Source: Candidatus Micrarchaeota archaeon (GTDB lineage: Archaea > Micrarchaeota > Micrarchaeia > Anstonellales > Bilamarchaeaceae). Taken from it: a DNA stretch of 64,000 bases. Shown here one piece after another: positions 1 through 64,000 of the stretch. The stretch lies in assembly GCA_043827025.1 (NCBI GenBank), contig JBDRPL010000019.1, positions 1-64,000 on the forward strand, in the 5' to 3' direction. The notes under the pieces were generated by a model that saw nothing but the letters and a program-made list of their open reading frames with translations, was not told the DNA's origin and did not search any database. The position numbers were made by a program, and so were the translations under genes. Numbering within the stretch: position 1 is the stretch's first letter; every line of letters starts with the position of its first letter.

Positions 1-1
1 G

Positions 2-184
2 TTTACAGTAAAGCTGGCAAAGGAAGATATACATGCAAAGATATATTTTTTCGATGAAAAAGTTGCTTTAGTTGGAAGTTCTAACCTTACTCGCAACGGT
101 TTTTTCGATTTCTATGAGATTGGAACAGTAATATTCGGTAAAGACTGTCAAAAAATCAAAATAATATTATGTCAAATGGTCTAG
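2..184 (+). CDS. Phospholipase D-superfamily (HKD) nuclease-like protein, C-terminal fragment (5' partial)
   Basis: Manual translation of frame +2: FTVKLAKEDIHAKIYFFDEKVALVGSSNLTRNGFFDFYEIG..., containing HxKxxxxD and GSxN; stop TAG at 182-184. Confidence 0.8.
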   Translation, partial: FTVKLAKEDIHAKIYFFDEKVALVGSSNLTRNGFFDFYEIGTVIFGKDCQKIKIILCQMV

Positions 185-193
185 GTGCAGTTT

Positions 194-697
194 ATGGAAT
201 ACCAGTACTATCCAAAGTCTGATGCAATTCCGGTACATTTAGAAAAAGTTGTTAATGTTTTTAGAAAAAACGCAGAAGTCATAAGTTCTGGAACTAACAA
301 ATTTTCGAGTGATCATGTCCTTTCATTATTAAAACCCGACTTGGAACAAGCAGGTTTTGATGTTGAGAGCGGAAAAAAATTCCTGGATAAGATAAACATT
401 CCAGTTCTTTATGGTAAGAACGGAATTTATGAGAAATCCTTTGATGTAGATGCTTTCCAAAAAATGTCAGGTACTGTACTTGAGATAGAAGCTGGAAGAG
501 CAGTTACAAACTACCAATTTCTCAAAGATTTTTTCTCTGCTTGTGTTATGTCTGAAGTTTATTACCTAGTAATTGCAGTAAGAAAAAAATATCGGGATAG
601 CCCAGATTTTGAACGAGTTTTAACATTTTTTGATACACTATATGCAAGCAAGCGATTGTCTCTCCCATTAAAAGGAATGTTGATAATAGGTTATTGA
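194..697 (+). CDS. Restriction-endonuclease-like PD-(D/E)xK protein
   Basis: FDVDAF...VLEIEAGRAVTNYQFLKD resembles the D..ExE core of BglII/BstYI-like nucleases; ATG at 194 follows AGGTG. Confidence 0.55.
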   Translation: MEYQYYPKSDAIPVHLEKVVNVFRKNAEVISSGTNKFSSDHVLSLLKPDLEQAGFDVESGKKFLDKINIPVLYGKNGIYEKSFDVDAFQKMSGTVLEIEAGRAVTNYQFLKDFFSACVMSEVYYLVIAVRKKYRDSPDFERVLTFFDTLYASKRLSLPLKGMLIIGY

Positions 698-789
698 TTC
701 CGCAATTTTTAAAATGACCGTGATAGGAAAGGCAAACGGCACAATCTCTTTAAGTCTGTCTTAGGATTTTTCATATATGCATCTACTCT

Positions 790-1827
790 TCAAACCTTTT
801 CCTGCATCTTCCTCACCTTCTCTAACAGATCGTCGTTCTGTGCCTTGTCTATGCCTTCATACAGTTCCTGTTTCTCTGTGTGTATGTAAACCATTGTGCT
901 CTGCAGGCTGTTGTGCCTTGCGAATTTGCTTGACAGCATTACATTCCCCCCGTTCTTCCTGCAGAAGTTCGTTATCGCGTAGTGCCGCAAACTGTGGGGA
1001 CTGAGCCGGTAAAGGTTCCTTGGGCTGGAGCCTGAGCTGTAGGCATACGTCTCCTGCAGTTTTGCCTTTCTTGCGTAGTCGCGGAACAGGCCGCGGACTG
1101 TTTCACTGCTAAGGTGGTTTTCTGTTCCCTGTTTTCGGTTTCCAGAACTTAGGGAAAAGAACAGGAAGCCTCCTGCCTTTGCTACTTCTGTTTCATAGCT
1201 GTTTATGTACTGGATGGTGGCATCAAACAGCTTCTGAGGCATCAGAAGATAATCAGTCTTTCCGCTTTTCTCTGTCTCTATCCTCAAATCCCTGTTCTTC
1301 AGGTTCAGGTCTTTTATGTTGATCCTTATGGCCTCGCCAATCCTTAACCCAAGAATTGCCTGGAAGCTGAAAAGCAAATGCATCTTATGGTCATCTATAA
1401 CGCTGAAAAACCGCTCCAGCTCTTCATTAGTGAAGCCTTTGTTCATTGATCCATACTTGGGAGTCTTTCTCCTAAGGAAACGGCATTTCCTTGCCTCTGA
1501 CAGCAATGCAATGGCCTTGACCAGGTTCCATTTTGTCAGGTAGCGACCCAGAAACCCAAGTTCAAGCTCTATCTGTTTCCAGTTTCCGGTTAACAGTTTT
1601 GAGATCTGTTTTGCTTTCCTGGAAGGTTGTGCTTTACTACAATCCGGGAACTGACAACCCAGAACGGAAAACCCACAGTTTTCATTCCTGGAAACTGACA
1701 ACCGTAAACCGACAACCTGCCCCTCGGTTCCCTCAGGGCCCAATTTCCCTTGTTCTGTGTTTTGTGTCCAGAGTCTTGGCAGAGTGGAAATTGGGCTGAT
1801 TTGACCGAAGGTCAAACTGAGGCCCAA
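790..1827 (-). CDS. Tyrosine recombinase/integrase (true start probably downstream of 1827)
   Basis: GLRIGE, K (EKSGK), HSLRH, ARH and TMVY give the full R-K-H-R-H-Y catalytic set. Confidence 0.9.
   Translation of the reverse strand: MGLSLTFGQISPISTLPRLWTQNTEQGKLGPEGTEGQVVGLRLSVSRNENCGFSVLGCQFPDCSKAQPSRKAKQISKLLTGNWKQIELELGFLGRYLTKWNLVKAIALLSEARKCRFLRRKTPKYGSMNKGFTNEELERFFSVIDDHKMHLLFSFQAILGLRIGEAIRINIKDLNLKNRDLRIETEKSGKTDYLLMPQKLFDATIQYINSYETEVAKAGGFLFFSLSSGNRKQGTENHLSSETVRGLFRDYARKAKLQETYAYSSGSSPRNLYRLSPHSLRHYAITNFCRKNGGNVMLSSKFARHNSLQSTMVYIHTEKQELYEGIDKAQNDDLLEKVRKMQEKV
1649..1717 (+). repeat. Three 11-bp direct repeats AAC(T/C)GACAACC
   Basis: Copies at 1649-1659, 1693-1703 and 1707-1717. 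Confidence 0.75.
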
Positions 1828-1941
1828 TAAAGTATTATTGTCTCCAGTTTTCAGTTCTCTGTTTCCTATTTTCGGTGGGGGTCCCCTAACTAAACCATAA
1901 TCTACTTATTCTTTCTCTGTTTATCTTTTTTGGTGAAATTT

Positions 1942-2793
1942 ATGAAATCCCTATTATGTTTAGGAATTGTCTTTGTACTCATGTTCGGATGTTTGGGGAA
2001 TAATCCTGTGAATTCTGAAATAAAGTTTACTGAAGAGCAAAGCCAAGAACTGGCATTGCAATCTGTGAAGAATACTGCAGAATATAAACTAGGAGGAAAT
2101 GATCTGAAGCTGGTAGATTCACAATCCCTTAGCTGTCAATCTTGTTGGACTTTTGAATATTCGTTTGATGCAACAAACGAACTTGGAGGCACTTCTTATT
2201 TCAAAGCAACAGTCACAGTTACTAATGGAAAGGCAGGTTCTGTTGCAGTGGAAAGGATGATTGGTGGAGACACAGATGCACACGGTTGCATTGGCGCAGC
2301 AGGCTATGAATGGTGTGAAGTTAAACAAAAATGTATCAGAAGCTGGGAAGAAAACTGTACTACCATGCAATCACTTGAAGAACAAGCACTTTCCTTCTGC
2401 GGCCAACCAGATGTAGGCGAAGTTTACGTTTGTGGGGGATATGTGCGAGTGATAAGCACTCTCATGGGCGGTGGTTCAACATTTTACAAAGATGGACAGG
2501 AAGTGGTAAAGTGTCCTGTTGTTGGCCCTGATTCTGTCAGTGAGCAATGCAATCTTCTGCTCAATGGAAACAACTGCATTGAAACTCCAGTGGCTTGTCC
2601 GGAATTGATAGGCGGAGATAGGGATGAGCATGGCTGTATTCCTTCGGCAGGCTATTCCTGGTGTGAATCAGAACAGAAATGCTATAGGAGTTGGGAGGAA
2701 TCCTGCAGTTTTATTCCAGAATGTGCACCTTCGGAGATATGGTGTACGCCTTTGCAGAAGTGCTTCAAGCCATGGGAAGAGCAATGTAAATAA
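1942..2793 (+). CDS. Cys-rich lipoprotein with repeated GGDxDxHGCIxxAGYxWC modules
   Basis: Lipobox-like LMFGC; two full and one partial repeat; GGTGA before ATG 1942. Confidence 0.75.
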   Translation: MKSLLCLGIVFVLMFGCLGNNPVNSEIKFTEEQSQELALQSVKNTAEYKLGGNDLKLVDSQSLSCQSCWTFEYSFDATNELGGTSYFKATVTVTNGKAGSVAVERMIGGDTDAHGCIGAAGYEWCEVKQKCIRSWEENCTTMQSLEEQALSFCGQPDVGEVYVCGGYVRVISTLMGGGSTFYKDGQEVVKCPVVGPDSVSEQCNLLLNGNNCIETPVACPELIGGDRDEHGCIPSAGYSWCESEQKCYRSWEESCSFIPECAPSEIWCTPLQKCFKPWEEQCK

Positions 2794-2829
2794 TAATTTT
2801 CTTTTACATTCTAGTAAGAGGTTGTTGGT

Positions 2830-3213
2830 ATGGAAATATATCTATCTGAAGAAGAAAAGAAACAGTTGGAAGACATAAAGACGCTTTTGCTTGCAAAGAA
2901 ATACAAGGACGCTTTACTCGCAGTCCAGAAGATCGAAAAGCTTCTACAGGGCCCTCATGCAGCAATGATATTTGTCTACAAGGGAAAGGCATTGAAAGGC
3001 CTGAAGGATGACAAGGGCGCAGAAAATAGTTTAATGACTGCATTCAGTGTTGTCAACATGGCTCCTGAATCTGATACTTATGCCCAATTGATTAAAGCAG
3101 AGGCAGCAATACTGCTTGGCAAGAATGCAGAGGCCAAGAAAGCATACCAATTGGTTCTCAAGGGTGATGCAAGTAACAAGGAAGCTAAGGACTGGCTGAA
3201 GATACTTGGATAA
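2830..3213 (+). CDS. TPR-like helical repeat protein
   Basis: YKGKAL...AEAAILLGKNAEAKKAYQLVL pattern. Confidence 0.65.
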   Translation: MEIYLSEEEKKQLEDIKTLLLAKKYKDALLAVQKIEKLLQGPHAAMIFVYKGKALKGLKDDKGAENSLMTAFSVVNMAPESDTYAQLIKAEAAILLGKNAEAKKAYQLVLKGDASNKEAKDWLKILG

Positions 3214-3654
3214 TCAAATCCCTTCCGTCATTCTTTTCTCAGCCTTTTCAAGTATCTCTTTTGTACTAGGAAAAGACAGCAGTTCCATTGCTTTTTTGAA
3301 TGGAAGCCATTTCAGTTCGCTGTGTTCGTTGTCATTGCATTTGACTTCCGCCTGTTCGGTCTTTGCAAGGTAATATATGGATATTTTTGCCGTTTCTTCT
3401 CCAGCTCTTTCATAACTGTAGGCCAATTCTTCCTTATGCCCCGGTATGAATTCCAGTTTTGATATGTTTGTTTCCTCATATATCTCCCGCAATGCGGTAT
3501 CCTTAGGCCCTTTGTCCTTTGTCTTGTCAGGATGCCCCTTTGGGAATCCCCATTCTCCCCGTACATTCTTTACAAGCAGGTAAAGCCTTTTTCCTTCTTC
3601 TTCCCTGAAAATCACTGCGCCGAATGCGCTTTCTGTTTTTATGCTGTTCATCAA
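3214..3654 (-). CDS. NUDIX hydrolase (Ap4A hydrolase-like)
   Basis: WGFPKGH...ALREIYEET Nudix box. Confidence 0.9.
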   Translation of the reverse strand: MMNSIKTESAFGAVIFREEEGKRLYLLVKNVRGEWGFPKGHPDKTKDKGPKDTALREIYEETNISKLEFIPGHKEELAYSYERAGEETAKISIYYLAKTEQAEVKCNDNEHSELKWLPFKKAMELLSFPSTKEILEKAEKRMTEGI

Positions 3655-3702
3655 ACGAATTTACAGCTAATTTTTTTAATTGTTTACTTTTATTCTATCG
3701 AT

Positions 3703-4356
3703 ATGGGCCTCAAGGAGATTTATGGTGCACTGCTTTTCAGATATGGTTATCAGGGCTGGTGGCCAATAAGCGAGTCTGGAAGTTCTGAGTTTTCAGTTCC
3801 TAGTTTTCGTTATTATTCGAAGGATTATTCGCATCCAAAAAACGAAAAAGAACAGTTCGAAATCTGTATTGGTGCGTTATTGACTCAAAACACTAATTGG
3901 AATAATGTAACGAAAGCACTCGGAAATTTGATTCAAGATGATTATTTGGATTCGGAAAAAATAATTAAGTTGGAGGACGAAAAGTTGCAGCAGCTAATCA
4001 AATCATCTGGTTATTTTCGACAGAAATCCGAGAGAGTGAAGCTTTTTTCAAAAAGATGGGGCGAGGTTCTGGAGAATTCGAAACGGATGGAGAAGATGGA
4101 GTTCCGGGAGTTTCTCCTGTCGCTGAAGGGAATCGGAAAAGAAACAGCGGATTCGATGATGCTTTATGCGTTCAAGATTCCAATTTTTGTCATTGACGCG
4201 TACACAAGAAGGTTCTGCGTTCATCACAAACTATTCGATTCAACGAAACTGGATTATGATGTCTACAGAAATTATTTCGAGAAGAATCTGGAGAATGATT
4301 ACAAATTGTTCAACGAATATCATGCTTTGATCGTGCGCGATCAAAAATTGAAATGA
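3703..4356 (+). CDS. HhH-GPD DNA glycosylase (endonuclease III-related)
   Basis: GWWP, ICIGALLTQNTNWNNV, LKGIGKETADS, FVIDAYTRR; start reassigned to ATG 3703. Confidence 0.9.
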   Translation: MGLKEIYGALLFRYGYQGWWPISESGSSEFSVPSFRYYSKDYSHPKNEKEQFEICIGALLTQNTNWNNVTKALGNLIQDDYLDSEKIIKLEDEKLQQLIKSSGYFRQKSERVKLFSKRWGEVLENSKRMEKMEFREFLLSLKGIGKETADSMMLYAFKIPIFVIDAYTRRFCVHHKLFDSTKLDYDVYRNYFEKNLENDYKLFNEYHALIVRDQKLK

Positions 4357-4429
4357 ATGCATTTCAATGCACTTATTGTGGAATTGGGAAAGAACAACAA
4401 ATAAAAACTCTAAGCGTTTTATGTCAGTT

Positions 4430-5299
4430 ATGTTCTCAATCACTTTTCTTGGAACTTCTGCATCCGCTCCAACGCCAGAACGAGGCCTTCCATCCATTGC
4501 GCTTAACTATGAAGGCAACTTGTTCCTTTTTGATTGTGGTGAGGGTACGCAAAGGCAGATGATGAAATATAAAATCGGCTATGGAAGCATTGGTGCAATC
4601 TTTATTTCACACAGCCATCTGGATCATTATCTTGGGATATATGGCCTTATTGAAACACTTAATTTGAGTTCTCCGTCACCGAAGCCAATCAAACTATTCG
4701 CAAACGAATTGATGGAATCCAAATCGCTTTCTAAGAGAAAATTTGTGGATCGGCTCAACATAAAGAAGGGAAAAATCTATCGCGGAAAGAATTTCACAAT
4801 CACTGCGTTTCCTGTCACTCACACCGAGGATTCATTCGGCTTCATATTCCAGGAAGATGATAAAATCAAATTTCACGAGGAAAAGGCAAAGGGTATGGGT
4901 ATTCAGGGAATAATGTTCAGCGAAATCCAGAAGAAAGGATATGTGATAATAAAAAAGAAAAGAATTAAATTATCTGACGTAAGCTGGAAGAAACCAGGTA
5001 GAAAATTAGTTTATACTGGAGATACTGCCATCTGCAAGGAAGTTCTCAAGGCAGCGAAGGATGCTGATCTACTCATTCACGAGGCAACTTTTGATGAATC
5101 AAGAAAAGAAGAGGCAACTGAAAGAATGCATTCAACAGCAAAGGATGTTGCAGAGCTTGCTAAGAAGGCAAATGTCAAAGTATTGATGTTGACTCACATA
5201 AGCCCGAGATATTCAGATGTTTCATCATTGCTCAACGAGGCAAAGCCTATTTTCGAGAATGTTTTGATTGCAAAAGACGGAATGAAGTTCGATCTCTGA
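4430..5299 (+). CDS. rnz: Ribonuclease Z
   Basis: FLGTSASAPTPER, DCGEGTQRQ, HSHLDH, YTGDT, HEATF, HST, THISPRY. Confidence 0.95.
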   Translation: MFSITFLGTSASAPTPERGLPSIALNYEGNLFLFDCGEGTQRQMMKYKIGYGSIGAIFISHSHLDHYLGIYGLIETLNLSSPSPKPIKLFANELMESKSLSKRKFVDRLNIKKGKIYRGKNFTITAFPVTHTEDSFGFIFQEDDKIKFHEEKAKGMGIQGIMFSEIQKKGYVIIKKKRIKLSDVSWKKPGRKLVYTGDTAICKEVLKAAKDADLLIHEATFDESRKEEATERMHSTAKDVAELAKKANVKVLMLTHISPRYSDVSSLLNEAKPIFENVLIAKDGMKFDL

Positions 5300-5348
5300 T
5301 TTTTAGTTAAAACATATATTTATATCTACTACCATTCTATAATAATGC

Positions 5349-6281
5349 ATGAAACTAAGGCATTCGACAATAAAATTTCACCCTCAGCAAAAGGCAACAT
5401 CACTAAGTTCTGGCATAATTATCACTTCGGCAGTCGCAGCCTTTGCAGCATTTAGTTTATCTTTACCACCAGGCATTTTCCACAAACAAACATTTGACTT
5501 GTCTTTAATTCCGAGGGCAGTTGCAGCACAGGAAGCTACAAAAACAAATCCTCTTGCAATTACTTCGAAAGAACTTCGAGGTTATTTGGATCAGGCCAGA
5601 GAAATCACCGATCTGGTCGAGGTTTTGAGATTCGCTCACGAGGTTTTTAAGTTCAAAGGTGGCAAACTTGGCCTTAAGCCATCTGCAGAGAAATTCAGAA
5701 AGCCAAAGACTCCTGATGAGCTTGCAGAAGGGAAAAAGGGTGATTGCAGCGACGGTACATATGCGATCGTTGGATTCTTGGTCGCATTAGAGAAGAAAGA
5801 TATTGAGGTCGGCGCAATCTTCGGCCATGTCAAAGGCGCATCCGAGAACATAACACATATTGTTCCAGCAGCAAAGGTTGACGGTAAATTGATTATTATT
5901 GATCCATTCTCTTCATTCGGAAGAACAGTTGAATTCGACAGGCAGCAATTCCAGAAAGCAGAAGTTGTCGAAGGGAATTACTACCGTGAATTAGGAGATT
6001 ATCATAAGAAGCAGGGAAATGTCCAGAATGCAGTCGAAGCATATGGAAAAGCCTTTGAACGAAATTCAAAAGACGAAGAAGCGCGAGGGCAGGCAATAAA
6101 TCTTCTTTTTAGAGAATTCAACAGAGTTAGACAGAATCTGAAGCCGGAAAATCACGCCGCAGTTGACAAAGCAATCAAAATCCTCGACGAAATATTATTC
6201 TTCATATCCGAATCTGATGAGCAAAGACCTGCATTGGATAGCAATTTACAGACTTTGAAGAGCTGGGTTCAGGCAAGATGA
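5349..6281 (+). CDS. Transglutaminase-like (Cys-His-Asp) protein with N-terminal TM segment and C-terminal TPR
   Basis: KGDCSD...HIVPAA...IIIDP triad; YRELGDYH..GNVQNAVEAY TPR. Confidence 0.7.
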   Translation: MKLRHSTIKFHPQQKATSLSSGIIITSAVAAFAAFSLSLPPGIFHKQTFDLSLIPRAVAAQEATKTNPLAITSKELRGYLDQAREITDLVEVLRFAHEVFKFKGGKLGLKPSAEKFRKPKTPDELAEGKKGDCSDGTYAIVGFLVALEKKDIEVGAIFGHVKGASENITHIVPAAKVDGKLIIIDPFSSFGRTVEFDRQQFQKAEVVEGNYYRELGDYHKKQGNVQNAVEAYGKAFERNSKDEEARGQAINLLFREFNRVRQNLKPENHAAVDKAIKILDEILFFISESDEQRPALDSNLQTLKSWVQAR

Positions 6282-6486
6282 TCCTGGACGTAACCCTTTC
6301 ATAATTTTTTTTGTTTCATCCCATTAATTAAAATAAATTTGCATTAATTATCTTCTATTACAATATCCCACGAATCGAAAAATAAAAGATTATCGTCTAG
6401 ATTTTACTCGGATTTTTTTGAAAATTTAGGCGAATACGTCTAATGGCGTATGCGGTGTTCGTTTATTGCCATAGTTCATTCGGCTA

Positions 6487-6737
6487 TTTATAAATGGCGG
6501 TTTACAACAACCCCAAATGTTTATAAACCTTGTGTCAGACACTCTCTATAATTCCTAGCGAGTCTCCTCGCTATGAATAAGAAATCCGGTTTGGATTTCT
6601 GAATGGCCCTGTTCCCTGCGTTGGGAGCGAACAACCGTCATAGTCTTTATAAAAACGGGCCATCGAATACAGGCGGTGTAAATAAGTCGGGACAGACGTG
6701 TCCTGTAAGAAAACCCATAAAAAATCGAGGTGTATAA
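6487..6737 (+). promoter_or_regulatory. S-layer promoter and structured 5' leader of about 185 nt
   Basis: TTTATAAA at 6487 and 6520; four stem-loops within 6551-6707; GAGGTG at 6727-6732. Confidence 0.6.
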
Positions 6738-9641
6738 ATGAAAGTGAACTTAAGGAAAATTGGAGCAGTTGTTGCAGGAGCGACCATTTTGGCATCTTCT
6801 GTAGCATTTGCAGGATTGGTGTTTCAGAACACCCCATTGGTAAACCAAAACGGTGAACCACTCGTAAAAGTCGTAGTGGGACAAAGCGCAGCAGCATCAG
6901 ATGGTGTTGCAGCAGCAAACATCGCAGCAAAAATTTCAAGCGAGGCATTTAAGTCCTCAGTATTGACTGCGTCTGTTTCGGGTGAACCTACATGTGCAGC
7001 AGGTGGTGCAGGCGCAGGCGAGTGCACAGTTACTGATGAAAAAGTAAAATTGGAATTCACAGTACCAGGTGCATCAGCAGCAGGAACTTATGCAATAAGC
7101 AACCTGATCGGAGATGTGTTTGATAGAACACTTGAAGACAGGGGTTTGGGAGCAACTTCGGACTACAACTTTACGACTGCAGAAACTTCTTCGGAAGCAA
7201 ACCCATTCTCTAATGGTGCATCAACTACATTGGGTGGACAGACAACAGCGAATCTCTATAAGATAGATGGTTCCAAGTACACTCCTTTTGCAGATTATAC
7301 TGTAGAAGATAAGGATGCAGGAAAGACATATAAAGAAGAACAAATGCTTTGGATAAGAGCAGATACAAAATGGCAAACATCAAGTACACAGGTAGAAGGA
7401 AAATTGAAGAACATTATATATCAATTGAAATTCTACGACAGTGCAACAGGTAACTTTGGTTTGCCAGTCTGTTCGCAATCTGACTCAAACAACAGCTGGG
7501 CAACATGTTCAAGCACAGACTCAAACAGATTCTCAACACACAAAGTAAAGGTTAAATTTGGAGGATCTGACTGGGTAGTAACAAAGCTTGAAAACCCATC
7601 AATAAGAGCAGAGAACCTTACTGTATTACATATTGGTGGAGAAGTTGACCTTGCAAAAGAGTCTCTCTCAGGAATCGTAAACGTTGGAGATGTCTTAAAG
7701 GCACAAAGCGGATACTCTGTAAGACTTGACGACATTAAAGCAGGTACAACTGCTGCAGAACAATCTGCTATAGTTAGTATTTTGGACAGCAACGGAAACG
7801 TCTTGAAGCAGACAACAGTTGCTCCAGGTTCAACATCTTCGATAACTATCGGCTCAGACAAAATAATGGTACGTGTCTACAAAACAGCTCCTGGTTATAC
7901 CTACGGTGCAAAATGGGCAGACATGGCAATCATTCAAAACGAACTTTCTTTGAAAGATTCGCTCTACCCAGAAGTCAATGGAGACAACTCTTTGAACAAG
8001 GATGCAAACTGGAGAGTCAGGCTTGGTTGGAAAAAGAAGGAAACAGCTGCTTCAGCAGTAGATCCTTATAACTACTCTGACCACTTGAGAACTATTTTGA
8101 TCTACAAAGATACCTCATCAAATTATTTGTCTGAGGGTGAATATGTAGACATTATGGCAGATCCAGCATCATTGAGATTGACTTACAAAGGACTTGACCT
8201 TGATCCGTCAAGCTCAAGCGACTATGATACCCTTTCCATACAGGTAAGGAGATCAGAGGATTTCAGCTTTAGGACACAAGGAAACTCAACAACTGTTACT
8301 TTGGAAGCAACAACCAACATCTTTGATTCTTGGTTGGACATCTCATCCACAGTGGATGATGCATTTGCATCCAGTTCAGGAAGTGGTGCAAGATTGGCTG
8401 TATTGTTTGGTAACGGAACTGCAACCTATTATACGCATGGAGATACATATCGTTCAGGAATCTTTTCTCCATTCAATAGTACTGTAAATAGTACTGCAGA
8501 AATTGGATTCACACCTGGTAACTCAGCAGCATACGGTGATCCTAATGCCTTAAACTCTGGTGTTATCCTGTTGAAATTACAGGGAAGCGCAGGAGAATGG
8601 GTGCGTGTAGGAGATGCTACAAATGGTACAAAGGATGTCAGATATAAAGTTGCAGGTACTAGAGAAACAGTCAATGAATCTGGTGCACTCAGAATGGGTG
8701 GTTGTAATGCAGGATATTACTCCCAAATAGCTCACGAGGCTGACTTGCCATACTTTGACAAGGTTGGTTTAGCAGGTGCTAACTTCAGTAGCGGAGTAGC
8801 ATCAGGTGTTGCAACAAACAACTCTGTAACCTATTGTGTAGGTGTGAGTGAAGATGCAGGTGACAATTTGGCAGAAAGAAGACCAGATTTCTTTGCATTT
8901 GCTTACAACGTATCCAAGAAGGATCTGAACGTTGACCAGGGCTCTTATGCAAAGGATAAAGTGCTTGCAGGTGGCGTATATGTTGTATCTAACATTGCAA
9001 CAGCATATGAAACATATGATACCACAGTACAGGCATACAAGGTTGGTTTCGTAACAGAAAGAGGTTCTATCTTTGACTCTATCGACTCTGAAAATGCAGT
9101 CGTTAAGGTTGCAAAGAAACCTGCAAGAGCACAATTCCTCTTATCAGGAGTTGACTCAGACGTTACGTCCTCAACTGCAACACAGGTTTGGACTGGAGCA
9201 AAGGGAGATGAAACCACAATTGATGGCACAGGCGGAGTGAAGGTAAAAGTCGCAGACATTACCTACACACCAGGTAGCTGTTCAGTTGGCGGTGGGGCAA
9301 CTCCATCATGCACAGTTGACGAGAGCGGAATGTCGGCAGTTATATTGCCAGCAGGCACACCTACAGTAAATGCAGTGTTGCCTTATGGTTATACAAACTA
9401 CGCACCTCTTGTAGTCTTGGACTCAGAACTTACCTCTGATACAGTAGTAACTGTCGGAGGCCCAGTAGTCAACACAAAAACAAAAGAGTTGATGACTGGT
9501 GCAGCTGTAGTCCTTGATGCTGTTAATCCAACATTGGTTTGGGAAGCAGTACCTGGTAAGTCAATTGTAGTTGCAGGTTGGTCTGCAACAGACACTTTGG
9601 CAGCAACACAGAACTTTATCTCTCAATTGCAGAGCCAGTAA
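6738..9641 (+). CDS. S-layer protein (Methanococcales/Thermococcales-type N- and C-terminal domains)
   Basis: LRKIGAVVAGATILASSVAFA signal; VVVGQSAAASDGVAAANIAA; C-terminal VGGPVVN...IVVAGWSATDT; many N-x-S/T sequons. Confidence 0.9.
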   Translation: MKVNLRKIGAVVAGATILASSVAFAGLVFQNTPLVNQNGEPLVKVVVGQSAAASDGVAAANIAAKISSEAFKSSVLTASVSGEPTCAAGGAGAGECTVTDEKVKLEFTVPGASAAGTYAISNLIGDVFDRTLEDRGLGATSDYNFTTAETSSEANPFSNGASTTLGGQTTANLYKIDGSKYTPFADYTVEDKDAGKTYKEEQMLWIRADTKWQTSSTQVEGKLKNIIYQLKFYDSATGNFGLPVCSQSDSNNSWATCSSTDSNRFSTHKVKVKFGGSDWVVTKLENPSIRAENLTVLHIGGEVDLAKESLSGIVNVGDVLKAQSGYSVRLDDIKAGTTAAEQSAIVSILDSNGNVLKQTTVAPGSTSSITIGSDKIMVRVYKTAPGYTYGAKWADMAIIQNELSLKDSLYPEVNGDNSLNKDANWRVRLGWKKKETAASAVDPYNYSDHLRTILIYKDTSSNYLSEGEYVDIMADPASLRLTYKGLDLDPSSSSDYDTLSIQVRRSEDFSFRTQGNSTTVTLEATTNIFDSWLDISSTVDDAFASSSGSGARLAVLFGNGTATYYTHGDTYRSGIFSPFNSTVNSTAEIGFTPGNSAAYGDPNALNSGVILLKLQGSAGEWVRVGDATNGTKDVRYKVAGTRETVNESGALRMGGCNAGYYSQIAHEADLPYFDKVGLAGANFSSGVASGVATNNSVTYCVGVSEDAGDNLAERRPDFFAFAYNVSKKDLNVDQGSYAKDKVLAGGVYVVSNIATAYETYDTTVQAYKVGFVTERGSIFDSIDSENAVVKVAKKPARAQFLLSGVDSDVTSSTATQVWTGAKGDETTIDGTGGVKVKVADITYTPGSCSVGGGATPSCTVDESGMSAVILPAGTPTVNAVLPYGYTNYAPLVVLDSELTSDTVVTVGGPVVNTKTKELMTGAAVVLDAVNPTLVWEAVPGKSIVVAGWSATDTLAATQNFISQLQSQ

Positions 9642-9649
9642 AGTTCAAT

Positions 9650-9680
9650 CTTTTTTTCTTTTTATTTTCCTTTTTTATCT
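9650..9680 (+). terminator. Oligo-T terminator of the S-layer gene
   Basis: Several T tracts immediately after the stop codon. Confidence 0.6.
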
Positions 9681-9792
9681 AACAAACTATTCTTTTGAAT
9701 CTAAAGTCGTCATAATCTTGCCACTACTCCATAGAAACCTATTTATATCCCTTCTGGAATAATATCTGTTGTTATGGGGAATAGGGGAGTGT

Positions 9793-11118
9793 ATGAGGCT
9801 AAAACGATTCAGATCAGGCAATATGAGTCATGTCTCTTGCCATTCGGCCTTAAAACGGGCTGTTTTTGCCTTATTTCTGCCATTGGTTTCGCTAACAGCC
9901 CCATCATCAGGCGCAGAAGAGGTCGTTAAAATGCCAGTATTATTACAGTCACCAGAATTGCAGAGTTTTCTTGGACCAAGAGGGATAAAGCTTGAAGAAG
10001 TTGCAAAGAGTGCACAGGGTTCTCCAGTAGGTTTGAACGGGAATGGTTCAATGAGCTTTATGATTGATGCTAACGGCCAAACTTATCGTGTCACCTTTCC
10101 AAAAGATACTGTGGAGGATTGGATGAAACTTCCACGGGATAAATTAAAGCCAGTGATAAGGCTTGAGCTTAAAGGGGTTTCGGATAGATTGATCCATAAG
10201 GTAGAAGAGCCAGTTGGAACTGGTGGGCCTACCTTTTTAGAACATCTTGGTGCAGGAATTACACCTGTGCTTAGACCTACTGAAGAAAAGCATGTCGCTC
10301 CAATAAATATTAACCGACGAATTCAAATGATTATTGATCAATTAGAGAAAGCTAGAACTTCGAAGGAAATACGAGAGGCGCTTCCTAGAGATGAGGAGTT
10401 AAAATTAGAAGTATTGTCTAACTTAACTCCTAGTCAAAGAGGTAAACTTCTTGCGATTTTGACTCCTGCTGAACGGAAAGAACTTGAAATCCTTCCCCTG
10501 GCAGTTGAAATAAGGACATTGCCTTCATTAACGCCTTATTTTATGGGATCGGACATAGGATTTATTATTTCTGGTATGGACTGTCTTAATTTCCAGGTTC
10601 CAAGAGATTTAATCATCAAGAAGAAATACAGAGAGATTTTGGGTTTTTTATCTCGGAAGATAGAATCTGCAATAACTGAGGAACAGGCCCAGTTGCCTGA
10701 AGATAAAAGAATGTCTGGAGATCAGACCTCTTCGACTGTGAAATCAATAACAGAGTTGATTGGCATTTCCCAGGTTACTGCTAATGCTGACGATATTCTA
10801 TCAAAAATTAGAACTGCAGATGCAGAAGCATCTAGTCAGGCACTTTCTTCAAGATCCTGGATTTTTAATGGTAATATATACGTAAAAAAGGGTGGTGAAG
10901 AAAAATCATATGCTGTTTCTATAGCTGTTTCCTATGCTGAAATAATAAACAAAACTCCTGCTCAGATATCTGAGATCGTTTCAACTAAAATAGATAATGC
11001 ACTATCTACGAGTATTCCAGATTCTAGAAAAAGAAAAATCGAAGTAAATATATTTATGAGGTCTTCGAATATTAAAGAATATCTGCGTGTTCTGAATTCA
11101 AGTTCAAAAGAAAAGTAA
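9793..11118 (+). CDS. Hypothetical exported or membrane-anchored orphan protein
   Basis: Long ORF with a basic N-terminus followed by a hydrophobic stretch; no family recognised. Confidence 0.6.
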   Translation: MRLKRFRSGNMSHVSCHSALKRAVFALFLPLVSLTAPSSGAEEVVKMPVLLQSPELQSFLGPRGIKLEEVAKSAQGSPVGLNGNGSMSFMIDANGQTYRVTFPKDTVEDWMKLPRDKLKPVIRLELKGVSDRLIHKVEEPVGTGGPTFLEHLGAGITPVLRPTEEKHVAPININRRIQMIIDQLEKARTSKEIREALPRDEELKLEVLSNLTPSQRGKLLAILTPAERKELEILPLAVEIRTLPSLTPYFMGSDIGFIISGMDCLNFQVPRDLIIKKKYREILGFLSRKIESAITEEQAQLPEDKRMSGDQTSSTVKSITELIGISQVTANADDILSKIRTADAEASSQALSSRSWIFNGNIYVKKGGEEKSYAVSIAVSYAEIINKTPAQISEIVSTKIDNALSTSIPDSRKRKIEVNIFMRSSNIKEYLRVLNSSSKEK

Positions 11119-11166
11119 TCGTTCCAAATTCTCTTATTTTATAAAGTTTCACTTCTTATTTAACTC

Positions 11167-11967
11167 ATGAAATGCATACGCTGTGGTATGGAAGCGCATC
11201 AGTATGGCTCTGATGGTTTGCCCTACTGTGATGGCTGTGCATTCTATGGCTTGAATAAGCAGTGCTGGAAATGCAGGATGTATATACCTTCTTCTGAGTT
11301 GCAGCAATATATGGGGCAGTGGATATGCCCAGTATGCCTGAATGATTCTAAGAGCGAAGAGCGCAGGCACGATGAGAGTTCGCGCAAACCGAGAGTAGAG
11401 CAGGAAATCATCAATGAGGAGTGCGCGAGATGCAGGCGAGAGTTGACAGTTGTTTATTATTACAAAGGAGAGAAGCTCTGCGAATTCTGCGCAAGGGTGG
11501 AACGCGATGACAAGGGCAACCTTCCGAATTCAATGTCTGTCTTCAGGATAGGGAACAAGAAGAAAAAGGGCATTTTTGGGAAGATAGTGGATCTGGTGCG
11601 CGGGAAGCCAAGGGAAAGAGACGAACGGAAAGTTTTCATCGAAGCGGTGCGCAATAATGAAAAAAAGAAAAAGTCCATAAATATAGATGAAGAAAAGATA
11701 CGGGCTTTGGATGAAGACGAGCTTCCAGGAGAAAAAAAAGAGCTAGAGAAATCCGAAGAGGCTGAAAAACCAAAGCCTTTTGGGAAAAAAGAAGATGAGG
11801 CGAGATTCAGGCCTCTTATCGACAAGCAGAAGACTAAGAAGGAAATTTTTGCATCCTTCAAGTCCCCTAAAGAGAATTACAAGATTGAGGTGCCGGTCAA
11901 CTCAGGCGCCAAGAGCGCAAGCAAACCAAAGGCCCAGAAGAAGAAACGCACTTCGAAGAAGGATTAA
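11167..11967 (+). CDS. Multi-zinc-finger protein with Lys/Glu-rich C-terminal tail
   Basis: Six CxxC pairs followed by a low-complexity charged tail. Confidence 0.7.
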   Translation: MKCIRCGMEAHQYGSDGLPYCDGCAFYGLNKQCWKCRMYIPSSELQQYMGQWICPVCLNDSKSEERRHDESSRKPRVEQEIINEECARCRRELTVVYYYKGEKLCEFCARVERDDKGNLPNSMSVFRIGNKKKKGIFGKIVDLVRGKPRERDERKVFIEAVRNNEKKKKSINIDEEKIRALDEDELPGEKKELEKSEEAEKPKPFGKKEDEARFRPLIDKQKTKKEIFASFKSPKENYKIEVPVNSGAKSASKPKAQKKKRTSKKD

Positions 11968-11995
11968 AAGCTTATTCTTACACATTTGTCTAAGT

Positions 11996-12493
11996 ATGAA
12001 AATAGACTATTCTTCTTTAAGGGACATTCAGCGCAAGGAATCTGAATCAGCTGCCATAGTTTCAGTTGACGATGGGTTCTATGGTGAGGTCTCAGAGGTG
12101 CTGTCTGCCAAGACTGCAGAAGCATTCCGTTCCAATTCTCTTCTTGCAATACGTGAATGCGAAAACCTCAAGCGCATTGTTCTCGGTATATTTTCCAAAA
12201 GGGAGGAGAAAATAATTCTCATGGCCCTGAGGAACGAGAACAACAGCGAAGGGCTCACAAAGGAAGAAAAGGAGATGCTTAAAAACCTAGTGGATATAAT
12301 AAATAAAAGAAGAAGTCACGTTAACGACCTTTTGTTTTTATCAAAGAGGCGAGTCCGAATCCTGAAGGATGTTGAACAATACACCGGAACGGACAACAAC
12401 ACCTACGGTCCGTTCAAGACTGGAGAGGAATGCTCTTTGCCTAAAGTAGAGGCCGATTGGCTGTTGAAGTCGAAATTAGCTGACTTGATATGA
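11996..12493 (+). CDS. DNA replication complex GINS subunit (Gins15/51-type)
   Basis: REEKII..AL...GLTKEEK A-domain; VRILKDV..YTG.D..YGPF..G B-domain; usual position before rpl44e. Confidence 0.85.
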   Translation: MKIDYSSLRDIQRKESESAAIVSVDDGFYGEVSEVLSAKTAEAFRSNSLLAIRECENLKRIVLGIFSKREEKIILMALRNENNSEGLTKEEKEMLKNLVDIINKRRSHVNDLLFLSKRRVRILKDVEQYTGTDNNTYGPFKTGEECSLPKVEADWLLKSKLADLI

Positions 12494-12540
12494 AAAATTG
12501 AAGACATTTAAGTAGATTCGAATAAATTTGAGGTGAAGAT

Positions 12541-12825
12541 ATGAAATTTCCAAAACAAGTAAATACATATTGCCCTTACTGTAATTCTCACCAGATACAC
12601 AAGGTGAAAGTTGCAAGCAAGGGCGCACCAAGGACGATGGCTAAGGGTAACAGGGCGCACCAAAGGAGTCTTGAAGGTCACGGTGGTAAGAGAGCTGGTG
12701 AAAAGACTGTCAAGAAGCAGGGCAAGAGGCAGAAACTCATGCTTACGTGTAATCAGTGCAAGAAGAAGCAGGAAAGAGTACTCGGCGGCGGAAGGACGAA
12801 GAAGAAAGTCGAGATCAAAGGATGA
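12541..12825 (+). CDS. rpl44e: 50S ribosomal protein L44e
   Basis: MKFPKQVNTYCPYCNSHQIHKV...LTCNQC. Confidence 0.95.
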   Translation: MKFPKQVNTYCPYCNSHQIHKVKVASKGAPRTMAKGNRAHQRSLEGHGGKRAGEKTVKKQGKRQKLMLTCNQCKKKQERVLGGGRTKKKVEIKG

Positions 12826-12836
12826 TGGTGATTTTA

Positions 12837-13016
12837 ATGACTATTAAAACTAACAGCAGATTTTATCTTGTAAAATGCAAATGCGGTTCTGAGAAGAAGA
12901 TTTTCAGCCATGTGAACCAGCAGGTTAAGTGCGATTCATGCAAAGAAATTCTTGCAGAATCTTCTGGTGGAAAAGCAATTTTCATGGGCAAGATTATTTC
13001 GGAGTTGGACAAGTAA
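12837..13016 (+). CDS. rps27e: 30S ribosomal protein S27e
   Basis: SRFYLVKCKCG...IFSH...VKCDSC...GGKA. Confidence 0.95.
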   Translation: MTIKTNSRFYLVKCKCGSEKKIFSHVNQQVKCDSCKEILAESSGGKAIFMGKIISELDK

Positions 13017-13017
13017 A

Positions 13018-13770
13018 ATGTCAAACAAGGTTCCGGAAGTTGACGAGCTCGTTGTAGCAGTCATAAAGAAAATAATGCCTTATGGTGCATTTTGCGTGCT
13101 TCCGGAATATGATAATATTGAGGCATTTTTGCACGTCTCAGAAGTGGCTCCGCGATGGATAAAAAACATCCACGAGTTCATTTCAGAAGGCGGAACCCAT
13201 GTTGTAAAGATCTACAGATTAGATCGTGAAAAGAACCAGATAGATGTTTCATTGAAGAGAGTAACAGATCAGGAGAAGAATCGAAAGCTGGAAGCTTCGC
13301 GCCAGAAGAAAAGGGCTGATAAGCTTTTGTCGCTTGCAACAGAGAAGACTAAGGTGGATATTGCAGTGGCGCAGGCTGCAATCGAAAAGGAGTTCGAAGA
13401 TGTTTATTCTTGTTTTGCATTCTGTTCTGAAGAAGGCATGGATGCTTTGAAAAATATCGACCTTCCTGAAGCATTTAAGATTGAGCTCGTTGATTTAGCA
13501 AAGAAGAACCTAAAGAAGGCGTCTGTTGATATTGCAGGCCTGATAACTGTCCAGTGCTATGAGCCCGATGGCATTGAGAGGATAAAGAAGACTCTTGAAT
13601 TAGGAGAAGGCGTTTCTATAAGCTATTTCGGAGCACCTAATTATAGGGTTTCTATAACTGAAGAGAACTTCAAATTGGGAGAGAAAAAGCTCATGAAGAT
13701 AATTCAGGGAATAATCTCGAACGGCGCCAAGAATAAATGCGAAGTGAAATTCACAGGCATGCAGGAATGA
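13018..13770 (+). CDS. eif2a: Translation initiation factor aIF-2 alpha
   Basis: S1 domain PEVDELVV...YGAF..LPEY...HVSEVAPRWIKNI; YFGAPNYRV. Confidence 0.95.
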   Translation: MSNKVPEVDELVVAVIKKIMPYGAFCVLPEYDNIEAFLHVSEVAPRWIKNIHEFISEGGTHVVKIYRLDREKNQIDVSLKRVTDQEKNRKLEASRQKKRADKLLSLATEKTKVDIAVAQAAIEKEFEDVYSCFAFCSEEGMDALKNIDLPEAFKIELVDLAKKNLKKASVDIAGLITVQCYEPDGIERIKKTLELGEGVSISYFGAPNYRVSITEENFKLGEKKLMKIIQGIISNGAKNKCEVKFTGMQE

Positions 13771-13780
13771 GTGTAATAAA

Positions 13781-13960
13781 ATGAAGAAGATGAGGATATG
13801 TTCTGTTTGTGGTGTATATACTCTTAGTGAACAGCATTGTGGAGTTTTGTCGAGGTCAGCACACCCTGTCCCATTCGTGTATTCGGATAGATATTTAAAC
13901 TCTTTCGATTTCAGTTTATCATATGAAAGAAACACTCATCATCGAGAGAGAAAGGGTTAA
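13781..13960 (+). CDS. nop10: H/ACA RNP protein Nop10 (not in ORF track)
   Basis: Manual translation MKKMRICSVCGVYTLSEQHCGVLSRSAHPVPFVYSDRY...; expected position between aIF2a and PAC2. Confidence 0.85.
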   Translation: MKKMRICSVCGVYTLSEQHCGVLSRSAHPVPFVYSDRYLNSFDFSLSYERNTHHRERKG

Positions 13961-14684
13961 GCCAAAGGATCCTGTTCTTGTTGTTGGTCTTCCTGGCATA
14001 GGCTTAATAGGCCGTGTTGTAGGAAGGTATCTCGTAGAGGAGTTGAAAGGCCAAAGGATAGCAGATCTTTATTCACCTCATTTTCCCCACCAGGTTTTCA
14101 TGACCAAGAAAGGAGGAATGAGGCTCATCAGGAACAAGTTTTATTTTTTAAAAGGAAAGAAGCAGGATGTTATAGTTTTGACTGGCGATGTCCAGGCGAT
14201 TTCAAGCGTAGGCCAATACGAAGTCAGCGGGGTCATAATTGATTATTTGAAGAAATTGGGAGTCAAGACTATTCTTACAGTTGGTGGTTACAGTACTGGA
14301 AAAATCCAAGAGCAGAGAAGGGTTTTTGGAGTTTCAACCACAATCGCGCTCAAGAAAGAATTCGAAAAGAAAGGTGTTGTTTTTGGCCTTGCAAAAGGCT
14401 CTATAGTCGGTGCAGCGGGCCTTCTTCCATCATTGGGAAGGCTTCGGGGCATACAAGGCATCTGCATTATGGGTGAAACACACGGAAGCTATGTGGACAT
14501 CAGTTCTGCAAAGGCGATAGTCTCCCTGCTTTCTGAATATTTTGATTTCCAGTTAAACCTTTCCAAGCTTGACAAAAAAGCCAAGGAAAGCGAGAAGATA
14601 CTCAGGAAAGTGGAGGAGGAGATAGAGAAGAATTCTGTCTTGCCATACCAGTCCACTGACAGGAGCACTTCATACATCAGATAA
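13923..14684 (+). CDS. Proteasome assembly chaperone PAC2 family protein
   Basis: VVGLPGIGLIG, YSPHFPHQV, GSIVGAAGLL, CIMGET, terminal YIR. Confidence 0.9.
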   Translation: MKETLIIERERVKPKDPVLVVGLPGIGLIGRVVGRYLVEELKGQRIADLYSPHFPHQVFMTKKGGMRLIRNKFYFLKGKKQDVIVLTGDVQAISSVGQYEVSGVIIDYLKKLGVKTILTVGGYSTGKIQEQRRVFGVSTTIALKKEFEKKGVVFGLAKGSIVGAAGLLPSLGRLRGIQGICIMGETHGSYVDISSAKAIVSLLSEYFDFQLNLSKLDKKAKESEKILRKVEEEIEKNSVLPYQSTDRSTSYIR

Positions 14685-14714
14685 ATTTAATAATTTCACA
14701 GGTGTAATTGAATT

Positions 14715-14966
14715 ATGGTTTCCAAGGGACAGATTTCTGTAGAGATGCTTATTTTGATAGCAGTGATAATTGCAGTAATAGCTATTGCTGCAAGCCAATT
14801 GCTCAAGACAGCTGACAAGACTTCACAGGAAGTTGACAAACGATCTGATGAAGTTCTTAAGACAACTGAAACTGCTATGAAGTCCAAGAAAGGTGGGCCA
14901 TGCACAAGCGATTCCAGCTGTGCTGAAGGCTTGCGATGCAATATGGACAGCTACGTTTGTGAATAG
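14715..14966 (+). CDS. Class III signal peptide protein (archaeal pilin-like)
   Basis: SKG|QISVEMLILIAVII; C-terminal Cys cluster. Confidence 0.8.
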   Translation: MVSKGQISVEMLILIAVIIAVIAIAASQLLKTADKTSQEVDKRSDEVLKTTETAMKSKKGGPCTSDSSCAEGLRCNMDSYVCE

Positions 14967-15344
14967 ATGGAAAATCTAAAGGCTCAGGTTACAGTAGAGT
15001 ATCTCCTGGTTTTTGCACTTTCGCTTTCTCTTATTTCTATCTCTATTTTTGTTTTGATGAATGTGAAGGATGGTTCGGACAAGTCAATTCGCCTCTCTAA
15101 GTTAAGAAGCATGGCAGATGATTTTGCAGATAAGTCTGACACACTCTGTTCATTGGGCAATGGTGCAAGATTGGGTTTTGCTACTGACGAGAAATTGGAG
15201 ACGCGGAGGAATGTTTTCACTTTTGGTTCAGAGATTTCAGGTAAATCTGTTTGTTCTTTCCACGATAATTATTTCTTTCAGCACGGCAATTTTGTAATGG
15301 AGAATTTTTATGGGGAGATTATGCTGGAAGAAGTTAAGGATTAA
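14967..15344 (+). CDS. Class III signal peptide protein (archaeal pilin-like)
   Basis: LKA|QVTVEYLLVFAL. Confidence 0.8.
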   Translation: MENLKAQVTVEYLLVFALSLSLISISIFVLMNVKDGSDKSIRLSKLRSMADDFADKSDTLCSLGNGARLGFATDEKLETRRNVFTFGSEISGKSVCSFHDNYFFQHGNFVMENFYGEIMLEEVKD

Positions 15345-15368
15345 ATCCTTTTTATTCTAATCTCACTT

Positions 15369-15926
15369 ATGACAAACGTTTTCATTATCCATGGCACTGC
15401 CGGCTATCCTGGTGAGAATTGGTTTCCATGGCTTAAGGATGAATTGGAGATACTTGGCTGCAAAGTAATTGTTCCGCAGTTTCCTACCCCTTTGAACCAG
15501 ACGCCTGAAATTTGGTTTGAAGTATTTGACAAATACAAAGAGGAGTTTACAGAAGATGCTATTTTGGTGGCTCACAGTTTGGGAGGTGCATTTGCGCTTC
15601 GCATCCTGGAGAAGAGCAAAGTCAAAATCAGGGCTACTTTTCTTGTGGCAGCTCCAATTGGGATTTTACCAATAAGGAATTATGAAGGTGACAAGCCATT
15701 CATAGGGAAGCCATTTGATTGGAAGAAAATCAAGAACAACAGCAGAAAGTTCTTCGTTTTCCATTCTGAAGATGATCCAATGGTTTCGGTTGGTAATGGA
15801 GTTGAGCTTTCGAAGCAAGTTGGCGCTGAATTCACAAGGCCTCCGAATGCAGGGCATTTCAATGCAAAGGCAGGTTATCTGACGTTTGAGTTGCTTTTGG
15901 AGAAGATGAAAGAAGTGCTGGGCTAA
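15369..15926 (+). CDS. RBBP9/YdeN alpha/beta hydrolase
   Basis: IIHG..G.P.ENWFPWL, VAHSLG, HSEDDP, AGHFN. Confidence 0.92.
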   Translation: MTNVFIIHGTAGYPGENWFPWLKDELEILGCKVIVPQFPTPLNQTPEIWFEVFDKYKEEFTEDAILVAHSLGGAFALRILEKSKVKIRATFLVAAPIGILPIRNYEGDKPFIGKPFDWKKIKNNSRKFFVFHSEDDPMVSVGNGVELSKQVGAEFTRPPNAGHFNAKAGYLTFELLLEKMKEVLG

Positions 15927-15948
15927 AAGTTATTGAAAAAGAAAAAAA

Positions 15949-16061
15949 AGCCCCTGGAGGGATCTTCAGCTTGCTGACGAATTTTGGTCGTCAGACCAAA
16001 GCTATTGAACCCCCGACCTCAGGTTTACAAAACCCGCGCTCTACCACTGAGCCACAGAGGC
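15949..16061 (-). tRNA. tRNA-Thr(TGT) with a 41-nt T-loop intron (59/60; intron 15963-16003)
   Basis: GCCTCTG/CAGGGGC acceptor; CGGGT-TT-TGT-AA-ACCTG; BHB with TTCA/TGAA helix and bulges AT|A and GA|T; spliced T-loop TTCAATT. Confidence 0.92.
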
Positions 16062-16186
16062 ATGATTAAGGCTTAATTAATGCTTATTAAGAGGTAGATT
16101 TTAATTTTTGTGGACAGATATCTTTTTATATTAATCTCTTTTAATTAATCTCTAAGTTCTAACGTTATTTACATAGGTGTATTTAT

Positions 16187-16345
16187 ATGGGTAAATTCGC
16201 AGAAGCAGACGCAGAAATCATAAAGATTGTAATTTGCAGGAAATGCAAGAGCAGAAACAAGAAAACAGTTAAGAAATGCAGAAAGTGCGGCGCAGGCGCT
16301 ATAGATATGAGGCCAAAGCGAAAAGACATAAGAGCCAAGAAGTAG
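16187..16345 (+). CDS. rpl40e: 50S ribosomal protein L40e (not in ORF track)
   Basis: Manual translation MGKFAEADAEIIKIVICRKCKSRNKKTVKKCRKCG...MRPKRKD; AGGTG upstream. Confidence 0.95.
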   Translation: MGKFAEADAEIIKIVICRKCKSRNKKTVKKCRKCGAGAIDMRPKRKDIRAKK

Positions 16346-16390
16346 TCTCTTTATTTCCTTATTCTTATTTTGTTTTCTTTTTTACAACTA

Positions 16391-16482
16391 TAGCAAACCG
16401 CATAATTTTTGCGGTTCGCTATTAGTAATCTACCTTTAGGGCGATTATAAGTTTGAGTTTGTACTACTTTGGTGGATTGCTA
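16391..16482. repeat. Twin inverted-repeat element (TAGCAA...TCGCTA then TAGTAA...TTGCTA)
   Basis: TAGCAAACCGCA/TGCGGTTCGCTA and TAGTAATCTACC/GGTGGATTGCTA. Confidence 0.6.
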
Positions 16483-16544
16483 TAATTTAAAAATTGATTC
16501 GGGCTTAAATAGTTCTGTCGAATTTGCTGTTGTAAGTTCAACAT

Positions 16545-16638
16545 GCAGGGGTGGCAGAAGCCTTGAACCGTTGTTCAAGAACTGCCAAGTTGCTTCGCAA
16601 CTCAAATCCCTGCTCACTTCGTTCGCAGGGGTGGCAGA
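16545..16638 (+). repeat. 14-bp direct duplication of the tRNA-Leu 5' end with internal inverted copies
   Basis: GCAGGGGTGGCAGA at 16545-16558 and 16625-16638; complements CTGCCA (16582-16587) and TCCCTGC (16607-16613). Confidence 0.85.
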
Positions 16639-16902
16639 GCGGTCAAATGCGGCGGGCTTAGAAAGGCTTTTTTGAACAAGTACAGACATGTGGCAAAAAA
16701 CCCTGGAAACACGAATGAACTTTGTTCATTGTGTCCATTGAAATCGAAAACGATTTCAATCGGGAAGCCACGTGGTATTACTTCCAACAAATGTCTTATG
16801 AAACCCGTTGGCCTAGCGTCTACGCAGGTTCGAAACAGAGCCCCAGCGGGCTCCGTACCTTTTGCAACCAAGAGGTGCAATACGAAAACCCTGCCCCCTG
16901 CA
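16625..16902 (+). tRNA. tRNA-Leu(TAG) with two introns: 140 nt at 37/38 (16663-16802) and 54 nt at 59/60 (16835-16888)
   Basis: GCAGGGG/CCCCTGC-A acceptor; GCGGG-CT-TAG-A|A-CCCGT; long variable arm; T-loop TTCG/CGAA helix with cut sites AA|A and AA|C. Confidence 0.88.
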
Positions 16903-16971
16903 TTTTTTATTTGTAAAAAATGTTGACTCCTGAACGTCGGTTCAGGCCTGCTGCAATTTTATTGCCATAAC

Positions 16972-18246
16972 TCAATTGCATTCTATCAGAATGTCATCCA
17001 GATACATGCTGACTTCATAATCCTCAAAATTATAGATTCCAGAAGAAAACCGTATTCCGTTTATTTGATCTATCTTGTCTAGTGGAACAACCTCGTTTGC
17101 AGCATCCTGAAGATGGATGGAAACCAACCTCCAATCAGCATCCTTTCCTGGCCCGAAATTGTTTGTATACGGCACTCCGAAGAACTCAGGAACTGTATTT
17201 TCATCGGCATAAACCCAATAATATTCTGCCAGTGTGCCAAGTTCTTTGTCTAAAAAGCTTATTCTTGCATAGATGATTGCTGATTTATTTGTCAAGTCAT
17301 GGCTATTTAAAATTTTAAATGAGAAATTGTAATTACCCATCTTGTCCTGTTCAAGAACTAGCCTGTGGGAAATGGAGGACCTTTCATTTGAATTATGCGT
17401 ATTTTGTATTTTAAGATATAAATTGTTTTTTGAGTCTCTTTCCAATGAAAAATCAGGGTAGTTTTCTTCAACGACATTTCCATTTCCATTGACTTCTATG
17501 TATGGATACCATTCAGAGAGTTTTCCTTCAAAATCGTTGTTAGGGAAGCCAACACAGATATTCGCTTTATCCTCGTATCCACAAAAAATTCTTGTCGAAT
17601 CGATTATTTTAGTTTGTAGTATGGTATCATTCACACATGTTTTTCCTTTGTCGATAGTCTTCAACATATCATCGCAACTATCCTTCATCAGGACAGTATT
17701 TGTTTCATGGGTTGTGTGCGTCTTCACCACTCGTTCAAATGCACTCAAAAAATCATTTTCAAATTCAGCGCAGAATTTGACATTGCTGCATCTCTCCCCG
17801 AGAATGGGCCGTACTTCTTCATAATCATAAAAACAATCTTTATATTGGTCTATCATACTCAAAGTTGCGTCACAATAAGAGAGGACTGTGGAAAAGTTAA
17901 CATTTTCACCGTTTTTAACGATGTCCCCGATGTCTTTAATCTGCTTGTTCAGAGCATTTTCTTTTTCATCAACAGGAATGCAGGATTTGAAGTAATTGCA
18001 TGCTTCGGTGAGTTCTGATTTCAGTTTTGAGTAATCTCGGAAACAATTTTCGTGGGATTCCAGATAAATTAGCATTTCGTCGCAGTAAACATAACGGGCG
18101 GTGAAGTTTGTTTCATCTGAATTTGTAAATTGCCGGAATTCAGTAAGTTTGCTTTCAAATACCTTCTGTTCTTCAGAACAGGATTGGAGGCACCCGTTCA
18201 TAAATAAAAAAACAAGCGTTGCAAGGAATATAATCGTCTTTTTCAT
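16972..18246 (-). CDS. Hypothetical Cys-rich lipoprotein
   Basis: MKKTIIFLATLVFLFMNGC lipobox-like; repeated helical Cys pattern. Confidence 0.65.
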   Translation of the reverse strand: MKKTIIFLATLVFLFMNGCLQSCSEEQKVFESKLTEFRQFTNSDETNFTARYVYCDEMLIYLESHENCFRDYSKLKSELTEACNYFKSCIPVDEKENALNKQIKDIGDIVKNGENVNFSTVLSYCDATLSMIDQYKDCFYDYEEVRPILGERCSNVKFCAEFENDFLSAFERVVKTHTTHETNTVLMKDSCDDMLKTIDKGKTCVNDTILQTKIIDSTRIFCGYEDKANICVGFPNNDFEGKLSEWYPYIEVNGNGNVVEENYPDFSLERDSKNNLYLKIQNTHNSNERSSISHRLVLEQDKMGNYNFSFKILNSHDLTNKSAIIYARISFLDKELGTLAEYYWVYADENTVPEFFGVPYTNNFGPGKDADWRLVSIHLQDAANEVVPLDKIDQINGIRFSSGIYNFEDYEVSMYLDDILIECN

Positions 18247-18437
18247 GTTGTTTTTGTGGATATAAATAATTAAAAAAGCCTCCGGTGTTTCAAAACATTG
18301 CCATTTATAATCTGGGCAAGGAAATTAGGTGTTGGGATAAAGGAATTTGATGAACTGCGTAAGCTTTATTGGTATGCTAAACGAAGCGCTGAACTCATGA
18401 AGCATAGTGTTAAAAAAATTCATATACATAATCATTC

Positions 18438-18779
18438 ATGCGCATATTGCTTGCTTTGGCTGTAGTCGTCTTTTTTCTGTTTGGTTGCCTAGGTCCAGCA
18501 TTATCTTTGGAAAAGTTGAAGAATGAAGATAGGGCTGGCATGGAAAACGGATGCTACCAAAGGATATCCGGTTCTGTAAGGAATGCAGGCAGTTCAAGCG
18601 CAGAAATGGTTTTGGTGAATTGTACTGCTGTTCAAGGGGAATCAAAAATAGGATCTAGGATATCAACATTGCCCATCGTGGCAGCAGGTTCTTCTAGCGA
18701 ATTTTCAGTGGATGTGCCAACAGATTGTTTTAGGGGAAAGGCCACGTATTCCTGCGAAGTGGAATGTCGGAATTGTTGA
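18438..18779 (+). CDS. Small lipoprotein, probable Ig-like (FxLYD-like) fold
   Basis: FLFGC; ISGSVRNAG...AGSSSEFSV. Confidence 0.6.
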   Translation: MRILLALAVVVFFLFGCLGPALSLEKLKNEDRAGMENGCYQRISGSVRNAGSSSAEMVLVNCTAVQGESKIGSRISTLPIVAAGSSSEFSVDVPTDCFRGKATYSCEVECRNC

Positions 18780-18824
18780 GTACGCAGGGCAACTCTTATA
18801 AACATTTCAAATGAATAAGGGATA

Positions 18825-19898
18825 ATGGATATCTCCGGATTATTGGGCTATACTGTTGGTAGCGATGCAATTCAGGATTATACCAACGCAATAGTCGTAT
18901 TCTTGGTTGCACTCATAATCCTAAGATTTTTCAAGTTCGTGGTCATAAGCAGGCTTAAGAAAATCACTCAAAAAACCAAAACAGGTATCGACGACGTTTT
19001 GGTAAATGTTGTGGATCAGATCGGCTGGTTCTTTTATGTGCTTCTTTCAATATATCTCTCGCTATTGTTCGTTCCTCACCCGCAACTCCTCGACCAGGTG
19101 ATGTATTACGCTCTATTAATTTCAATCACATACTATGCAGTAAGGGCAGTGCAGCAAATCATAGATTATGCTGAAAGGAAATTCATCCGCGAAAGGGAAA
19201 AAGAAGCAGGCGAAACCGACAGCTCTTTAGTTCATCTCATGACTCAGATCGTCAAGGCAGTTCTTTGGCTGATTGCGCTTCTTCTCATAATCTCCAATGC
19301 AGGAATAGATATCTCTCCGATGCTTGCAGGCCTTGGTATCGGAGGCCTTGCAGTTGCATTTGCATTGCAGAACGTCCTTAGTGATGTTTTCGCTTCCTTT
19401 TCTATTTATTTCGACAAACCCTTCAAAGTAGGGGATACGATTTTGATAGGCACCGATCTTGGCGAAGTGAAAAGAGTTGGGATAAAAACCACCCGCATCC
19501 TTACCCAGCAGGGCCAGGAACTTGTTGTTTCAAATAGGGAATTGACTGAGACAAGGATCCACAACTTCAAGAAAATGACCAAACGCAGGGTTGTCTTCAG
19601 CTTTGGCATTGAATATGAAACTCCTACAAAGCAAGTGAAAGCGATTCCAAAGATGGTTGAAGATATTGTGAAATGTGTCGAGCTTGTAGACTTTGATCGA
19701 GTTCATTTCAGCAAGTTTGGCGATTCAGCGCTTCTATTTGAGGTGGTTTATTTCGTGAAGACAAATGATTATAAGAAATATATGGACATTCAGCAGGATA
19801 TTAACCTTGCTATAAAGGAGGAATTTGAGAAAGAAGGAATTGCAATGGCTTATCCGACACAGACCCTCTATATTAATAAACTCAAACAAATCAAGTAA
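18825..19898 (+). CDS. mscS: Small-conductance mechanosensitive channel
   Basis: LAGLGIGGLAVAFALQNVLSDVF, DKPFKVGD, GIKTTR, AYPTQT. Confidence 0.95.
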   Translation: MDISGLLGYTVGSDAIQDYTNAIVVFLVALIILRFFKFVVISRLKKITQKTKTGIDDVLVNVVDQIGWFFYVLLSIYLSLLFVPHPQLLDQVMYYALLISITYYAVRAVQQIIDYAERKFIREREKEAGETDSSLVHLMTQIVKAVLWLIALLLIISNAGIDISPMLAGLGIGGLAVAFALQNVLSDVFASFSIYFDKPFKVGDTILIGTDLGEVKRVGIKTTRILTQQGQELVVSNRELTETRIHNFKKMTKRRVVFSFGIEYETPTKQVKAIPKMVEDIVKCVELVDFDRVHFSKFGDSALLFEVVYFVKTNDYKKYMDIQQDINLAIKEEFEKEGIAMAYPTQTLYINKLKQIK

Positions 19899-19910
19899 TT
19901 TGTGGTTATT

Positions 19911-20750
19911 ATGGGAAATGAACCTAGTGTTGTCGAGTCAATCAAAAAAGCATTCGGATTATTCAGCAATGGGAAGTTGCTTACTAACTTTTCGAAAATA
20001 TCTTTGCTGGAGGCGGGGGTGCAGGCCGTATTGGTGGTTTTGGTTTTTGCCAGCCTTTTGTCAGCACTTCTTTCTGTTAGTAAGGTTGATCCGAGCAATT
20101 CGGAGTTAGTACTGTCCACCCTTGTGGCTAGCCTCCTTTCAGCAGGCATCTTTATACTATTCCTGGGTTTAATTGCAATTCTTGCTTTAACAATTATCAA
20201 CTCTATCTTTTGGTATGCGATTCATGCACATTCAAATAATAAGCATTTCAATCTGTGGAATTCGCTGAAGGAAGCGGCAGTGCCAATGACGAAACTTTTC
20301 CTAGTTTATCTATTGGGCGGTGTTTTGGCAGTTGGAGTGTTGGTAGTGTCTGCAATCACATGCGTGCTTCTTCCAATCGCCGTGATAGGGCTTTTGATCC
20401 TTGTATTTTCGATAGTCTTCATGGTTCCTGAAATTTTGATAAACAAAAAAGGAATCGTTGATTCTTTCAAGACCTCCTGGAGAATACTGAGGACATATCC
20501 TCTGAAAGTCATTGCATTGGTTCTTGCATCAGGGCTGATTGCAGCTGTGCCTAATTACATTTTGTCAACAGTTTCTGATTTGCTTATGGATAACCTAGGT
20601 ACTAATCTGGCATTGATCTTCGCAGTCACGTTGGTAATTGGATTCCTTCAGATTCTGATCGATTCAATTATCCTAGTTGGTTCAGTATACTACTTTTGGA
20701 TGGATGTTCCAAAGGCAGTTCAAAAGAAGCCTTCGACTAATCGCAAATAA
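19911..20750 (+). CDS. Polytopic membrane protein, unknown function
   Basis: About six hydrophobic segments; KGIVDSFKTSW motif. Confidence 0.7.
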   Translation: MGNEPSVVESIKKAFGLFSNGKLLTNFSKISLLEAGVQAVLVVLVFASLLSALLSVSKVDPSNSELVLSTLVASLLSAGIFILFLGLIAILALTIINSIFWYAIHAHSNNKHFNLWNSLKEAAVPMTKLFLVYLLGGVLAVGVLVVSAITCVLLPIAVIGLLILVFSIVFMVPEILINKKGIVDSFKTSWRILRTYPLKVIALVLASGLIAAVPNYILSTVSDLLMDNLGTNLALIFAVTLVIGFLQILIDSIILVGSVYYFWMDVPKAVQKKPSTNRK

Positions 20751-20831
20751 GCAAAATATTCGGACATTTATTGCTTATTTGCTAGCTAGCAAGTTGCAAA
20801 TAAAAAGTTCGATTATTTTTGCAACTTGCTA
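20741..20831. repeat. Twin inverted-repeat element (TCGCAA...TTGCTA then TAGCAA...TTGCTA)
   Basis: Perfect 12-bp GCAAATAAGCAA/TTGCTTATTTGC and 14-bp TAGCAAGTTGCAAA/TTTGCAACTTGCTA. Confidence 0.75.
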
Positions 20832-20846
20832 TAAGAAGAAAGTAAA

Positions 20847-21224
20847 TCAAAAACAGAAGTAAATCTTCTTTATTTCTTTCATTTCTCCTAAAGCCACTAT
20901 GCGGTAGATGCAATTCCCTCCATCGGGTTCGAATCCAATCGAGATTTCCTTTTTTTCGTTTAGCATTTTTGACGAATCGATCCAGTTTTCGAAATTCATT
21001 CCCTCTCTTTTCACATCCATTCCTTGCTTTACTGATTGTTCTGAGATCAGATAGAGTTTGTCAAACGCCTGTTTTTCAAGGATGTTGTTCTCTGTACCCT
21101 GTTTGAGTTGCGAGATTGTATTAAGGCCGTACATTAAAATAAGGATTATCGGAATCATGCTAAGCATCACATCTAGCGTTACGAACCCTTTTTGCAATAA
21201 GCTATTATTACGTTGATTCTTCAT
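20847..21224 (-). CDS. Class III signal peptide protein (minor pilin-like)
   Basis: QKG|FVTLDVMLSMIPIILIL. Confidence 0.65.
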   Translation of the reverse strand: MKNQRNNSLLQKGFVTLDVMLSMIPIILILMYGLNTISQLKQGTENNILEKQAFDKLYLISEQSVKQGMDVKREGMNFENWIDSSKMLNEKKEISIGFEPDGGNCIYRIVALGEMKEIKKIYFCF

Positions 21225-21525
21225 CTGGAAATTCCACCTCAAGAACATTTTCGTATTCTATGGACCTGCCTTCAGATGTTTTTGCCAGTTTATTTCCTTT
21301 TATGGAAAATCCTCCTATTTCAAGAGAGTTGTATCCCTTGGACATCATCTTTTGATCAAGCACAAGCATGTTCTTTTCAAGTTCGATCCGTTCCTTGGCT
21401 GTTTTCGAGTAAATGCTGATTCCATCTTTAAAATTATTTAATGAAATTGTAATGGCGCCTATGACTGCGATTGTCAAGACTATTCCAATCATCAGTTCGA
21501 ACGTAACTTGGCCCTTGTTACTCAT
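21208..21525 (-). CDS. Class III signal peptide protein (pilin-like)
   Basis: NKG|QVTFELMIGIVL. Confidence 0.8.
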   Translation of the reverse strand: MSNKGQVTFELMIGIVLTIAVIGAITISLNNFKDGISIYSKTAKERIELEKNMLVLDQKMMSKGYNSLEIGGFSIKGNKLAKTSEGRSIEYENVLEVEFPDEEST

Positions 21526-22468
21526 ATCTTACCGAATACTCCACGCCATTTGTTTCAATTACTACTGTTCCACCCATATAATTCTCAAGAAGCGTGACAT
21601 TGTCCTGTGAAAGTATCTGCCTTATCGGGCCCCGACCTTCTTCGTCTTTGAGAGAACTTGGCCCTCCGCTTATTATCGCGTATTGTGGTTTGACTGCCCT
21701 TATGAAAAGAAATGCCTGCCGGTTGCTGTCTCCTAATCCATGGTCAGGTATTTGCAATACAGGGCATTGGATGTCAAATCTGTTGAGAAGGTCTCTTTGC
21801 CCCCCTGCATTCAACTCTGAAGTGAGCAATATGCACATGCTCTTGTAGGTGAGCTTGAGCACAGCTGCATTCAATTTCAGGTCAGGGTTGGAATTCTCCA
21901 TGGTCGGGTTCAATACTTCTATTTCCAAATCCCCGTAGCTCTTTGTGATTCCTCTTGCAAGATACACCACTCGGTCTGCAGTTATTGAATTAATGACTGA
22001 ATTGTAGTCGCTGCTTGCAGACCTCATAGCGAAAGTCCATAAATCAGTTATCTTGAATTCCTTTGTCAGCGCAGATATCCCGCCATACTGGTTTTTGTCA
22101 TTTATAGTTATTACAAGAGCATCAAGCCTTTCCACTCCCTTGCCTTTCAGGTAAGCAATGAGCTTTTGGGATCCGCTTTCAGGGCCTGTATCTACAAGCA
22201 TATTAAATTCGCCCTGGTTTATCAGTATTGCGTCTCCTTCTGTTTCATCGTCATTGACTTCTATGAAATATATCTTTAGCACGTCTGAAGCCTGCAAGGT
22301 CTTATTACCCTCAGTTTTTGGAATCACGACAGTGGCATTTTCCTTGGTCGTAATCTTCGTGACATCTACTGGCCCTTTTACATCTCCCTGCTCCATCACT
22401 TTCTCAGCTACATTTATGCATGCAAAAAGAAAAACAAATGCTAATCCCAGATACAAGAGTCGTTTCAT
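21518..22468 (-). CDS. ComEC/Rec2-type MBL-fold lipoprotein, metal site degenerate
   Basis: IYFIEV...GDAILI...MLVDTG...LQIPDHG...VKPQYAIIS; HxHxDH replaced by TINDKNQ. Confidence 0.8.
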   Translation of the reverse strand: MKRLLYLGLAFVFLFACINVAEKVMEQGDVKGPVDVTKITTKENATVVIPKTEGNKTLQASDVLKIYFIEVNDDETEGDAILINQGEFNMLVDTGPESGSQKLIAYLKGKGVERLDALVITINDKNQYGGISALTKEFKITDLWTFAMRSASSDYNSVINSITADRVVYLARGITKSYGDLEIEVLNPTMENSNPDLKLNAAVLKLTYKSMCILLTSELNAGGQRDLLNRFDIQCPVLQIPDHGLGDSNRQAFLFIRAVKPQYAIISGGPSSLKDEEGRGPIRQILSQDNVTLLENYMGGTVVIETNGVEYSVRYE

Positions 22469-22554
22469 GCTTACGAGTTACATTTAAGCTTTAAAACTTT
22501 TTGCCTGTTCGGAAGTGTCGTATGTATTTGCCATATGCCAAGAATAGCGCGAGA

Positions 22555-23436
22555 TTATGCTGACGATTTTGTTCCTAATTTCGTAGGTCGTGTAAGTTTT
22601 AGGTTTGGCATCTGCGATAGCCTTGCATTTATCTCACCTGAGTCTATGAGTTCCTTTGCCTCTCCTTCGCTTTGTCCAGTGAGTTGCTTGGCAGCATCAA
22701 TGACAAGGTTATTTGTTGTTTCTTCTGGCACTGCTGCGAGGTCTGTGTATGCCCTATATAAAGAACCAGCTAAATCAAACACTTCTTTGCGTGTAATCTC
22801 TTTTCTTTCCCCATTGAGGTCTTTTATTATCAGTGCCATTGGGATCGGGCTATCTCCTTCTTCAAATGGTGGCTGATAATATTGAAAGCCATCCACAAGG
22901 CATAGCCCTCCTCGTTCCATAGCATGCAATGCTGCTATTTTAGCCCCATCTTTATTATCTTTTGGCGCTTCAACTTCTGCTGTGATATATCTTAATTCTC
23001 CACATTCTAATTTTTTAGATATTTCTTTTGCCTGTTTTATTGCCATTTCCGTAGTTGCAGTAGATATCCCTTTTTTTCTAGATCCTCTATCGACAACTGT
23101 ATAGTGGAGATAAAACATTGCACCTGAATCCGTTTCATGTATACTTCCGGCGTATGCACCGACTGTTTTGCCCGTTCTCTGGTCAGTTGCTAAAACGAAT
23201 ACATATCTTTCTTGTTTTAAATACTCTCTCAGTGTCTCTTCGGGAGTAACAACTTCCACCTCAAAATTTCTGAGCAATAAATCTCGACATGCCCTAAATT
23301 TATTTTCAAAATCCTGACTCTTTGAAGTTAGTCTCTCGATTTTGAAATTGTTTTCTTGTGATAATATTGGTTCTCTTTTTACAGTGCGTGCTGGCTTTTC
23401 ATGAGGTCTTATCTGTAACTCTTTTCTAGCTGTCAT
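22555..23436 (-). CDS. GNAT-family acetyltransferase
   Basis: FYLHYTVVDRGSRKKGIST motif A; AEVE; YYQPP. Confidence 0.75.
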   Translation of the reverse strand: MTARKELQIRPHEKPARTVKREPILSQENNFKIERLTSKSQDFENKFRACRDLLLRNFEVEVVTPEETLREYLKQERYVFVLATDQRTGKTVGAYAGSIHETDSGAMFYLHYTVVDRGSRKKGISTATTEMAIKQAKEISKKLECGELRYITAEVEAPKDNKDGAKIAALHAMERGGLCLVDGFQYYQPPFEEGDSPIPMALIIKDLNGERKEITRKEVFDLAGSLYRAYTDLAAVPEETTNNLVIDAAKQLTGQSEGEAKELIDSGEINARLSQMPNLKLTRPTKLGTKSSA

Positions 23437-23481
23437 ATTCTATCATCCTTTATCATAGTTTGCCCCCACCTATTTTTTAAT

Positions 23482-24033
23482 TTAACTTTTGAGTGCCTTA
23501 GCAATCTTTTCCAGAGTTTTGGCATTCGCACTCATCATCTCATTCGCTATTTCGACTATTTCTGTCCATTTTCCTTCCACCTGGTTCACAGGGATTGCTA
23601 TTTGGCCTTGGCCATGCATTTCCATCATTACTTTTTTCGAAATGGATTGGATGCTGCAATTCCTGATCCCGCACTTCCTTGCCTTTCCAAGAAACTCTAA
23701 TGCGGATTTAATGTCCTTTGCTGCAACCTCAAGAACAAATGGCTCGAATCTGAACCACAGTTGTTTCTTCAGCCCGTGTCTTAATATTGACATCTCTACT
23801 GTTTCTGGTTCAATGGCTGAATGCCATCTGCCATGTATTTTTGGTTCTTTCTTTTCAGATTCGAAACCATATTCCAACAAGCCTATCTGCCCATGGCAGG
23901 ATGAAGCAGTTGTCCAGTTCTTGTTTTTATTAATCAGTCTTATAAGTGGAATCACATTGGAATCCACTTTGTTCTCCTTGATTGCTTTTTCGAATTCATT
24001 TATTTTCTGTTTCTTGAATTTCTCCCATTCCAT
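23482..24033 (-). CDS. taw3: tRNA wyosine methyltransferase Taw3/TYW3 family (divergent)
   Basis: KVDSNVIPLI..IN...WTTASSCHGQI, RWH, FEPFVLEV. Confidence 0.75.
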   Translation of the reverse strand: MEWEKFKKQKINEFEKAIKENKVDSNVIPLIRLINKNKNWTTASSCHGQIGLLEYGFESEKKEPKIHGRWHSAIEPETVEMSILRHGLKKQLWFRFEPFVLEVAAKDIKSALEFLGKARKCGIRNCSIQSISKKVMMEMHGQGQIAIPVNQVEGKWTEIVEIANEMMSANAKTLEKIAKALKS

Positions 24034-24135
24034 GCAGGATTATTTTGTTTTAGATTAAAAAGCATTTCGTGCAGTTTTTGCAAATTCGAAATATCATTTT
24101 AAACTTAACTCTACAACATTAGTGCGCTGATTTTT

Positions 24136-24828
24136 ATGGTAAGAAGATCACTTTTATCTAGTCTTGGCCCTGATCAACGACAAACATTAGCTCAGAAGCG
24201 CGAACTCCAAAGGCCTCATCTTCGTGTTTCTCCGGATATGCTGGAAACCGCTGGAAGGGCATTTCCAGTTACAAAAGGAAGACATGATTTTCAAGATGGA
24301 GTCTATTGGAATTCACATTTTACCGGACATTCAGAATGCCGTTATATCACAGGCACTCATTCGGAGGATGACGGATTAATTGTTTGCATAAGTCCAATAA
24401 TTCTATGCAGGTACGGTTCATCTGTTAAGATGCATCACCAGGATTTAATTGCCAGGGATTATCTATTTGACTTTGAGATGCCGCATCAATTGGTTATTGA
24501 CTCTAGAGAAACATTTTCTCATGAAATTAGCTGGTCAAGAGCGCATAAAGCGATCATTACACCTTTGAATAATGTATTCAGTTCTCTGGTTTTTGGAGGA
24601 CTATTTGGTGGTTTTGGTGCGCTTGCTAGCCATCTTATCTGTACTCTTTACAAAGTAAGTTCTACTCTAGCTGCAAATACGATTGTTGCAGGAGTTGTTG
24701 GTTTAATCGCGTTTGTTATGAATTATCATCTAAACAATGCACTTTATCGGGAGATAAGACAGAATTGCATTGAACAGTTGGCAGTGGATTTGCAGAAATT
24801 AAAGGAAGCGCATCCGAGGAGTACCTGA
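24136..24828 (+). CDS. Hypothetical orphan membrane protein (two C-terminal TM segments)
   Basis: 230-aa ORF with an upstream TATA box; no family recognised. Confidence 0.55.
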   Translation: MVRRSLLSSLGPDQRQTLAQKRELQRPHLRVSPDMLETAGRAFPVTKGRHDFQDGVYWNSHFTGHSECRYITGTHSEDDGLIVCISPIILCRYGSSVKMHHQDLIARDYLFDFEMPHQLVIDSRETFSHEISWSRAHKAIITPLNNVFSSLVFGGLFGGFGALASHLICTLYKVSSTLAANTIVAGVVGLIAFVMNYHLNNALYREIRQNCIEQLAVDLQKLKEAHPRST

Positions 24829-24830
24829 AC

Positions 24831-25406
24831 CTAGATCTTCAGAAAATTAGCCAATATCTTTTCCCCATGCTCAGTATGCCAGACCTCAGGATGGAATTGC
24901 ACTCCGAATATGTTCCTTGTCTCATGTCGCATAGCTTCATGCGCACAGGTTTTTGAATGCGCCAATGAAACAAAGTCCTTTGGCATAATCTTCACAGTAT
25001 CAAAATGAGAGACCCAAGCATTGAATTTCTTTGGAACGCCTTTGAATAACACATCTTCAGAATCAACATCTATCTCGCATATCCCATACTCTGCTGACTC
25101 GCCTTTCTCTACATTTCCGCCAAGAAGATGGGCAAACAGCTGGTGGCCGAAACATACTCCGAGTATTGGCATCTCTATTCTTTCGACATTTATTTTCTTC
25201 ACAATTTCTTCGCTTAACCCCAGATTGCCTGCATTGACAGAACTCGGGCCTCCAGACAGTATTATCTTTTCAGCATTTTTGATTATGTTCTTTATTTCTG
25301 AGAACTGTTTTGAGTTGTTGAAAATCATTGCCTCGAATCCGAGGTCGCGACAGTTTCTTTTTATGAGGTGAGTGTACTGGCTGCCGTTATCGATTATAAG
25401 GATCAT
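24831..25406 (-). CDS. guaAA: GMP synthase, glutamine amidotransferase subunit A
   Basis: DNGSQYTHLI, LSGGPSSV, GVCFGHQ, GVQFHPEV. Confidence 0.95.
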   Translation of the reverse strand: MILIIDNGSQYTHLIKRNCRDLGFEAMIFNNSKQFSEIKNIIKNAEKIILSGGPSSVNAGNLGLSEEIVKKINVERIEMPILGVCFGHQLFAHLLGGNVEKGESAEYGICEIDVDSEDVLFKGVPKKFNAWVSHFDTVKIMPKDFVSLAHSKTCAHEAMRHETRNIFGVQFHPEVWHTEHGEKILANFLKI

Positions 25407-25587
25407 AATTAACTAATCTCCAGTTTTGTTTTTAATATGTTGCCCAAACCTTTGTGTTATCCACTACGCGTCAAGTTTCAAGGGGGAAAATCCGATTAAC
25501 AATGATTATAAACCTTTCCTTTCTAACTATATGTTCTAGTCTGGTAAGAGGTAGCCCTATCTCTGCCTATTAGTTGGGTGGTTCTGC

Positions 25588-25875
25588 TTGGTATCTAAAG
25601 GTTCTTCTAAGAAAGTTTCTAGGAAAAAGAAAGATGTTGCTGAAGAAAGCGTTGATGTTCTTGGTTATGAACTTGTTCCTAAGATGGAAATACTTTCTGA
25701 GTCTGAAAAGAAAAAAGTTCTTGTAAAATTTGGGATAAATGATAAACAGCTTCCAAAGTTGAGAAGCTCTGATCCAGAGGCAAAGGCCCTGAAAGCTAAT
25801 GTTGGCGATCTTATTAAAGTATTACGAAATGACTCGACTGGGGAGTATGTTGCATACAGGTTAGTCATAGATTAG
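25588..25875 (+). CDS. rpoH: RNA polymerase subunit H (Rpo5)
   Basis: ELVPKMEILS...QLPKL..SDP...YRLV; TTG start. Confidence 0.93.
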   Translation: MVSKGSSKKVSRKKKDVAEESVDVLGYELVPKMEILSESEKKKVLVKFGINDKQLPKLRSSDPEAKALKANVGDLIKVLRNDSTGEYVAYRLVID

Positions 25876-25891
25876 ATATAGAGGTTTTGTT

Positions 25892-27346
25892 ATGGTTTCC
25901 GGCATGATAGAAGCATATTATAATGTGAACACTTTGGTCAAACAGCAATTGGATTCTTACAACTGCTTTTTGGAAAAAGGCATCCAATCCGTTGTTTCAA
26001 GGGTTGGAACAATAAAGACTAATGTAGAAGGTTTTGAACTTAGGTTGGGAAAAGTGAGGATAGAGCAGCCAAGGTATTACGAAGTTAAAGGGGGCTACAG
26101 ATCCATTCTTCCAACCGAGGCGAGATTGAGGAACCTTACGTATGCAGCTCCGGTTTTTCTTGAAATAATCCCAGTTTTCAACGGCGTTGAAAGGCCAACT
26201 TATTCTGATGTTTTCATAGGAGAAATCCCGATAATGGCGAAATCAAAGATTTGCTATCTGTCATCAATGAGCGAAAGCGAATTGATTGATGCAGGCGAAG
26301 ACCCAAGCGATCCTGGAGGATATTTCATAATCAACGGAAGCGAACGTGTTTTGGTGAGCATTGAGGATCTTGTTCCGAATAAGATCATGGTGACTAAGGA
26401 ACGGAACGGATTCGTTTCAAAAATCTTTTCTACCTATTTTGGTTTCAGGGCAAGATGCGTGGTCAATCGAAACGCCGAAGGTGTTTACACTGTAGAGTTT
26501 CCTTCTTCCCCTGCAGGCATTCCATTCATCCAATTGCTGAAAGTGCTTGGCCTTGAAAAAGATTCTCAGATCCAGAATGCTTTCTCACAAGACAAGAGGA
26601 TACAGAACGACGTCATTCTTAATCTTGAGATGGAAGAGACAAAGAATCTGGAAGAAGCTATCGATGTGCTGAGCAGAAAACTTTCTCCAGGCCAGCCGCA
26701 GGAATTCAGACTGACAAGAATGGAAAATCTCATTAATAATTATCTTCTTCCGCACGTCGGAGTAACAAAGGATTCCCATGACGAAAAAATAAAATTTTTA
26801 ATCAACATGGCGGAGAAAGCGACAAAAGTGTATTACAAAGAGCTTCCTCCTGATGACAAGGACCATTACGCAAACAAGCGCGTAAAACTTGCAGGAGAAC
26901 TTATGGAAGAGCTTTTCAGATATGCCTTCCAGTTTTTGGTTAAAGACCTTATTTATCAGGCATCAAGGGCGGATGCAAGAGGAAGACGATTGCAGGTCCA
27001 TACGCTCGTAAGGCAAGATGCAATGGCTGACCGTATAAGGTATGCAATGGCAACCGGAAACTGGATAGCAGGCCAGACAGGCATTTCCCAGCTTCTTGAT
27101 CGTGTTAGTTACGCTTCAACAGTTTCGCACCTGAGAAGGATAATTTCTCCACTCAGCAAAAAGCACCCGCATTTCAAGGCAAGAGATCTGCATGGAACAC
27201 ATACTGGAAAGCTGTGTCCTAATGAAACTCCTGAAGGTCCAAGCTGTTCGCTTGTTAAGAACCTTGCAATCATGGCAGAAGTTTCTATTGGAATGGACAA
27301 TGAAGAAGTCCTTAACCTGCTGAAGGTTTATGATGTGAAGAAATAA
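25892..27346 (+). CDS. rpoB2: RNA polymerase subunit B'' (Rpo2N)
   Basis: QQLDSYN, ARLRNLTYAAP, DPGGYFIINGSERV, CPNETPEG. Confidence 0.97.
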   Translation: MVSGMIEAYYNVNTLVKQQLDSYNCFLEKGIQSVVSRVGTIKTNVEGFELRLGKVRIEQPRYYEVKGGYRSILPTEARLRNLTYAAPVFLEIIPVFNGVERPTYSDVFIGEIPIMAKSKICYLSSMSESELIDAGEDPSDPGGYFIINGSERVLVSIEDLVPNKIMVTKERNGFVSKIFSTYFGFRARCVVNRNAEGVYTVEFPSSPAGIPFIQLLKVLGLEKDSQIQNAFSQDKRIQNDVILNLEMEETKNLEEAIDVLSRKLSPGQPQEFRLTRMENLINNYLLPHVGVTKDSHDEKIKFLINMAEKATKVYYKELPPDDKDHYANKRVKLAGELMEELFRYAFQFLVKDLIYQASRADARGRRLQVHTLVRQDAMADRIRYAMATGNWIAGQTGISQLLDRVSYASTVSHLRRIISPLSKKHPHFKARDLHGTHTGKLCPNETPEGPSCSLVKNLAIMAEVSIGMDNEEVLNLLKVYDVKK

Positions 27347-27356
27347 GGTGATACTC

Positions 27357-29174
27357 ATGAAATCCGAAAAAACTGCAGTTTATATGAATGGAAAGCTCGT
27401 AGGATATCACTCAGACGGCAAGAATCTTGCAAAGAGATTGAGGGAAAAGAGAAGGACCAATGAACTCAATTATCTTGTCAATATCTATTATGATTCGAAG
27501 CTCAATGAGTTGCATATAATAAATGACAAGGGAAGAGTCAGAAGGCCTTACATCGTAGTCGAAGATAGCAAATCAAGACTTACCTCGGAAATACTCCAGA
27601 AAGTTAAGAGCAATCATCTTAATTGGAACCATCTTATAAAGATGGGTGTAATTGAATATCTTGATGCGCAGGAAGAGGAGAATTCTCTGATCGCATTGGA
27701 TGTAAATGAAATAACCAAGGACCATACCCATCTCGAAGTAGATTCTGCAACCATATTCGGTGTTGTCGCATCCATATTGCCATATCCAGAACATAATTCT
27801 TCTCCGAGAATTACAATGGCTTGCGCAATGGCCAAACAATCGTTGGGGATGTATGCAACTAATTTCAACATAAGGTATGATACAAGAGGTTATGTCATGT
27901 ATTATCCCCAGCAGCCGCTTGTGCAGACTGACCTTTACAAGGCATTGAAAATGAAGAAAAAGTGCGCCGGGCAGAATTGCGTAGTTGCACTTACAAGCTA
28001 TCGTGGATATAACATGGCTGATGCGATTATAGTTAATAAGAATGCAGTTGAACGAGGGCTTGGAAGAATAGCAATGTTCAAGACTTATGAGACTGAGGAG
28101 CGTTCGTATCCTGGAGGCCAGAGGGATAAAATCTGTGTCCCGACTCCGGAAGTCATTGGATACAGGGGAGAAGAACCCTACAAATCAATTGGAGAGGATG
28201 GAATTGTTTTCCCAGAAAGCGAAGTAAAAGAAAAATGCGTTCTTGTTGGAAAAGTATCACCTCCAAGATTCCTTGAAGAAATCTCTGTTTTTGGTACAGT
28301 TGAAGAAAAACACAGAGAGAGCTCGCTTGCATTGAAAGCAGGAGACAAAGGAAAGATTGATTCAGTGCTTGTTACAGAAGGCCCAAGCGGAAACAGGCTG
28401 GTGAAGGTGAGATTGAGGGCGATAAAGATTCCAGAAGTGGGTGACAAGATCGCTTCACGTCACGGTCAGAAGGGAGTTATCGGTCTTGTAGTTCCACAGG
28501 AAGACATGCCTTTCACGGCAAGCGGGGTAGTTCCTGATTTGATAGTTAATCCTCACGCAATACCAAGTAGAATGACTGCAGGCCACCTTCTTGAAACGAT
28601 GGGTGGAAAGGCAGGCTCGCTTGCAGGAATGCTCATGAACGGAACTGCGTTCAGCGGAAATACTGAAGAGGAATATAGGAAGATTCTTTTGGACAATGGA
28701 TTCGATGAGTATGGGGAAGAAGTACTATATGACGGCTATACTGGACAAATGCTTACAGTGAAGGTTTTCATAGGCGTGATTTATTATCAGAGATTGCATC
28801 ACTTGGTTTCGAACAAGACTCACGTAAGGTCAAGAGGCCCTGTACAGTTATTGACCCATCAGCCTACTGAAGGTAGGGCAAGAGAGGGGGGTCTCAGATT
28901 CGGAGAGATGGAACGTGATTGTTTGCTTGGTTATGGTGCAAGCATGGTCGTAAAAGAAAGGCTGCTCGAAGAGAGCGACAAAACTGTTCAACTGGTATGT
29001 GCGGAGTGCGGTGCAATTGCCACTCATGACTACGCAAGGAACAAGGACGTATGCCCGGTGTGCGATTCGGAGAATATCCACCAGGTGGAAATGAGCTATG
29101 CTTTCAAGCTATTGCTTGACGAGATTAGATCTCTGTATGTGTTCCCGAGACTGCTTCTCGCAGATAAGGGATGA
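27357..29174 (+). CDS. rpoB1: RNA polymerase subunit B' (Rpo2C)
   Basis: GDKIASRHGQKG, NPHAIPSRMT, GGLRFGEMERD. Confidence 0.97.
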   Translation: MKSEKTAVYMNGKLVGYHSDGKNLAKRLREKRRTNELNYLVNIYYDSKLNELHIINDKGRVRRPYIVVEDSKSRLTSEILQKVKSNHLNWNHLIKMGVIEYLDAQEEENSLIALDVNEITKDHTHLEVDSATIFGVVASILPYPEHNSSPRITMACAMAKQSLGMYATNFNIRYDTRGYVMYYPQQPLVQTDLYKALKMKKKCAGQNCVVALTSYRGYNMADAIIVNKNAVERGLGRIAMFKTYETEERSYPGGQRDKICVPTPEVIGYRGEEPYKSIGEDGIVFPESEVKEKCVLVGKVSPPRFLEEISVFGTVEEKHRESSLALKAGDKGKIDSVLVTEGPSGNRLVKVRLRAIKIPEVGDKIASRHGQKGVIGLVVPQEDMPFTASGVVPDLIVNPHAIPSRMTAGHLLETMGGKAGSLAGMLMNGTAFSGNTEEEYRKILLDNGFDEYGEEVLYDGYTGQMLTVKVFIGVIYYQRLHHLVSNKTHVRSRGPVQLLTHQPTEGRAREGGLRFGEMERDCLLGYGASMVVKERLLEESDKTVQLVCAECGAIATHDYARNKDVCPVCDSENIHQVEMSYAFKLLLDEIRSLYVFPRLLLADKG

Positions 29175-31729
29175 AAAAAAGGATGATTTGCATGATTGGT
29201 GAAAAAACTTTTGTATCGAAAATCATAGAGAAAATAAAATTCTCTTTGTTTTCTCCGGAAATGATCAGGAAGATGTCTGCATCGAAGATACTCGTGCCTG
29301 ACACTTACGATGATGACGGTTATCCAATAGATGGCGGGCTTGTCGACACCAAATTGGGTGTTGTTGACCCTGGCCTTAGGTGCAAGACCTGCGGTGGACG
29401 AGTAAGAGAATGTCCTGGGCATTTCGGCCACATAGATATGGTCAGGCCGGTCATCCATGTAGAATTTGCAAAACACATACTTTATACTCTGAAATCCTCA
29501 TGCCTATCTTGCCACAAATTGGTTCTCAAACCAAAGCTTGAGAGTGTGGTTTCTGATGAAACTGCTGATGATGGAACAGTTAGCAAGAAAAAGAGCAAGA
29601 TAAAGAAATGTGCAAACTGCGGTTTCGAGTTGCCTGAATTCAAGTTGCTTAAGCCAACTACTATTTACAAGGACAAGACTGTTTTGCTTGCAACTGAGAT
29701 AAGGGATCAGCTCGCTGCATTGAGCGATGATGACATAAGGGAATTAGGGTTTGATCCCATCTATTCCAGGCCTGAGTGGATGGTTCTTACAACATTACCT
29801 GTCCCTCCTGTGAATGTCAGGCCTTCCATTACATTGGAAACAGGAGAAAGAAGCGAAGATGATCTTACTCACAAGCTTGTGGATATTATCCGTATCAACC
29901 AAAAGCTTGAGTCGAACATAAACGCAGGCGCCCCCCAGTTGATTGTCGAGGATCTCTGGGAACTGTTGCAATACCATGTAACTACTTATTTCAATAATGA
30001 GACTGCGAACATTCCTCCAGCAAGGCACAGAAGCGGAAGGCCGCTCAAGACCTTGGCGCAGAGATTGAAGGGAAAGGAAGGAAGATTCAGATATAACTTG
30101 AGTGGAAAGCGTGTCAATTTCTCTGCACGTACAGTCATTTCCCCTGACCCGTATCTTTCATTGAACGAAGTCGGAATTCCATTCGAAGTGGCAGCTGAAC
30201 TTACAGTTCCTATTACAGTGACTGAATGGAACATAGAGGAATGCAAAAAATACATACTGGCAGAGAAATTCCCGAAAGCTGTCTATCTCATCAGAAACGA
30301 CGGAAAGAGGGTGAAGGTAGGAGACTCTCCAGAAATGAAAAAAGAAATCTGTGAAAACCTTAAGGTAGGCTGGGTAATGGAAAGACAGCTTAATGATGGT
30401 GATATTGCAATATTCAACAGGCAGCCTTCTCTTCATAGAGTATCTATGATGGCTCATGAGGTCAGAGTATTGCCAGGCAGTACCTTCAGGATAAATCCTA
30501 TTGTTACTTCCCCTTACAATGCAGACTTTGATGGAGATGAAATGAACCTCCACATTATCCAAACTCCTGAATCGCAGGCTGAAGCAAGATGTCTTATGAG
30601 AGTAGAAGATCAAATACTTTCCCCAAGGCATGGCCATGCAATTATAAAGCCGCAGGAAGACCATGTGTCAGCAGTATATTTCCTTACCAAAAATGGCAGG
30701 GCTTTTGATAAGGTCGAGGCTTCCAATCTTCTTTACTCAGTTGGAATAACCGAGCTTCCTAAGGCTGATGACAAGAAAGGAACATATTCTGGAAAACTTT
30801 TGTTTTCACAGCTTCTTCCTGAAAAACTTGATCTCAAGGCAGATTCAAAAGTCGGAGGGGAAGTGGTCATAAAGAAAGGCGAACTCCTGAAAGGAGAGCT
30901 CAGCGGGAATATTGTGGAAAATGAAATTCTTGAAAGAATCTTCATGCTATGTGGCTCGGCTGCAGCAGGTCGTTTCCTAGATCAGATGACAAGGTTGTCA
31001 CTTGACAGCCTTGCAACACACGGGCTCAGCGTTTCATTGAAGGATTACACTCTTTCTCCAAAAGCAGAAGAGAAATTGAATAAGCTTGACGATAAGATGA
31101 GCAGGGAAATTGACAACCTGATAATGCAATACAAGAACAAGACACTTGACAGGTCCCCAGGCCTATCTCTCAAGGAAACACTTGAGGGTATGATTGTCCA
31201 GGTCACCTCAATTGCAAGAATGGATGTGGGCAAGCTTGTAGAAGAGGATTTGACAATGTCCAACCCATCTATTGTGATGTCTAAAATCGGTGCAAGAGGA
31301 AGCCTGCTTAATGCAATTCAGATGTCTGCAAGTGTTGGACAGCAAACAGTAAGAAGCAAGAGGCCGAAAAGAGGGTATAGAGGGAGAACTCTTCCATATT
31401 TTAGGCCAGGTGTGCTCGCAGCAAAGCAAAGGGGTTATGTATTTGCCTCTTTTAGGAAGGGCCTTACACCTTTTGAATTTATACATCATGCAATGGGTGG
31501 AAGAGAGGCGTTGGTTAACACAGCCATTAGAACTGCTAGAAGCGGTTACATGCAGAGACGGCTCATCAATGCATTGCAGGACCTCGTGGTTTATCCTGAT
31601 TTCACAGTTAGGAATGCGGACATGAGTATTGTCCAGTTCATTTACGGTGGAGATGGAAAGGATCCGATGTATGCCTCAAAGGCAGAAGTGTCAGATTCTC
31701 CAAAAGGAGATGATATTGATACTGCATAA
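29171..31729 (+). CDS. rpoA1: RNA polymerase subunit A' (Rpo1N)
   Basis: [30 protein letters not shown]. Confidence 0.98.
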
Positions 31730-31739
31730 TGTGATTTTT

Positions 31740-32816
31740 ATGAAAAACCCTACAAACAAATCAGCGAAAATCGCACCATATGAAGCAGTCGGAGTGGTAT
31801 GCGCCCAGAGCATCGGGGAGCCAGGTACGCAGATGACTATGCGTACGTTCCACTATGCAGGAGTTGCAGAGCATGTGCCTACTGGCCTTCCAAGGTTGAT
31901 AGAGATAGTTGATTCCAAGAAGGAGCCAAAGAAACCTATTATAGATATTTATCTCAAGAAGTCCTTTGCAAAGAGCCAGTCAAAGGCGCAGGAGCTTGCA
32001 AGTGATGTGAGTGCAGTGCATGTTTCAGATGTAGCTGAGGTGGAAGACGATCTTATTGCGAAAAAAATCGTAATATCCTATAGGGAAAAAGATGGCAAGC
32101 AGCTTGGCGTGACATTTACAACTCTCAAGAACGCGCTTTCAGAGGTTTCTGAAAACATAAAAGTCGGCGACAATAAGATAATCATGAAAATACCTAAAAA
32201 GGCCGAGACTTCAAAAGACAAGTCAAAGGATGGAAAAACTTCTCCGCAACCTGATGATGAGCTAGGTACAGGGACTGCACGTGCAGTAAGAAAGCTTGCA
32301 AATAAAATACAAGGCACTATTGTAAAAGGCATCAAAGGTATCCAAAGGGCAGTTGTTCTTAAGAGCAGTGATGAATATTTCGTAAGGGCAGCAGGCTTCA
32401 ACATTGTGGATGTAATGTCTCATCCCATGGTTGATGCTTCAAGAATATATACTAATAACATAAAAGAAATCGAAAGGGTATTTGGAATAGAGGCTGCAAG
32501 GAAAGCAATCATCAAGGAAACAAAAGATGTGCTGGATATGCAGAAGCTTTTCGTAGACATTAGGCATATAATGCTTGTTGCAGATGCGATGTGCTATTGC
32601 GGTGAAATTAAATCTATTGGAAGGCATGGACTAAGTGGAGAGAAAGTTGGTGTTCTTGGAAGAGCTGCTTTCGAGGAAACAATAAAGCACCTGGTGAATG
32701 CAAGCGCATTTGCTGAAGACGAAAACCTTATAGGCGTTACGGAGAACATTATAGTTGGTCAAACAGTGCCAGTTGGTACTGGGAAAATTAAGCTTTTAAT
32801 TAAACCAAAGAAATGA
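31740..32816 (+). CDS. rpoA2: RNA polymerase subunit A'' (Rpo1C)
   Basis: [40 protein letters not shown]; start at ATG 31740. Confidence 0.97.
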
Positions 32817-32854
32817 AAATCAAAGAATATGGAGTATTTTAATGAGGTAATCAC

Positions 32855-33298
32855 ATGTCAAAGAAAAACGATGAAGATGCAAATGAAGGCAAACAAGTCG
32901 AAGAGACTGAAACCGAAGATGTGGCTGTAGAAGAAGCAAAGGTTGAAGAAAAAGTCAAGAGAAAAAAGGTCATAAGAAGGAAATCCAAGAAAGAGAAGGA
33001 AAATCCTATCAATGCAATGATTAGGCTTACTGTTGAAAGCGGAAAGGTGGACTTCGGTTCAAGAAGCTCTGTCAAGAGCAATTCCAAGAACGCGAAACTA
33101 TTCGTTGTCGCAAAGAATACTCCAAAGCAGATACTTGCAAAACTCAAGACTGCAAACGTATCTAATGTGCCTGTTTTCACTTTTGAGGGCAGCACTGTAG
33201 AACTTGGTTCCATTTGTGGAAAGCCGTATCCTGTTTCTGTGATGTCTGTTTATGACTTCGGAAACGCGGATGTCAAGAGCTTTTTGAAAAAAGACTGA
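32855..33298 (+). CDS. rpl30e: 50S ribosomal protein L30e with charged N-terminal extension
   Basis: SGKVDFG...FEGSTVELGSICGKPY. Confidence 0.92.
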   Translation: MSKKNDEDANEGKQVEETETEDVAVEEAKVEEKVKRKKVIRRKSKKEKENPINAMIRLTVESGKVDFGSRSSVKSNSKNAKLFVVAKNTPKQILAKLKTANVSNVPVFTFEGSTVELGSICGKPYPVSVMSVYDFGNADVKSFLKKD

Positions 33299-33302
33299 TT
33301 AG

Positions 33303-33740
33303 ATGGAACTGACCGGCGAAGATCTCAATTTTTTTTCAGAATTCGAGAGAACAACAGGTGTGATGCCAAAGGATTATTACACTTCACAGGAACTCCTGGT
33401 GTTTCTTGTTGACATGGTCAGCCTTGGTAAGGCCATAGGCAAGAAAGGAATCAACATCCAGAGGCTTAGGGCAGCATTCAGGAAGAATGTTGTCATAGTC
33501 GGGGATTCGCCTGATATTGAAATATTCCTTCGAAGTATGTTCAATAATGTCGAAGTCATCTCAATCGAACAGATGGACATCATGAATGAGAAGAATATTG
33601 TTCTCACTATTGATGAAAAAGACAGGGGCATTGCAATTGGAAAGAACGGAGACCGGATAAAGTCAGCGAAGGAGTTTCTGTCAAGGAAGTTCAAGGCAAA
33701 GCTGATGCTCAAGACGAAGAGAAGGTTGGAGAGCATATAA
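33303..33740 (+). CDS. nusA: Archaeal NusA (two KH domains)
   Basis: AIGKKGINI and AIGKNGDRI; operon position. Confidence 0.93.
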   Translation: MELTGEDLNFFSEFERTTGVMPKDYYTSQELLVFLVDMVSLGKAIGKKGINIQRLRAAFRKNVVIVGDSPDIEIFLRSMFNNVEVISIEQMDIMNEKNIVLTIDEKDRGIAIGKNGDRIKSAKEFLSRKFKAKLMLKTKRRLESI

Positions 33741-33834
33741 TTATTTTCTTTTGTTTAGCCTAGCAGTTGATTCTTTGCATATTTTAATATAATCACCAAT
33801 AGTTTTAAAAGATGTATCTATGTGACTATCTCTT

Positions 33835-34833
33835 ATGCATAAGCAACTTAGAGTCACTAGTGGTACTAGAACCCTGAAAAACGGGAAGATACGTTTCGAG
33901 AATTGCCATATTCTACAGGATAGCACAACCCATGTCACATGTGTGAGGCTTGGGCTTGACCGTACAAAACCAGCCTCATTCTCCCTTAGTTCTGATAGGG
34001 TTGAAATCGCGGCACATATAAGGAAAAAAGGAGATCCTGCCAAAACAGAATGCCAGGATTCTGCAATTGTAATCATAACTCCAAAGAATGTGGTTGCAGG
34101 GGTTTTCGATGGGTTTGGGCCTGCAGGAACATTTCTTTCAGAGAATGCTGCAAGCATTGCAACGAGGTTGCTGCGCACGGATAAGGTCAGGTGTGATCCT
34201 TTGTTGGATGTTGCTCAAGAATTAAGCGATTTGGGCCTTTATGCCTCAGGAAATTTGAACAGAGAAGGAGGTACAACTGCGGTTCTGGCAAGCGTTTCAG
34301 ATAAAGACGGAGGATTTTGCGTTAATGGTGCTGGGGATTCTGCAATATATCGTCAGAGACTGCCTAATCAGATCTCTCGGCTTTTGAATTATTTTTTTGA
34401 CAATAGGGGCGATAGAATTGATGAGATGATAATTCAAGAATATCTTTCCAGAAGGCATTTTGTTTCTTCAATAGGCACTTTAAGTTTTCAACCTCCTATT
34501 GCGGGGAGATATGAGTGTTCTGGTGGAATGCTTGATGCAGGCGAAGTCCTGCTTCTTGCAAGCGATGGACTCACTAAGAATTTGACAGTTAGGTTCAACC
34601 CTGAAACTCAGAAAGTGATCGATGTTAGCGGGTGTAGAAGCCTTCAACATATTCTCAATGGTATGCGCGAACCATCTGCGATGGTAGAAGCAATTCTCAG
34701 AGCAATAAATAGGAGGGTTAATCGTTTGGAAAGACGTGTTCATCTATGCAATAAAAGCACAGTTCTTTGGCCTCAGGACGATGATGTTGCATTGATTGCA
34801 ATGAAATTCCATAAATTTCAGGAAACCTTTTGA
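33835..34833 (+). CDS. PP2C/PPM-family protein phosphatase (orphan)
   Basis: CQDS, GVFDGFG, GGTTA, AGDS, LLASDGL, DDVALI. Confidence 0.85.
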   Translation: MHKQLRVTSGTRTLKNGKIRFENCHILQDSTTHVTCVRLGLDRTKPASFSLSSDRVEIAAHIRKKGDPAKTECQDSAIVIITPKNVVAGVFDGFGPAGTFLSENAASIATRLLRTDKVRCDPLLDVAQELSDLGLYASGNLNREGGTTAVLASVSDKDGGFCVNGAGDSAIYRQRLPNQISRLLNYFFDNRGDRIDEMIIQEYLSRRHFVSSIGTLSFQPPIAGRYECSGGMLDAGEVLLLASDGLTKNLTVRFNPETQKVIDVSGCRSLQHILNGMREPSAMVEAILRAINRRVNRLERRVHLCNKSTVLWPQDDDVALIAMKFHKFQETF

Positions 34834-34842
34834 ATCTGCTAA

Positions 34843-36081
34843 TTAAGACAAATGCCTTGTCTCGTCTCTTTTTGGCCCATATGAAAGAACAGTTATCTTC
34901 ACTCCAGTTTCTTTTTCTATGAACTCCAAGTATTCTTTTGCAAGTTTGGGAACTTCCTTCTTCCAGTCTGGCTTGCCCCAGCCTTTGAATGTTTTGTAAA
35001 TAGGTTTTGCTTTTGCTAAATCAACTGGCAAGTCCTTTGTTTTCTTACCATTTACTTCGTATTCTGTGCAAACTTTAATTTCATCAAAACCATCAAGTAC
35101 ATCCATCTTTGTTACTACCAATTCAGTTAATCCATTTATCCTGCAGGCATATCTCACAACCACTAAATCTAACCATCCGCATCTTCTTGGCCTTCCTGTT
35201 GTTGTGCCGAATTCATTGCCATTCTTTCTCAGCATTTCGCCATCCTTGTCATTTAATTCAGTTGGGAAAGGCCCTTCTCCGACCCTGGTAGTATATGCTT
35301 TCACAATTCCAATTACTTTGGTCAGCTTGTTTGGCGGAATTCCAGAGCCAGTGCATGCCGAACCGCTTACTATATTTGATGAGGTGACAAAAGGATAGGT
35401 TCCATGATCCATATCAAGCATTGTTCCCTGCGCGCCTTCCAGCATCACGCTCTTGTGCCTTTCAATGGCATCATTCAATAAAACCTGCGTATCGCAAACA
35501 TAGGGTTTGATTCGTTTTGCAAACGTCTCGAGTTTGTCATAGATTTTGTCAGCATCCAATTCGACTTTTTGTCCATACGAGTTAAGTATCTGTTTCTTTA
35601 TCTTCACAATAAAATTGACCTTTTCTTTCAATCCATCATATAAATCGTAAATTCGTATTGCAGTTACTCTTGTTGCCTTGTCAGCATAGGTCGGCCCTAT
35701 TCCTCTTTTTGTCGTTCCAATCTTTCCAGCAGCCTCTATGCCATCAAGCATTAGGTGCCAATCAAGAATAATGTGCGCCCTTTCGCTTATTCTGAGCTTC
35801 TCAAGTGAATATCCTGCCTTTTCAACCTCATCTATTTCTTTAAGCAGTGTTTCTGGATGAATAACAACTCCGTTTCCAATGACCTTGTATTTCTCAGGAT
35901 AAAAAACAGCTGAAGGAATGAGATGAAGGCCGAATTTCGCTTCGCCAACCTTTATAGTATGGCCGGCATTGTTGCCCCCGTTGAACCTGACAATGTAATC
36001 ATAATCTCTTGCGAACATATCGATTATTTTGCCCTTTCCTTCGTCTCCCCATTGTGTGCCGATGATAACTGAAACAGACAT
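34843..36081 (-). CDS. purA: Adenylosuccinate synthetase
   Basis: QWGDEGKGK, GGNNAGHT, GTYPFVTSS, EFGTTTGRPRRCGWLD. Confidence 0.98.
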   Translation of the reverse strand: MSVSVIIGTQWGDEGKGKIIDMFARDYDYIVRFNGGNNAGHTIKVGEAKFGLHLIPSAVFYPEKYKVIGNGVVIHPETLLKEIDEVEKAGYSLEKLRISERAHIILDWHLMLDGIEAAGKIGTTKRGIGPTYADKATRVTAIRIYDLYDGLKEKVNFIVKIKKQILNSYGQKVELDADKIYDKLETFAKRIKPYVCDTQVLLNDAIERHKSVMLEGAQGTMLDMDHGTYPFVTSSNIVSGSACTGSGIPPNKLTKVIGIVKAYTTRVGEGPFPTELNDKDGEMLRKNGNEFGTTTGRPRRCGWLDLVVVRYACRINGLTELVVTKMDVLDGFDEIKVCTEYEVNGKKTKDLPVDLAKAKPIYKTFKGWGKPDWKKEVPKLAKEYLEFIEKETGVKITVLSYGPKRDETRHLS

Positions 36082-36163
36082 GCTTTTGTATTAATTAGTT
36101 TCATTTTAAAATACTTGATGGAATTCGATTCCATCAATTCTGCCGGAAGTTCTCTGCTTGACG

Positions 36164-36853
36164 CTATTGCGGAACAATTTCCCTGAAAAATCCGCCAGAT
36201 ATTAATACGGATTCCCGGATAGGGATTATGTCTTTGCCCATTACTCTTGCGATTGCAATATACTTCCATCCAGGAACTTCCTCCCGGATCTTCAGGAAGT
36301 ATTGCAGAACAAAATCAACCATTGGGACAACAATGTTTCCTTTTCCATCGCAAATATCATCCAATTCTATGTAAGGTATTGCGGCATAGCTGATTTCTCT
36401 TATGGCAGTGCATTTTTGACTCAGCATTAGATACTCCAACCTAATTCCTTTTCTTAGATTTTCTGTCATTCCTGCTAATGGGAATACCCTACAGTTATGA
36501 GGCTTGACTTCATGAACAAGACACGCTCTTTCTGAAAGCAGATAGCAGTCCCCATTGAAATTACTATACAATCCCACGTCTTGGCCTCCTTGTGATATTG
36601 TAATTGCAGTATTGATGCCTCTTCCATATGTTAATTCTCTTCCATGCATTTTTTCTCTGATTTTTCGGCCTTCGCCGTCTTTGAGAGGTACGAATGAGTT
36701 CCGTATCCCCCAATTTCTGCAGCATTCTCCGCATGAAGTGCACTGCTTTTTTGCGAAAACCTCCCCGATTTTTTCCCTGGCATTCGCTGGCCTTTTTGGC
36801 AATTTGTTTACAACTATTCTCTGCTTCGGAAGTCTTTCGATTAGCGATGTCAT
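36164..36853 (-). CDS. YkgJ-family Cys-cluster (CxxCxxCC) protein
   Basis: CTSCGECC...CYLL...CLVHEVKPHNCRVFP. Confidence 0.8.
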   Translation of the reverse strand: MTSLIERLPKQRIVVNKLPKRPANAREKIGEVFAKKQCTSCGECCRNWGIRNSFVPLKDGEGRKIREKMHGRELTYGRGINTAITISQGGQDVGLYSNFNGDCYLLSERACLVHEVKPHNCRVFPLAGMTENLRKGIRLEYLMLSQKCTAIREISYAAIPYIELDDICDGKGNIVVPMVDFVLQYFLKIREEVPGWKYIAIARVMGKDIIPIRESVLISGGFFREIVPQ

Positions 36854-36891
36854 TTCAGAACTATTGTGTATATAAATGTTTTTAAATGAGC

Positions 36892-37527
36892 TTATTTCTT
36901 AATTTCCTTTTTGTATTCCAGATAAGAGTAAACAATGATCCCTAGCGAAACCAGCAATATCGGCACTATGATTATCCAGATTGCGTATTGCTTAGGTGCA
37001 AATATCCCCAACAGGGCAATCACTCCGCAAATCCTGAACAGTTTTCCGCCAAGTGCGTGCGTCTTATTCCAGACATTTTCATTTGAAAGAGTCCATGGCG
37101 TCCTTATCCCTATGAACCAGTTCATCTTTGCCTTTTCCAAAAGCGTTCCTGTGTAATAGAATATTGCAGCTATGCCTATGCCCATCGGATAACTGACGGG
37201 TATATCATATCCCATATTCGAGACGATGATGAACGATTCCATCATCAGCATGAAAAGAAGCATGATGCTTATGAATGTGTCATACTCTTTTTCGAAACCC
37301 TTTGCGTTTTTGCGCATTGGGTCAAAGCCAGGCAAGTACTTCATAAGGGCATAAATCATCAGTGTGATCACAGGAAGCAAGAACAGTCCTAAGGGCTTGT
37401 CCATATGCCCGTTTGGATTTCCCTCGGCATCCCAATGGCTTATCACTTTGTCAGGAACCTGTCCGTAGAAATATATTGGTAATATGAACAACAGAAGAAT
37501 TACTGCTAATTGGATGTATCGCATCAT
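36892..37527 (-). CDS. SdpI-family immunity-like membrane protein
   Basis: SHWDAEGNPNG, NWFIGIRTPWTLSNENVWNKTH. Confidence 0.92.
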   Translation of the reverse strand: MMRYIQLAVILLLFILPIYFYGQVPDKVISHWDAEGNPNGHMDKPLGLFLLPVITLMIYALMKYLPGFDPMRKNAKGFEKEYDTFISIMLLFMLMMESFIIVSNMGYDIPVSYPMGIGIAAIFYYTGTLLEKAKMNWFIGIRTPWTLSNENVWNKTHALGGKLFRICGVIALLGIFAPKQYAIWIIIVPILLVSLGIIVYSYLEYKKEIKK

Positions 37528-37578
37528 GTATCATAAATAGAAAAAAGAATTAAAGAGGTTATGGGTTTTTGTTTTGAA

Positions 37579-38496
37579 TCAGATTCCAATCTCCTCTCCA
37601 GGAACCTTTGGAAACAACACCGCATCCCTTATGTGTGCCTTGCCTGTCAGATATCTAACGAGCCTTTCGACTCCGAATCCGCCACCTGCGGTTTTCTTGA
37701 GCAAACCTTTCTTTGCGATTTCAAGATATGGCCGGTAAGCATCAAGGCTTGTCTTTCTTTCCTTCATCTTTCTGACAATTACATCGTACTCTGTCTCTCG
37801 TTCAGCACCAGACATCGCCTCTCCGAAACCCTCAGGATAAACCAAATCATAGTTGATATGCTTCTTTGTTGTTGGATCTTCCCGATCGTAAAACTCACGA
37901 TAATGATCTGTTATCCAGAAAGGCTCCTTCTCCATTTTTGAAACATGTGATTCAAAATCATCCCCGTATTTCTGCTTTAGTTCAACTGAATCATATACTT
38001 TGAATGGTTTTTCCAAGTCAGGGATTATTCTTCCAAGCCTCTTCAGTTCTTCAGCGCATTTTTTCTTCACGAACTCGAATACGTATGCGTAAAGCCTTTC
38101 AGTGAACTTCCTGAACTCTTCTGAACTTGCGCCTCTGAGTTCAATATCTACCTGACTGAATTCAAGCAGATGCCTTCCGCTCTTTCCCCTTTCTTCTTTC
38201 TCAAGCCTGATGTTCGGAGAAATTATGTAGATTCCTTTGACATCAGACCTAATCATGGAAAGCTGTTTGTGCAATATCATGCTCTTCATCAACTCCAGCC
38301 TCTGGTCTCCATAATGAAGCGAGGCATCATAAACAGAGTGATTAAGGGGATCTGTGACTGTGGATAGCATCACAGGCATCAATTGCGTCATTTTCTCTTT
38401 CCACATGAAATCGCTGATGGCTCTCAGCACTGCTGTTTGTATTGACATGATGTCTTTCATTTCCGGTTTCATGAGTTTCTCTATTGTTTTTTCCAT
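37579..38496 (-). CDS. asnA: Archaeal-type asparagine synthetase A (AsnRS-like catalytic domain only)
   Basis: STVTDPL, SMILHKQ, SPNIRLE, RHLLEFSQVDIE, SGAERE, GGGFGVERL; no anticodon-binding domain. Confidence 0.9.
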   Translation of the reverse strand: MEKTIEKLMKPEMKDIMSIQTAVLRAISDFMWKEKMTQLMPVMLSTVTDPLNHSVYDASLHYGDQRLELMKSMILHKQLSMIRSDVKGIYIISPNIRLEKEERGKSGRHLLEFSQVDIELRGASSEEFRKFTERLYAYVFEFVKKKCAEELKRLGRIIPDLEKPFKVYDSVELKQKYGDDFESHVSKMEKEPFWITDHYREFYDREDPTTKKHINYDLVYPEGFGEAMSGAERETEYDVIVRKMKERKTSLDAYRPYLEIAKKGLLKKTAGGGFGVERLVRYLTGKAHIRDAVLFPKVPGEEIGI

Positions 38497-38546
38497 CTTT
38501 ACCAATCCTCTGTTTTATTCATTGCATTTGACGTGGTATAAATACA

Positions 38547-38616
38547 TTTTGCCAAAATTATGGCAAAAACTGCCAAAAATGCATTAATTTATAAAGAGTT
38601 TGGAACATATGTTCCA
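38547..38616. promoter_or_regulatory. Divergent asnA/Lrp promoter region with two palindromic operator candidates
   Basis: TTTTGCCA-N6-TGGCAAAA (38547-38568); perfect TGGAACATATGTTCCA (38601-38616); TATA boxes at 38537-38544 (-) and 38588-38595 (+). Confidence 0.65.
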
Positions 38617-38618
38617 TA

Positions 38619-39071
38619 GTGAACTACAGCCTCGATGAAAAAGACCAGTTGATTCTGGATACGCTGAAGGAGCGTAGCGATTCAACAACCCGCCAAATCG
38701 CAAAGAAAACGCTCCTTCCTCCTACCACCATTCATAATCGTATAAGGAAGCTCAAGGAAGCAGGAATAATCAAACGATTTACTATTGAGATTGACGAGAA
38801 CAAGGCTGGAAACAAAGTTTTGGCCTATGTCCTGGTCTCAGCAGATCTTAAGCTACTCAAGGAAAAGAAGAAGACGCAATATGATCTTGCAAATGACATA
38901 AGGAAGTTTGGATTCGTGAGGCGAGTTGATATTGTTGCAGGAGTGACGGATCTTGTTGCTATGGTTAGGGTAAAGGACATGGAAGAATTCGATAAAATGT
39001 TATTAGGAAAGTTACAGCTCATTGAAGGAGTGGACAAGACGCAGACAATGATTGTGATACATGAGAAATAA
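38619..39071 (+). CDS. Lrp/AsnC family transcriptional regulator
   Basis: LDEKD.LIL...IAK...TIHNRIRKLKEAGII. Confidence 0.95.
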   Translation: MNYSLDEKDQLILDTLKERSDSTTRQIAKKTLLPPTTIHNRIRKLKEAGIIKRFTIEIDENKAGNKVLAYVLVSADLKLLKEKKKTQYDLANDIRKFGFVRRVDIVAGVTDLVAMVRVKDMEEFDKMLLGKLQLIEGVDKTQTMIVIHEK

Positions 39072-39204
39072 AAAAACATCCTCCATTAGTTCGAACTGCA
39101 CTTCGTTTCATTCAAGGATGTCGTTTTTTGTAAAATAAAAAAATCGCCATGGCAAGAACGCATTCGTTCTTGACTGTCGAAATTTTTTTTAAGAAAAAAA
39201 ATTT

Positions 39205-39330
39205 CGCCAAGGACCGGATTTGAACCAGTAATTCCTTGCGGAACTAGATTTCAAGTCTAGCGCACTACCGGGTTGCATGCTCTGCGTGCAATTTTGAACG
39301 CGCACGTTCAAAGCTTTATGCGACCTTGGC
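39205..39330 (-). tRNA. tRNA-Ser(TGA) with a 43-nt D-loop intron (15/16; intron 39273-39315)
   Basis: GCCAAGG/CCTTGGC-G; CTAGA-CT-TGA-AA-TCTAG; long variable arm; GCAT/ATGC helix with cut sites AA|A and AA|C. Confidence 0.92.
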
Positions 39331-39471
39331 GAATGAATATGAGCCATGGTTATTTACCGAGAAGGTAAATTCACCCTTGGCAACGAACGTGAGTGAGTCT
39401 CAAAATTACTATTGTTCTGGCAAACGTTTTTATTGTTTCCTTCTGAGAATATGTTTATGAATTCTGTAAAT

Positions 39472-40377
39472 ATGAACAAAGATAGCAAGTTTATCGACAA
39501 TATGTCTTCGATATACGGGCGTTTTTTCACTGTGAAGAGAGTTATCGCAAAGAAAAAAACAAAATATCAGGAACTTGAACTAATAGATACTCCTGCATAC
39601 GGGAAGATGATGATTCTTGACGGCAAACCGCAGATCGCAGAGTATGGCGATTATTTTTATCACGAGCCTTTGGCCCAGCTACCTATGTTTTGTGCAAAAG
39701 ATCCCAAGAGAGTTTTGATTATAGGTGGCGGGGATGGCGGTTCTCCAAGAGAGGTCCTGAAGCACAATGTGAAGCAAGTAGACATGGTTGAACTTGACGA
39801 GGATGTCATAAAATTCGCTAAAGAGTACCTTAGGTTCGTCTGTAAGGATTCCTATGAAGATAAGAGGTTGAATCTGCATATTGGAGATGGAAGGGCATTC
39901 GTAGAAGCGCAATTGAAGAAAGGTGAAAAATACGACGTAATCATTTCTGACCTCACTGATCCTTTCGGACCTTCGAAAATGCTTTATACCAAGGAATTCT
40001 ACACCATGGTGAAGAAATTGCTTAATAAAGGCGGCGTATTCTCAACACATTGTGAATTTCCATTAATGTTTAAAGATGCGTTTCCGACAGTAACCACTAC
40101 TCTGAATTCTGTGTTTCCACATGCTGTTTTTTCATATGTATTCGTTCCGGCATATGGCGACCTTATGGTTTTTGGCTCGTTTTCCGCAGAAAAGATAGAT
40201 GAGGTTGCGGTCAGGTCGAATGTCCTGAAAAAGCAAAAATCCCTTGACCTGAAGATGCTGGGCACTATGGCGATGGGATTCCCTCGATTTTTGGAACCTT
40301 TGATGAAGTATGGGAAAGTGTCGACCGATGCGGACCCATATGAGATTGATGAATCTCAGACAGGTGTTCAATACTAA
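39472..40377 (+). CDS. speE: Spermidine synthase (polyamine aminopropyltransferase)
   Basis: LDGKPQ, YHEPL, VLIIGGGDGG, DVIISDLTDP. Confidence 0.95.
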   Translation: MNKDSKFIDNMSSIYGRFFTVKRVIAKKKTKYQELELIDTPAYGKMMILDGKPQIAEYGDYFYHEPLAQLPMFCAKDPKRVLIIGGGDGGSPREVLKHNVKQVDMVELDEDVIKFAKEYLRFVCKDSYEDKRLNLHIGDGRAFVEAQLKKGEKYDVIISDLTDPFGPSKMLYTKEFYTMVKKLLNKGGVFSTHCEFPLMFKDAFPTVTTTLNSVFPHAVFSYVFVPAYGDLMVFGSFSAEKIDEVAVRSNVLKKQKSLDLKMLGTMAMGFPRFLEPLMKYGKVSTDADPYEIDESQTGVQY

Positions 40378-40379
40378 AC

Positions 40380-40832
40380 TCATACTTCAAAATAAGTCTT
40401 AAATTTCTCAGTCAGTGTGAGTTTCGAAGTTCTTCCTTCTTTTCTTTGCCTTATGAATCCGTTTTCTACAAGTTCCCGTACATCATCATAAATCTGCGGA
40501 CCTATTTTTTTGACCAGGTCGGACTTGAGCATTTCATTGTGTTTTGAAAGATATGCAAGGGTCCTCAATGCATTTTTGCTTATCTCTGTTTCTTTGGCGA
40601 ATTGTTTCACCTTTTCAATGTGTTCCCCCTTTATTTTCATCACGTATTTTCCATCTACCTCTGAGATTTCTATGGCACTTCCTCTTTCTTCATAGTCTTT
40701 CTTGAGTTCCTGGATGGCGTTCTGCAGGTATCCTACTGCGCCTATGCCTGTGAGTGTCTTGAATTCCTCGACCCCCATGGCCCTTGAGCTTAGGAAAAGG
40801 GCAGCCTCTATCATTTTTTTTTCATCGCTCAT
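40380..40832 (-). CDS. scpB: Segregation/condensation protein ScpB
   Basis: IEAALF, LRTLAYL, LTEKFKTYF. Confidence 0.85.
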   Translation of the reverse strand: MSDEKKMIEAALFLSSRAMGVEEFKTLTGIGAVGYLQNAIQELKKDYEERGSAIEISEVDGKYVMKIKGEHIEKVKQFAKETEISKNALRTLAYLSKHNEMLKSDLVKKIGPQIYDDVRELVENGFIRQRKEGRTSKLTLTEKFKTYFEV

Positions 40833-41350
40833 TTTTTTAACCCCAAATATGTTATGAGTTCTCCAGTGTGGTTTACTTCGTCAATATTCTTTTTGTCAAC
40901 AAGTGCTTTTAATATCTTCCCAATGGTTTTTTTCACGTTTCTTTTTGAAGTGTCAATCTCGACTATGCAATTATATTTCTGTGTACTGTTTATGGAACAA
41001 TAATCAAGAAGTTCGGCCATGGCATTTTCCTCGATTTTCTTTTTTGAATAGCCTCTTTTCTTCAACCTTTTTCGGAGCTCCTTGATTTTGGTTCTCAAGA
41101 CAAACACTATGTCAAGGCTTATCCTTACTTCGCAGAGCAGGTGCCCTTCTATGACGAAATCCTTCTTTTTGGCAACTTCTTTTTTGATTTCTTTTTCAAG
41201 TTTTTTTGTATCCACTTCTATCCCGGAAACAAGTTTCTTTTTTCTGGCAAGTTTTTTTATGTCAATTAGTTCACATCCAAGTTTAGTAGCCAGTAATTTC
41301 GCAAGCGTTGTTTTTCCGCATCCAGGAGTCCCAGCAATCCCAATCTTCAA
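40829..41350 (-). CDS. Adenylate kinase, AK6/Fap7 type
   Basis: GTPGCGKTT, EGHL, LKKRGYS.KKIEEN. Confidence 0.9.
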   Translation of the reverse strand: MKIGIAGTPGCGKTTLAKLLATKLGCELIDIKKLARKKKLVSGIEVDTKKLEKEIKKEVAKKKDFVIEGHLLCEVRISLDIVFVLRTKIKELRKRLKKRGYSKKKIEENAMAELLDYCSINSTQKYNCIVEIDTSKRNVKKTIGKILKALVDKKNIDEVNHTGELITYLGLKK

Positions 41351-41363
41351 TCAATCGACCTTT

Positions 41364-41687
41364 TCAGAGCTTTTTTGCCAATGCTGCAAGATATTTCTTT
41401 GCAAGGTTCAGGGTTTCCTGGCCTTTTGCAGTCATCTTGTAGTATTTTCTTCTTTCTTTGAATGTTGATTCTATTATTTTTTCGCCTTCAAGTTTGTAAA
41501 GCACAAGGTATATCATAACTCTGCCAGGTTTGAAGCCGAATTTCAATTCGATATCAGTTACAAGTGAATATGCATAAACTTCTTTTTTTGATTTTATGAG
41601 CGAAAGGATGTAAAGCCATATATTTCCCACTGTAAGTGCCTGCCTCAGCCGTTTGGCAGGCAGGGCATCTTGGCGATTCATTTTCAT
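41364..41687 (-). CDS. PadR-family transcriptional regulator
   Basis: YILSLI...YLVLYKLE...RRKYYKMTAKG; ATGA-coupled to the upstream gene. Confidence 0.88.
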   Translation of the reverse strand: MKMNRQDALPAKRLRQALTVGNIWLYILSLIKSKKEVYAYSLVTDIELKFGFKPGRVMIYLVLYKLEGEKIIESTFKERRKYYKMTAKGQETLNLAKKYLAALAKKL

Positions 41688-42922
41688 CCTTCCTGCGATT
41701 GTTTCGTATAATATACGCACATATCTCGTTCAGCAAATGTTTCTATTTTGTTGCATATGCTTGGATCTTTTTGAGTTCTTGCTACAGATGTGTAACATTG
41801 GTTTCTCCAGTCATCTGCTGCAACTCCGTCACAATCGCTGACTTCTTTGACGTCCTGTCGTATTATCGTAGCTTCATAGCACTGTATTTTGTGAGGTACA
41901 CTCGCAAGGTTTTCGCAGATTTCAGGTTTTGTGTACTTTTTCGCTACGTCGAAATAGCAGTTATTCCTTGAAATCTGGGCATAGGTTTGGTCTATCAGAT
42001 TGCAGCCTTCAATGTTGTTTGTTTCAAGTGCATAATTCGCATAGCAATTCCATCTCCTGTTTTCATCTATATCTATATTTGCGCATATTTTTGGGTTATT
42101 ATCATTCACTGCAAAATAATAGTAGCAGTCGTATGCAAATTGGTTGCCTGGCGCGCTTATCTTTCCGCATAGGTAATTCTCATTTGTTTTTGTTGCATAC
42201 ATCTGATAACAATAATCTCTTTTTGAAACAGTAGTAATCTCTTTGCAGACGTCTTTGTCTTCTACTATGCTTTTGCATGCGCCAACTTTGCTTGCATCCT
42301 CCATCTCATCGCATGCTTCTGATGATTTGTATTTTGATATATATTCAAAAATGCAATCTTCGTTTCCTTCGCAGTAGCGATAATCTTTTTTATCGAGCGC
42401 CATGCACGTATTTTTCGGTTCGGCTTCTCCATAAAAGCAGGGATCTATGGATAATATACACTCCCTTCTATCTCCGTTTTCTAGGTTATTGCATGGTTCT
42501 ATGGACGAGCCTTCCTTGGCAAGCTTGTATATGCAGCTCTTTTTCACTTCATACTCAGAAACAAGTGCGCATGCTTCCAATACTTTTCCAGAAAGTGCCT
42601 TGTAGCAGATTTCTTTATTCGTATCGTTGAGCCTGCTGCATTCTTCTACGTCGCTCTGTGCTATTGCATTTTGCAATTTGCAGACTTCATCGCAGAAATA
42701 TGTAGTATCCCTTTCGTTTATTATTATAGTCACATTTTCTACTCCATTGCCGTTTTTCGAGCCGTTTGGTATGATCAGGAATGCTATGGCTATGGACATT
42801 ACAGCTATGGCGCAGATTATTGCAATTGCCATCCAAGGTGATTTTTTTTCCTTCGTAGGAGGTATTGATGCGTGTCCAGTATCCTTCTTATGCTGCCTTG
42901 GGATGTATCCTTTATCGTCCAT
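41684..42922 (-). CDS. Membrane-anchored Cys-rich helical-repeat surface protein
   Basis: One TM segment, then about 12 repeats of CxxI-x(4-6)-RxxCY. Confidence 0.75.
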   Translation of the reverse strand: MDDKGYIPRQHKKDTGHASIPPTKEKKSPWMAIAIICAIAVMSIAIAFLIIPNGSKNGNGVENVTIIINERDTTYFCDEVCKLQNAIAQSDVEECSRLNDTNKEICYKALSGKVLEACALVSEYEVKKSCIYKLAKEGSSIEPCNNLENGDRRECILSIDPCFYGEAEPKNTCMALDKKDYRYCEGNEDCIFEYISKYKSSEACDEMEDASKVGACKSIVEDKDVCKEITTVSKRDYCYQMYATKTNENYLCGKISAPGNQFAYDCYYYFAVNDNNPKICANIDIDENRRWNCYANYALETNNIEGCNLIDQTYAQISRNNCYFDVAKKYTKPEICENLASVPHKIQCYEATIIRQDVKEVSDCDGVAADDWRNQCYTSVARTQKDPSICNKIETFAERDMCVYYTKQSQEG

Positions 42923-43165
42923 GGGCTACCTAACTAAGTTAAAATTTATATATTCAACCGTCCGAAACATCCGGATATCATGTTTGTTTTTACACTTTTG
43001 TGTTTATGTGATTCACTCGGAAAAAGTTTGGTATTTAAACAGTGGTGGTGTAGTCTATTTCCTTTTGAAAAAAAGTAGAGGTGGGGGGTGAGATGGAGCC
43101 TTTGGGTGTACCATCTTGCCTCAAAAAGCTTTTTGTGTCATTGAATTTTTTGGTGATTTCTGTTT

Positions 43166-44050
43166 TTATTCCAGGTGCTGAATTATAGCAGTTCCAGGCG
43201 CAAGTTGTATAAGCTGGGCTATATGATCCCGCCCTGAGCCTAAAAGCATGCCCTGCCAGATGATCTGCGGAGTAGACACATATTCTTTTATAAGATTAAG
43301 ATATGCCTGTGCATGTCGGTCAAAATCCACATTAGCCACTCCTTTTGCAAGGATTTCCTGGATCGTATCAAGGATAGGGTGCTGGAATTCCGTTGCTTCT
43401 ACGATTACGTCACAATTCCTTTCCCTGAGCATATGGGCCAAAGCTACTTGCATCGAATCCCTAACCACAATCCCGAACCCATCTTCAGGAACTGTATTAA
43501 TTATATATTCTGCACTGAGCGCAGACCTGACCATGCTTGCTTCACAATAATTAAGAACTACAAGCATTGCGTAATATACTGATTCTGGAGATGAAGGCGA
43601 TTTGAGAAGGAGTTGTGTGGCATTCCCCATCTCATCTTCCAATTCAAAACTTCTTGCATCGTGCGGTTCGCCAATAATCTGTATTCTTCCTGGATTTTCT
43701 TCATTTACAGTGTGAACTAGGTTTCCGCATCCATATGGGATATTTTGCGAATGAGGGTTGTTTGAGATGAGCGTTCTTTCCAGTTGTGAGGCTTCTGATT
43801 CTGTGACAAACCTTAATTTCTCTTCAAGTGTAAGATTTCTCCAGGACATATCCCTTTCTGTTCCGTGTTGCCACATGGCACCTATACGTGTTAATTCCAA
43901 TCGGGCAAGGGGTGGTTTTTCAATAAATAATCCGAAATTGCCCTGCATTTCCCTAACCGTTGCCTCTAGTTGTTTCCTTACAAATCCAGATTCTTGTGTT
44001 ACATATTCTCTTGCGAATACCAGTTTTATCGTTCTTGTCATTATCATCAC
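43166..44050 (-). CDS. Hypothetical orphan protein
   Basis: 294-aa ORF; no family recognised. Confidence 0.55.
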   Translation of the reverse strand: MMIMTRTIKLVFAREYVTQESGFVRKQLEATVREMQGNFGLFIEKPPLARLELTRIGAMWQHGTERDMSWRNLTLEEKLRFVTESEASQLERTLISNNPHSQNIPYGCGNLVHTVNEENPGRIQIIGEPHDARSFELEDEMGNATQLLLKSPSSPESVYYAMLVVLNYCEASMVRSALSAEYIINTVPEDGFGIVVRDSMQVALAHMLRERNCDVIVEATEFQHPILDTIQEILAKGVANVDFDRHAQAYLNLIKEYVSTPQIIWQGMLLGSGRDHIAQLIQLAPGTAIIQHLE

Positions 44051-44111
44051 TTGTGGTAGAACCTAGAAACATATCGAAAGATTCATAAGGTTACTTAATC
44101 TGAAGGATAGG

Positions 44112-44336
44112 TTTAAAAACTAATTTGTGTAAGAGAGTTATGCTTTTTTCTATAGAGAAAAGTCGATACAGTGATCCATATGGATCACTTATTCTCATGC
44201 TGCGATTGTCACAACGATCACGGGCACAAAAGAAACAGATCGCTGTTTCTTTACGTCCAACATCTGAAAAGTTAGTTGGATGAGAATGGCAGTACGCTAG
44301 CAGTATTGCAAATGTTATATTAAGGAGGTTATTTGA
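44112..44336 (+). promoter_or_regulatory. EF-1alpha promoter and highly structured 5' leader of about 195 nt
   Basis: TTTAAAAA at 44112; two hairpins, a four-way junction at 44191-44287, a further hairpin, then GGAGGT. Confidence 0.65.
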
Positions 44337-45620
44337 ATGGCAGAAAAAGAACACTTGAATCTTGTATTTATTGGACATGTCGACGCAGGTAAGTCGACAT
44401 CAGTTGGTAGGATCCTGTACGAAACAGGCGCAGTCTCAGAACAGGCTTTGAAAAAGCTGAAGGATGAAGCTGCAAAGGTCGGTAAGGCGACTTTTGAATT
44501 CGCATTCGTCATGGATGAATTGGCAGAAGAAAGAAAGAGAGGTGTCACAATCGATGTTGCACACAGGGAATTCAATACTTCCAAGTATTACTTTACAATC
44601 ATTGATGCACCAGGACACAGAGATTTCGTCAAGAACATGATCACAGGTACAAGCCAGGCAGATGCAGCAGTCTTGGTAATCTCTGCAAAAGACGGAGTAC
44701 AGCCACAGACAAAGGAGCACGCATTCTTGGCAAAGGTTCTTGGTATTTCTCAGTTGATTGTGAATATCAACAAGATGGATGCAGTTAACTACAGCCAGGA
44801 CGAATTCAACAAGGTAAAAGGCGAAGTTGAAAAGCTCTTGAAAGGCATTGGTTACAAGATAGAAACCGTTGCTATTATTCCATGTTCAAGTTATGGTGGA
44901 GACAACATCACAAAGAAATCTCCTAATATGCCTTGGTATACCGGTCCAACATTAATCGAATTGTTCGATAAGTTGACAGTTCCTCCAAAATTAGACAACC
45001 TTGCTTTGAGAATGCCGATACAGGAAGTCTTTTCTATTACAGGACACGGCGTTGTTCCAGTAGGAAGAGTTGAGACGGGTATCTTGAAGCCAGGTATGGC
45101 TATTTGTTTCATGCCAAGCGGAAAGAAGTCTGAAGTTAAGAAAATCGAGATGCACCACCAGGAACTAAAAGAAGCAAAAAGCGGTGACAATGTTGGTTTC
45201 AACGTAAAAGGCGTTGAAAAGGCAGATGTAAAGAGGGGAGATGTTATTGGCCCTGCAGACAAGCCACCAACAGTTGCAGCTGAATTCACAGCACAGATTG
45301 TGGTTCTTAATCATCCAACAGCACTTTCAGTAGGTTACACGCCTGTGTTTCACATTCACACTGCACAATTCGCAGGAAGAGTGGTGGAGATCATAGAAAA
45401 GAAGGATCCTAAGACAGGCCAGCCTACAAAAGAAAATCTTGATTTCATCAAGACGGGTGAAGCTGCAGTCATAAGGGTTCAGCCTATGAAACCTGTTGTT
45501 ATTGAGAAATTCAGCGAGTTCAGGCCTCTTGGAAGATTCGCAATCAGAGACATGGGTCAGACTGTCGCAGCAGGCGTAGTCTTGAGCGTAACTCCGAAAG
45601 TAATGGAAGAGAAGAAGTAG
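44337..45620 (+). CDS. tuf: Translation elongation factor EF-1alpha
   Basis: [43 protein letters not shown]. Confidence 0.99.
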
Positions 45621-45675
45621 TTTCTTCTATTTTCTTATTTTTATTTTATTTTATTTCTCTGTTTTTTGTATTTTC
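45621..45675 (+). terminator. Oligo-T terminator of EF-1alpha
   Basis: Long T-rich tract after the stop codon. Confidence 0.6.
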
Positions 45676-45744
45676 GAATTCTATCCAAGCCAATAAATCT
45701 ACTATTTTTAACCCTTTTGCAACAAACACCATATAGTGTTTTAT

Positions 45745-47049
45745 ATGTTCAGTACTGTAGCTGATGTTTTATCTGGAAAAATGGAAGGCAAAGAGGTTCA
45801 TCTTAGGGGATGGATACACAGGCACAGGATTGGAGGGGCAGGTTCACTTGTTTTTGCAGTAATTCGCGATTCGACAGGAGTAGTCCAGGTTGCAATCAAA
45901 AAAGAAAATGTTGATGAGAAATCGTTCAAGGATGCAAGCGAAGCCTATGTCGAATCTTCTGTATTTCTGTCTGGGAAAGCTGTCAAAGACGCAAGGGCGC
46001 CAGGAGGATATGAAATACAGGCAAGGGAATTCGAAACCGTTTGCAGAGGCGAACCATTCCCTGTTGCAAAAGATCTTTCGGAAGAATATCTTCTGGACAT
46101 AAGGCATCTTTGGCTAAGGAGCCAGAAGCTTACCAAGACGATGCAGATAAGAAGCACAGTGGTTTATGCTATCCACGAGTTTTTCCAGAAACGCAGTTAT
46201 ACTTTGTTCGATCCGCCAATATTTACTCCAAATGCATGCGAAGGCGGGGCAACACTGTTTGAGGTAAAATATTTTGATACTAAAATGTACCTTACTCAAT
46301 CGTGGCAGCTTTATGCAGAAGCTGCTATTTTTGCACTTGGAAAGATATACGATGTTGCACCTACCTTCAGGGCTGAGAAGAGCAAGACCTCCAGGCATCT
46401 GGCTGAGTTTTGGATGGCTGAGATGGAAGCTCCGTGGATGGAGCTGAAAGAGGTTACAGAGGTTGCAAAAGATGAGATCAAGTTTATTGTCGAGAAAGTC
46501 CTTGAAAAACATACAGAAGACCTTAAGTTCTTGGGAAGGGATGTGGAAAAATTGAAGAAAGCAATATCAAAACCATTTCCAACAATCAAATATTCTGAAG
46601 TATTGAAGATGTTGAAGGAAAAAGACAACCTGGAAGTAGCTTGGGGCAAGGATCTTCGGACAATCGAAGAGGAGAAGATTATGACTCATTTCGATACTCC
46701 TATTGTAGTGACTCATTATCCAAAAGAAATAATGGCATTTTACAAGCCTGTTGACCCCAAGAATCCAAAGGAGGCGCTTTGCTTTGACATGCTTGCTCCG
46801 GAAGGCTTTGGGGAAATTGTGGGTGGAAGCCAGAGATGCATTGACATCAAGGAAATCGAAAAAGGACTCAAGAAAGAAGGCGAGAACATCGAAAATTACC
46901 AATGGTATCTTGACCTTAGAAAGTATGGTTCCGTTCCCCATTCCGGCTATGGAGTTGGAGTCGAACGGGTAGTGAGATGGATCTGCGGTTCTGAAAATAT
47001 AAAAGATGCGATTGCATTCCCGCGGACAATGGCAAGGTTTAAGCCATGA
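45745..47049 (+). CDS. asnS: Asparaginyl-tRNA synthetase
   Basis: YLTQSWQLYAE, FRAEKSKTSRHLAEFW, WYLDLRKYGSVPHSGYG. Confidence 0.93.
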   Translation: MFSTVADVLSGKMEGKEVHLRGWIHRHRIGGAGSLVFAVIRDSTGVVQVAIKKENVDEKSFKDASEAYVESSVFLSGKAVKDARAPGGYEIQAREFETVCRGEPFPVAKDLSEEYLLDIRHLWLRSQKLTKTMQIRSTVVYAIHEFFQKRSYTLFDPPIFTPNACEGGATLFEVKYFDTKMYLTQSWQLYAEAAIFALGKIYDVAPTFRAEKSKTSRHLAEFWMAEMEAPWMELKEVTEVAKDEIKFIVEKVLEKHTEDLKFLGRDVEKLKKAISKPFPTIKYSEVLKMLKEKDNLEVAWGKDLRTIEEEKIMTHFDTPIVVTHYPKEIMAFYKPVDPKNPKEALCFDMLAPEGFGEIVGGSQRCIDIKEIEKGLKKEGENIENYQWYLDLRKYGSVPHSGYGVGVERVVRWICGSENIKDAIAFPRTMARFKP

Positions 47050-47127
47050 TTTTTTTGACTATTCAAAAAAGTTTTGTTAACTGTTGTGACAGTTATTTTT
47101 AAATTTAACCACTTATTATTCTAGGTT

Positions 47128-48807
47128 ATGGCCCAATTAGCAATCAGACGCATTCAGCCTCACGACCTGCCAGATTCAAGCTTTGGTGGAAAAGCATTTG
47201 GTATGAGAAAATTGGCAGTTTGGCTGCCAGATCTTCAGAATGCAGTAGGTAAGGTCAATCCAAGTGCAAGTGTTTTTGTTCCTGCCACTATTGAAATTCC
47301 TGTTGAGGGTTGCAGATCATTTATCCTTGGTCATCAGAAGGTCTTGAGAAGCCTTCGTGATGCTAAGGATGATGAGCTTTTTTCTATAATGCAAAGCCAT
47401 AAATTATCTGCAGTAACTGGACTTTCATGGTTACTTAATGGTCTTAAGGCAGAGCTTGCCCAGGATCCTTTTGCAAATGCATCTGCATTGGCCATTCGCT
47501 CAAGTGCAATTGGTGAAGACAGTGCAAAGGATCCAAGGGCAGGCATTTATTCGACTGTTTCAATGGCTTTGCCGCAAGGGACTCCTAAAGACAGATTAAA
47601 GGCAGTGCTTGATGGCGTAAAAGGTGTTTGGGCATCTTTTTTCAGTCAGCTTGCCAGAACGTATGTGGGTAATGAGCATGAGATTTGGACTCCTGGAGAG
47701 GGAGGCATGGGTGTCATCATCCAGCCAATAGTTGGTTCTCGCTTTTCTACAGATGGGGCGCAATTTTTTGCACCGCATTGCGCAGGCCAGTTTTGTTCAG
47801 TCGATCCTTATATAAAATTATTTTCCAATCCAGTTGTAAGTCTTGTTTTTGGGCATGGAACTACAGTTGTTGATGGTGAAGTAATCCCACAGACACTTCA
47901 CCTGGTTGACAAAACAGGCAATAACCAAGAAGGAATAGATCAACCATTTGCTCGCGCAATTGATCTTTCAGTTGTTGATGGGTCAGATGCGCTCAGGAGA
48001 ATTCATCTTATGGGAAACCTTCGAACAATTCTGTCACAAGATCCTGGTTTTGAACTGGCTCTTGAATACAGTTCACCTAAGCTCGGCAAGGCACCATACG
48101 TTAACATTAAGAGATTGCTTTCATTAGGCATAGAAGGTGTGCTGTTTGCAATTCACAATAAACTAAGGTCTTTCATGGATGGCTCAGTTGATGTGGAATT
48201 CGCATTAATGTCTGGAAAAGAACCTGGAAATTGGGAGATACATTTGGTTCAGGTAAGGCGTGATGTAACCGTTGATGCTTCAAGCCAAATGGTCCTGCCT
48301 GCAGAATCCGGAGCAATTGAATCCAGCGTTTTCGTAGGTCACGGAATTAATGAAGGAATACGAAAGATAGTTGTTTTAGATGAAAACACAATTCCGAATC
48401 AGCAATTCTGGGATTCATTAAGGAAACTGAACGAATTAGCTTCTGGAGATGGCGCACTACTTATTACCTCGGGAATTGCAGGCACCTCTAACCCTAAGCT
48501 TGGCATTCCATTTAATTTTACCCATGTTTCCCATTTTTCATGCATACTCGAAGGCAAGAGAAATGGCAAAGTGATTGCCTCATCTCCTGCAACTCATTTT
48601 CTGAGAGGCTTGATTTCAAAGAAAATAGTTTTTGGTTGTGTTGATGGTGACAGAGGAGCAGTTGATCTTGAACAGATTAAGCAGAGTTCATCGCATATTG
48701 AAAGAGTAGGGCAGTACATAACTGTTTATACGTTGGAAATTCCAGCAACACTTTACGCAAACAAGAATCTTGAGTTTGGACCGGTAAGGCTTTCGCTGCA
48801 GCTCTAG
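47128..48807 (+). CDS. Stand-alone PEP/pyruvate-binding (PPDK/PEP-synthase N-terminal ATP-grasp) domain protein
   Basis: GGKAFG, AIRSSAIGED, AGIYST, MGVIIQPIVG, VFGHG, VDVEFA, LVQVR, S.ATHF. Confidence 0.82.
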   Translation: MAQLAIRRIQPHDLPDSSFGGKAFGMRKLAVWLPDLQNAVGKVNPSASVFVPATIEIPVEGCRSFILGHQKVLRSLRDAKDDELFSIMQSHKLSAVTGLSWLLNGLKAELAQDPFANASALAIRSSAIGEDSAKDPRAGIYSTVSMALPQGTPKDRLKAVLDGVKGVWASFFSQLARTYVGNEHEIWTPGEGGMGVIIQPIVGSRFSTDGAQFFAPHCAGQFCSVDPYIKLFSNPVVSLVFGHGTTVVDGEVIPQTLHLVDKTGNNQEGIDQPFARAIDLSVVDGSDALRRIHLMGNLRTILSQDPGFELALEYSSPKLGKAPYVNIKRLLSLGIEGVLFAIHNKLRSFMDGSVDVEFALMSGKEPGNWEIHLVQVRRDVTVDASSQMVLPAESGAIESSVFVGHGINEGIRKIVVLDENTIPNQQFWDSLRKLNELASGDGALLITSGIAGTSNPKLGIPFNFTHVSHFSCILEGKRNGKVIASSPATHFLRGLISKKIVFGCVDGDRGAVDLEQIKQSSSHIERVGQYITVYTLEIPATLYANKNLEFGPVRLSLQL

Positions 48808-48827
48808 GTACTTAGAAAAAGAACATA

Positions 48828-49038
48828 CGCCCCCGTCGGGGATTTCGCTTCGTTTTTTGGTGCCGGTTTTTAGGCATCCCGAAAAAGCGGCTTCGAACCC
48901 GAGTCGGAAGAGGACTGTAAACCTTGGAAAGAGTTGTTTGATGAAACGTTTTCCAAAAAGTTTCTGACAGTCTCCTATGCTAACCACTGTGTGCTTTGAG
49001 TATCTCTAAAAGTACTCAAAACTCTACACTACAGGGGC
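48828..49038 (-). tRNA. tRNA-Asp(GTC) with three introns: 37 nt at 15/16 (48987-49023), 52 nt at 37/38 (48913-48964), 50 nt at 59/60 (48842-48891)
   Basis: GCCCCTG/CGGGGGC-G; GGAGA-CT-GTC-A|C-TCTTC; central helices GTGT/ACAC, CTGT/ACAG and TTCG/CGAA. Confidence 0.92.
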
Positions 49039-49096
49039 GTAGAAACAAAATTATGACTCATTAGTTTTATAAATCTATTTTTCGAAGTTACTCTCT

Positions 49097-49813
49097 ATGA
49101 AAAAACTCCTTTTATTCCTTGTGGTAATTGCGCTACTGTTTGCTCCTTATCCTCAATATTATGGATATGTGAATGATTATGCAAACGTTCTTTCCCCTCA
49201 ATACAAGGCTGGATTAGAGCAGAAGATCTCCGACTTCGAAAGAAATTCTTCTGTTGAGATTGCAGTTGTCATTTTGCCTCAGCTGGCGGATCCAAATGAT
49301 CCGAAAATTCCTGCCGACATAAATATCTATGCAGCAGAACTCTTCCACGAGTGGAAGATAGGGAAGAAAGGCGAGGATAATGGTATCCTTCTTTTGATTG
49401 CCATGAATGACAAAAAGCTTAGGCTAGAAGTAGGTTATGGGCTTGAAGGCACTATTCCAGATACAATTGCAAAAAAGATAATTGATAATGAAATAACCCC
49501 TTATTTCAAGGAGGGTAGGTATGATGAAGGTGTCATGAATGGAGTTGATAAAATTATCGAAACCATACAAAAAAAAGGTTATACTCCAACTGTAAAGAAA
49601 GATGACGAGGACTTCATGTGCTTCCTTGCAGTATTCCTTGGCATTTTCCTTTTCATAATTATCATCTTTGTAATCACCATGAAGTATGGCAAGGGCGGAG
49701 GCTATAGTCACGGAGGGGGTGGCTGGTCTTCTGGCAGAGGACATTCCTCAGGAGGGGGCCACAGTTTCGGAGGCGGATTCTCCGGCGGTGGAGGGTCATC
49801 AGGCGGATGGTAA
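49097..49813 (+). CDS. TPM-domain (YgcG-like) membrane protein
   Basis: YVNDYANVLS, WKIGKKGEDNGILLL, EVGYGLEGTIPD, Gly-rich tail ending GGW. Confidence 0.93.
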   Translation: MKKLLLFLVVIALLFAPYPQYYGYVNDYANVLSPQYKAGLEQKISDFERNSSVEIAVVILPQLADPNDPKIPADINIYAAELFHEWKIGKKGEDNGILLLIAMNDKKLRLEVGYGLEGTIPDTIAKKIIDNEITPYFKEGRYDEGVMNGVDKIIETIQKKGYTPTVKKDDEDFMCFLAVFLGIFLFIIIIFVITMKYGKGGGYSHGGGGWSSGRGHSSGGGHSFGGGFSGGGGSSGGW

Positions 49814-50052
49814 TTCTTCATTCCACTAAAAAAGATTTACTCCTGATTTTTGCTGCGCTTGCAGTTGGTGCATTGATTTGGTTTTATGATTTTGCGTTGC
49901 TGACTATCATACTTTTTGTTTTACTTCTCTTATTCGTGCTGTTCCTCGTTTTCAAAGGCAAGGGCAGTCGTGGAGGCAGAGGCTGGTCATCAGGCGGCTC
50001 AAGTTTTGGCGGTGGAAGATCAGGCGGCGGCGGAGCATCAGGCAGATGGTAG
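49807..50052 (+). CDS. Small membrane protein with TPM-type Gly-rich tail
   Basis: Two TM segments then FGGGRSGGGGASGRW. Confidence 0.7.
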   Translation: MVILHSTKKDLLLIFAALAVGALIWFYDFALLTIILFVLLLLFVLFLVFKGKGSRGGRGWSSGGSSFGGGRSGGGGASGRW

Positions 50053-50095
50053 GATTTTTAAATAATGATTATAATATCTATGTGAGGATGATTCA

Positions 50096-50692
50096 ATGGC
50101 AGATACTAAATTAGGAGGAGCAGGCACGATTATAGTCGTTGCAGTCCTGCTGGTAATCATATTGGTACTTTCTATAGCGTTGGTCAGCGTCTATAATAAT
50201 TTCATAAAGCTCAATACTGAGGCTGACAATAGGTGGGCATATGTTCAGACTGTTTATCAGGAAAGATTCGATCTTATACCGAGAATCGTACAGTCCGTAA
50301 CTGCTCAAACAAAGGCTGAGAAAGATATATTGGATGGAATCGCGAATGCGAGAACTAATTACATGAATGCGAAGACTGTTGACGGACAGGTTGCCGCAGC
50401 GCAACAGCTGGACAATGTTTTTCTCAAGTTGAATGCACTGTCAATTACGGAAAACTATCCTAATGTGCAGTTTGCGCAGGCATTTGCAGACTTCCGAACT
50501 ATCTATGAAGGCCAGGAAAACAGGATAAGGGTCGAGAGAAATCGCTACAATGAGGCAATAAAAGAATACAATGTGGCTGTTTTGACCTTCCCGGGAAACT
50601 TCATGGCAGGTATATTCGGTTTCCAGAAGAGAATGATGTTCGAAGCACAGCAAGGAGCAGAGAATGCACCTGATCTGAACTTCAACATCTAA
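50096..50692 (+). CDS. lemA: LemA family protein
   Basis: YQERFDLIP, ENYP, ENRIRVERNRYN, FPGN. Confidence 0.95.
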   Translation: MADTKLGGAGTIIVVAVLLVIILVLSIALVSVYNNFIKLNTEADNRWAYVQTVYQERFDLIPRIVQSVTAQTKAEKDILDGIANARTNYMNAKTVDGQVAAAQQLDNVFLKLNALSITENYPNVQFAQAFADFRTIYEGQENRIRVERNRYNEAIKEYNVAVLTFPGNFMAGIFGFQKRMMFEAQQGAENAPDLNFNI

Positions 50693-50727
50693 TCTTTTTC
50701 TTATTTTCTTCTGGTCTGTTTAGGTCA

Positions 50728-53031
50728 TCAGGCTTTTAGTTCGCTTCCTTTCTTCACTTTATTTACTTTGCTTATTGCCTTCAGTTCTTCAATCAGTTCA
50801 TTATCAAGGTCAGCAACAGTAACTTCGTTCAATTCAGATGCCTGGCTCAGTTGTTTCTTTGATTTATATTGCCTTACGAATGAAACAGCTTCCTTCAACC
50901 TTTCGACTTGCCCGATGACTTCTGAATTTATTTCTCCGTATTCTGGCCATCGGATCGTCTGCAGGCTTTTCTTCTCAAACAATTCGCTATAAATTTCTTC
51001 GCAGATGTGCGGAGATATCGGAGCAAGTATCTTCACTGTGTTTTCAAGAACGTATCTGAGGCAATACTGCGCTTCCTGTTTGTCAATGTTATTATATGTC
51101 CTATACTTGATGTATTCGAGATAATGGTCGCAGAATTCGTTCCAGAAGAATTTCTGTATTGCACTTGCAGCCAGATGGAATTCGAATTTTTCCATTGCCT
51201 CAGTCACTTCCTTTATTGCCTGGTTCATCCTGCTTATTATCCAAATATCCACCTTTCTTTTCAAATGCACTTTCTTTCCATCAAAGTCAGACGTTGAACT
51301 CTCAACGAATTTTGCTGCGTTCCATACCTTGTTCAAGAAGGATTTTGCATATCTTATGTCTTCGTAGCTGAACGGCCTGTCCTTTGCCATTGCTCCGCTC
51401 ATTGCTGCCCATTGCCTTATGGCATCCACTGGATATTCGAACTGAAGAGTTGCTGGTGAAATTATGTTCCCAAGGCTTTTGCTCATCTTCTTGCCGTCAG
51501 GCGCAAGCACATTCCCGTTCAATAATATCTTCTTGAAAGGCGCTTTTCCAGTAAGGAATCCGCTTCTGTAAATTGTATAGAATGCCCATGTCCTCACAAT
51601 CTCCACACCCTGGGGCCTGAGAGAAACAGGATAAACTTTGTCAAACATCTTTTTGTTGTCAGGCCATCCTGAAATCACCAAAGGAGTTATGGATGAATCA
51701 ACCCAACAATCGCAGGTGCTTGTTTCTGCTTTCATGACTTCCCCGCAGCAACATTTCATTTCCTTTGCCTTCTCTGGATAGAATGGCAATTCTTCTGCAG
51801 GCTCTGTCTTGGTGCATTTTTCACAATAGTAGAATGGAAGCGGTGTTCCGAATACTCTCTGTCGTGAAATGACCCAGTCCCATTCTGCCCCTTCTACCCA
51901 GTCGATCAGATAGTTTATGCCGAAATTTGGCACCCATTCTATCTGGTGCGCCAGTTCCTTTATCTTTTTGCCAGTTGTCCTTATATCTGCGAACCATTGC
52001 ATTGAAGTTAAGAGTTCAATTGCAGTTCTGCATCGGTCATGCACTTTCACAGTTTGTTTCAAAGGCTCTTGTTTGGTTATCTTGCCTTCAGCCTTTAGTT
52101 TTTCAATAGTCTTCTTCTTTGCTTCCTCTGTTTTAATGCCATCAAATTCTCCGCTGTTTATCATTTTTCCATTATGGCCTATTGCATTCACTATTGGCAA
52201 ATGGTGCCTATGCATCCAGACAACATCCATTTTGTCTCCGAATGTGCAGACCATGAGCAATCCAGTGCCAAACTCCTTTTCAACATCCTTGTCTTCAAGA
52301 ATTGGAACTTCCTTTCCAAGGGCAGTCTTTGCCTTTTTCCCCTTAAGGTGGACATACCTCTTGTCTTCAGGGTTGTAAAGCAGTGCAACGCACGCATTCA
52401 TTAACTCCGGCCTTGTAGTTGCAATCAACAAGTCCTCGCCTTTTGGGCCTGTGAATTTTATGTGATTGAGCATCCCGTCCCTCTCAACATCGTCAAGCTC
52501 TGCCTTTGCAATTGCAGACATGCATTTCGTGCACCAGTAAACAGGATATTCATTCCTATATACTAATTTGTCCTTATACATCTGTATTAGTGAAAGCTGC
52601 ACTTTCTTGTGGTATTCAGGATCCATTGTTTTGTATTCATATCTCCAGTCTGGAGACCATCCCATGTCATTCATCTGCTCTTTCATCTTTGCAATCATTT
52701 CATGCGTCCACTCGACGCATCTTTCCCTGAATTCTTTTGATGGAAGTCTGCCGTACTTCTTTTCTACCTTTGTTTCAGTTGGAAAACCTTGAGTGTCCCA
52801 TCCTTGGGGGTAATACACATTGAACCCGTGCATCCTTTTGTAGCGTGCAACGAAGTCGAAATAGGAATAGCTTAGCACATGGCCCATGTGTAATTCTCCA
52901 CTTGTGAATGGCGGAGGTGTGTCTATGGAATATATCTTGCCTTTTGCATCCAGGTTGAACTGGTGTATTTTATTGTCATTCCAGTATTTTTGCCATTTTT
53001 TCTCTGTTTCCTTATCATATTTTCCGAGCAT
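50728..53031 (-). CDS. valS: Valyl-tRNA synthetase (archaeal type)
   Basis: IDTPPPFTSGELHMGH, DWVISRQR, LRPQG, KMSKS. Confidence 0.97.
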   Translation of the reverse strand: MLGKYDKETEKKWQKYWNDNKIHQFNLDAKGKIYSIDTPPPFTSGELHMGHVLSYSYFDFVARYKRMHGFNVYYPQGWDTQGFPTETKVEKKYGRLPSKEFRERCVEWTHEMIAKMKEQMNDMGWSPDWRYEYKTMDPEYHKKVQLSLIQMYKDKLVYRNEYPVYWCTKCMSAIAKAELDDVERDGMLNHIKFTGPKGEDLLIATTRPELMNACVALLYNPEDKRYVHLKGKKAKTALGKEVPILEDKDVEKEFGTGLLMVCTFGDKMDVVWMHRHHLPIVNAIGHNGKMINSGEFDGIKTEEAKKKTIEKLKAEGKITKQEPLKQTVKVHDRCRTAIELLTSMQWFADIRTTGKKIKELAHQIEWVPNFGINYLIDWVEGAEWDWVISRQRVFGTPLPFYYCEKCTKTEPAEELPFYPEKAKEMKCCCGEVMKAETSTCDCWVDSSITPLVISGWPDNKKMFDKVYPVSLRPQGVEIVRTWAFYTIYRSGFLTGKAPFKKILLNGNVLAPDGKKMSKSLGNIISPATLQFEYPVDAIRQWAAMSGAMAKDRPFSYEDIRYAKSFLNKVWNAAKFVESSTSDFDGKKVHLKRKVDIWIISRMNQAIKEVTEAMEKFEFHLAASAIQKFFWNEFCDHYLEYIKYRTYNNIDKQEAQYCLRYVLENTVKILAPISPHICEEIYSELFEKKSLQTIRWPEYGEINSEVIGQVERLKEAVSFVRQYKSKKQLSQASELNEVTVADLDNELIEELKAISKVNKVKKGSELKA

Positions 53032-53107
53032 ATTATCCCTTTACACCACAATCTTTTTTACCTAATTATATGGGAACATTTAAAAGAATCTTCCTAGATA
53101 TCTTTTT

Positions 53108-55729
53108 ATGAAAAAATACTTGTTATTTCTGCTTTTGCTTGGAAGCTTGGTGAATTCGGCCCTTATTCGGGTTGATCTTTCAGAATCTATAGTGGGGTAT
53201 GCCGAAAAAGAGGCAATAAAAATCGGTGAATATGATTTCCTAGTGTTTGACCATATAAACAGTAAGCTAGGTCCAGGGGGCATTCAGCTTGCTACATCTG
53301 TTGATGTAAAAATTTATCATGCGCAGGGAGGAGTCACATCTCTTTATTCTTCAGTGACTTTGGTTCCTGGCCAGGACATTGAATTTAGGTTGCCAAGCAC
53401 AGGTGCCCTTCCATTTCCGGAAGAAGCAGGGTCTGGGATAGTAACAATCGATCGTCTCTCAGTGTTTCCTGCGAAGGAAATTGATTTCACTTTGATTGCG
53501 CCATTTGTCCATAAATGTACGGAACTTGTCGAACCAAATCTTTTAGTAAAGAATACTGTGACTGCAGATTCTTATACATTTGAGTACTCTGAACATTTTC
53601 CTGGCTGCGCCGTTGGTGAATTTTGTGGAAACCAGGGGTTGCCTGAGGACCTTGGCGTTACTAAAAGCCGTTTATTTGCAACGCTTGAAACCAGCGATTC
53701 TGCGTTTGATATGTGTACTGGAGCTACAACCATTAGGGAAGTGAGTTGTACTAATATGTACAACCCAAAAATTGTGGAATTAAATTGTCCTGAAGCACTG
53801 GTTTGCAGTGAGGGTGCATGTGTTTTGCCTTCAACTGTTTGTGGAGGGGCGTGGAGGGGATTCAATAGTGCATTCGAGCAGGCTTCCCAGGAAAATGTCT
53901 TTTTCAAGTTCAATGCAGGTGCATTCAAAGCGGCTGATGTAAAATGCGCAGGAGGATATGTTCCATTGACAATGACTTCAGGAACCAATTATCTTGCAAC
54001 TACCAATCAGAATGATGAGGCAGTTCATTTAAATTCATTTAACTTGTGTGTCGAGAGGGGTATGCGGCCATTCTCTTTTTGGCAGTTTTCCCGTGACATG
54101 TACTTTGTCAGTGCCTTTTCCTGCCAGAGAGCAGCAAATAGTTTTGAATTCAAGCTTGTTTCGAAGAAAGTCTCTCCAACATGCAGCGGTCCTTCTCTTA
54201 ATCAACTAAATACTGCAGTAAATGGAAATACGAAATTCCGATATGACTCAGGCACTGGCTATTACCTGACTTTCTTCCATCCGGACGTCTGTTCAGGAAA
54301 CAGTGTCACTGAGAAATATTGCGATGGTAATTCTATAAAAGATAAGACAACTGTATGTCCTGTAGGTACTCTTTGCAGTGATGGTGCATGTGTGCAGGCT
54401 GCTGAGGTTGAATGCCAGGTCACCAGGGACTGCCAAATGAATTTCAGGGTATGTCTCAATGGCAAGTGCGAAGCAAGAGGTGTTGTGGCATGCGTTGACG
54501 ATAGTGCCTGCAGCGGAATTACAGTATGCCATGGAGATGGATTTTGTAGTATGTTGTGCAGGGACAGTAGCAACTGTGCTGAGGGATTTTTCTGCGATCA
54601 AGAGGGGCGCTGTATTGATCATCAATTGCAATGCCAGATAGATTCTGACTGCCCAGAAAATGGCCAGGTCTGCCAGAACAACCAGTGCGTTCTTCCAGGT
54701 GCAGTCCAATGTCAGAACAACAATGATTGCGATGACGATGAAAAATGCGACAATGGCATATGCGTAGTTGATCCGAACAAGATTTCCTATTGCCAGGGCA
54801 ATGAACTTGGTGTTGGGGATCCGCTGAATGTTGGCGACTATTCATTCTTGTTCAGTACTATTCTCCCAGGTGTGGATTGCAATAAAGCCAAGATAAAGAT
54901 ATATCAGAATGGCGTACTTAAGGACACTATAACCGAATGCCCGAAAGATGGGATATACACAACATCAATCAACGGCGATAACATTGCCATGAGGATGTGC
55001 CGAGTTGACAATGCAAATGATATGGGAGTGTTCCAGTTTTCTGTAAATGGCCAAGGGTTATTAGTAAGCACTTGCGAGGATACTGACAGCGGAATGGACC
55101 TTTATAAAAAAGGGGTCACAACTTATGGCGTGAAGGATCTAAATGGGGCATTCATTGATACATCTACAGTCAGGGATGCCTGCGTGGATGCAGTGTCAGT
55201 GAGAAAATATTATTGCGATCCCCTTAACACTGCAAAAAGCACAGTCGTCCAGTGTCCTAATGATGGAGTTTGTAATGATGGCGTATGCAGTATCGGCAAG
55301 AAGCAGATAAATGTCACATTCGAGAAAGGCTGGAATCTGTTTTCAGTGCCTCTTGACAAGACAACAAAGTCTGTTTCAAGCTGTGGCCAGATGGACTTGT
55401 GGACCTATGATAATTCACTGAGCAAATATGTCCAAGTTGATTCGATGCTTTCTGGAAAAAGTTATTGGGGTTATGTCAGTAGCAAGTGCCAGATGACTTT
55501 TGAAGGAGAAGGACTTAACATAAATGGATTGCAATTAAAGAAGGGTTGGAACCAGATTCCATCTTCATTTGTCCAACAGAAGCTTGATGACCTTCTTTTG
55601 CTATGCAATGTAGCTCATGGGCCTTGGACATATGATACTCTGCAAAATACATACATACTTGCGCAGAATTCAGTTCCAGGAAAAGGATATTTTGTCAAGG
55701 TTGGTGCAGACTGCAAACTGGAGGGATGA
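53108..55729 (+). CDS. Large secreted Cys-rich surface protein
   Basis: Signal peptide; tandem CxxxxDC repeats; CxDxDxG module; two KGWN C-terminal repeats. Confidence 0.75.
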   Translation: MKKYLLFLLLLGSLVNSALIRVDLSESIVGYAEKEAIKIGEYDFLVFDHINSKLGPGGIQLATSVDVKIYHAQGGVTSLYSSVTLVPGQDIEFRLPSTGALPFPEEAGSGIVTIDRLSVFPAKEIDFTLIAPFVHKCTELVEPNLLVKNTVTADSYTFEYSEHFPGCAVGEFCGNQGLPEDLGVTKSRLFATLETSDSAFDMCTGATTIREVSCTNMYNPKIVELNCPEALVCSEGACVLPSTVCGGAWRGFNSAFEQASQENVFFKFNAGAFKAADVKCAGGYVPLTMTSGTNYLATTNQNDEAVHLNSFNLCVERGMRPFSFWQFSRDMYFVSAFSCQRAANSFEFKLVSKKVSPTCSGPSLNQLNTAVNGNTKFRYDSGTGYYLTFFHPDVCSGNSVTEKYCDGNSIKDKTTVCPVGTLCSDGACVQAAEVECQVTRDCQMNFRVCLNGKCEARGVVACVDDSACSGITVCHGDGFCSMLCRDSSNCAEGFFCDQEGRCIDHQLQCQIDSDCPENGQVCQNNQCVLPGAVQCQNNNDCDDDEKCDNGICVVDPNKISYCQGNELGVGDPLNVGDYSFLFSTILPGVDCNKAKIKIYQNGVLKDTITECPKDGIYTTSINGDNIAMRMCRVDNANDMGVFQFSVNGQGLLVSTCEDTDSGMDLYKKGVTTYGVKDLNGAFIDTSTVRDACVDAVSVRKYYCDPLNTAKSTVVQCPNDGVCNDGVCSIGKKQINVTFEKGWNLFSVPLDKTTKSVSSCGQMDLWTYDNSLSKYVQVDSMLSGKSYWGYVSSKCQMTFEGEGLNINGLQLKKGWNQIPSSFVQQKLDDLLLLCNVAHGPWTYDTLQNTYILAQNSVPGKGYFVKVGADCKLEG

Positions 55730-55732
55730 AAA

Positions 55733-56116
55733 ATGACAGATGATGATAAACTCGACGAATTAGCAGAGGATTTCAAAGAAGAATCCGAAGATTATGAAGC
55801 AGAGAAAAAAGAGAAAATTGAGAAGGCAAAGGAAAAAATTCTGCAATCAAGGAAAACAAAAGATTTGGAAGAGCCTGAAACTGTTGAGGTTCAGAAGAAT
55901 TCAAAGACCGGAATGTGGTTTGTGGTTGCAATCATTGTTTTTCTGATTATTCTTGGGGCTGCATATATTGCAGTTAATCAGGGCATGTTTGGACCAGCAA
56001 CTCCGGTACATGTAAATCAGACCAATACTACAATTGTCCAGCCACCTGTTAACGATTCAGTGGTTCCGGCAAACAATGTTCCACCACCATTGCCAGATGA
56101 ATTCTTTGGGCAGTGA
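55733..56116 (+). CDS. Small single-TM protein with acidic N-terminus and Pro-rich tail
   Basis: 127-aa ORF directly following the surface protein gene. Confidence 0.65.
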   Translation: MTDDDKLDELAEDFKEESEDYEAEKKEKIEKAKEKILQSRKTKDLEEPETVEVQKNSKTGMWFVVAIIVFLIILGAAYIAVNQGMFGPATPVHVNQTNTTIVQPPVNDSVVPANNVPPPLPDEFFGQ

Positions 56117-56533
56117 TTATTTTTTATTTATTTTTTCAGTGGTTATAAGGCCAAAAGCCCTTTTTCTCAAAACCTCAGCATCGTTTTCATTGAAAAATAT
56201 CTTTTCCGGTAACCTATTCTTTTCAAGCACTTTCTGGAACTCTACAAATTCTTCTTTTGTCAAGTGTACCATAAACTTCTTTCCATATCCGTACGACTCA
56301 AACAAGGCTCCCTTTTCATCGTACAAAGCCAAGTCAGGAATCTTGGAATCTATATATATGCTGACCAGTTTCTTTACTTCTTCCTTTGTTATTTCTCTTC
56401 TTCGCGAAGTTATTTGGAATTCTGTCTGAAGTTGAGTGGCTTTCTTTGCAAGATATTCTAGCATGACCTTTAGCAATATGCGCATATCCACGCCCTTCAT
56501 GTATTCCTCATTTAAGTAATATGTGTCTCTCAT
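56117..56533 (-). CDS. Hypothetical protein
   Basis: ATGA-coupled to the MBL gene. Confidence 0.65.
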   Translation of the reverse strand: MRDTYYLNEEYMKGVDMRILLKVMLEYLAKKATQLQTEFQITSRRREITKEEVKKLVSIYIDSKIPDLALYDEKGALFESYGYGKKFMVHLTKEEFVEFQKVLEKNRLPEKIFFNENDAEVLRKRAFGLITTEKINKK

Positions 56534-57306
56534 ATAATATCAACCTTCATGCCATCTTTTGCAGCCATGCATTTTATACCTGTTGCATCTTCTATCTTTT
56601 TTGCCTCTTTCTCAGGCCCTGCACTTAGCATTTTCATTCCTAAATGATATATAATTATTTTTTTAGGCATTGCCTTTCTTGCGATGGCTATTACGTCATC
56701 AGTTTTCAAATGGTCAGGAATCTGGTCTTTCTTCGGCTTCAGGCAGCTTACGAAAAGAGTATCGCAGCCTTTGTAAAGCTCGCCTAGTTCTTCAAAATAT
56801 TCAGTATCGCTTATAATGCCCATTGTTTTTCCTTCTGCACTCAGCTTGAAGCCGAACCCAGTTGGCTCATCATGCCTTGATTTTATTATTTCTATCTCGA
56901 ATTCCGAATTTTTGGTCTTGAATTTTTTCCTTTCTCCGTATTTTGCAGTGTAAACTGTTCCTATCTTTCCAAGATGATATCTTGTAATTCCAGTATCGCC
57001 TTTTGCATCCCCTTCGACAACGTATCTGCTCCCTATAAAAATCCCTTTCTTCTTGAGTGCGTAACTTGTCATCCCCTCTACCATGAGACTGGACTCGTTG
57101 CAATGATCTATATGGTAATGAGTAACTATTATCGCATCCAGTTTCAAAGGGTCAAGGCTGTATTTTTTGCATTGCAGTATCGAACCAGGGCCGGGGTCTA
57201 TCATTATGTTCAAGTCATTGGTTCTGAGCCACTGGCCGCCTGTCGAACGGATTTGCTTAAGGAGATTGACTCTGCCTCCTCCAGTTCCAAGGAATATGAG
57301 TTCCAT
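56530..57306 (-). CDS. MBL-fold metallo-hydrolase
   Basis: FLGTGGGR, IDPGPG, THYHIDH, ISDTEY. Confidence 0.92.
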   Translation of the reverse strand: MELIFLGTGGGRVNLLKQIRSTGGQWLRTNDLNIMIDPGPGSILQCKKYSLDPLKLDAIIVTHYHIDHCNESSLMVEGMTSYALKKKGIFIGSRYVVEGDAKGDTGITRYHLGKIGTVYTAKYGERKKFKTKNSEFEIEIIKSRHDEPTGFGFKLSAEGKTMGIISDTEYFEELGELYKGCDTLFVSCLKPKKDQIPDHLKTDDVIAIARKAMPKKIIIYHLGMKMLSAGPEKEAKKIEDATGIKCMAAKDGMKVDII

Positions 57307-57422
57307 GAACCTGTTTCTGACTTATTGTTTAAAAAGACATTCGCTATCTTGGGATTATTTTACGCATAACCACACAATTTAACATATTTAAATCCTTCCA
57401 TGCAGAATGATCTAAGATCTTC

Positions 57423-57941
57423 ATGTCCGGTTTAAAATCATATTTGCAAAGAGTCCGTGATCGACTTATTAAGAAACCTAAATCTATGCCAGTACGTTGC
57501 AGGTTTTTGGAAAGCACTTCTGTTCCAAATAGGCGGATAAGAAGCTTTGCCAGGTTTCCTGTAGAAAGTGGCTGTAACTACTCAAACAGGTGGGCTCGAG
57601 ATCAAAACAGCATTCACCAAGGCTCTCTTTCTACAAATGGAATACGTGCACCTACAAAGAAGATTGATTTGAGTCCTGCCCGATTGGGCGGAACAATTGC
57701 ACTTAACTTTAGCGGAACACCTCTTTTCATCCACATCTCCAGCATTGGGACGTCATCTGTTTCAATCTCAATTCTGCGCCCAGATTCGTCTTGGCTGTTT
57801 GAAGATTGTAGTATCGAATGTGGCAGGTCTATAACACATCTTGGCGAATACGTCTTTTCGCTAACTTTGAACAAATTCATGTTTGATCCTTCAGCAAGGG
57901 ATGCCCAGATATCTCTTTCTCTTTCGGTTCTTGCAGATTAA
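57423..57941 (+). CDS. Hypothetical orphan protein with basic N-terminus
   Basis: 172-aa ORF filling the gap, with an upstream TATA box. Confidence 0.5.
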   Translation: MSGLKSYLQRVRDRLIKKPKSMPVRCRFLESTSVPNRRIRSFARFPVESGCNYSNRWARDQNSIHQGSLSTNGIRAPTKKIDLSPARLGGTIALNFSGTPLFIHISSIGTSSVSISILRPDSSWLFEDCSIECGRSITHLGEYVFSLTLNKFMFDPSARDAQISLSLSVLAD

Positions 57942-58846
57942 TCTCTTTTTTTTCCAATCATCTCGCAGAACTTGCACATTTTATGAGAAGTTGGCTCGCC
58001 GCAGGTTTCACATCCTTTTATATCTCCTTTCTGAACATTCTGGCGTAGTTTGTTCTGCAATGTCATGAAACTGTTTAATATCTTGAACTTGGTTCCAGGG
58101 TATTTTTCTTCTATTTCATTTAATTTGTGGCGGATTTCCTGCCTGAATGCATGAACTGCATAAGGGCATTCCTGGCCATGTATCTCAAGGCCTTTCAGCA
58201 GTCCGTAGATCGCAACTTCCTTTTCCGGGGTTCGGATCAGGGGTTTTATTCTCGGGATGAATTTTTTATCTTCTTCTATTGGATGGAGGTATCTTGCAAG
58301 CCTCGTAGGCTCGTTTCGCATTATATTCATTAAGGTTGTCTGTGCAGCATCGTCTAGGTTATGGCCAATTGCCAGCTTGTCAGCACGCATCTCGCGCGCA
58401 GCTTTGTTTAACAAATAGCGTCTTGAAACTCCGCAATAGCTGCAGGGTATTGTTTTCTTTTCCTTCATTATCTCATCAAGCGTCTTTCCAGTCACTTCTT
58501 TGAACGAAACAACTCGGTGCTCGATTTTCAATTTCTTACAAAGCTTTTCCGCAATCTTCAGGCTGCTTGCACGATAGCCTTTGATTCCTTCATCAATCGT
58601 TATTGCTACGAGCTCAAAAGGCAGTTTCTTTTGCAGTTTGTGCAATAAATAAAGCATCACAGAAGAATCCTTTCCGCCAGACACTCCAACTGCAATTCGT
58701 TCTCCTTTTGTTATTTTTGAAGTTTCGCCAACAGTCTGGAAGAATCGTTTCTCGAACATTGCGCAGAAATGGTTTTTGCAAAGGTGCAGTCCACCATAGG
58801 AAAGATAAATTATAGCCTCACGGCCGCATTTCGAGCATTTTTCCAT
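57938..58846 (-). CDS. ncsA: tRNA 2-thiolation protein NcsA/TtuA/Ncs6
   Basis: N-terminal CxxC..CxxH, SGGKDS, CSYCGV, GHNLDD, C-terminal CxxC pairs. Confidence 0.92.
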   Translation of the reverse strand: MEKCSKCGREAIIYLSYGGLHLCKNHFCAMFEKRFFQTVGETSKITKGERIAVGVSGGKDSSVMLYLLHKLQKKLPFELVAITIDEGIKGYRASSLKIAEKLCKKLKIEHRVVSFKEVTGKTLDEIMKEKKTIPCSYCGVSRRYLLNKAAREMRADKLAIGHNLDDAAQTTLMNIMRNEPTRLARYLHPIEEDKKFIPRIKPLIRTPEKEVAIYGLLKGLEIHGQECPYAVHAFRQEIRHKLNEIEEKYPGTKFKILNSFMTLQNKLRQNVQKGDIKGCETCGEPTSHKMCKFCEMIGKKRD

Positions 58847-58887
58847 GGTTAGTAATGATTATGGTAATAATTAAATGCTATTTGGAT

Positions 58888-59496
58888 TCAATAAATGGGC
58901 TTGAGATCCAATTGCCTTTGTGTTTCTTTGAGTGCTATCACTTCAATCAAAGTCTGGACAATAGGGTTTGCGCGTATCAGGATTATAAGTGCCTTTGCAG
59001 ATTCTTCTTCGAGCATCTTGCTGCCACCTGTTCCTTGGCGTGCTCTTGCAACTTCAGTAATATCCTTTATCATCCTAAGGTGATAATTGCTTTCAAGATG
59101 TTCAGCAAGCCTTTTGGCATGCCCAATGACTGCACTCAGTTCGATACTTGGCTGGATAGTTGCAACATATAATCCATTGCTTCGCGAATGATGTCTTTCA
59201 GAGAATGCAGTTGCCAATAATTCTGCATACATGCGCAATTCATCACTTCCAATGTTTCTGGAAAACCTATACATTAGGTAGCCTTGTTCGCCTTCCAAGC
59301 AGCCTATTGCGCTTAATGTTGCACGTGGTTCAATTTCAGTTGAGAGCTCGAATCTCTTTATTGCGGTTTCAAATGAGCCATGTTCAATTTCCTTTCTTTT
59401 CCAGTTGCCTAGCTTTCTTTCTATTTGTCTAAAGTCACGCGGAGTCAAAACTAGCTGGCCTGTATTGAGAGTCTTCCGCTCCACTTGTTTATACAT
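58888..59496 (-). CDS. Hypothetical orphan protein
   Basis: 202-aa ORF with a TATA box about 25 nt upstream of the ATG. Confidence 0.55.
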   Translation of the reverse strand: MYKQVERKTLNTGQLVLTPRDFRQIERKLGNWKRKEIEHGSFETAIKRFELSTEIEPRATLSAIGCLEGEQGYLMYRFSRNIGSDELRMYAELLATAFSERHHSRSNGLYVATIQPSIELSAVIGHAKRLAEHLESNYHLRMIKDITEVARARQGTGGSKMLEEESAKALIILIRANPIVQTLIEVIALKETQRQLDLKPIY

Positions 59497-59532
59497 GTGT
59501 TAATAGATGTAGAAATAGGTTTATATTCGTAT

Positions 59533-59721
59533 CTACCCGCCAAAAACTACGGTAATTATCTCGACCTTGTCCCTGTCTGTTACTTTCGCTGTCTCAGGAA
59601 CTAGCTTTCCATTGACCTTTATTATTACCTCTTCCCTTCTGATCTTCTCTTTCTTTAGAATGTTAGATACAGTGCCTGAAAATTTCACTGATTTTGTTTT
59701 GTTGTCAATGCTTAGTTTCAT
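59533..59721 (-). CDS. ThiS/MoaD ubiquitin-like sulfur carrier (SAMP-like)
   Basis: KVNGKLV...DKVEIITVVFGG, C-terminal di-Gly. Confidence 0.92.
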   Translation of the reverse strand: MKLSIDNKTKSVKFSGTVSNILKKEKIRREEVIIKVNGKLVPETAKVTDRDKVEIITVVFGG

Positions 59722-59790
59722 GAATATCAATCATCATCTGTCATGCACCGTTTTTAAACCTTGATTGCGAATATGCAAAAGGGACTATTT

Positions 59791-61011
59791 ATGAAAATCA
59801 AATCGATCTTTGCAAGGGAAATCCTGGATTCAAGAGGCAATCCTACTGTTGAAGTGGATCTGACAACTGACAAAGGATTCGGAAGGGGCGTTGCTCCATC
59901 AGGCGCATCAACTGGTGCATATGAGGCTGTTGAACTGAGGGATATAAGCAAAAGATATCTTGGCAAAGGCGTCCAAAGGGCAGTTGATAATGTCAATATA
60001 ACAATTGCAAAGGAAGCAAAAGGCAAGGACTTCGAAGAACAGGAAGATTTTGATAATTTCATGCTTAAACTTGACGGTACGTTCAACAAATCGAATCTTG
60101 GAGGCAATGCAATTGTTGCAACTTCCATGGCATTTGCAAGGGCGCATGCCTGCGAAGAAGGAAAGACGGTGTGGCAGCATTTCGGAGGCAAGAGGATACC
60201 TCAGCCGATGTTCAATGTCCTCAATGGAGGAAAGCACGCCGGCGGAAAACTTTCGATCCAGGAATTCATGATAATGCCAAAAGGAAAAAATTACAAGGAA
60301 ACCCTTAGGATGGCAAGCGAGATTTATCATATTCTGGGAAAGCAATTGGTGAAAAAATATGGCCCGAGTTCTAAAAACGTTGGGGATGAAGGCGGTTATG
60401 CACCACAGCTTGAATCGTGCGAGGAGGCCTTAATCGCAATAATGGATGCAGTTGAAGAATCGGGCTACAAAAACGAAACAACTCTCTGTTTAGATTCAGC
60501 AGCAAGCTCTTTCTATGATGGAGTGAGAAAAACCTATCTGCTGGATGGCAAGGAGCAGTCCTCCGATTATCTTTTGGAGTATTATCTTGAATTAGTGAAA
60601 AAATACCCTATTGTAAGCATAGAAGACCCGTTCGATGAGAATGATTTTGATAGTTTTGCCATACTTACAAAAAAGCTTGGGAAGAAGGCGCAGGTTGTTG
60701 GCGATGATCTTCTAGTAACAAATCCAAAAAGGATCAAGGAGGGAATTGAAAAGAAATCCTGCAATTCTCTTCTTCTCAAATTGAATCAGATAGGCACTGT
60801 CACAGAAGCATTGCATGCGGCTGAGATGTGCAGGGACAATAAGTGGACTATTGTAGTGAGCCATAGATCCGGTGAGACAGAAGATGCGTTCATCGCTGAT
60901 TTTTCAGTTGGGATAAATTCAGAATATATAAAAACAGGATCCTGTGCAAGGGGCGAAAGGACTGCGAAATACAACCAGCTTCTTAGGATATTCGAGGCAG
61001 TTGACAAATGA
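59791..61011 (+). CDS. eno: Enolase
   Basis: EILDSRGNPTVEV, PSGASTG, LLKLNQIGT, SHRSGETED. Confidence 0.98.
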   Translation: MKIKSIFAREILDSRGNPTVEVDLTTDKGFGRGVAPSGASTGAYEAVELRDISKRYLGKGVQRAVDNVNITIAKEAKGKDFEEQEDFDNFMLKLDGTFNKSNLGGNAIVATSMAFARAHACEEGKTVWQHFGGKRIPQPMFNVLNGGKHAGGKLSIQEFMIMPKGKNYKETLRMASEIYHILGKQLVKKYGPSSKNVGDEGGYAPQLESCEEALIAIMDAVEESGYKNETTLCLDSAASSFYDGVRKTYLLDGKEQSSDYLLEYYLELVKKYPIVSIEDPFDENDFDSFAILTKKLGKKAQVVGDDLLVTNPKRIKEGIEKKSCNSLLLKLNQIGTVTEALHAAEMCRDNKWTIVVSHRSGETEDAFIADFSVGINSEYIKTGSCARGERTAKYNQLLRIFEAVDK

Positions 61012-61397
61012 TTCTGATAACTATCCTGAGGTTTTTGGGTGCAATAGTTTCAGCAATCGGAACTTTGCTGGTTTTTCTAGGCGCGCTTGGCTCACCTGAA
61101 TTAATGTTCACAGGTGTTTCACTAATCATGATCACAGCTGCATTCGATGTCTTGACTGTGAAATATGAAAATAAGAAGAAACTGGAAAAGATAAGCAATG
61201 ATTTTGTGAATTGGGCAGGAATGCAGTTCGCGATTCCAGCATTGATTTTGCTTCTTTACTTTCTCTCATCCGACCGCGAGCTTCTTGTTCTGGCGCTTGC
61301 ATTTGGGATAATGTCTTTCTTCAACGTTGCTGCGAATACGGTAAAGGTTTATATTTCCGAGAATTCATTGGAAAAAACACGTGCAATTCCGAAATAA
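61008..61397 (+). CDS. Small four-TM membrane protein
   Basis: Hydrophobic 129-aa ORF, ATGA-coupled to eno. Confidence 0.65.
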   Translation: MILITILRFLGAIVSAIGTLLVFLGALGSPELMFTGVSLIMITAAFDVLTVKYENKKKLEKISNDFVNWAGMQFAIPALILLLYFLSSDRELLVLALAFGIMSFFNVAANTVKVYISENSLEKTRAIPK

Positions 61398-61471
61398 AGC
61401 AATTTAAACCTTTTTACCTAAATAGAATATAAAAATCAGATAATATTTACCTTTAATCACGAGTGAGCTTG

Positions 61472-63196
61472 ATGGTCGACTATAGAAAACCGAATCCCAT
61501 AGACGCAAAGACGTATTATAAACTTGGAAACGACCACTACGAGAAGGGGGATTACGAGAAGGCAATTGAAAACTATAATATGGCAATACTTCTGAATCCT
61601 GTTTTTTCCGAGGCATATTTCAATAGGGCATTGAGCGCATACCAGCTCAAGAATTTCGACAAGTCCATCCAGGACTACATGAAATCCGCCGAGCTTGACC
61701 CCCAGAATCCTATTATATACAATAACCGGGGAGATGCATACTACAGGAATCAGGACTATCAGAATGCGATAAAGGACTATGATAAGGCAATTTCATTGAA
61801 TCCAGATTATCTCAAGGCCTTCTATAATAGGGGCCTTTCATATGCTTCGATCGAGGAATATGAACGGGCGATAGAGGACTTTACTAAAGTAATAAGCATG
61901 AAGGATGATTTTGCAGAAGCATATCACCTGAGGGGACTGGCATATGAATATGCAGGCGATCTGGAGTCTGCAGTAAAGGATTATGAAAAGGCATTGGCAT
62001 TGAATCCTGATCTTTCAGAAGCAAAGGCTCATCTTGAATCTGTGAAGTCAAAGATGTCTCAGGAGGGTAAATCTACCACGACCGGCGATTCCAAGGCAGG
62101 GGCAGGAGACATAAAGATGCTCGAGAAGCCTAACATGACTTTCAATGATGTTGCAGGTATGGAAGAGATGAAAAATGAGATCAGGGAAGCAGTTGTTTAT
62201 CCTTTGGCTAATCCTGAGCTTGCTAGGAAATATGGTAAGCTTGGAGGAGGCGGAATACTGATGTACGGGCCTCCGGGTTGCGGTAAAACTTTCATCACAA
62301 AGGCTGCTGCAGGCGAATGCAAGGCTGGATTCATAAATGCAAAGCTTTCTGATTTACTTGACATGTATGTAGGTAATACTGAAAAGAACATCCACAAGGT
62401 TTTTGAGCTTGGAAGAAAGAATGTCCCATGTATGCTTTTCTTTGACGAAGTGGATGCTATTGGGGGAAGAAGGGATGCGCAGGAAGGCCAGCAGTACATG
62501 AAGATGGCCGTCAATCAGATGCTTTATGAGATGGATGGTGTTGAGGCGCACAATGACAATGTTCTTATCATTGCAGCAACAAATGCCCCATGGGATGTTG
62601 ATCCTGCCCTCAGACGAAGCGGCCGTTTTTCAAAAACGATTTACGTTCCTGAGCCAGATCTCACTTCAAGGTTTGAAATACTCAAATTGCATTCAAGGAA
62701 AAGACCTATAGTGAAAGGAATACCCTTCCGCAGGCTTGCATATGCCACTGAAGGTTATGCGTCCGCTGATCTCAAGGCAGTTGTTGAAGAAGCTGCTGGT
62801 TACCCATGGAGAGAAGCCTTCCATGCCATTGACAAGAAAACAAAGCAGTATATTGCACAGGGAATGGATCCCAAGCAGGCTGAAGAAAAAGCCAAGCAGG
62901 ACGTTCAGCAGAGACCAATAACCAGGTATGATTTTGTCAGGGCCGTCCAGAAGAAAAAGTCTTCTTTGCCTCCATGGTATGCTCAGGCGAAGAAGCAGAT
63001 AGGCAAGCAGGAAGAAGTTACAATTATAGATGGCAAGGAGCACAAGAAAGTCACTGAAAGCAAGATGGCTCTTGCTGAAAAAGAAGCTTTCAAGAGATTG
63101 CTGGACGTTATAAACTCAAGAAATGGATTCGTCCGTAAGGTAAGGATGTTCCTGGCTAAATATGTTTTCCTTGGACTTGCGATGCTTCCAATATAA
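61472..63196 (+). CDS. TPR-repeat AAA+ ATPase (single classic AAA module)
   Basis: Five TPRs; GPPGCGKT; FFDEVD; ATNAPWDVDPALRRSGRF; hydrophobic C-terminus. Confidence 0.9.
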   Translation: MVDYRKPNPIDAKTYYKLGNDHYEKGDYEKAIENYNMAILLNPVFSEAYFNRALSAYQLKNFDKSIQDYMKSAELDPQNPIIYNNRGDAYYRNQDYQNAIKDYDKAISLNPDYLKAFYNRGLSYASIEEYERAIEDFTKVISMKDDFAEAYHLRGLAYEYAGDLESAVKDYEKALALNPDLSEAKAHLESVKSKMSQEGKSTTTGDSKAGAGDIKMLEKPNMTFNDVAGMEEMKNEIREAVVYPLANPELARKYGKLGGGGILMYGPPGCGKTFITKAAAGECKAGFINAKLSDLLDMYVGNTEKNIHKVFELGRKNVPCMLFFDEVDAIGGRRDAQEGQQYMKMAVNQMLYEMDGVEAHNDNVLIIAATNAPWDVDPALRRSGRFSKTIYVPEPDLTSRFEILKLHSRKRPIVKGIPFRRLAYATEGYASADLKAVVEEAAGYPWREAFHAIDKKTKQYIAQGMDPKQAEEKAKQDVQQRPITRYDFVRAVQKKKSSLPPWYAQAKKQIGKQEEVTIIDGKEHKKVTESKMALAEKEAFKRLLDVINSRNGFVRKVRMFLAKYVFLGLAMLPI

Positions 63197-63212
63197 AATG
63201 AGTTTTCTATTT

Positions 63213-63653
63213 TTAGCTTTTCCTTCTTATGACTACTCCTATACTTTCTGATTTTATCTCCATGTTTATCTTTCCGTTGCCGATATTCTCAAAAGAAGTT
63301 TGATCCTCGATTTTGATTGGGTATTTTGCAGTTTCAGAAATGTCGCTTTCACCCTCTCTGGTCATTAACTTGATAGTTATTTCTGATCCTTTTCCTATGT
63401 TGATGAAGGTGATGCTTTCTGCGTTCTTTGGAAGATAAATCTCTAGGTCTGCAGATGAGCCCTCGCCAAGGTTTCCGACGCTGTTGACCATGTTTGCAAT
63501 CCTTGATGCTGCAAGTTGAGCCTGATTGGCCAGCAAAGTTTCTTCTGTATCACTGGCTTTCATATAGACCGTAACTATTATTGGTATGAATATAACCATT
63601 ATCGCAGCGATTATTATTATAAGCTCTGTGCTAACTTGCCCTTTTCTTGCCAT
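63213..63653 (-). CDS. Class III signal peptide protein (pilin-like)
   Basis: RKG|QVSTELIIIIAAI. Confidence 0.8.
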   Translation of the reverse strand: MARKGQVSTELIIIIAAIMVIFIPIIVTVYMKASDTEETLLANQAQLAASRIANMVNSVGNLGEGSSADLEIYLPKNAESITFINIGKGSEITIKLMTREGESDISETAKYPIKIEDQTSFENIGNGKINMEIKSESIGVVIRRKS

Positions 63654-63662
63654 ATTACATTC

Positions 63663-63998
63663 CTACCTTTTCTTACTAAGTACTATATTTACTTCATCTA
63701 TAATCTTTTTAATTGCATCACCAAAGCTGTAATCTTCAGCAGACACGACTGTTGTCTTTCCATTTGCTTCTATGTGCAGCTTTGCCTCATAAACTGATTT
63801 TCCTTTTTTCACATGGAGACTGATCCTGCCAATTTTTATCGAAGTCCTGAATTTCTCTATCGTATGCTCCAGCCTTTCCTTTATCATTTCATAGTATTGT
63901 TTCTGTTCTTCGTCAAGCCCGCTGACCTCTATTTCAATCTTATCTTTAGAGTCGCTGGATATCCTCTTGAATATGTCTGTTGCGCTTATGACTCCGAC
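63663..63998 (-). CDS. CBS-domain protein with C-terminal HPF/RaiA-like domain (5' partial)
   Basis: Frame stays open to the window edge: VGVISATDIF (end of a CBS domain), then IEIEVSGL...ISLHVKK...YEAKLHI...AEDYSFGDAI. Confidence 0.65.
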   Translation of the reverse strand, partial: VGVISATDIFKRISSDSKDKIEIEVSGLDEEQKQYYEMIKERLEHTIEKFRTSIKIGRISLHVKKGKSVYEAKLHIEANGKTTVVSAEDYSFGDAIKKIIDEVNIVLSKKR

Positions 63999-64000
63999 TG

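What the first reader, a model, noticed from the sequence alone, without database searches (positions are those of the whole stretch)
16517..16960. tRNA-Leu is framed by duplicated and inverted copies of its own acceptor strands, an architecture shared with tRNA-Ser
Seen, 5' side: hairpin (16517-16542); exact 14-nt copy of the tRNA 5' end (16545-16558); hairpin CTTGAAC/GTTCAAG; CTGCCA; hairpin AGTTGC/GCAACT; anti-copy TCCCTGC; loop TC-AC-TTC-GT-TC; then the real tRNA. Seen, 3' side: A/T hairpin CATTTTTTA/TAAAAAATG; hairpin CCTGAAC/GTTCAGG; degenerate copy of the 3' acceptor strand plus discriminator (CTGCTGC-A, 16948-16955); T tract. The same module order, written in Ser-specific sequence, surrounds tRNA-Ser 22 kb away. 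Both are long-variable-arm tRNAs, and Thr and Asp lack the frame. The first 5' copy also carries a BHB-like insert at 15/16 (GCAG/CTGC helix, AA|G and CA|A). Inference: either miniature tRNA-targeting insertions that regenerate the tRNA ends (possible footprints of intron birth), or a conformational switch in which the leader sequesters the tRNA 5' strand and controls maturation. I do not recognise this as a described feature.
Basis: partly seen in the sequence, partly recalled or inferred. Interest (0 to 1): 0.85.

Follow-up and report, generated by a model that had tools for sequence, protein, structure and literature searches.

The report
Hairpin cassettes duplicating tRNA gene ends
The leucine tRNA gene of this tiny archaeon is flanked on both sides by small gene-less hairpin cassettes that repeat its ends once directly and once inverted; they look like DNA insertions that many tRNA genes of this lineage carry, rather than an RNA switch, and the enzyme that makes them is unknown.

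Summary
It is not special to long-arm tRNAs: 17 of 39 tRNA genes of this Micrarchaeota-like genome are framed, 10 of them class I. The unit is copy–hairpin–inverted copy–cap; copy and inverted copy follow their own gene (33 of 34 Leu leaders). Units are patchy, stack as unlike arrays, have almost purely Watson-Crick stems (213 of 215 pairs), and their loops form DNA-type C(GNA)G mini-hairpins on the untranscribed strand (22:0); short 3' units such as this one read as reverse complements of 5' units. Best reading: gene-less DNA cassettes inserted 7–14 bases from a tRNA end, tolerated because the nascent RNA pairs copy with inverted copy. The BHB-like insert is sealed and probably not spliced. 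The intron link is only partial. No enzyme is identified and no RNA data cover it. This scan reported such cassettes before on other DPANN, CPR and bacterial DNA; my ten literature searches found no archaeal description. Nearest known: E. coli tRNA-linked repeats, integrase att scars.

The parts
16516..16543 (+). Imperfect hairpin just upstream of the first copy (same kind precedes tRNA-Leu(CAA) on contig C10, which has no 5' cassette)
16545..16558 (+). Direct copy of tRNA-Leu positions 1-14 (orphan 5' end)
16559..16581 (+). Hairpin module: 3-4-nt bulge, 7-bp stem CTTGAAC/GTTCAAG, 2-nt bulge
16582..16587 (+). Inverted copy of positions 8-13 (seals the would-be second BHB bulge)
16588..16606 (+). 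Second hairpin (6 bp, TTC loop; reads GCGAAGC-type mini-hairpin on the minus strand) plus 4-nt linker
16607..16613 (+). Inverted copy of positions 1-7
16614..16624 (+). Cap motif TC-AC-TTC-GT-TC closed by the GC of the inverted copy and G1-C2 of the tRNA (tandem G-A pairs and GAA loop on the minus strand)
16625..16902 (+). tRNA-Leu(UAG) gene; exons 16625-16662, 16803-16834, 16889-16902 (84 nt mature)
16663..16802 (+). 140-nt intron at 37/38 (relaxed BHB, one mismatch in the central helix), built of hairpin modules shared with other tRNA introns of the genome
16835..16888 (+). 54-nt intron at 59/60 (TTCG/CGAA helix), nearly the same as those of tRNA-Leu(CAA) and tRNA-Gln(UUG)
16903..16919 (+). 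T-tract/A-tract linker hairpin of the 3' cassette
16920..16924 (+). Degenerate inverted copy of positions 69-74
16925..16950 (+). Hairpin module of the 3' cassette (CCTGAAC/GTTCAGG with 2-3-nt and 4-nt bulges in mirrored order)
16948..16955 (+). Degenerate direct copy of the tRNA 3' end with discriminator
39331..39381 (-). 5' cassette of tRNA-Ser(UGA): copy 39381-39375, hairpin, inverted copy 39349-39343, cap 39342-39331
39205..39330 (-). tRNA-Ser(UGA) gene with a true 43-nt intron at 15/16 (39315-39273)
39145..39204 (-). 3' cassette of tRNA-Ser(UGA): A/T hairpin, degenerate inverted copy, CAAGAAC/GTTCTTG hairpin, copy 39152-39145

Best explanation
The frames are small gene-less DNA cassettes that insert a few bases inside a tRNA gene end and duplicate the terminal segment, so that one intact tRNA gene remains. 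A cassette has the order copy - hairpin module(s) - inverted copy - cap; closed on itself this is a dumbbell, and the 3' form is the same dumbbell either permuted (long type, copy of 60-73) or on the other strand (short type, as here). SHOWN: the architecture, its gene-specific sequence, its patchy spread, unlike tandem units, boundaries at the mature ends, Watson-Crick stems, loop polarity. INFERRED: the strand that folds is single-stranded DNA; the folded copy/inverted-copy stem acts as the attachment site, as attP(+) of CTXphi does, leaving one working site and two dead ones; the likeliest catalyst is one of the tRNA-targeting tyrosine integrases of this lineage acting in trans (about 0.3), IS200-type TnpA or host repair being the alternatives; template switching and gene conversion may keep the three copies alike afterwards. 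INFERRED for the RNA: the leader is transcribed, copy pairs with inverted copy as it is made, the true acceptor stem forms, and RNase P or HARP and RNase Z trim the cassettes away; the cassettes are tolerated passengers.
For: Gene-specific and far above chance: score >=13 in 18 (5') and 18 (3') of 148 genes of six genomes against 0.5% and 0.7% with swapped ends (at least one 5' hit is only a neighbouring tRNA). Dispensable: the single-contig genome G015 has only four borderline scores (11-11.5) in 26 genes, G031 has 12 3' units in 25; Leu(UAG) of G002 and G005 lack the leader that G000, G017, G024, G031 carry. Unlike units stack at one gene: G000 Ser(GGA), G018 Leu, L057, three different units behind a Ser gene in L301. 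Boundaries: no match upstream of G1 in 35 of 59 automatic 5' calls, long matches (17-30 nt) in 5, read as whole-unit tandem repeats; 14 of 36 3' copies start at 59-60 (null 8 of 1992), and an integrase of this genome overlaps a 15-nt fragment 59-73 of tRNA-Val(CAC). Inverted copy alone is at chance level, copy plus inverted copy 17 of 236 vs 0.08%. DNA signature: 213 of 215 module pairs are Watson-Crick in 15 window-type leaders though up to 5 pair types occur per position; C-closed loops T..C versus G..A are 22:0 in 5' units, 16:2 in long 3' units, 0:3 in short 3' units, 6:6 and 9:5 in unit-less flanks; loops are T-rich in 5' units (T 0.48, A 0.10) and A-rich in short 3' units (A 0.45, T 0.11); GCGNAGC mini-hairpins are far more stable as DNA than as RNA (PMC13037366, passages). 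A recurrent mismatch at 3:70 (11 of 25 inverted copies) is a shared design feature, not random decay. Two units lie wholly reversed at a 3' end (L313, L314). Nascent fold copy:inverted copy P 0.88-0.93. RNase P RNA (58 bits, under the 84-bit cut-off, E 6e-16), HARP and an ARMAN-2-like EndA are present.
Against: No enzyme tracks the units: TnpA not found in G031, which has most 3' units; integrases found in G015, which has almost none, and not in G001 (74% complete); RT in 1 of 5, Cas1 in 0 of 5. No empty-versus-filled allele pair was seen in one population. To move between tRNA types a cassette must change both copy and inverted copy; how is unexplained. The same three-way-junction leader sits on all five Leu isoacceptors across families with fully compensated stems, which also fits selection on an RNA. 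The bare GCGN(N)AGC word shows little polarity when counted outside hairpins (21 vs 13 upstream, 20 vs 16 downstream, 15 vs 16 inside), ViennaRNA gives equal energies to both strands, the short-3' count is only 3 loops, and related genomes are not independent. In the 2D model the full precursor prefers inverted copy:true 5' strand (P 0.93), so tolerance rests on folding order and tRNA tertiary structure, which were not modelled.
Confidence: 0.6

Rival explanations
1. By-product of replication: template switching makes copy-inverted copy-copy triplets at tRNA ends and keeps repairing them; no mobile element is involved.
For: Template switching makes and repairs perfect stems (PMC8794818, abstract); nearly pure Watson-Crick stems; inverted copies run through positions 8-13 or 61-65, as a local reverse complement would; some units are plain tandem repeats with their upstream DNA (5 of 59).
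Against: Hairpin modules and cap are not derived from the local sequence and recur at unrelated genes (40 of 40 bases; cap at 6 of its 9 strict sites in G000 exactly at a tRNA 5' junction); a fixed loop polarity relative to the tRNA and a mismatch hot spot at 3:70 are not expected from local copying.
Confidence: 0.13
2. Functional RNA leader/trailer: a strand-swap switch or folding aid in which the inverted copy and cap cover the RNase P site and control maturation.
For: The cap's TC/TC loop sits at -2/-1, right at the RNase P site, and covaries; copy and inverted copy track the gene at positions 7 and 12 (33 of 34) and in variants at positions 3-4; both folds are within 2 kcal/mol (-92.3 vs -93.9); the window-type leader is conserved in structure across families.
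Against: Most genes and whole genomes lack it; the nascent RNA pairs copy with inverted copy; G-U pairs are not favoured over A-C on the transcribed strand (6 vs 4); stable loops lie on the untranscribed strand; the short 3' unit starts with the T-tract that may end transcription; units decay (Phe in G000 and G001).
Confidence: 0.12
3. Displaced or failed introns: intron modules that landed at the D-loop or T-loop hot spots in an unspliceable form and survived because the short terminal exon was duplicated or restored from mature tRNA.
For: Copies end near 13-15 and start at 59-60, the sites of real introns here; same bulge-hairpin geometry as 15/16 introns; Arg(CCU) leader module identical to the start of the Gly(CCC) intron; introns share the loop polarity (15:1); an IS200 left-end module opens the Val(CAC) intron.
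Against: No overall enrichment of BLAST hits to introns; cap and inverted copy of 1-7 have no counterpart in introns; many copies stop at 7-11; RT found in only 1 of 5 genomes.
Confidence: 0.09
4. Each unit is processed into a tRNA-like small RNA (minihelix mimic) with its own role.
For: Units carry an acceptor-like stem and discriminator; some G031 trailers are complete minihelices with T-loop; E. coli TLRs behind rRNA operons are processed into small RNAs (PMC8144298, passages).
Against: Mismatch at 3:70 and decay; patchiness; polarity favours DNA.
Confidence: 0.04
5. Nested acceptor- or D-arm introns removed by two rounds of EndA, the mature 5' end coming from the first copy.
For: The genome's EndA is the relaxed epsilon2 type (PMC3239211, passages); copy-inverted copy-copy is the order that an intron inside a 3' splice site would give.
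Against: The inner copy is always the perfect tRNA end while the outer one can be defective (G024 Leu starts ACAGGGG, G000 Phe GCCACGA); the second bulge is paired in 32 of 34; bases 14-15 of the outer copy are usually TC or TT, not the invariant A14.
Confidence: 0.02

Closest known systems
E. coli tRNA-linked repeats (TLRs; 22 copies at ten loci; PMC8144298, passages seen)
   Same: Short gene-less units in tandem behind tRNA genes, each ending in a copy of the neighbouring gene's 3' end; function unknown.
   Different: TLRs repeat 18-19 bp of the 3' end only; the passages seen mention no inverted copy, cap or 5' form. Here copies are 5-22 nt, occur at both ends and on both strands, in Archaea.
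Tyrosine-integrase islands in tRNA genes (Islander, PMC4383910, passages seen); Caldiarchaeum tRNA-Thr fragment element (PMC3293823, first fifth of the text seen)
   Same: Restored tRNA plus displaced end fragment on the correct side; 3' fragments from the T/acceptor junction; 5' fragments exist (159 of 3919 islands); tandem arrays.
   Different: Islands are 2-200 kb and carry an integrase; these units are 40-130 bp, carry no gene, and contain an inverted copy of the target.
CTXphi attP(+) and integron attC: folded single-strand attachment sites (PMC3089051, passages seen)
   Same: Two inverted target-like sites fold into a hairpin; integration leaves one working site and two dead ones, the topology seen here.
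   Different: Targets are dif or attI, enzymes XerC/D or IntI; here the target is a tRNA end, the cargo is only hairpins, and no enzyme is known.
BHB introns of ARMAN/Micrarchaeota tRNAs cut by epsilon2 EndA (PMC3239211, passages seen)
   Same: Same lineage and enzyme type, same hot spots (15/16, 59/60), similar bulge-hairpin geometry, some shared modules.
   Different: Units lie outside the mature tRNA, duplicate its end, and lack the second bulge.
IS200/IS605 ends and REP-like hairpins (mechanism recalled, not from a call)
   Same: Strand-specific imperfect DNA hairpins; IS200 end modules occur in introns, trailers and one 3' unit here.
   Different: TnpA insertion makes no target duplication (recalled); TnpA was not found in G031.

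Membership tests
BHB tRNA intron (the 15/16-like insert in the leader) | 4-bp helix followed on each strand by an unpaired 3-nt bulge | tested here: not met
   second bulge starts CA and pairs with T8-G9 in 32 of 34 leaders; true Leu 15/16 introns have AA in 5 of 5
BHB tRNA intron (the 15/16-like insert in the leader) | removal restores a contiguous cloverleaf | tested here: not met
   after the insert come a hairpin and the inverted copy, not position 16
BHB tRNA intron (the 15/16-like insert in the leader) | cleavage by EndA | not testable with these tools
   epsilon2-like EndA present; no assay
Tyrosine-integrase island in a tRNA gene | intact tRNA plus displaced end fragment, same orientation, correct side | tested here: met
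Tyrosine-integrase island in a tRNA gene | integrase gene within the element, length over 2 kb | tested here: not met
   80-nt and about 50-nt non-coding units
Tyrosine-integrase island in a tRNA gene | fragment boundary at a known crossover subsite (anticodon loop, T loop, T/acceptor junction) | tested here: inconclusive
   long 3' copies start at 53-62 like the 59-73 att fragment in the window; 5' copies and short 3' copies do not fit a listed subsite
E. coli tRNA-linked repeat (TLR) | unit ends in 18-19 bp identical to the 3' end of the upstream tRNA or rRNA | tested here: not met
   window copy is 8 nt and degenerate; 5 of 36 3' copies in relatives reach 19-22 nt
E. coli tRNA-linked repeat (TLR) | sequence homology to TLR families | tested here: not met
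   Rfam scan of the window at gathering scores gave only one tRNA hit; no direct alignment to TLR sequences was made
Folded single-strand att site (CTXphi attP(+), attC) | inverted target-like pair; one working and two dead sites after integration | tested here: met
Folded single-strand att site (CTXphi attP(+), attC) | recombinase binding boxes and strand-specific recombination | not testable with these tools
   loop polarity only
Casposon | Cas1-solo integrase and terminal inverted repeats | tested here: not met
   PF01867 in 0 of 5 genomes searched
IS200/IS605 non-autonomous element | ends homologous to a TnpA-bearing element; no target duplication | tested here: not met
   no BLAST hit of the 21 G000 unit interiors to the three IS200 elements; target end is duplicated
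Permuted or split tRNA | mature tRNA needs the separated halves | tested here: not met
   a complete, correctly ordered gene follows the leader

The most novel reading that the evidence does not exclude
A previously undescribed class of minimal mobile DNA: gene-less single-stranded dumbbells of 40-130 bases whose stem is re-templated to match each new tRNA, so that the element is its own attachment site, docks at either end of the gene in either strand, and builds unlike arrays. The same pool of DNA mini-hairpin modules, when it lands at a site that gives two bulges, becomes a BHB intron, which would supply the missing arrival route of archaeal tRNA introns.
Probability: 0.3. Interest if true: 0.85.

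Novelty: new variant of a known kind. Interest (0 to 1): 0.6.

Why it matters
How introns arrive in archaeal tRNA genes is stated to be open (10.64898/2026.10.13.758758, abstract and passages seen), and the tRNA-linked repeats of E. coli have had no known function since 1978 (PMC8144298). This lineage holds introns, IS200 end modules and end-duplicating cassettes in the same small genomes, with candidate enzymes (integrases, TnpA, EndA) at hand, so both questions can be tested with short oligonucleotides. The window's gene carries cassettes of opposite polarity at its two ends, which points to a DNA process that treats the two halves of the acceptor stem as equivalent targets. In practice, these frames and the introns hide most tRNA genes from standard finders (7 found by ARAGORN without introns; 39 curated).

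Tried and rejected
Standard tRNA finders on the window: ARAGORN 0, Rfam 1 hit. Misassembly: no sign. Expression: no RNA holder listed; the one RNA run laid gave a single short piece from another tRNA-Leu, which says nothing. Long-arm restriction: rejected. Recursive splicing: rejected on sequence grounds. Casposon (14-bp duplications recalled; papers seen as search listing only): no Cas1 in 5 genomes. TnpA, RT, tyrosine integrase as markers of unit-rich genomes: none tracks. General module sharing with introns: not above control flanks. Cap as a genome-wide REP: in G000 6 of 9 strict sites are at tRNA junctions; in the order, 17 of 31 inspected sites (of 42 matches) are at tRNA ends or in unit arrays by eye, the other 14 elsewhere or unclear. 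Viral contigs: one 24-nt cap-plus-Leu pattern, 0 hits. Bacterial-type promoter scan uninformative. MAFFT alignment of 15 leaders was not structure-true in the variable hairpins, so pairs were counted per sequence instead. Strand energies with ViennaRNA did not discriminate. PMC12558985 (passages) was not relevant. Literature searches that found no archaeal description of this architecture; the library lacks most subscription papers, and no supplementary files were read, so tRNA flank tables in supplements could bear on the novelty claim.

Full report
1. What is there. The window is contig C19 of a 1.33-Mb genome, 92% complete. Its tRNA splicing endonuclease matches PDB 4FZ2 over 389 residues at E 1e-131 (that this entry is the ARMAN-2 epsilon2 enzyme is recalled), and a strict pattern for the duplicated Leu 5' end finds 32 stretches among 185,579 genomes: 22 titled Micrarchaeota, 4 Iainarchaeum, 3 unnamed archaea and 3 bacterial GC-rich repeats with no tRNA. 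The organism is therefore Micrarchaeota-like. The gene is tRNA-Leu(UAG), 16625-16902, with a 140-nt intron at 37/38 and a 54-nt intron at 59/60; the joined exons give 84 nt. Contigs of one run that may be the source and of two runs from other studies match parts of the locus without a difference, and none skips the unit.

2. It is a genome-wide and lineage-wide feature. I curated 39 tRNA genes in G000; the set is incomplete (one more gene turned up on C18 and was not added). By hand, 12 have a 5' unit and 9 a 3' unit, 17 in all, 4 both; 7 of 9 Leu/Ser genes and 10 of 30 class I genes (Val, Ala twice, Arg, Cys, Met, Phe, Lys twice, Thr). An automatic score on 148 genes of six genomes gave 18 5' and 18 3' units at a threshold passed by 0.5% and 0.7% of swapped-end controls (one mis-anchored G018 row was dropped before the count, and at least one 5' hit is a neighbouring tRNA). 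The load differs: G015 (one contig) only four borderline scores in 26 genes, G031 12 3' units in 25, G018 5 and 5 in 30. Genes of relatives were those Rfam or my stem finder could place (30 of 38, 30 of 40, 12 of 12, 30 of 37, 15 of 15 Rfam loci fetched), which favours genes with few introns. In 90 Leu genes picked only by their first 15 bases (of 764 matches in 401 genomes), about 20 show a 5' unit and about 10 a 3' unit by eye.

3. Grammar. 5' unit: copy of 1-7 to 1-14, a 3-4-nt bulge, a hairpin, 2-3 nt, the inverted copy, a cap, the true G1. The long type (window) splits the inverted copy with a second hairpin; 15 such leaders sit on all five Leu isoacceptors. The duplication starts at G1: no upstream match in 35 of 59 automatic calls, 17-30 nt in 5 (this list contains some false positives and 15 loci chosen by the strict pattern). 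Long 3' unit: true end, cap or spacer, inverted copy, one or two hairpins, copy of about 60-73. Short 3' unit (window): T/A hairpin, inverted copy, 2-3 nt, hairpin, 4 nt, copy of about 68-73. The inverted copy is a reverse complement of the adjacent end, not a tRNA strand: it runs through 8-13 or 61-65. In 34 long Leu leaders the copy equals its own gene at position 7 in 33 and at position 12 in 33, and the inverted copy is complementary at 12 in 32; variants with A4, C4 or G3 are followed too. In 236 genes not chosen for the feature, copy plus inverted copy occur in 17 (control 0.08%), copy alone in 24 (1.8%), inverted copy alone in 7 (2.1%), and the cap in 18, 15 of them with a copy (control 0.4%). 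The cap TC-NN-loop-NN-TC covaries (AC/GT, GT/AC, AT/AT, GC/GC); 6 of its 9 strict sites in G000 are at a tRNA 5' junction. The inverted copy mismatches at position 3 in 11 of 25 cases and at most 3 times at positions 4-7; positions 1-2 were fixed by the selection. Since the cap closes the stem at one end and the module at the other, a unit is a dumbbell, and the 3' long form is its circular permutation.

4. DNA or RNA? Module stems of the window-type family are Watson-Crick in 213 of 215 pairs while showing up to five pair types per position (the finder trims non-canonical ends, so this counts inner pairs). G-U is not preferred to A-C on the transcribed strand (6 vs 4). Loops closed by C-G read T..C rather than G..A in 22:0 (5' units), 16:2 (long 3'), 15:1 (introns), 0:3 (short 3'), against 6:6 and 9:5 in flanks without units. 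On the other strand these are C(GNA)G loops; GCGAAGC melts at 76.5 C as DNA, and the RNA form of the related GCGAAAGC at 39 C (PMC13037366, passages). The window's second hairpin reads GCGAAGC on the minus strand, and the cap reads tandem G-A pairs with a GAA loop. Short 3' units mirror 5' units in loop make-up (A 0.45/T 0.11 vs T 0.48/A 0.10) and in bulge order, and 14 bases of the window's leader are the reverse complement of the Ser(GGA) trailer (E 0.13-0.22, weak alone). Two relatives carry a whole 5'-type unit reversed at a 3' end. Against this: the bare mini-hairpin word shows little polarity, folding energies do not separate the strands, and kin are not independent.

5. What happens to the RNA (inferred). 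An AT-rich TATA-like stretch lies near 16485-16494 (read by eye), so the leader is probably transcribed. While only 8-30 bases of the tRNA are made, copy pairs with inverted copy at P 0.88-0.93; in the full precursor the 2D model shifts to inverted copy:true strand (P 0.93), the constrained folds being -92.3 and -93.9 kcal/mol. RNase P RNA (below the family cut-off), HARP and EndA are encoded. The BHB-like insert has only its first bulge: CA follows the helix in 32 of 34 leaders and pairs with T8-G9, whereas true Leu 15/16 introns have AA in 5 of 5 (several other rows of that parse are misaligned and were not used). The epsilon2 enzyme cuts relaxed motifs (PMC3239211, passages), so a nick is possible, but it would not build a tRNA.

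6. Origin. Unlike units stack at one gene, which points to repeated acquisition. The Arg(CCU) leader module is identical over 40 bases to the start of the Gly(CCC) intron, and two Ala leaders share 42 bases; an IS200 left-end module opens the Val(CAC) intron and follows several tRNA 3' ends (lead from e1-5091125). Yet unit interiors hit introns no more often than control flanks do, and the window's own modules have no significant intron match. TnpA was found in 13 of 41 genomes but not in G031, RT in 1 of 5, Cas1 in 0 of 5, tyrosine integrases in 22 of 41 including unit-poor G015. An integrase in the window (790-1827, minus) overlaps a 15-nt fragment 59-73 of tRNA-Val(CAC) at 1728-1742, the same segment as the long 3' copies. 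CTXphi shows that a folded single strand with two inverted target-like sites integrates and leaves one working and two dead sites (PMC3089051, passages). I therefore rank a folded single-stranded cassette integrated in trans first (0.6 for the cassette, about 0.3 for a tyrosine integrase as catalyst), template switching alone 0.13, RNA switch 0.12, displaced introns 0.09, small RNA 0.04, nested introns 0.02. How copy and inverted copy are re-matched to a new tRNA is unexplained.

7. Comparison and novelty. Restored tRNA plus displaced fragment is the signature of integrase islands, 159 of 3919 with a 5' fragment (PMC4383910, passages; see also PMC3293823, first fifth), but those are kilobases long and carry an integrase. 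E. coli TLRs repeat 18-19 bp of the 3' end and have no known function (PMC8144298, passages). Neither, in what I saw, has the inverted copy, cap, 5' form or strand polarity. Ten literature searches returned no archaeal description; supplements were not read. The scan's own notes report the same kind of cassette many times on other DNA; these are unchecked leads, and gave me the TLR, template-switch, integrase-scar and CTXphi papers. The arrival route of archaeal tRNA introns is called open in a 2026 preprint (abstract and passages). Verdict: real, recurrent, a new variant of tRNA-end-duplicating insertions; interest 0.6.

Noticed in passing
window 790-1827 (minus) and 1728-1742 (plus): Tyrosine integrase (PF00589) overlapping a 15-nt copy of positions 59-73 of tRNA-Val(CAC), whose gene lies on contig C25; both places are flanked by similar CAGTTTCC/GAAACTG repeats. 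Probably one end of an integrated element.
   Followed up: partly
G000 C9 about 19995-20720 and C25 57013-57212: The left end of an IS200-type element is nearly the same as the first 35 bases of the tRNA-Val(CAC) intron; the same module follows a tRNA 3' end in G031 (L121).
   Followed up: partly
G000 C6 about 9120-11910 (L052, L087): The EndA gene, an IS200-type tnpA and the framed tRNA-Arg(CCU) lie side by side; the IS left-end hairpin also stands alone behind several tRNA genes of G018 and, reversed, in the Ser(GGA) intron of G000 and the Ser 3' unit of G001.
   Followed up: partly
window 39315-39273 (minus); G000 C9 37349 and C25 23757 (minus): D-loop introns of Ser(UGA), Trp and Arg(UCU) contain an internal direct copy of the 4-nt exon helix before its complement, so introns too carry copy plus inverted copy of their site.
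   Followed up: no
window 15949-16061 (minus) and 48828-49038 (minus): tRNA-Thr(UGU) has a 59/60 intron; tRNA-Asp has three introns (15/16, 37/38, 59/60). 33 of 39 curated genes are longer than 90 nt.
   Followed up: partly
window 16187-16345 (plus): 52-aa basic, cysteine-rich ORF that looks like ribosomal protein L40e (recalled; Pfam gave no hit), conserved in relatives.
   Followed up: partly
window 16385-16430 and 39085-39130: Intergenic palindromes of the same style as the modules; TGAAC-n3-7-GTTCA hairpins occur 33 times in G000 against 3-11 in shuffles.
   Followed up: partly
G018 C12 109327 (L217): The leader of a GCCAAGG tRNA carries an inverted copy (CCTCAGC) that fits the Ser acceptor better than its own, a hint that a cassette moved between genes.
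   Followed up: no
L125 (G031 C4 7424): 118-bp tandem duplication of promoter-like DNA, leader and the first 24 or so bases of a tRNA, followed by a hairpin module: a longer variant of the 5' unit.
   Followed up: no
G000 C15 6974-7234, C10 33829-34371, C11 17610-18050: A divergent RNase P RNA and HARP coexist; a reverse-transcriptase-like ORF of 228 aa is present.
   Followed up: no
G000 C4 1-217 and C31 about 3985: The tRNA-Tyr 3' region occurs on two contigs with at least 40 identical bases, probably a contig overlap.
   Followed up: no

Follow-up and report, generated by a model that had tools for sequence, protein, structure and literature searches.

The tRNA-Ser(UGA) locus

The window analyzed here, a stretch of 64,000 nt, is part of contig C19 of an archaeal genome (G000) of 1.33 Mb that is 92% complete. 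Its minus strand carries a tRNA-Ser(UGA) gene, flanked by an Lrp/AsnC regulator gene on one side and a spermidine synthase gene on the other, with a leader unit in front of it and a trailer unit behind it (Table 1). The same tRNA-Ser type occurs largely in Micrarchaeota and other DPANN records. The locus is not an assembly artefact, because another study (run X2) yielded a 272-nt contig that is identical to positions 39126-39397. Each of the flanking motifs listed in a first-pass annotation of this DNA was recovered by sequence at its minus-strand position.

Table 1. Features of the tRNA-Ser(UGA) locus and two further loci, by position in the window
Feature	Position	Strand	Basis or remark
RNase Z gene	4439-5293	+	TIGR02651 above cut-off
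tRNA-Leu(UAG) locus	16545..16955	+	80-nt leader unit; gene 16625-16902, two introns; trailer unit
T tract, likely terminator	39132..39144	-	sequence
Outer 3' "copy" CCATGGCG	39145..39152	-	CCATGG linker of the repeat, joined to duplicated bases of the target
Trailer hairpin 2, CAAG...CTTG type, CAAGAACG/CGTTCTTG	39153..39172	-	sequence, alignment
GACAGT linker of the free-standing repeat family	39173..39178	-	invariant in alignment A3
Trailer hairpin 1, G...C closed, A/T stem	39179..39205	-	occupies the place of the repeat unit's hairpin 1
tRNA-Ser(UGA) gene	39205..39330	-	G1 = 39330, discriminator G73 = 39205; ARAGORN tRNA-Ser(tga) after in-silico splicing
D-loop intron, 43 nt, position 15/16	39273..39315	-	relaxed HBh' motif: 4-bp H, 6-bp h'
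Pyrimidine-rich unpaired spacer, 12 nt	39331..39342	-	between anti-copy and tRNA
Imperfect anti-copy CCATGGC	39343..39349	-	pairs with outer copy except for an A-A mismatch
Leader core: 4 nt + 7-bp hairpin + 2 nt	39350..39374	-	geometry recurs, stems covary
Leader hairpin ATTTACC/GGTAAAT	39352-39370	-	sequence
Outer copy of tRNA nt 1-7, GCCAAGG	39375..39381	-	sequence
Spacer-like relic	39382..39396	-	resembles spacers of other leader units; no stable hairpin as drawn (fold)
TATA-like box AATAAAAA, putative promoter	39427..39434	-	upstream of leader unit

The tRNA gene is interrupted in its D-loop by an intron that the annotation had not mentioned. It shows a relaxed bulge-helix-bulge (BHB) motif, its removal in silico leaves a canonical tRNA-Ser(UGA), and by these two criteria it is a BHB intron; it also carries the only convincing splice motif of the gene. 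The intron is missing from the ortholog in a congener (G001) and from one DNA contig of run X2, and the paralogous tRNA-Ser(GGA), which does not have it, has an identical D-arm. Because of this intron ARAGORN is blind to the gene until it is spliced: the program reports no tRNA anywhere in the window, and relaxed settings return mostly noise. Upstream of the congener ortholog (L003) the context is similar to that around the TATA-like box. Transcription in Archaea terminates at oligo-dT, and on this ground the T tract behind the trailer is read as a likely terminator.

Rfam places 13 tRNA genes of this genome above its cut-off, against about 41 that we located by script and by eye (an incomplete list), so that standard finders miss most tRNA genes on account of their flanks and introns. 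The only Rfam match of the window is a tRNA-Thr(UGU) gene with a T-loop intron (15949-16061, minus strand); a tRNA-Asp gene with anticodon GUC and three introns (48828-49038, minus strand) is missed by both ARAGORN and Rfam. Some acceptor stems of the genome are imperfect, with a C6-A67 mismatch in tRNA-Val(UAC) and U6-U67 in two tRNA-Ala genes (G000:C35:4226-4298, C25:36758-36829, C32:53389-53550).

Leader and trailer units and their distribution

Leader units have a common layout, in which a copy of the tRNA's first 7 nt, at times extending to about 13, is followed by about 4 nt, a hairpin of 6-8 bp, about 2 nt, an anti-copy, a spacer of 4-26 nt and then the gene; arrays of two to four units are frequent. 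Automatic detection gave 49 units, and seven were dropped before counting (two likely due to chance, one whose copy was unlike its host, two that exactly duplicated others and two lacking an anti-copy), leaving 42. Copy and anti-copy differ by one or two mismatches in 35 of these 42, with a few registers mis-picked. In Ser, Leu, Met and Phe alike, the anti-copy follows its host tRNA. The central stem covaries in the 37 simple units: with the register held fixed, the count is 129 of 222 pairs, whereas shuffles average 96 and reach at most 120. The exact 4x2 register is found in 15 of the 37; the geometry is kept across families, and the 4-nt arms differ among units. Judged from sequence, this conserved geometry could equally reflect selection for RNA function.

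The individual parts of the focal leader recur elsewhere. Its hairpin was found at 10 sites in the congener, and its 12-nt spacer is identical in front of tRNA-Val(UAC) and similar in front of Ser(GGA), Ala(GGC) and two Leu genes. The first-pass annotation had drawn a further hairpin, GAC...GTT, at the outer end of the leader, which does not form in the predicted fold and is better read as spacer; it is probably left over from a lost outer unit, and the congener has two leader units at this position.

The trailer resembles a repeat that is also found away from tRNA genes. Weak matches to trailer hairpin 2 in the congener revealed arrays in which one to three units are lined up, each consisting of the linker CCATGGAG, a hairpin, the linker CGACAGT and a second hairpin, with hairpin loops in both orientations within arrays. 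Two such arrays, of 161 and 174 nt, are found at the ends of genes whose translations read as a thermosome and an EF-2-like protein. Each lies between duplicated ATGGAG cores, at the last codons just before the stop, and preserves the C-terminus of the protein; the thermosome gene end in G000 is free of an array. The focal trailer aligns with these units, the TTGGCG of the tRNA taking the place of the core, and its 13-bp A/T hairpin includes C72-G73 of the tRNA itself. The exact trailer pattern occurs nine times in the congener, once in another genus (G049) and once here, that is, in 3 of 61 genomes, and a reversed control gave none. This genome holds only one or two copies of the unit, and a second copy of trailer hairpin 2 lies at C5:45421 on the opposite strand, unattached to a tRNA end. 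Sequence comparison thus identifies the trailer as a single unit, in the order hairpin, GACAGT, hairpin, CCATGG, of a REP/BIME-like tandem repeat that elsewhere lies at ATGGAG sites.

This bears on a difference from the tRNA (CCATGG) that the leader anti-copy and the trailer copy had been said to share. The difference is present in both, but the trailer letter belongs to the fixed linker of a repeat that also occurs away from tRNA genes. In the leader, that letter may likewise derive from this linker or be coincidental; the leader anti-copy of the congener differs.

As the first-pass annotation had supposed, the copy/anti-copy scheme is not random. When the 120-nt flanks were dinucleotide-shuffled 20,000 times, the leader scheme (an exact copy, then an anti-copy with at most one mismatch) appeared once and a trailer copy 217 times; the two never appeared together. 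Genomic windows of 120 nt gave 16 leader schemes and 698 trailer copies among 22,054. A loose genome-wide scan returned 45 matches, reduced to 40 loci after a check by eye, and 11 of these lay at tRNA genes, which make up about 1.4% of the genome. Of the approximately 41 tRNA genes, 12 have a leader unit, 10 a trailer unit and 4 both, so that about 18 are affected. The parallel drawn earlier with the tRNA-Leu(UAG) locus holds, as both units are present there.

Among relatives the units come and go, in agreement with an expectation of the first-pass annotation. Our survey of tRNA-Ser in other genomes, with genes that have D-loop introns left out, covered at least 119 loci, of which 110 had enough flanking sequence. 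Among these 110 listed loci, 19 have a leader copy, 8 a trailer copy, 2 both and 85 neither, and the two units are unlinked (Fisher p=0.62); the automatic trailer test misses real units at L078, L106 and L128 and counts a doubtful one at L045. Introns are present at 21 of the 25 listed loci with units and at 57 of the 85 without (p=0.13), and gene length is 133 versus 102 nt (p=0.007). Since both comparisons include related genomes, which are not independent, and leave out genes that have D-loop introns, we do not rely on a link between units and intron load in this set. Two Ser genes, L093 (titled Aenigmatarchaeota) and L116, have their 5' end duplicated upstream over 38-41 nt, without an anti-copy, and possibly represent a separate type.

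Origin of the units

Several features of the units speak to events in DNA. The core TCAG-hairpin-AC of a Ser leader in one genome (G018, sense) is identical, except for the loop, to that of an Ile trailer in another (G012, antisense), and such sharing of one core by a leader and, in reverse complement, a trailer points to insertion at the DNA level. The loops are asymmetric in a mirrored fashion: in 31 of 37 leaders the 5' side exceeds the 3' side by 1-2 nt, and in 8 of 14 trailers the 3' side exceeds the 5' side by as much. The trend is weaker in trailers, of which 2 are symmetric and 4 lean the opposite way, some of their windows being truncated. At informative sites, where the host pair is a wobble or the partner lies outside the stem, the anti-copies of Ser GCU, Thr GGU, Pro GGG, Lys and, in the congener, Ala UGC carry the Watson-Crick complement and not the opposite strand of the host; of the other such sites, Ser CGA is host-like, Leu UAG was mis-picked by the script and Thr of the congener is ambiguous. 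The anti-copies often keep pairing into the T tail. Hence the anti-copies are inverted copies, as opposed to remnants of a duplicated gene. Units have also been gained or lost between congeners.

Hairpin modules are shared between flanks and introns. A 40-nt module is identical in the leader unit of tRNA-Arg(CCU) and the intron of tRNA-Gly(CCC), and its family is found in several introns. The leuS promoter (L200, G000:C10) holds a 165-nt intron-like insert with a 28-bp direct repeat that includes the TATA box, and the corresponding site in the congener is empty; the Ile(UAU) intron, inspected by eye, contains an insert that carries a 7-bp repeat. The Val(CAC) intron has a module that is also found next to an IS200 end. 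At G000:C6:9700-11911, tRNA-Arg(CCU) and the EndA gene are separated by an IS200 tnpA, with an intron module, reversed, between the tRNA and the end of the IS. Because the same modules sit in the tRNA introns of this lineage, the flanking repeats may show how introns are gained.

The first-pass annotation proposed that the outer copies pair as a second acceptor stem enclosing the whole tRNA, which we regard as very improbable. The enclosing fold lies only 1.7 kcal/mol above the local one, among alternative folds within 2 kcal/mol, and four genes of this genome carry both units; against this, the outer copies are predicted to pair with each other at a probability of 0.03, compared with 0.53 for the outer copy and the anti-copy in the local leader hairpin, the stem would hold an A-A mismatch, the outer 3' copy is mostly repeat linker, and the units are unlinked across the listed loci. 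Least probable of all the explanations we weighed is that the units are non-canonical introns, from which the splicing endonuclease would leave the outer copies in the mature tRNA. The genome does contain many non-canonical introns and encode RtcB and an EndA, putatively of the epsilon2 type, whose one open frame of 418 codons is what that type would have. However, no splice motif excising either flank was found, since for excisions of 51 or 60 nt h' never exceeds 1 bp, as opposed to 6 in the D-loop intron, and the outer copies are often degenerate, whereas the inner ones pair fully. An HBh' motif at 73/74 of the focal trailer is weak, with two wobble pairs, and was set aside, as it did not recur in the other trailers checked by eye. 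With the enclosing stem weakly predicted, the units unlinked and no comparable splice motif in the flanks, it is the inner copies that complete the tRNA.

Template switching alone, in which a replication fork stalled at a folded tRNA gene copies back and restarts and gene conversion spreads the modules with no mobile element, is a rather unlikely source of the units. It would account for an inverted-triplication layout on either strand, for Watson-Crick anti-copies that extend into the T tail and for the two loop orientations within arrays, and template switching is described as creating stems and inverting loops (PMC8794818). It leaves unexplained the fixed linkers with variable hairpins at several sites away from tRNA genes in two genera and the single core common to different isotypes and genomes; moreover, identical units at unrelated targets and clean empty sites have in part been seen. 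We think that template switching probably acts on top of insertion. Selected minihelices are unlikely; these would be tRNA-like and excised as small RNAs by RNase P or RNase Z or would tune precursor processing. A t-element is a mimic of the acceptor plus T-arm that is cut by RNase P or RNase Z, and of its features, as far as sequence can tell, an acceptor-like stem is present, the T-loop is absent and the geometry is mirrored. The covarying stems, the conserved 7+4/2+7 geometry, a Leu leader design conserved across families and the shared unpaired spacer before G1 speak for selection, as do the tRNA-linked repeats (TLRs) of E. coli rRNA operons, which are transcribed and processed (PMC8144298). 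Nevertheless, leader and trailer are mirror images, so that one RNA-binding enzyme would face two shapes; the hairpin loop is not a T-loop, most listed Ser loci have neither unit, and trailer units generally lie behind a T tract. Highly unlikely, finally, are scars of integrase-type elements, that is, att duplications of a tRNA end whose cargo has collapsed. Archaeal plasmids and viruses do duplicate the 5' or 3' ends of tRNA genes (PMC3293823), but the in-gene repeats here are mostly 7-15 bp, cargo is absent, the anti-copy is left unexplained, both ends of genes are affected in some 18 of 41, and none of the loci inspected has a full element between two copies.

We consider it fairly likely, in preference to these alternatives, that the flanks are two independent insertions of gene-less, REP/BIME-like hairpin repeats, each of which duplicated a few bases of one end of the tRNA-Ser gene. 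The gene within would remain intact, and RNase P and RNase Z would trim the extra leader and trailer. Insertion may take place in single-stranded DNA where short cores look alike (TGG[A/C]G in this trailer), by strand transfer or template switching, and the anti-copy could arise by fold-back copying. It may be retained since its binding to the outer copy would protect folding of the acceptor stem; when the anti-copy was replaced in silico, predicted mis-pairing of the outer copy rose from 0.01 to 0.16-0.29. Tandem arrays would expand and contract by recombination between copies. Rpp29 is encoded in the genome, as is RNase Z, and an RNase P RNA (L031, G000:C15:6974-7234) matches at 58 bits, below the cut-off of 84 bits; at about 260 nt it is short and possibly of a reduced type. 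We rejected the loss of RNase P as a cause of the leaders, given this sub-cut-off RNA and Rpp29.

A broader proposal, which we hold only tentatively, is that a single process acting on single-stranded DNA places modules at look-alike sites together with a host-matched inverted copy of the target, and that the terminal units are a footprint of tRNA intron gain. Insertion at the ends of a gene would then yield harmless copy/anti-copy/copy units, and insertion within a tRNA gene would survive only as an exact, spliceable bulge-helix-bulge intron. A 2026 preprint on Asgard archaea calls the arrival of tRNA introns an open question and reports no general route (10.64898/2026.10.13.758758).

Our searches for tnpA, Cas1 and reverse transcriptase yielded no candidate mobilizer tied to the repeats. 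Three copies of Y1 TnpA are present in this genome, and the enzyme was not found in two genomes that carry units (G049 and G012, 93% complete); no linker motif was found beside seven Y1 tnpA loci. No Cas1-family integrase of casposon or CRISPR type was found in this genome, which is 92% complete. The only reverse transcriptase found was discarded as a mobilizer, as it is split by a frameshift and belongs to a DGR-like cassette (G000:C11:15976-18290), which comprises a target gene with a variable region, a template repeat and the reverse transcriptase, the frameshift lying in an (AG)n run. Free-standing arrays of the leader type were not seen, and only the leader hairpin recurs. IS200 elements follow a guide rule, given in general form in PMC3479197; this rule, applied by eye, fits CAGT/TGGA in the arrays of the congener but not leader units or other trailers; we treat it as a lead only. 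A second family of multi-hairpin intergenic mosaics was seen at G000:C10:48780-49060 and at L245, downstream of a tnpA of the congener, one copy abutting the right end of an IS200. Intron modules, intergenic mosaics and tRNA-end duplications share sequence within one lineage whose congeners have empty and filled sites, and these provide concrete substrates for finding the mobilizer.

Comparison with known systems

The units resemble both REP/BIME mosaics and E. coli TLRs, but lack defining features of both. With the REP, BIME and REPIN sequences served by RAYT (TnpA-REP), they have in common short imperfect hairpins, fixed flanking bases, the lack of genes and both orientations (PMC3479197, PMC6006769), as well as intergenic mosaic arrays and multi-copy palindromes, which are clear in the congener. 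In contrast to REP/BIME, GT(A/G)G is absent 5' of the hairpin foot, the trailer family having CAGT and TGGA instead; a repeat-flanked tnpA-REP gene (REPtron) was not found in these incomplete genomes; and the units duplicate tRNA ends and carry host-matched anti-copies. From Archaea, PMC6006769 reports only TnpA of the IS200-type subclass 1.1.

Like the TLRs of E. coli (tyrT/tyrV, rrA/rrB/rrF), trailer units lie behind tRNA genes and end in a copy of the host 3' end (PMC8144298). One to five TLRs are found per locus, they copy 18-19 bp of the 3' end, and their function is described as mostly unknown (PMC8144298). The repeat of the focal trailer is, by contrast, 6 bp if exact and 8 bp with one difference, reaching about 15 bp within the gene elsewhere, and our units differ further in that they also occur at 5' ends, carry an anti-copy and share modules with introns. 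Rfam gave no match to the focal units, and a description of such units was not found in the mostly open-access literature searched.

The focal D-loop intron is of the same kind as the non-canonical BHB introns of ARMAN-2, associated with an epsilon2 EndA (PMC3239211). Hairpin modules are common to such introns and the flanking units, yet no BHB register removes these units, and they do not require splicing. In Caldiarchaeum, a 5' tRNA fragment was left by an integrated element, a 1.8-kb insert with a recombinase (PMC3293823); the inserts described here, in contrast, are mostly 40-120 nt, gene-less and accompanied by an anti-copy.
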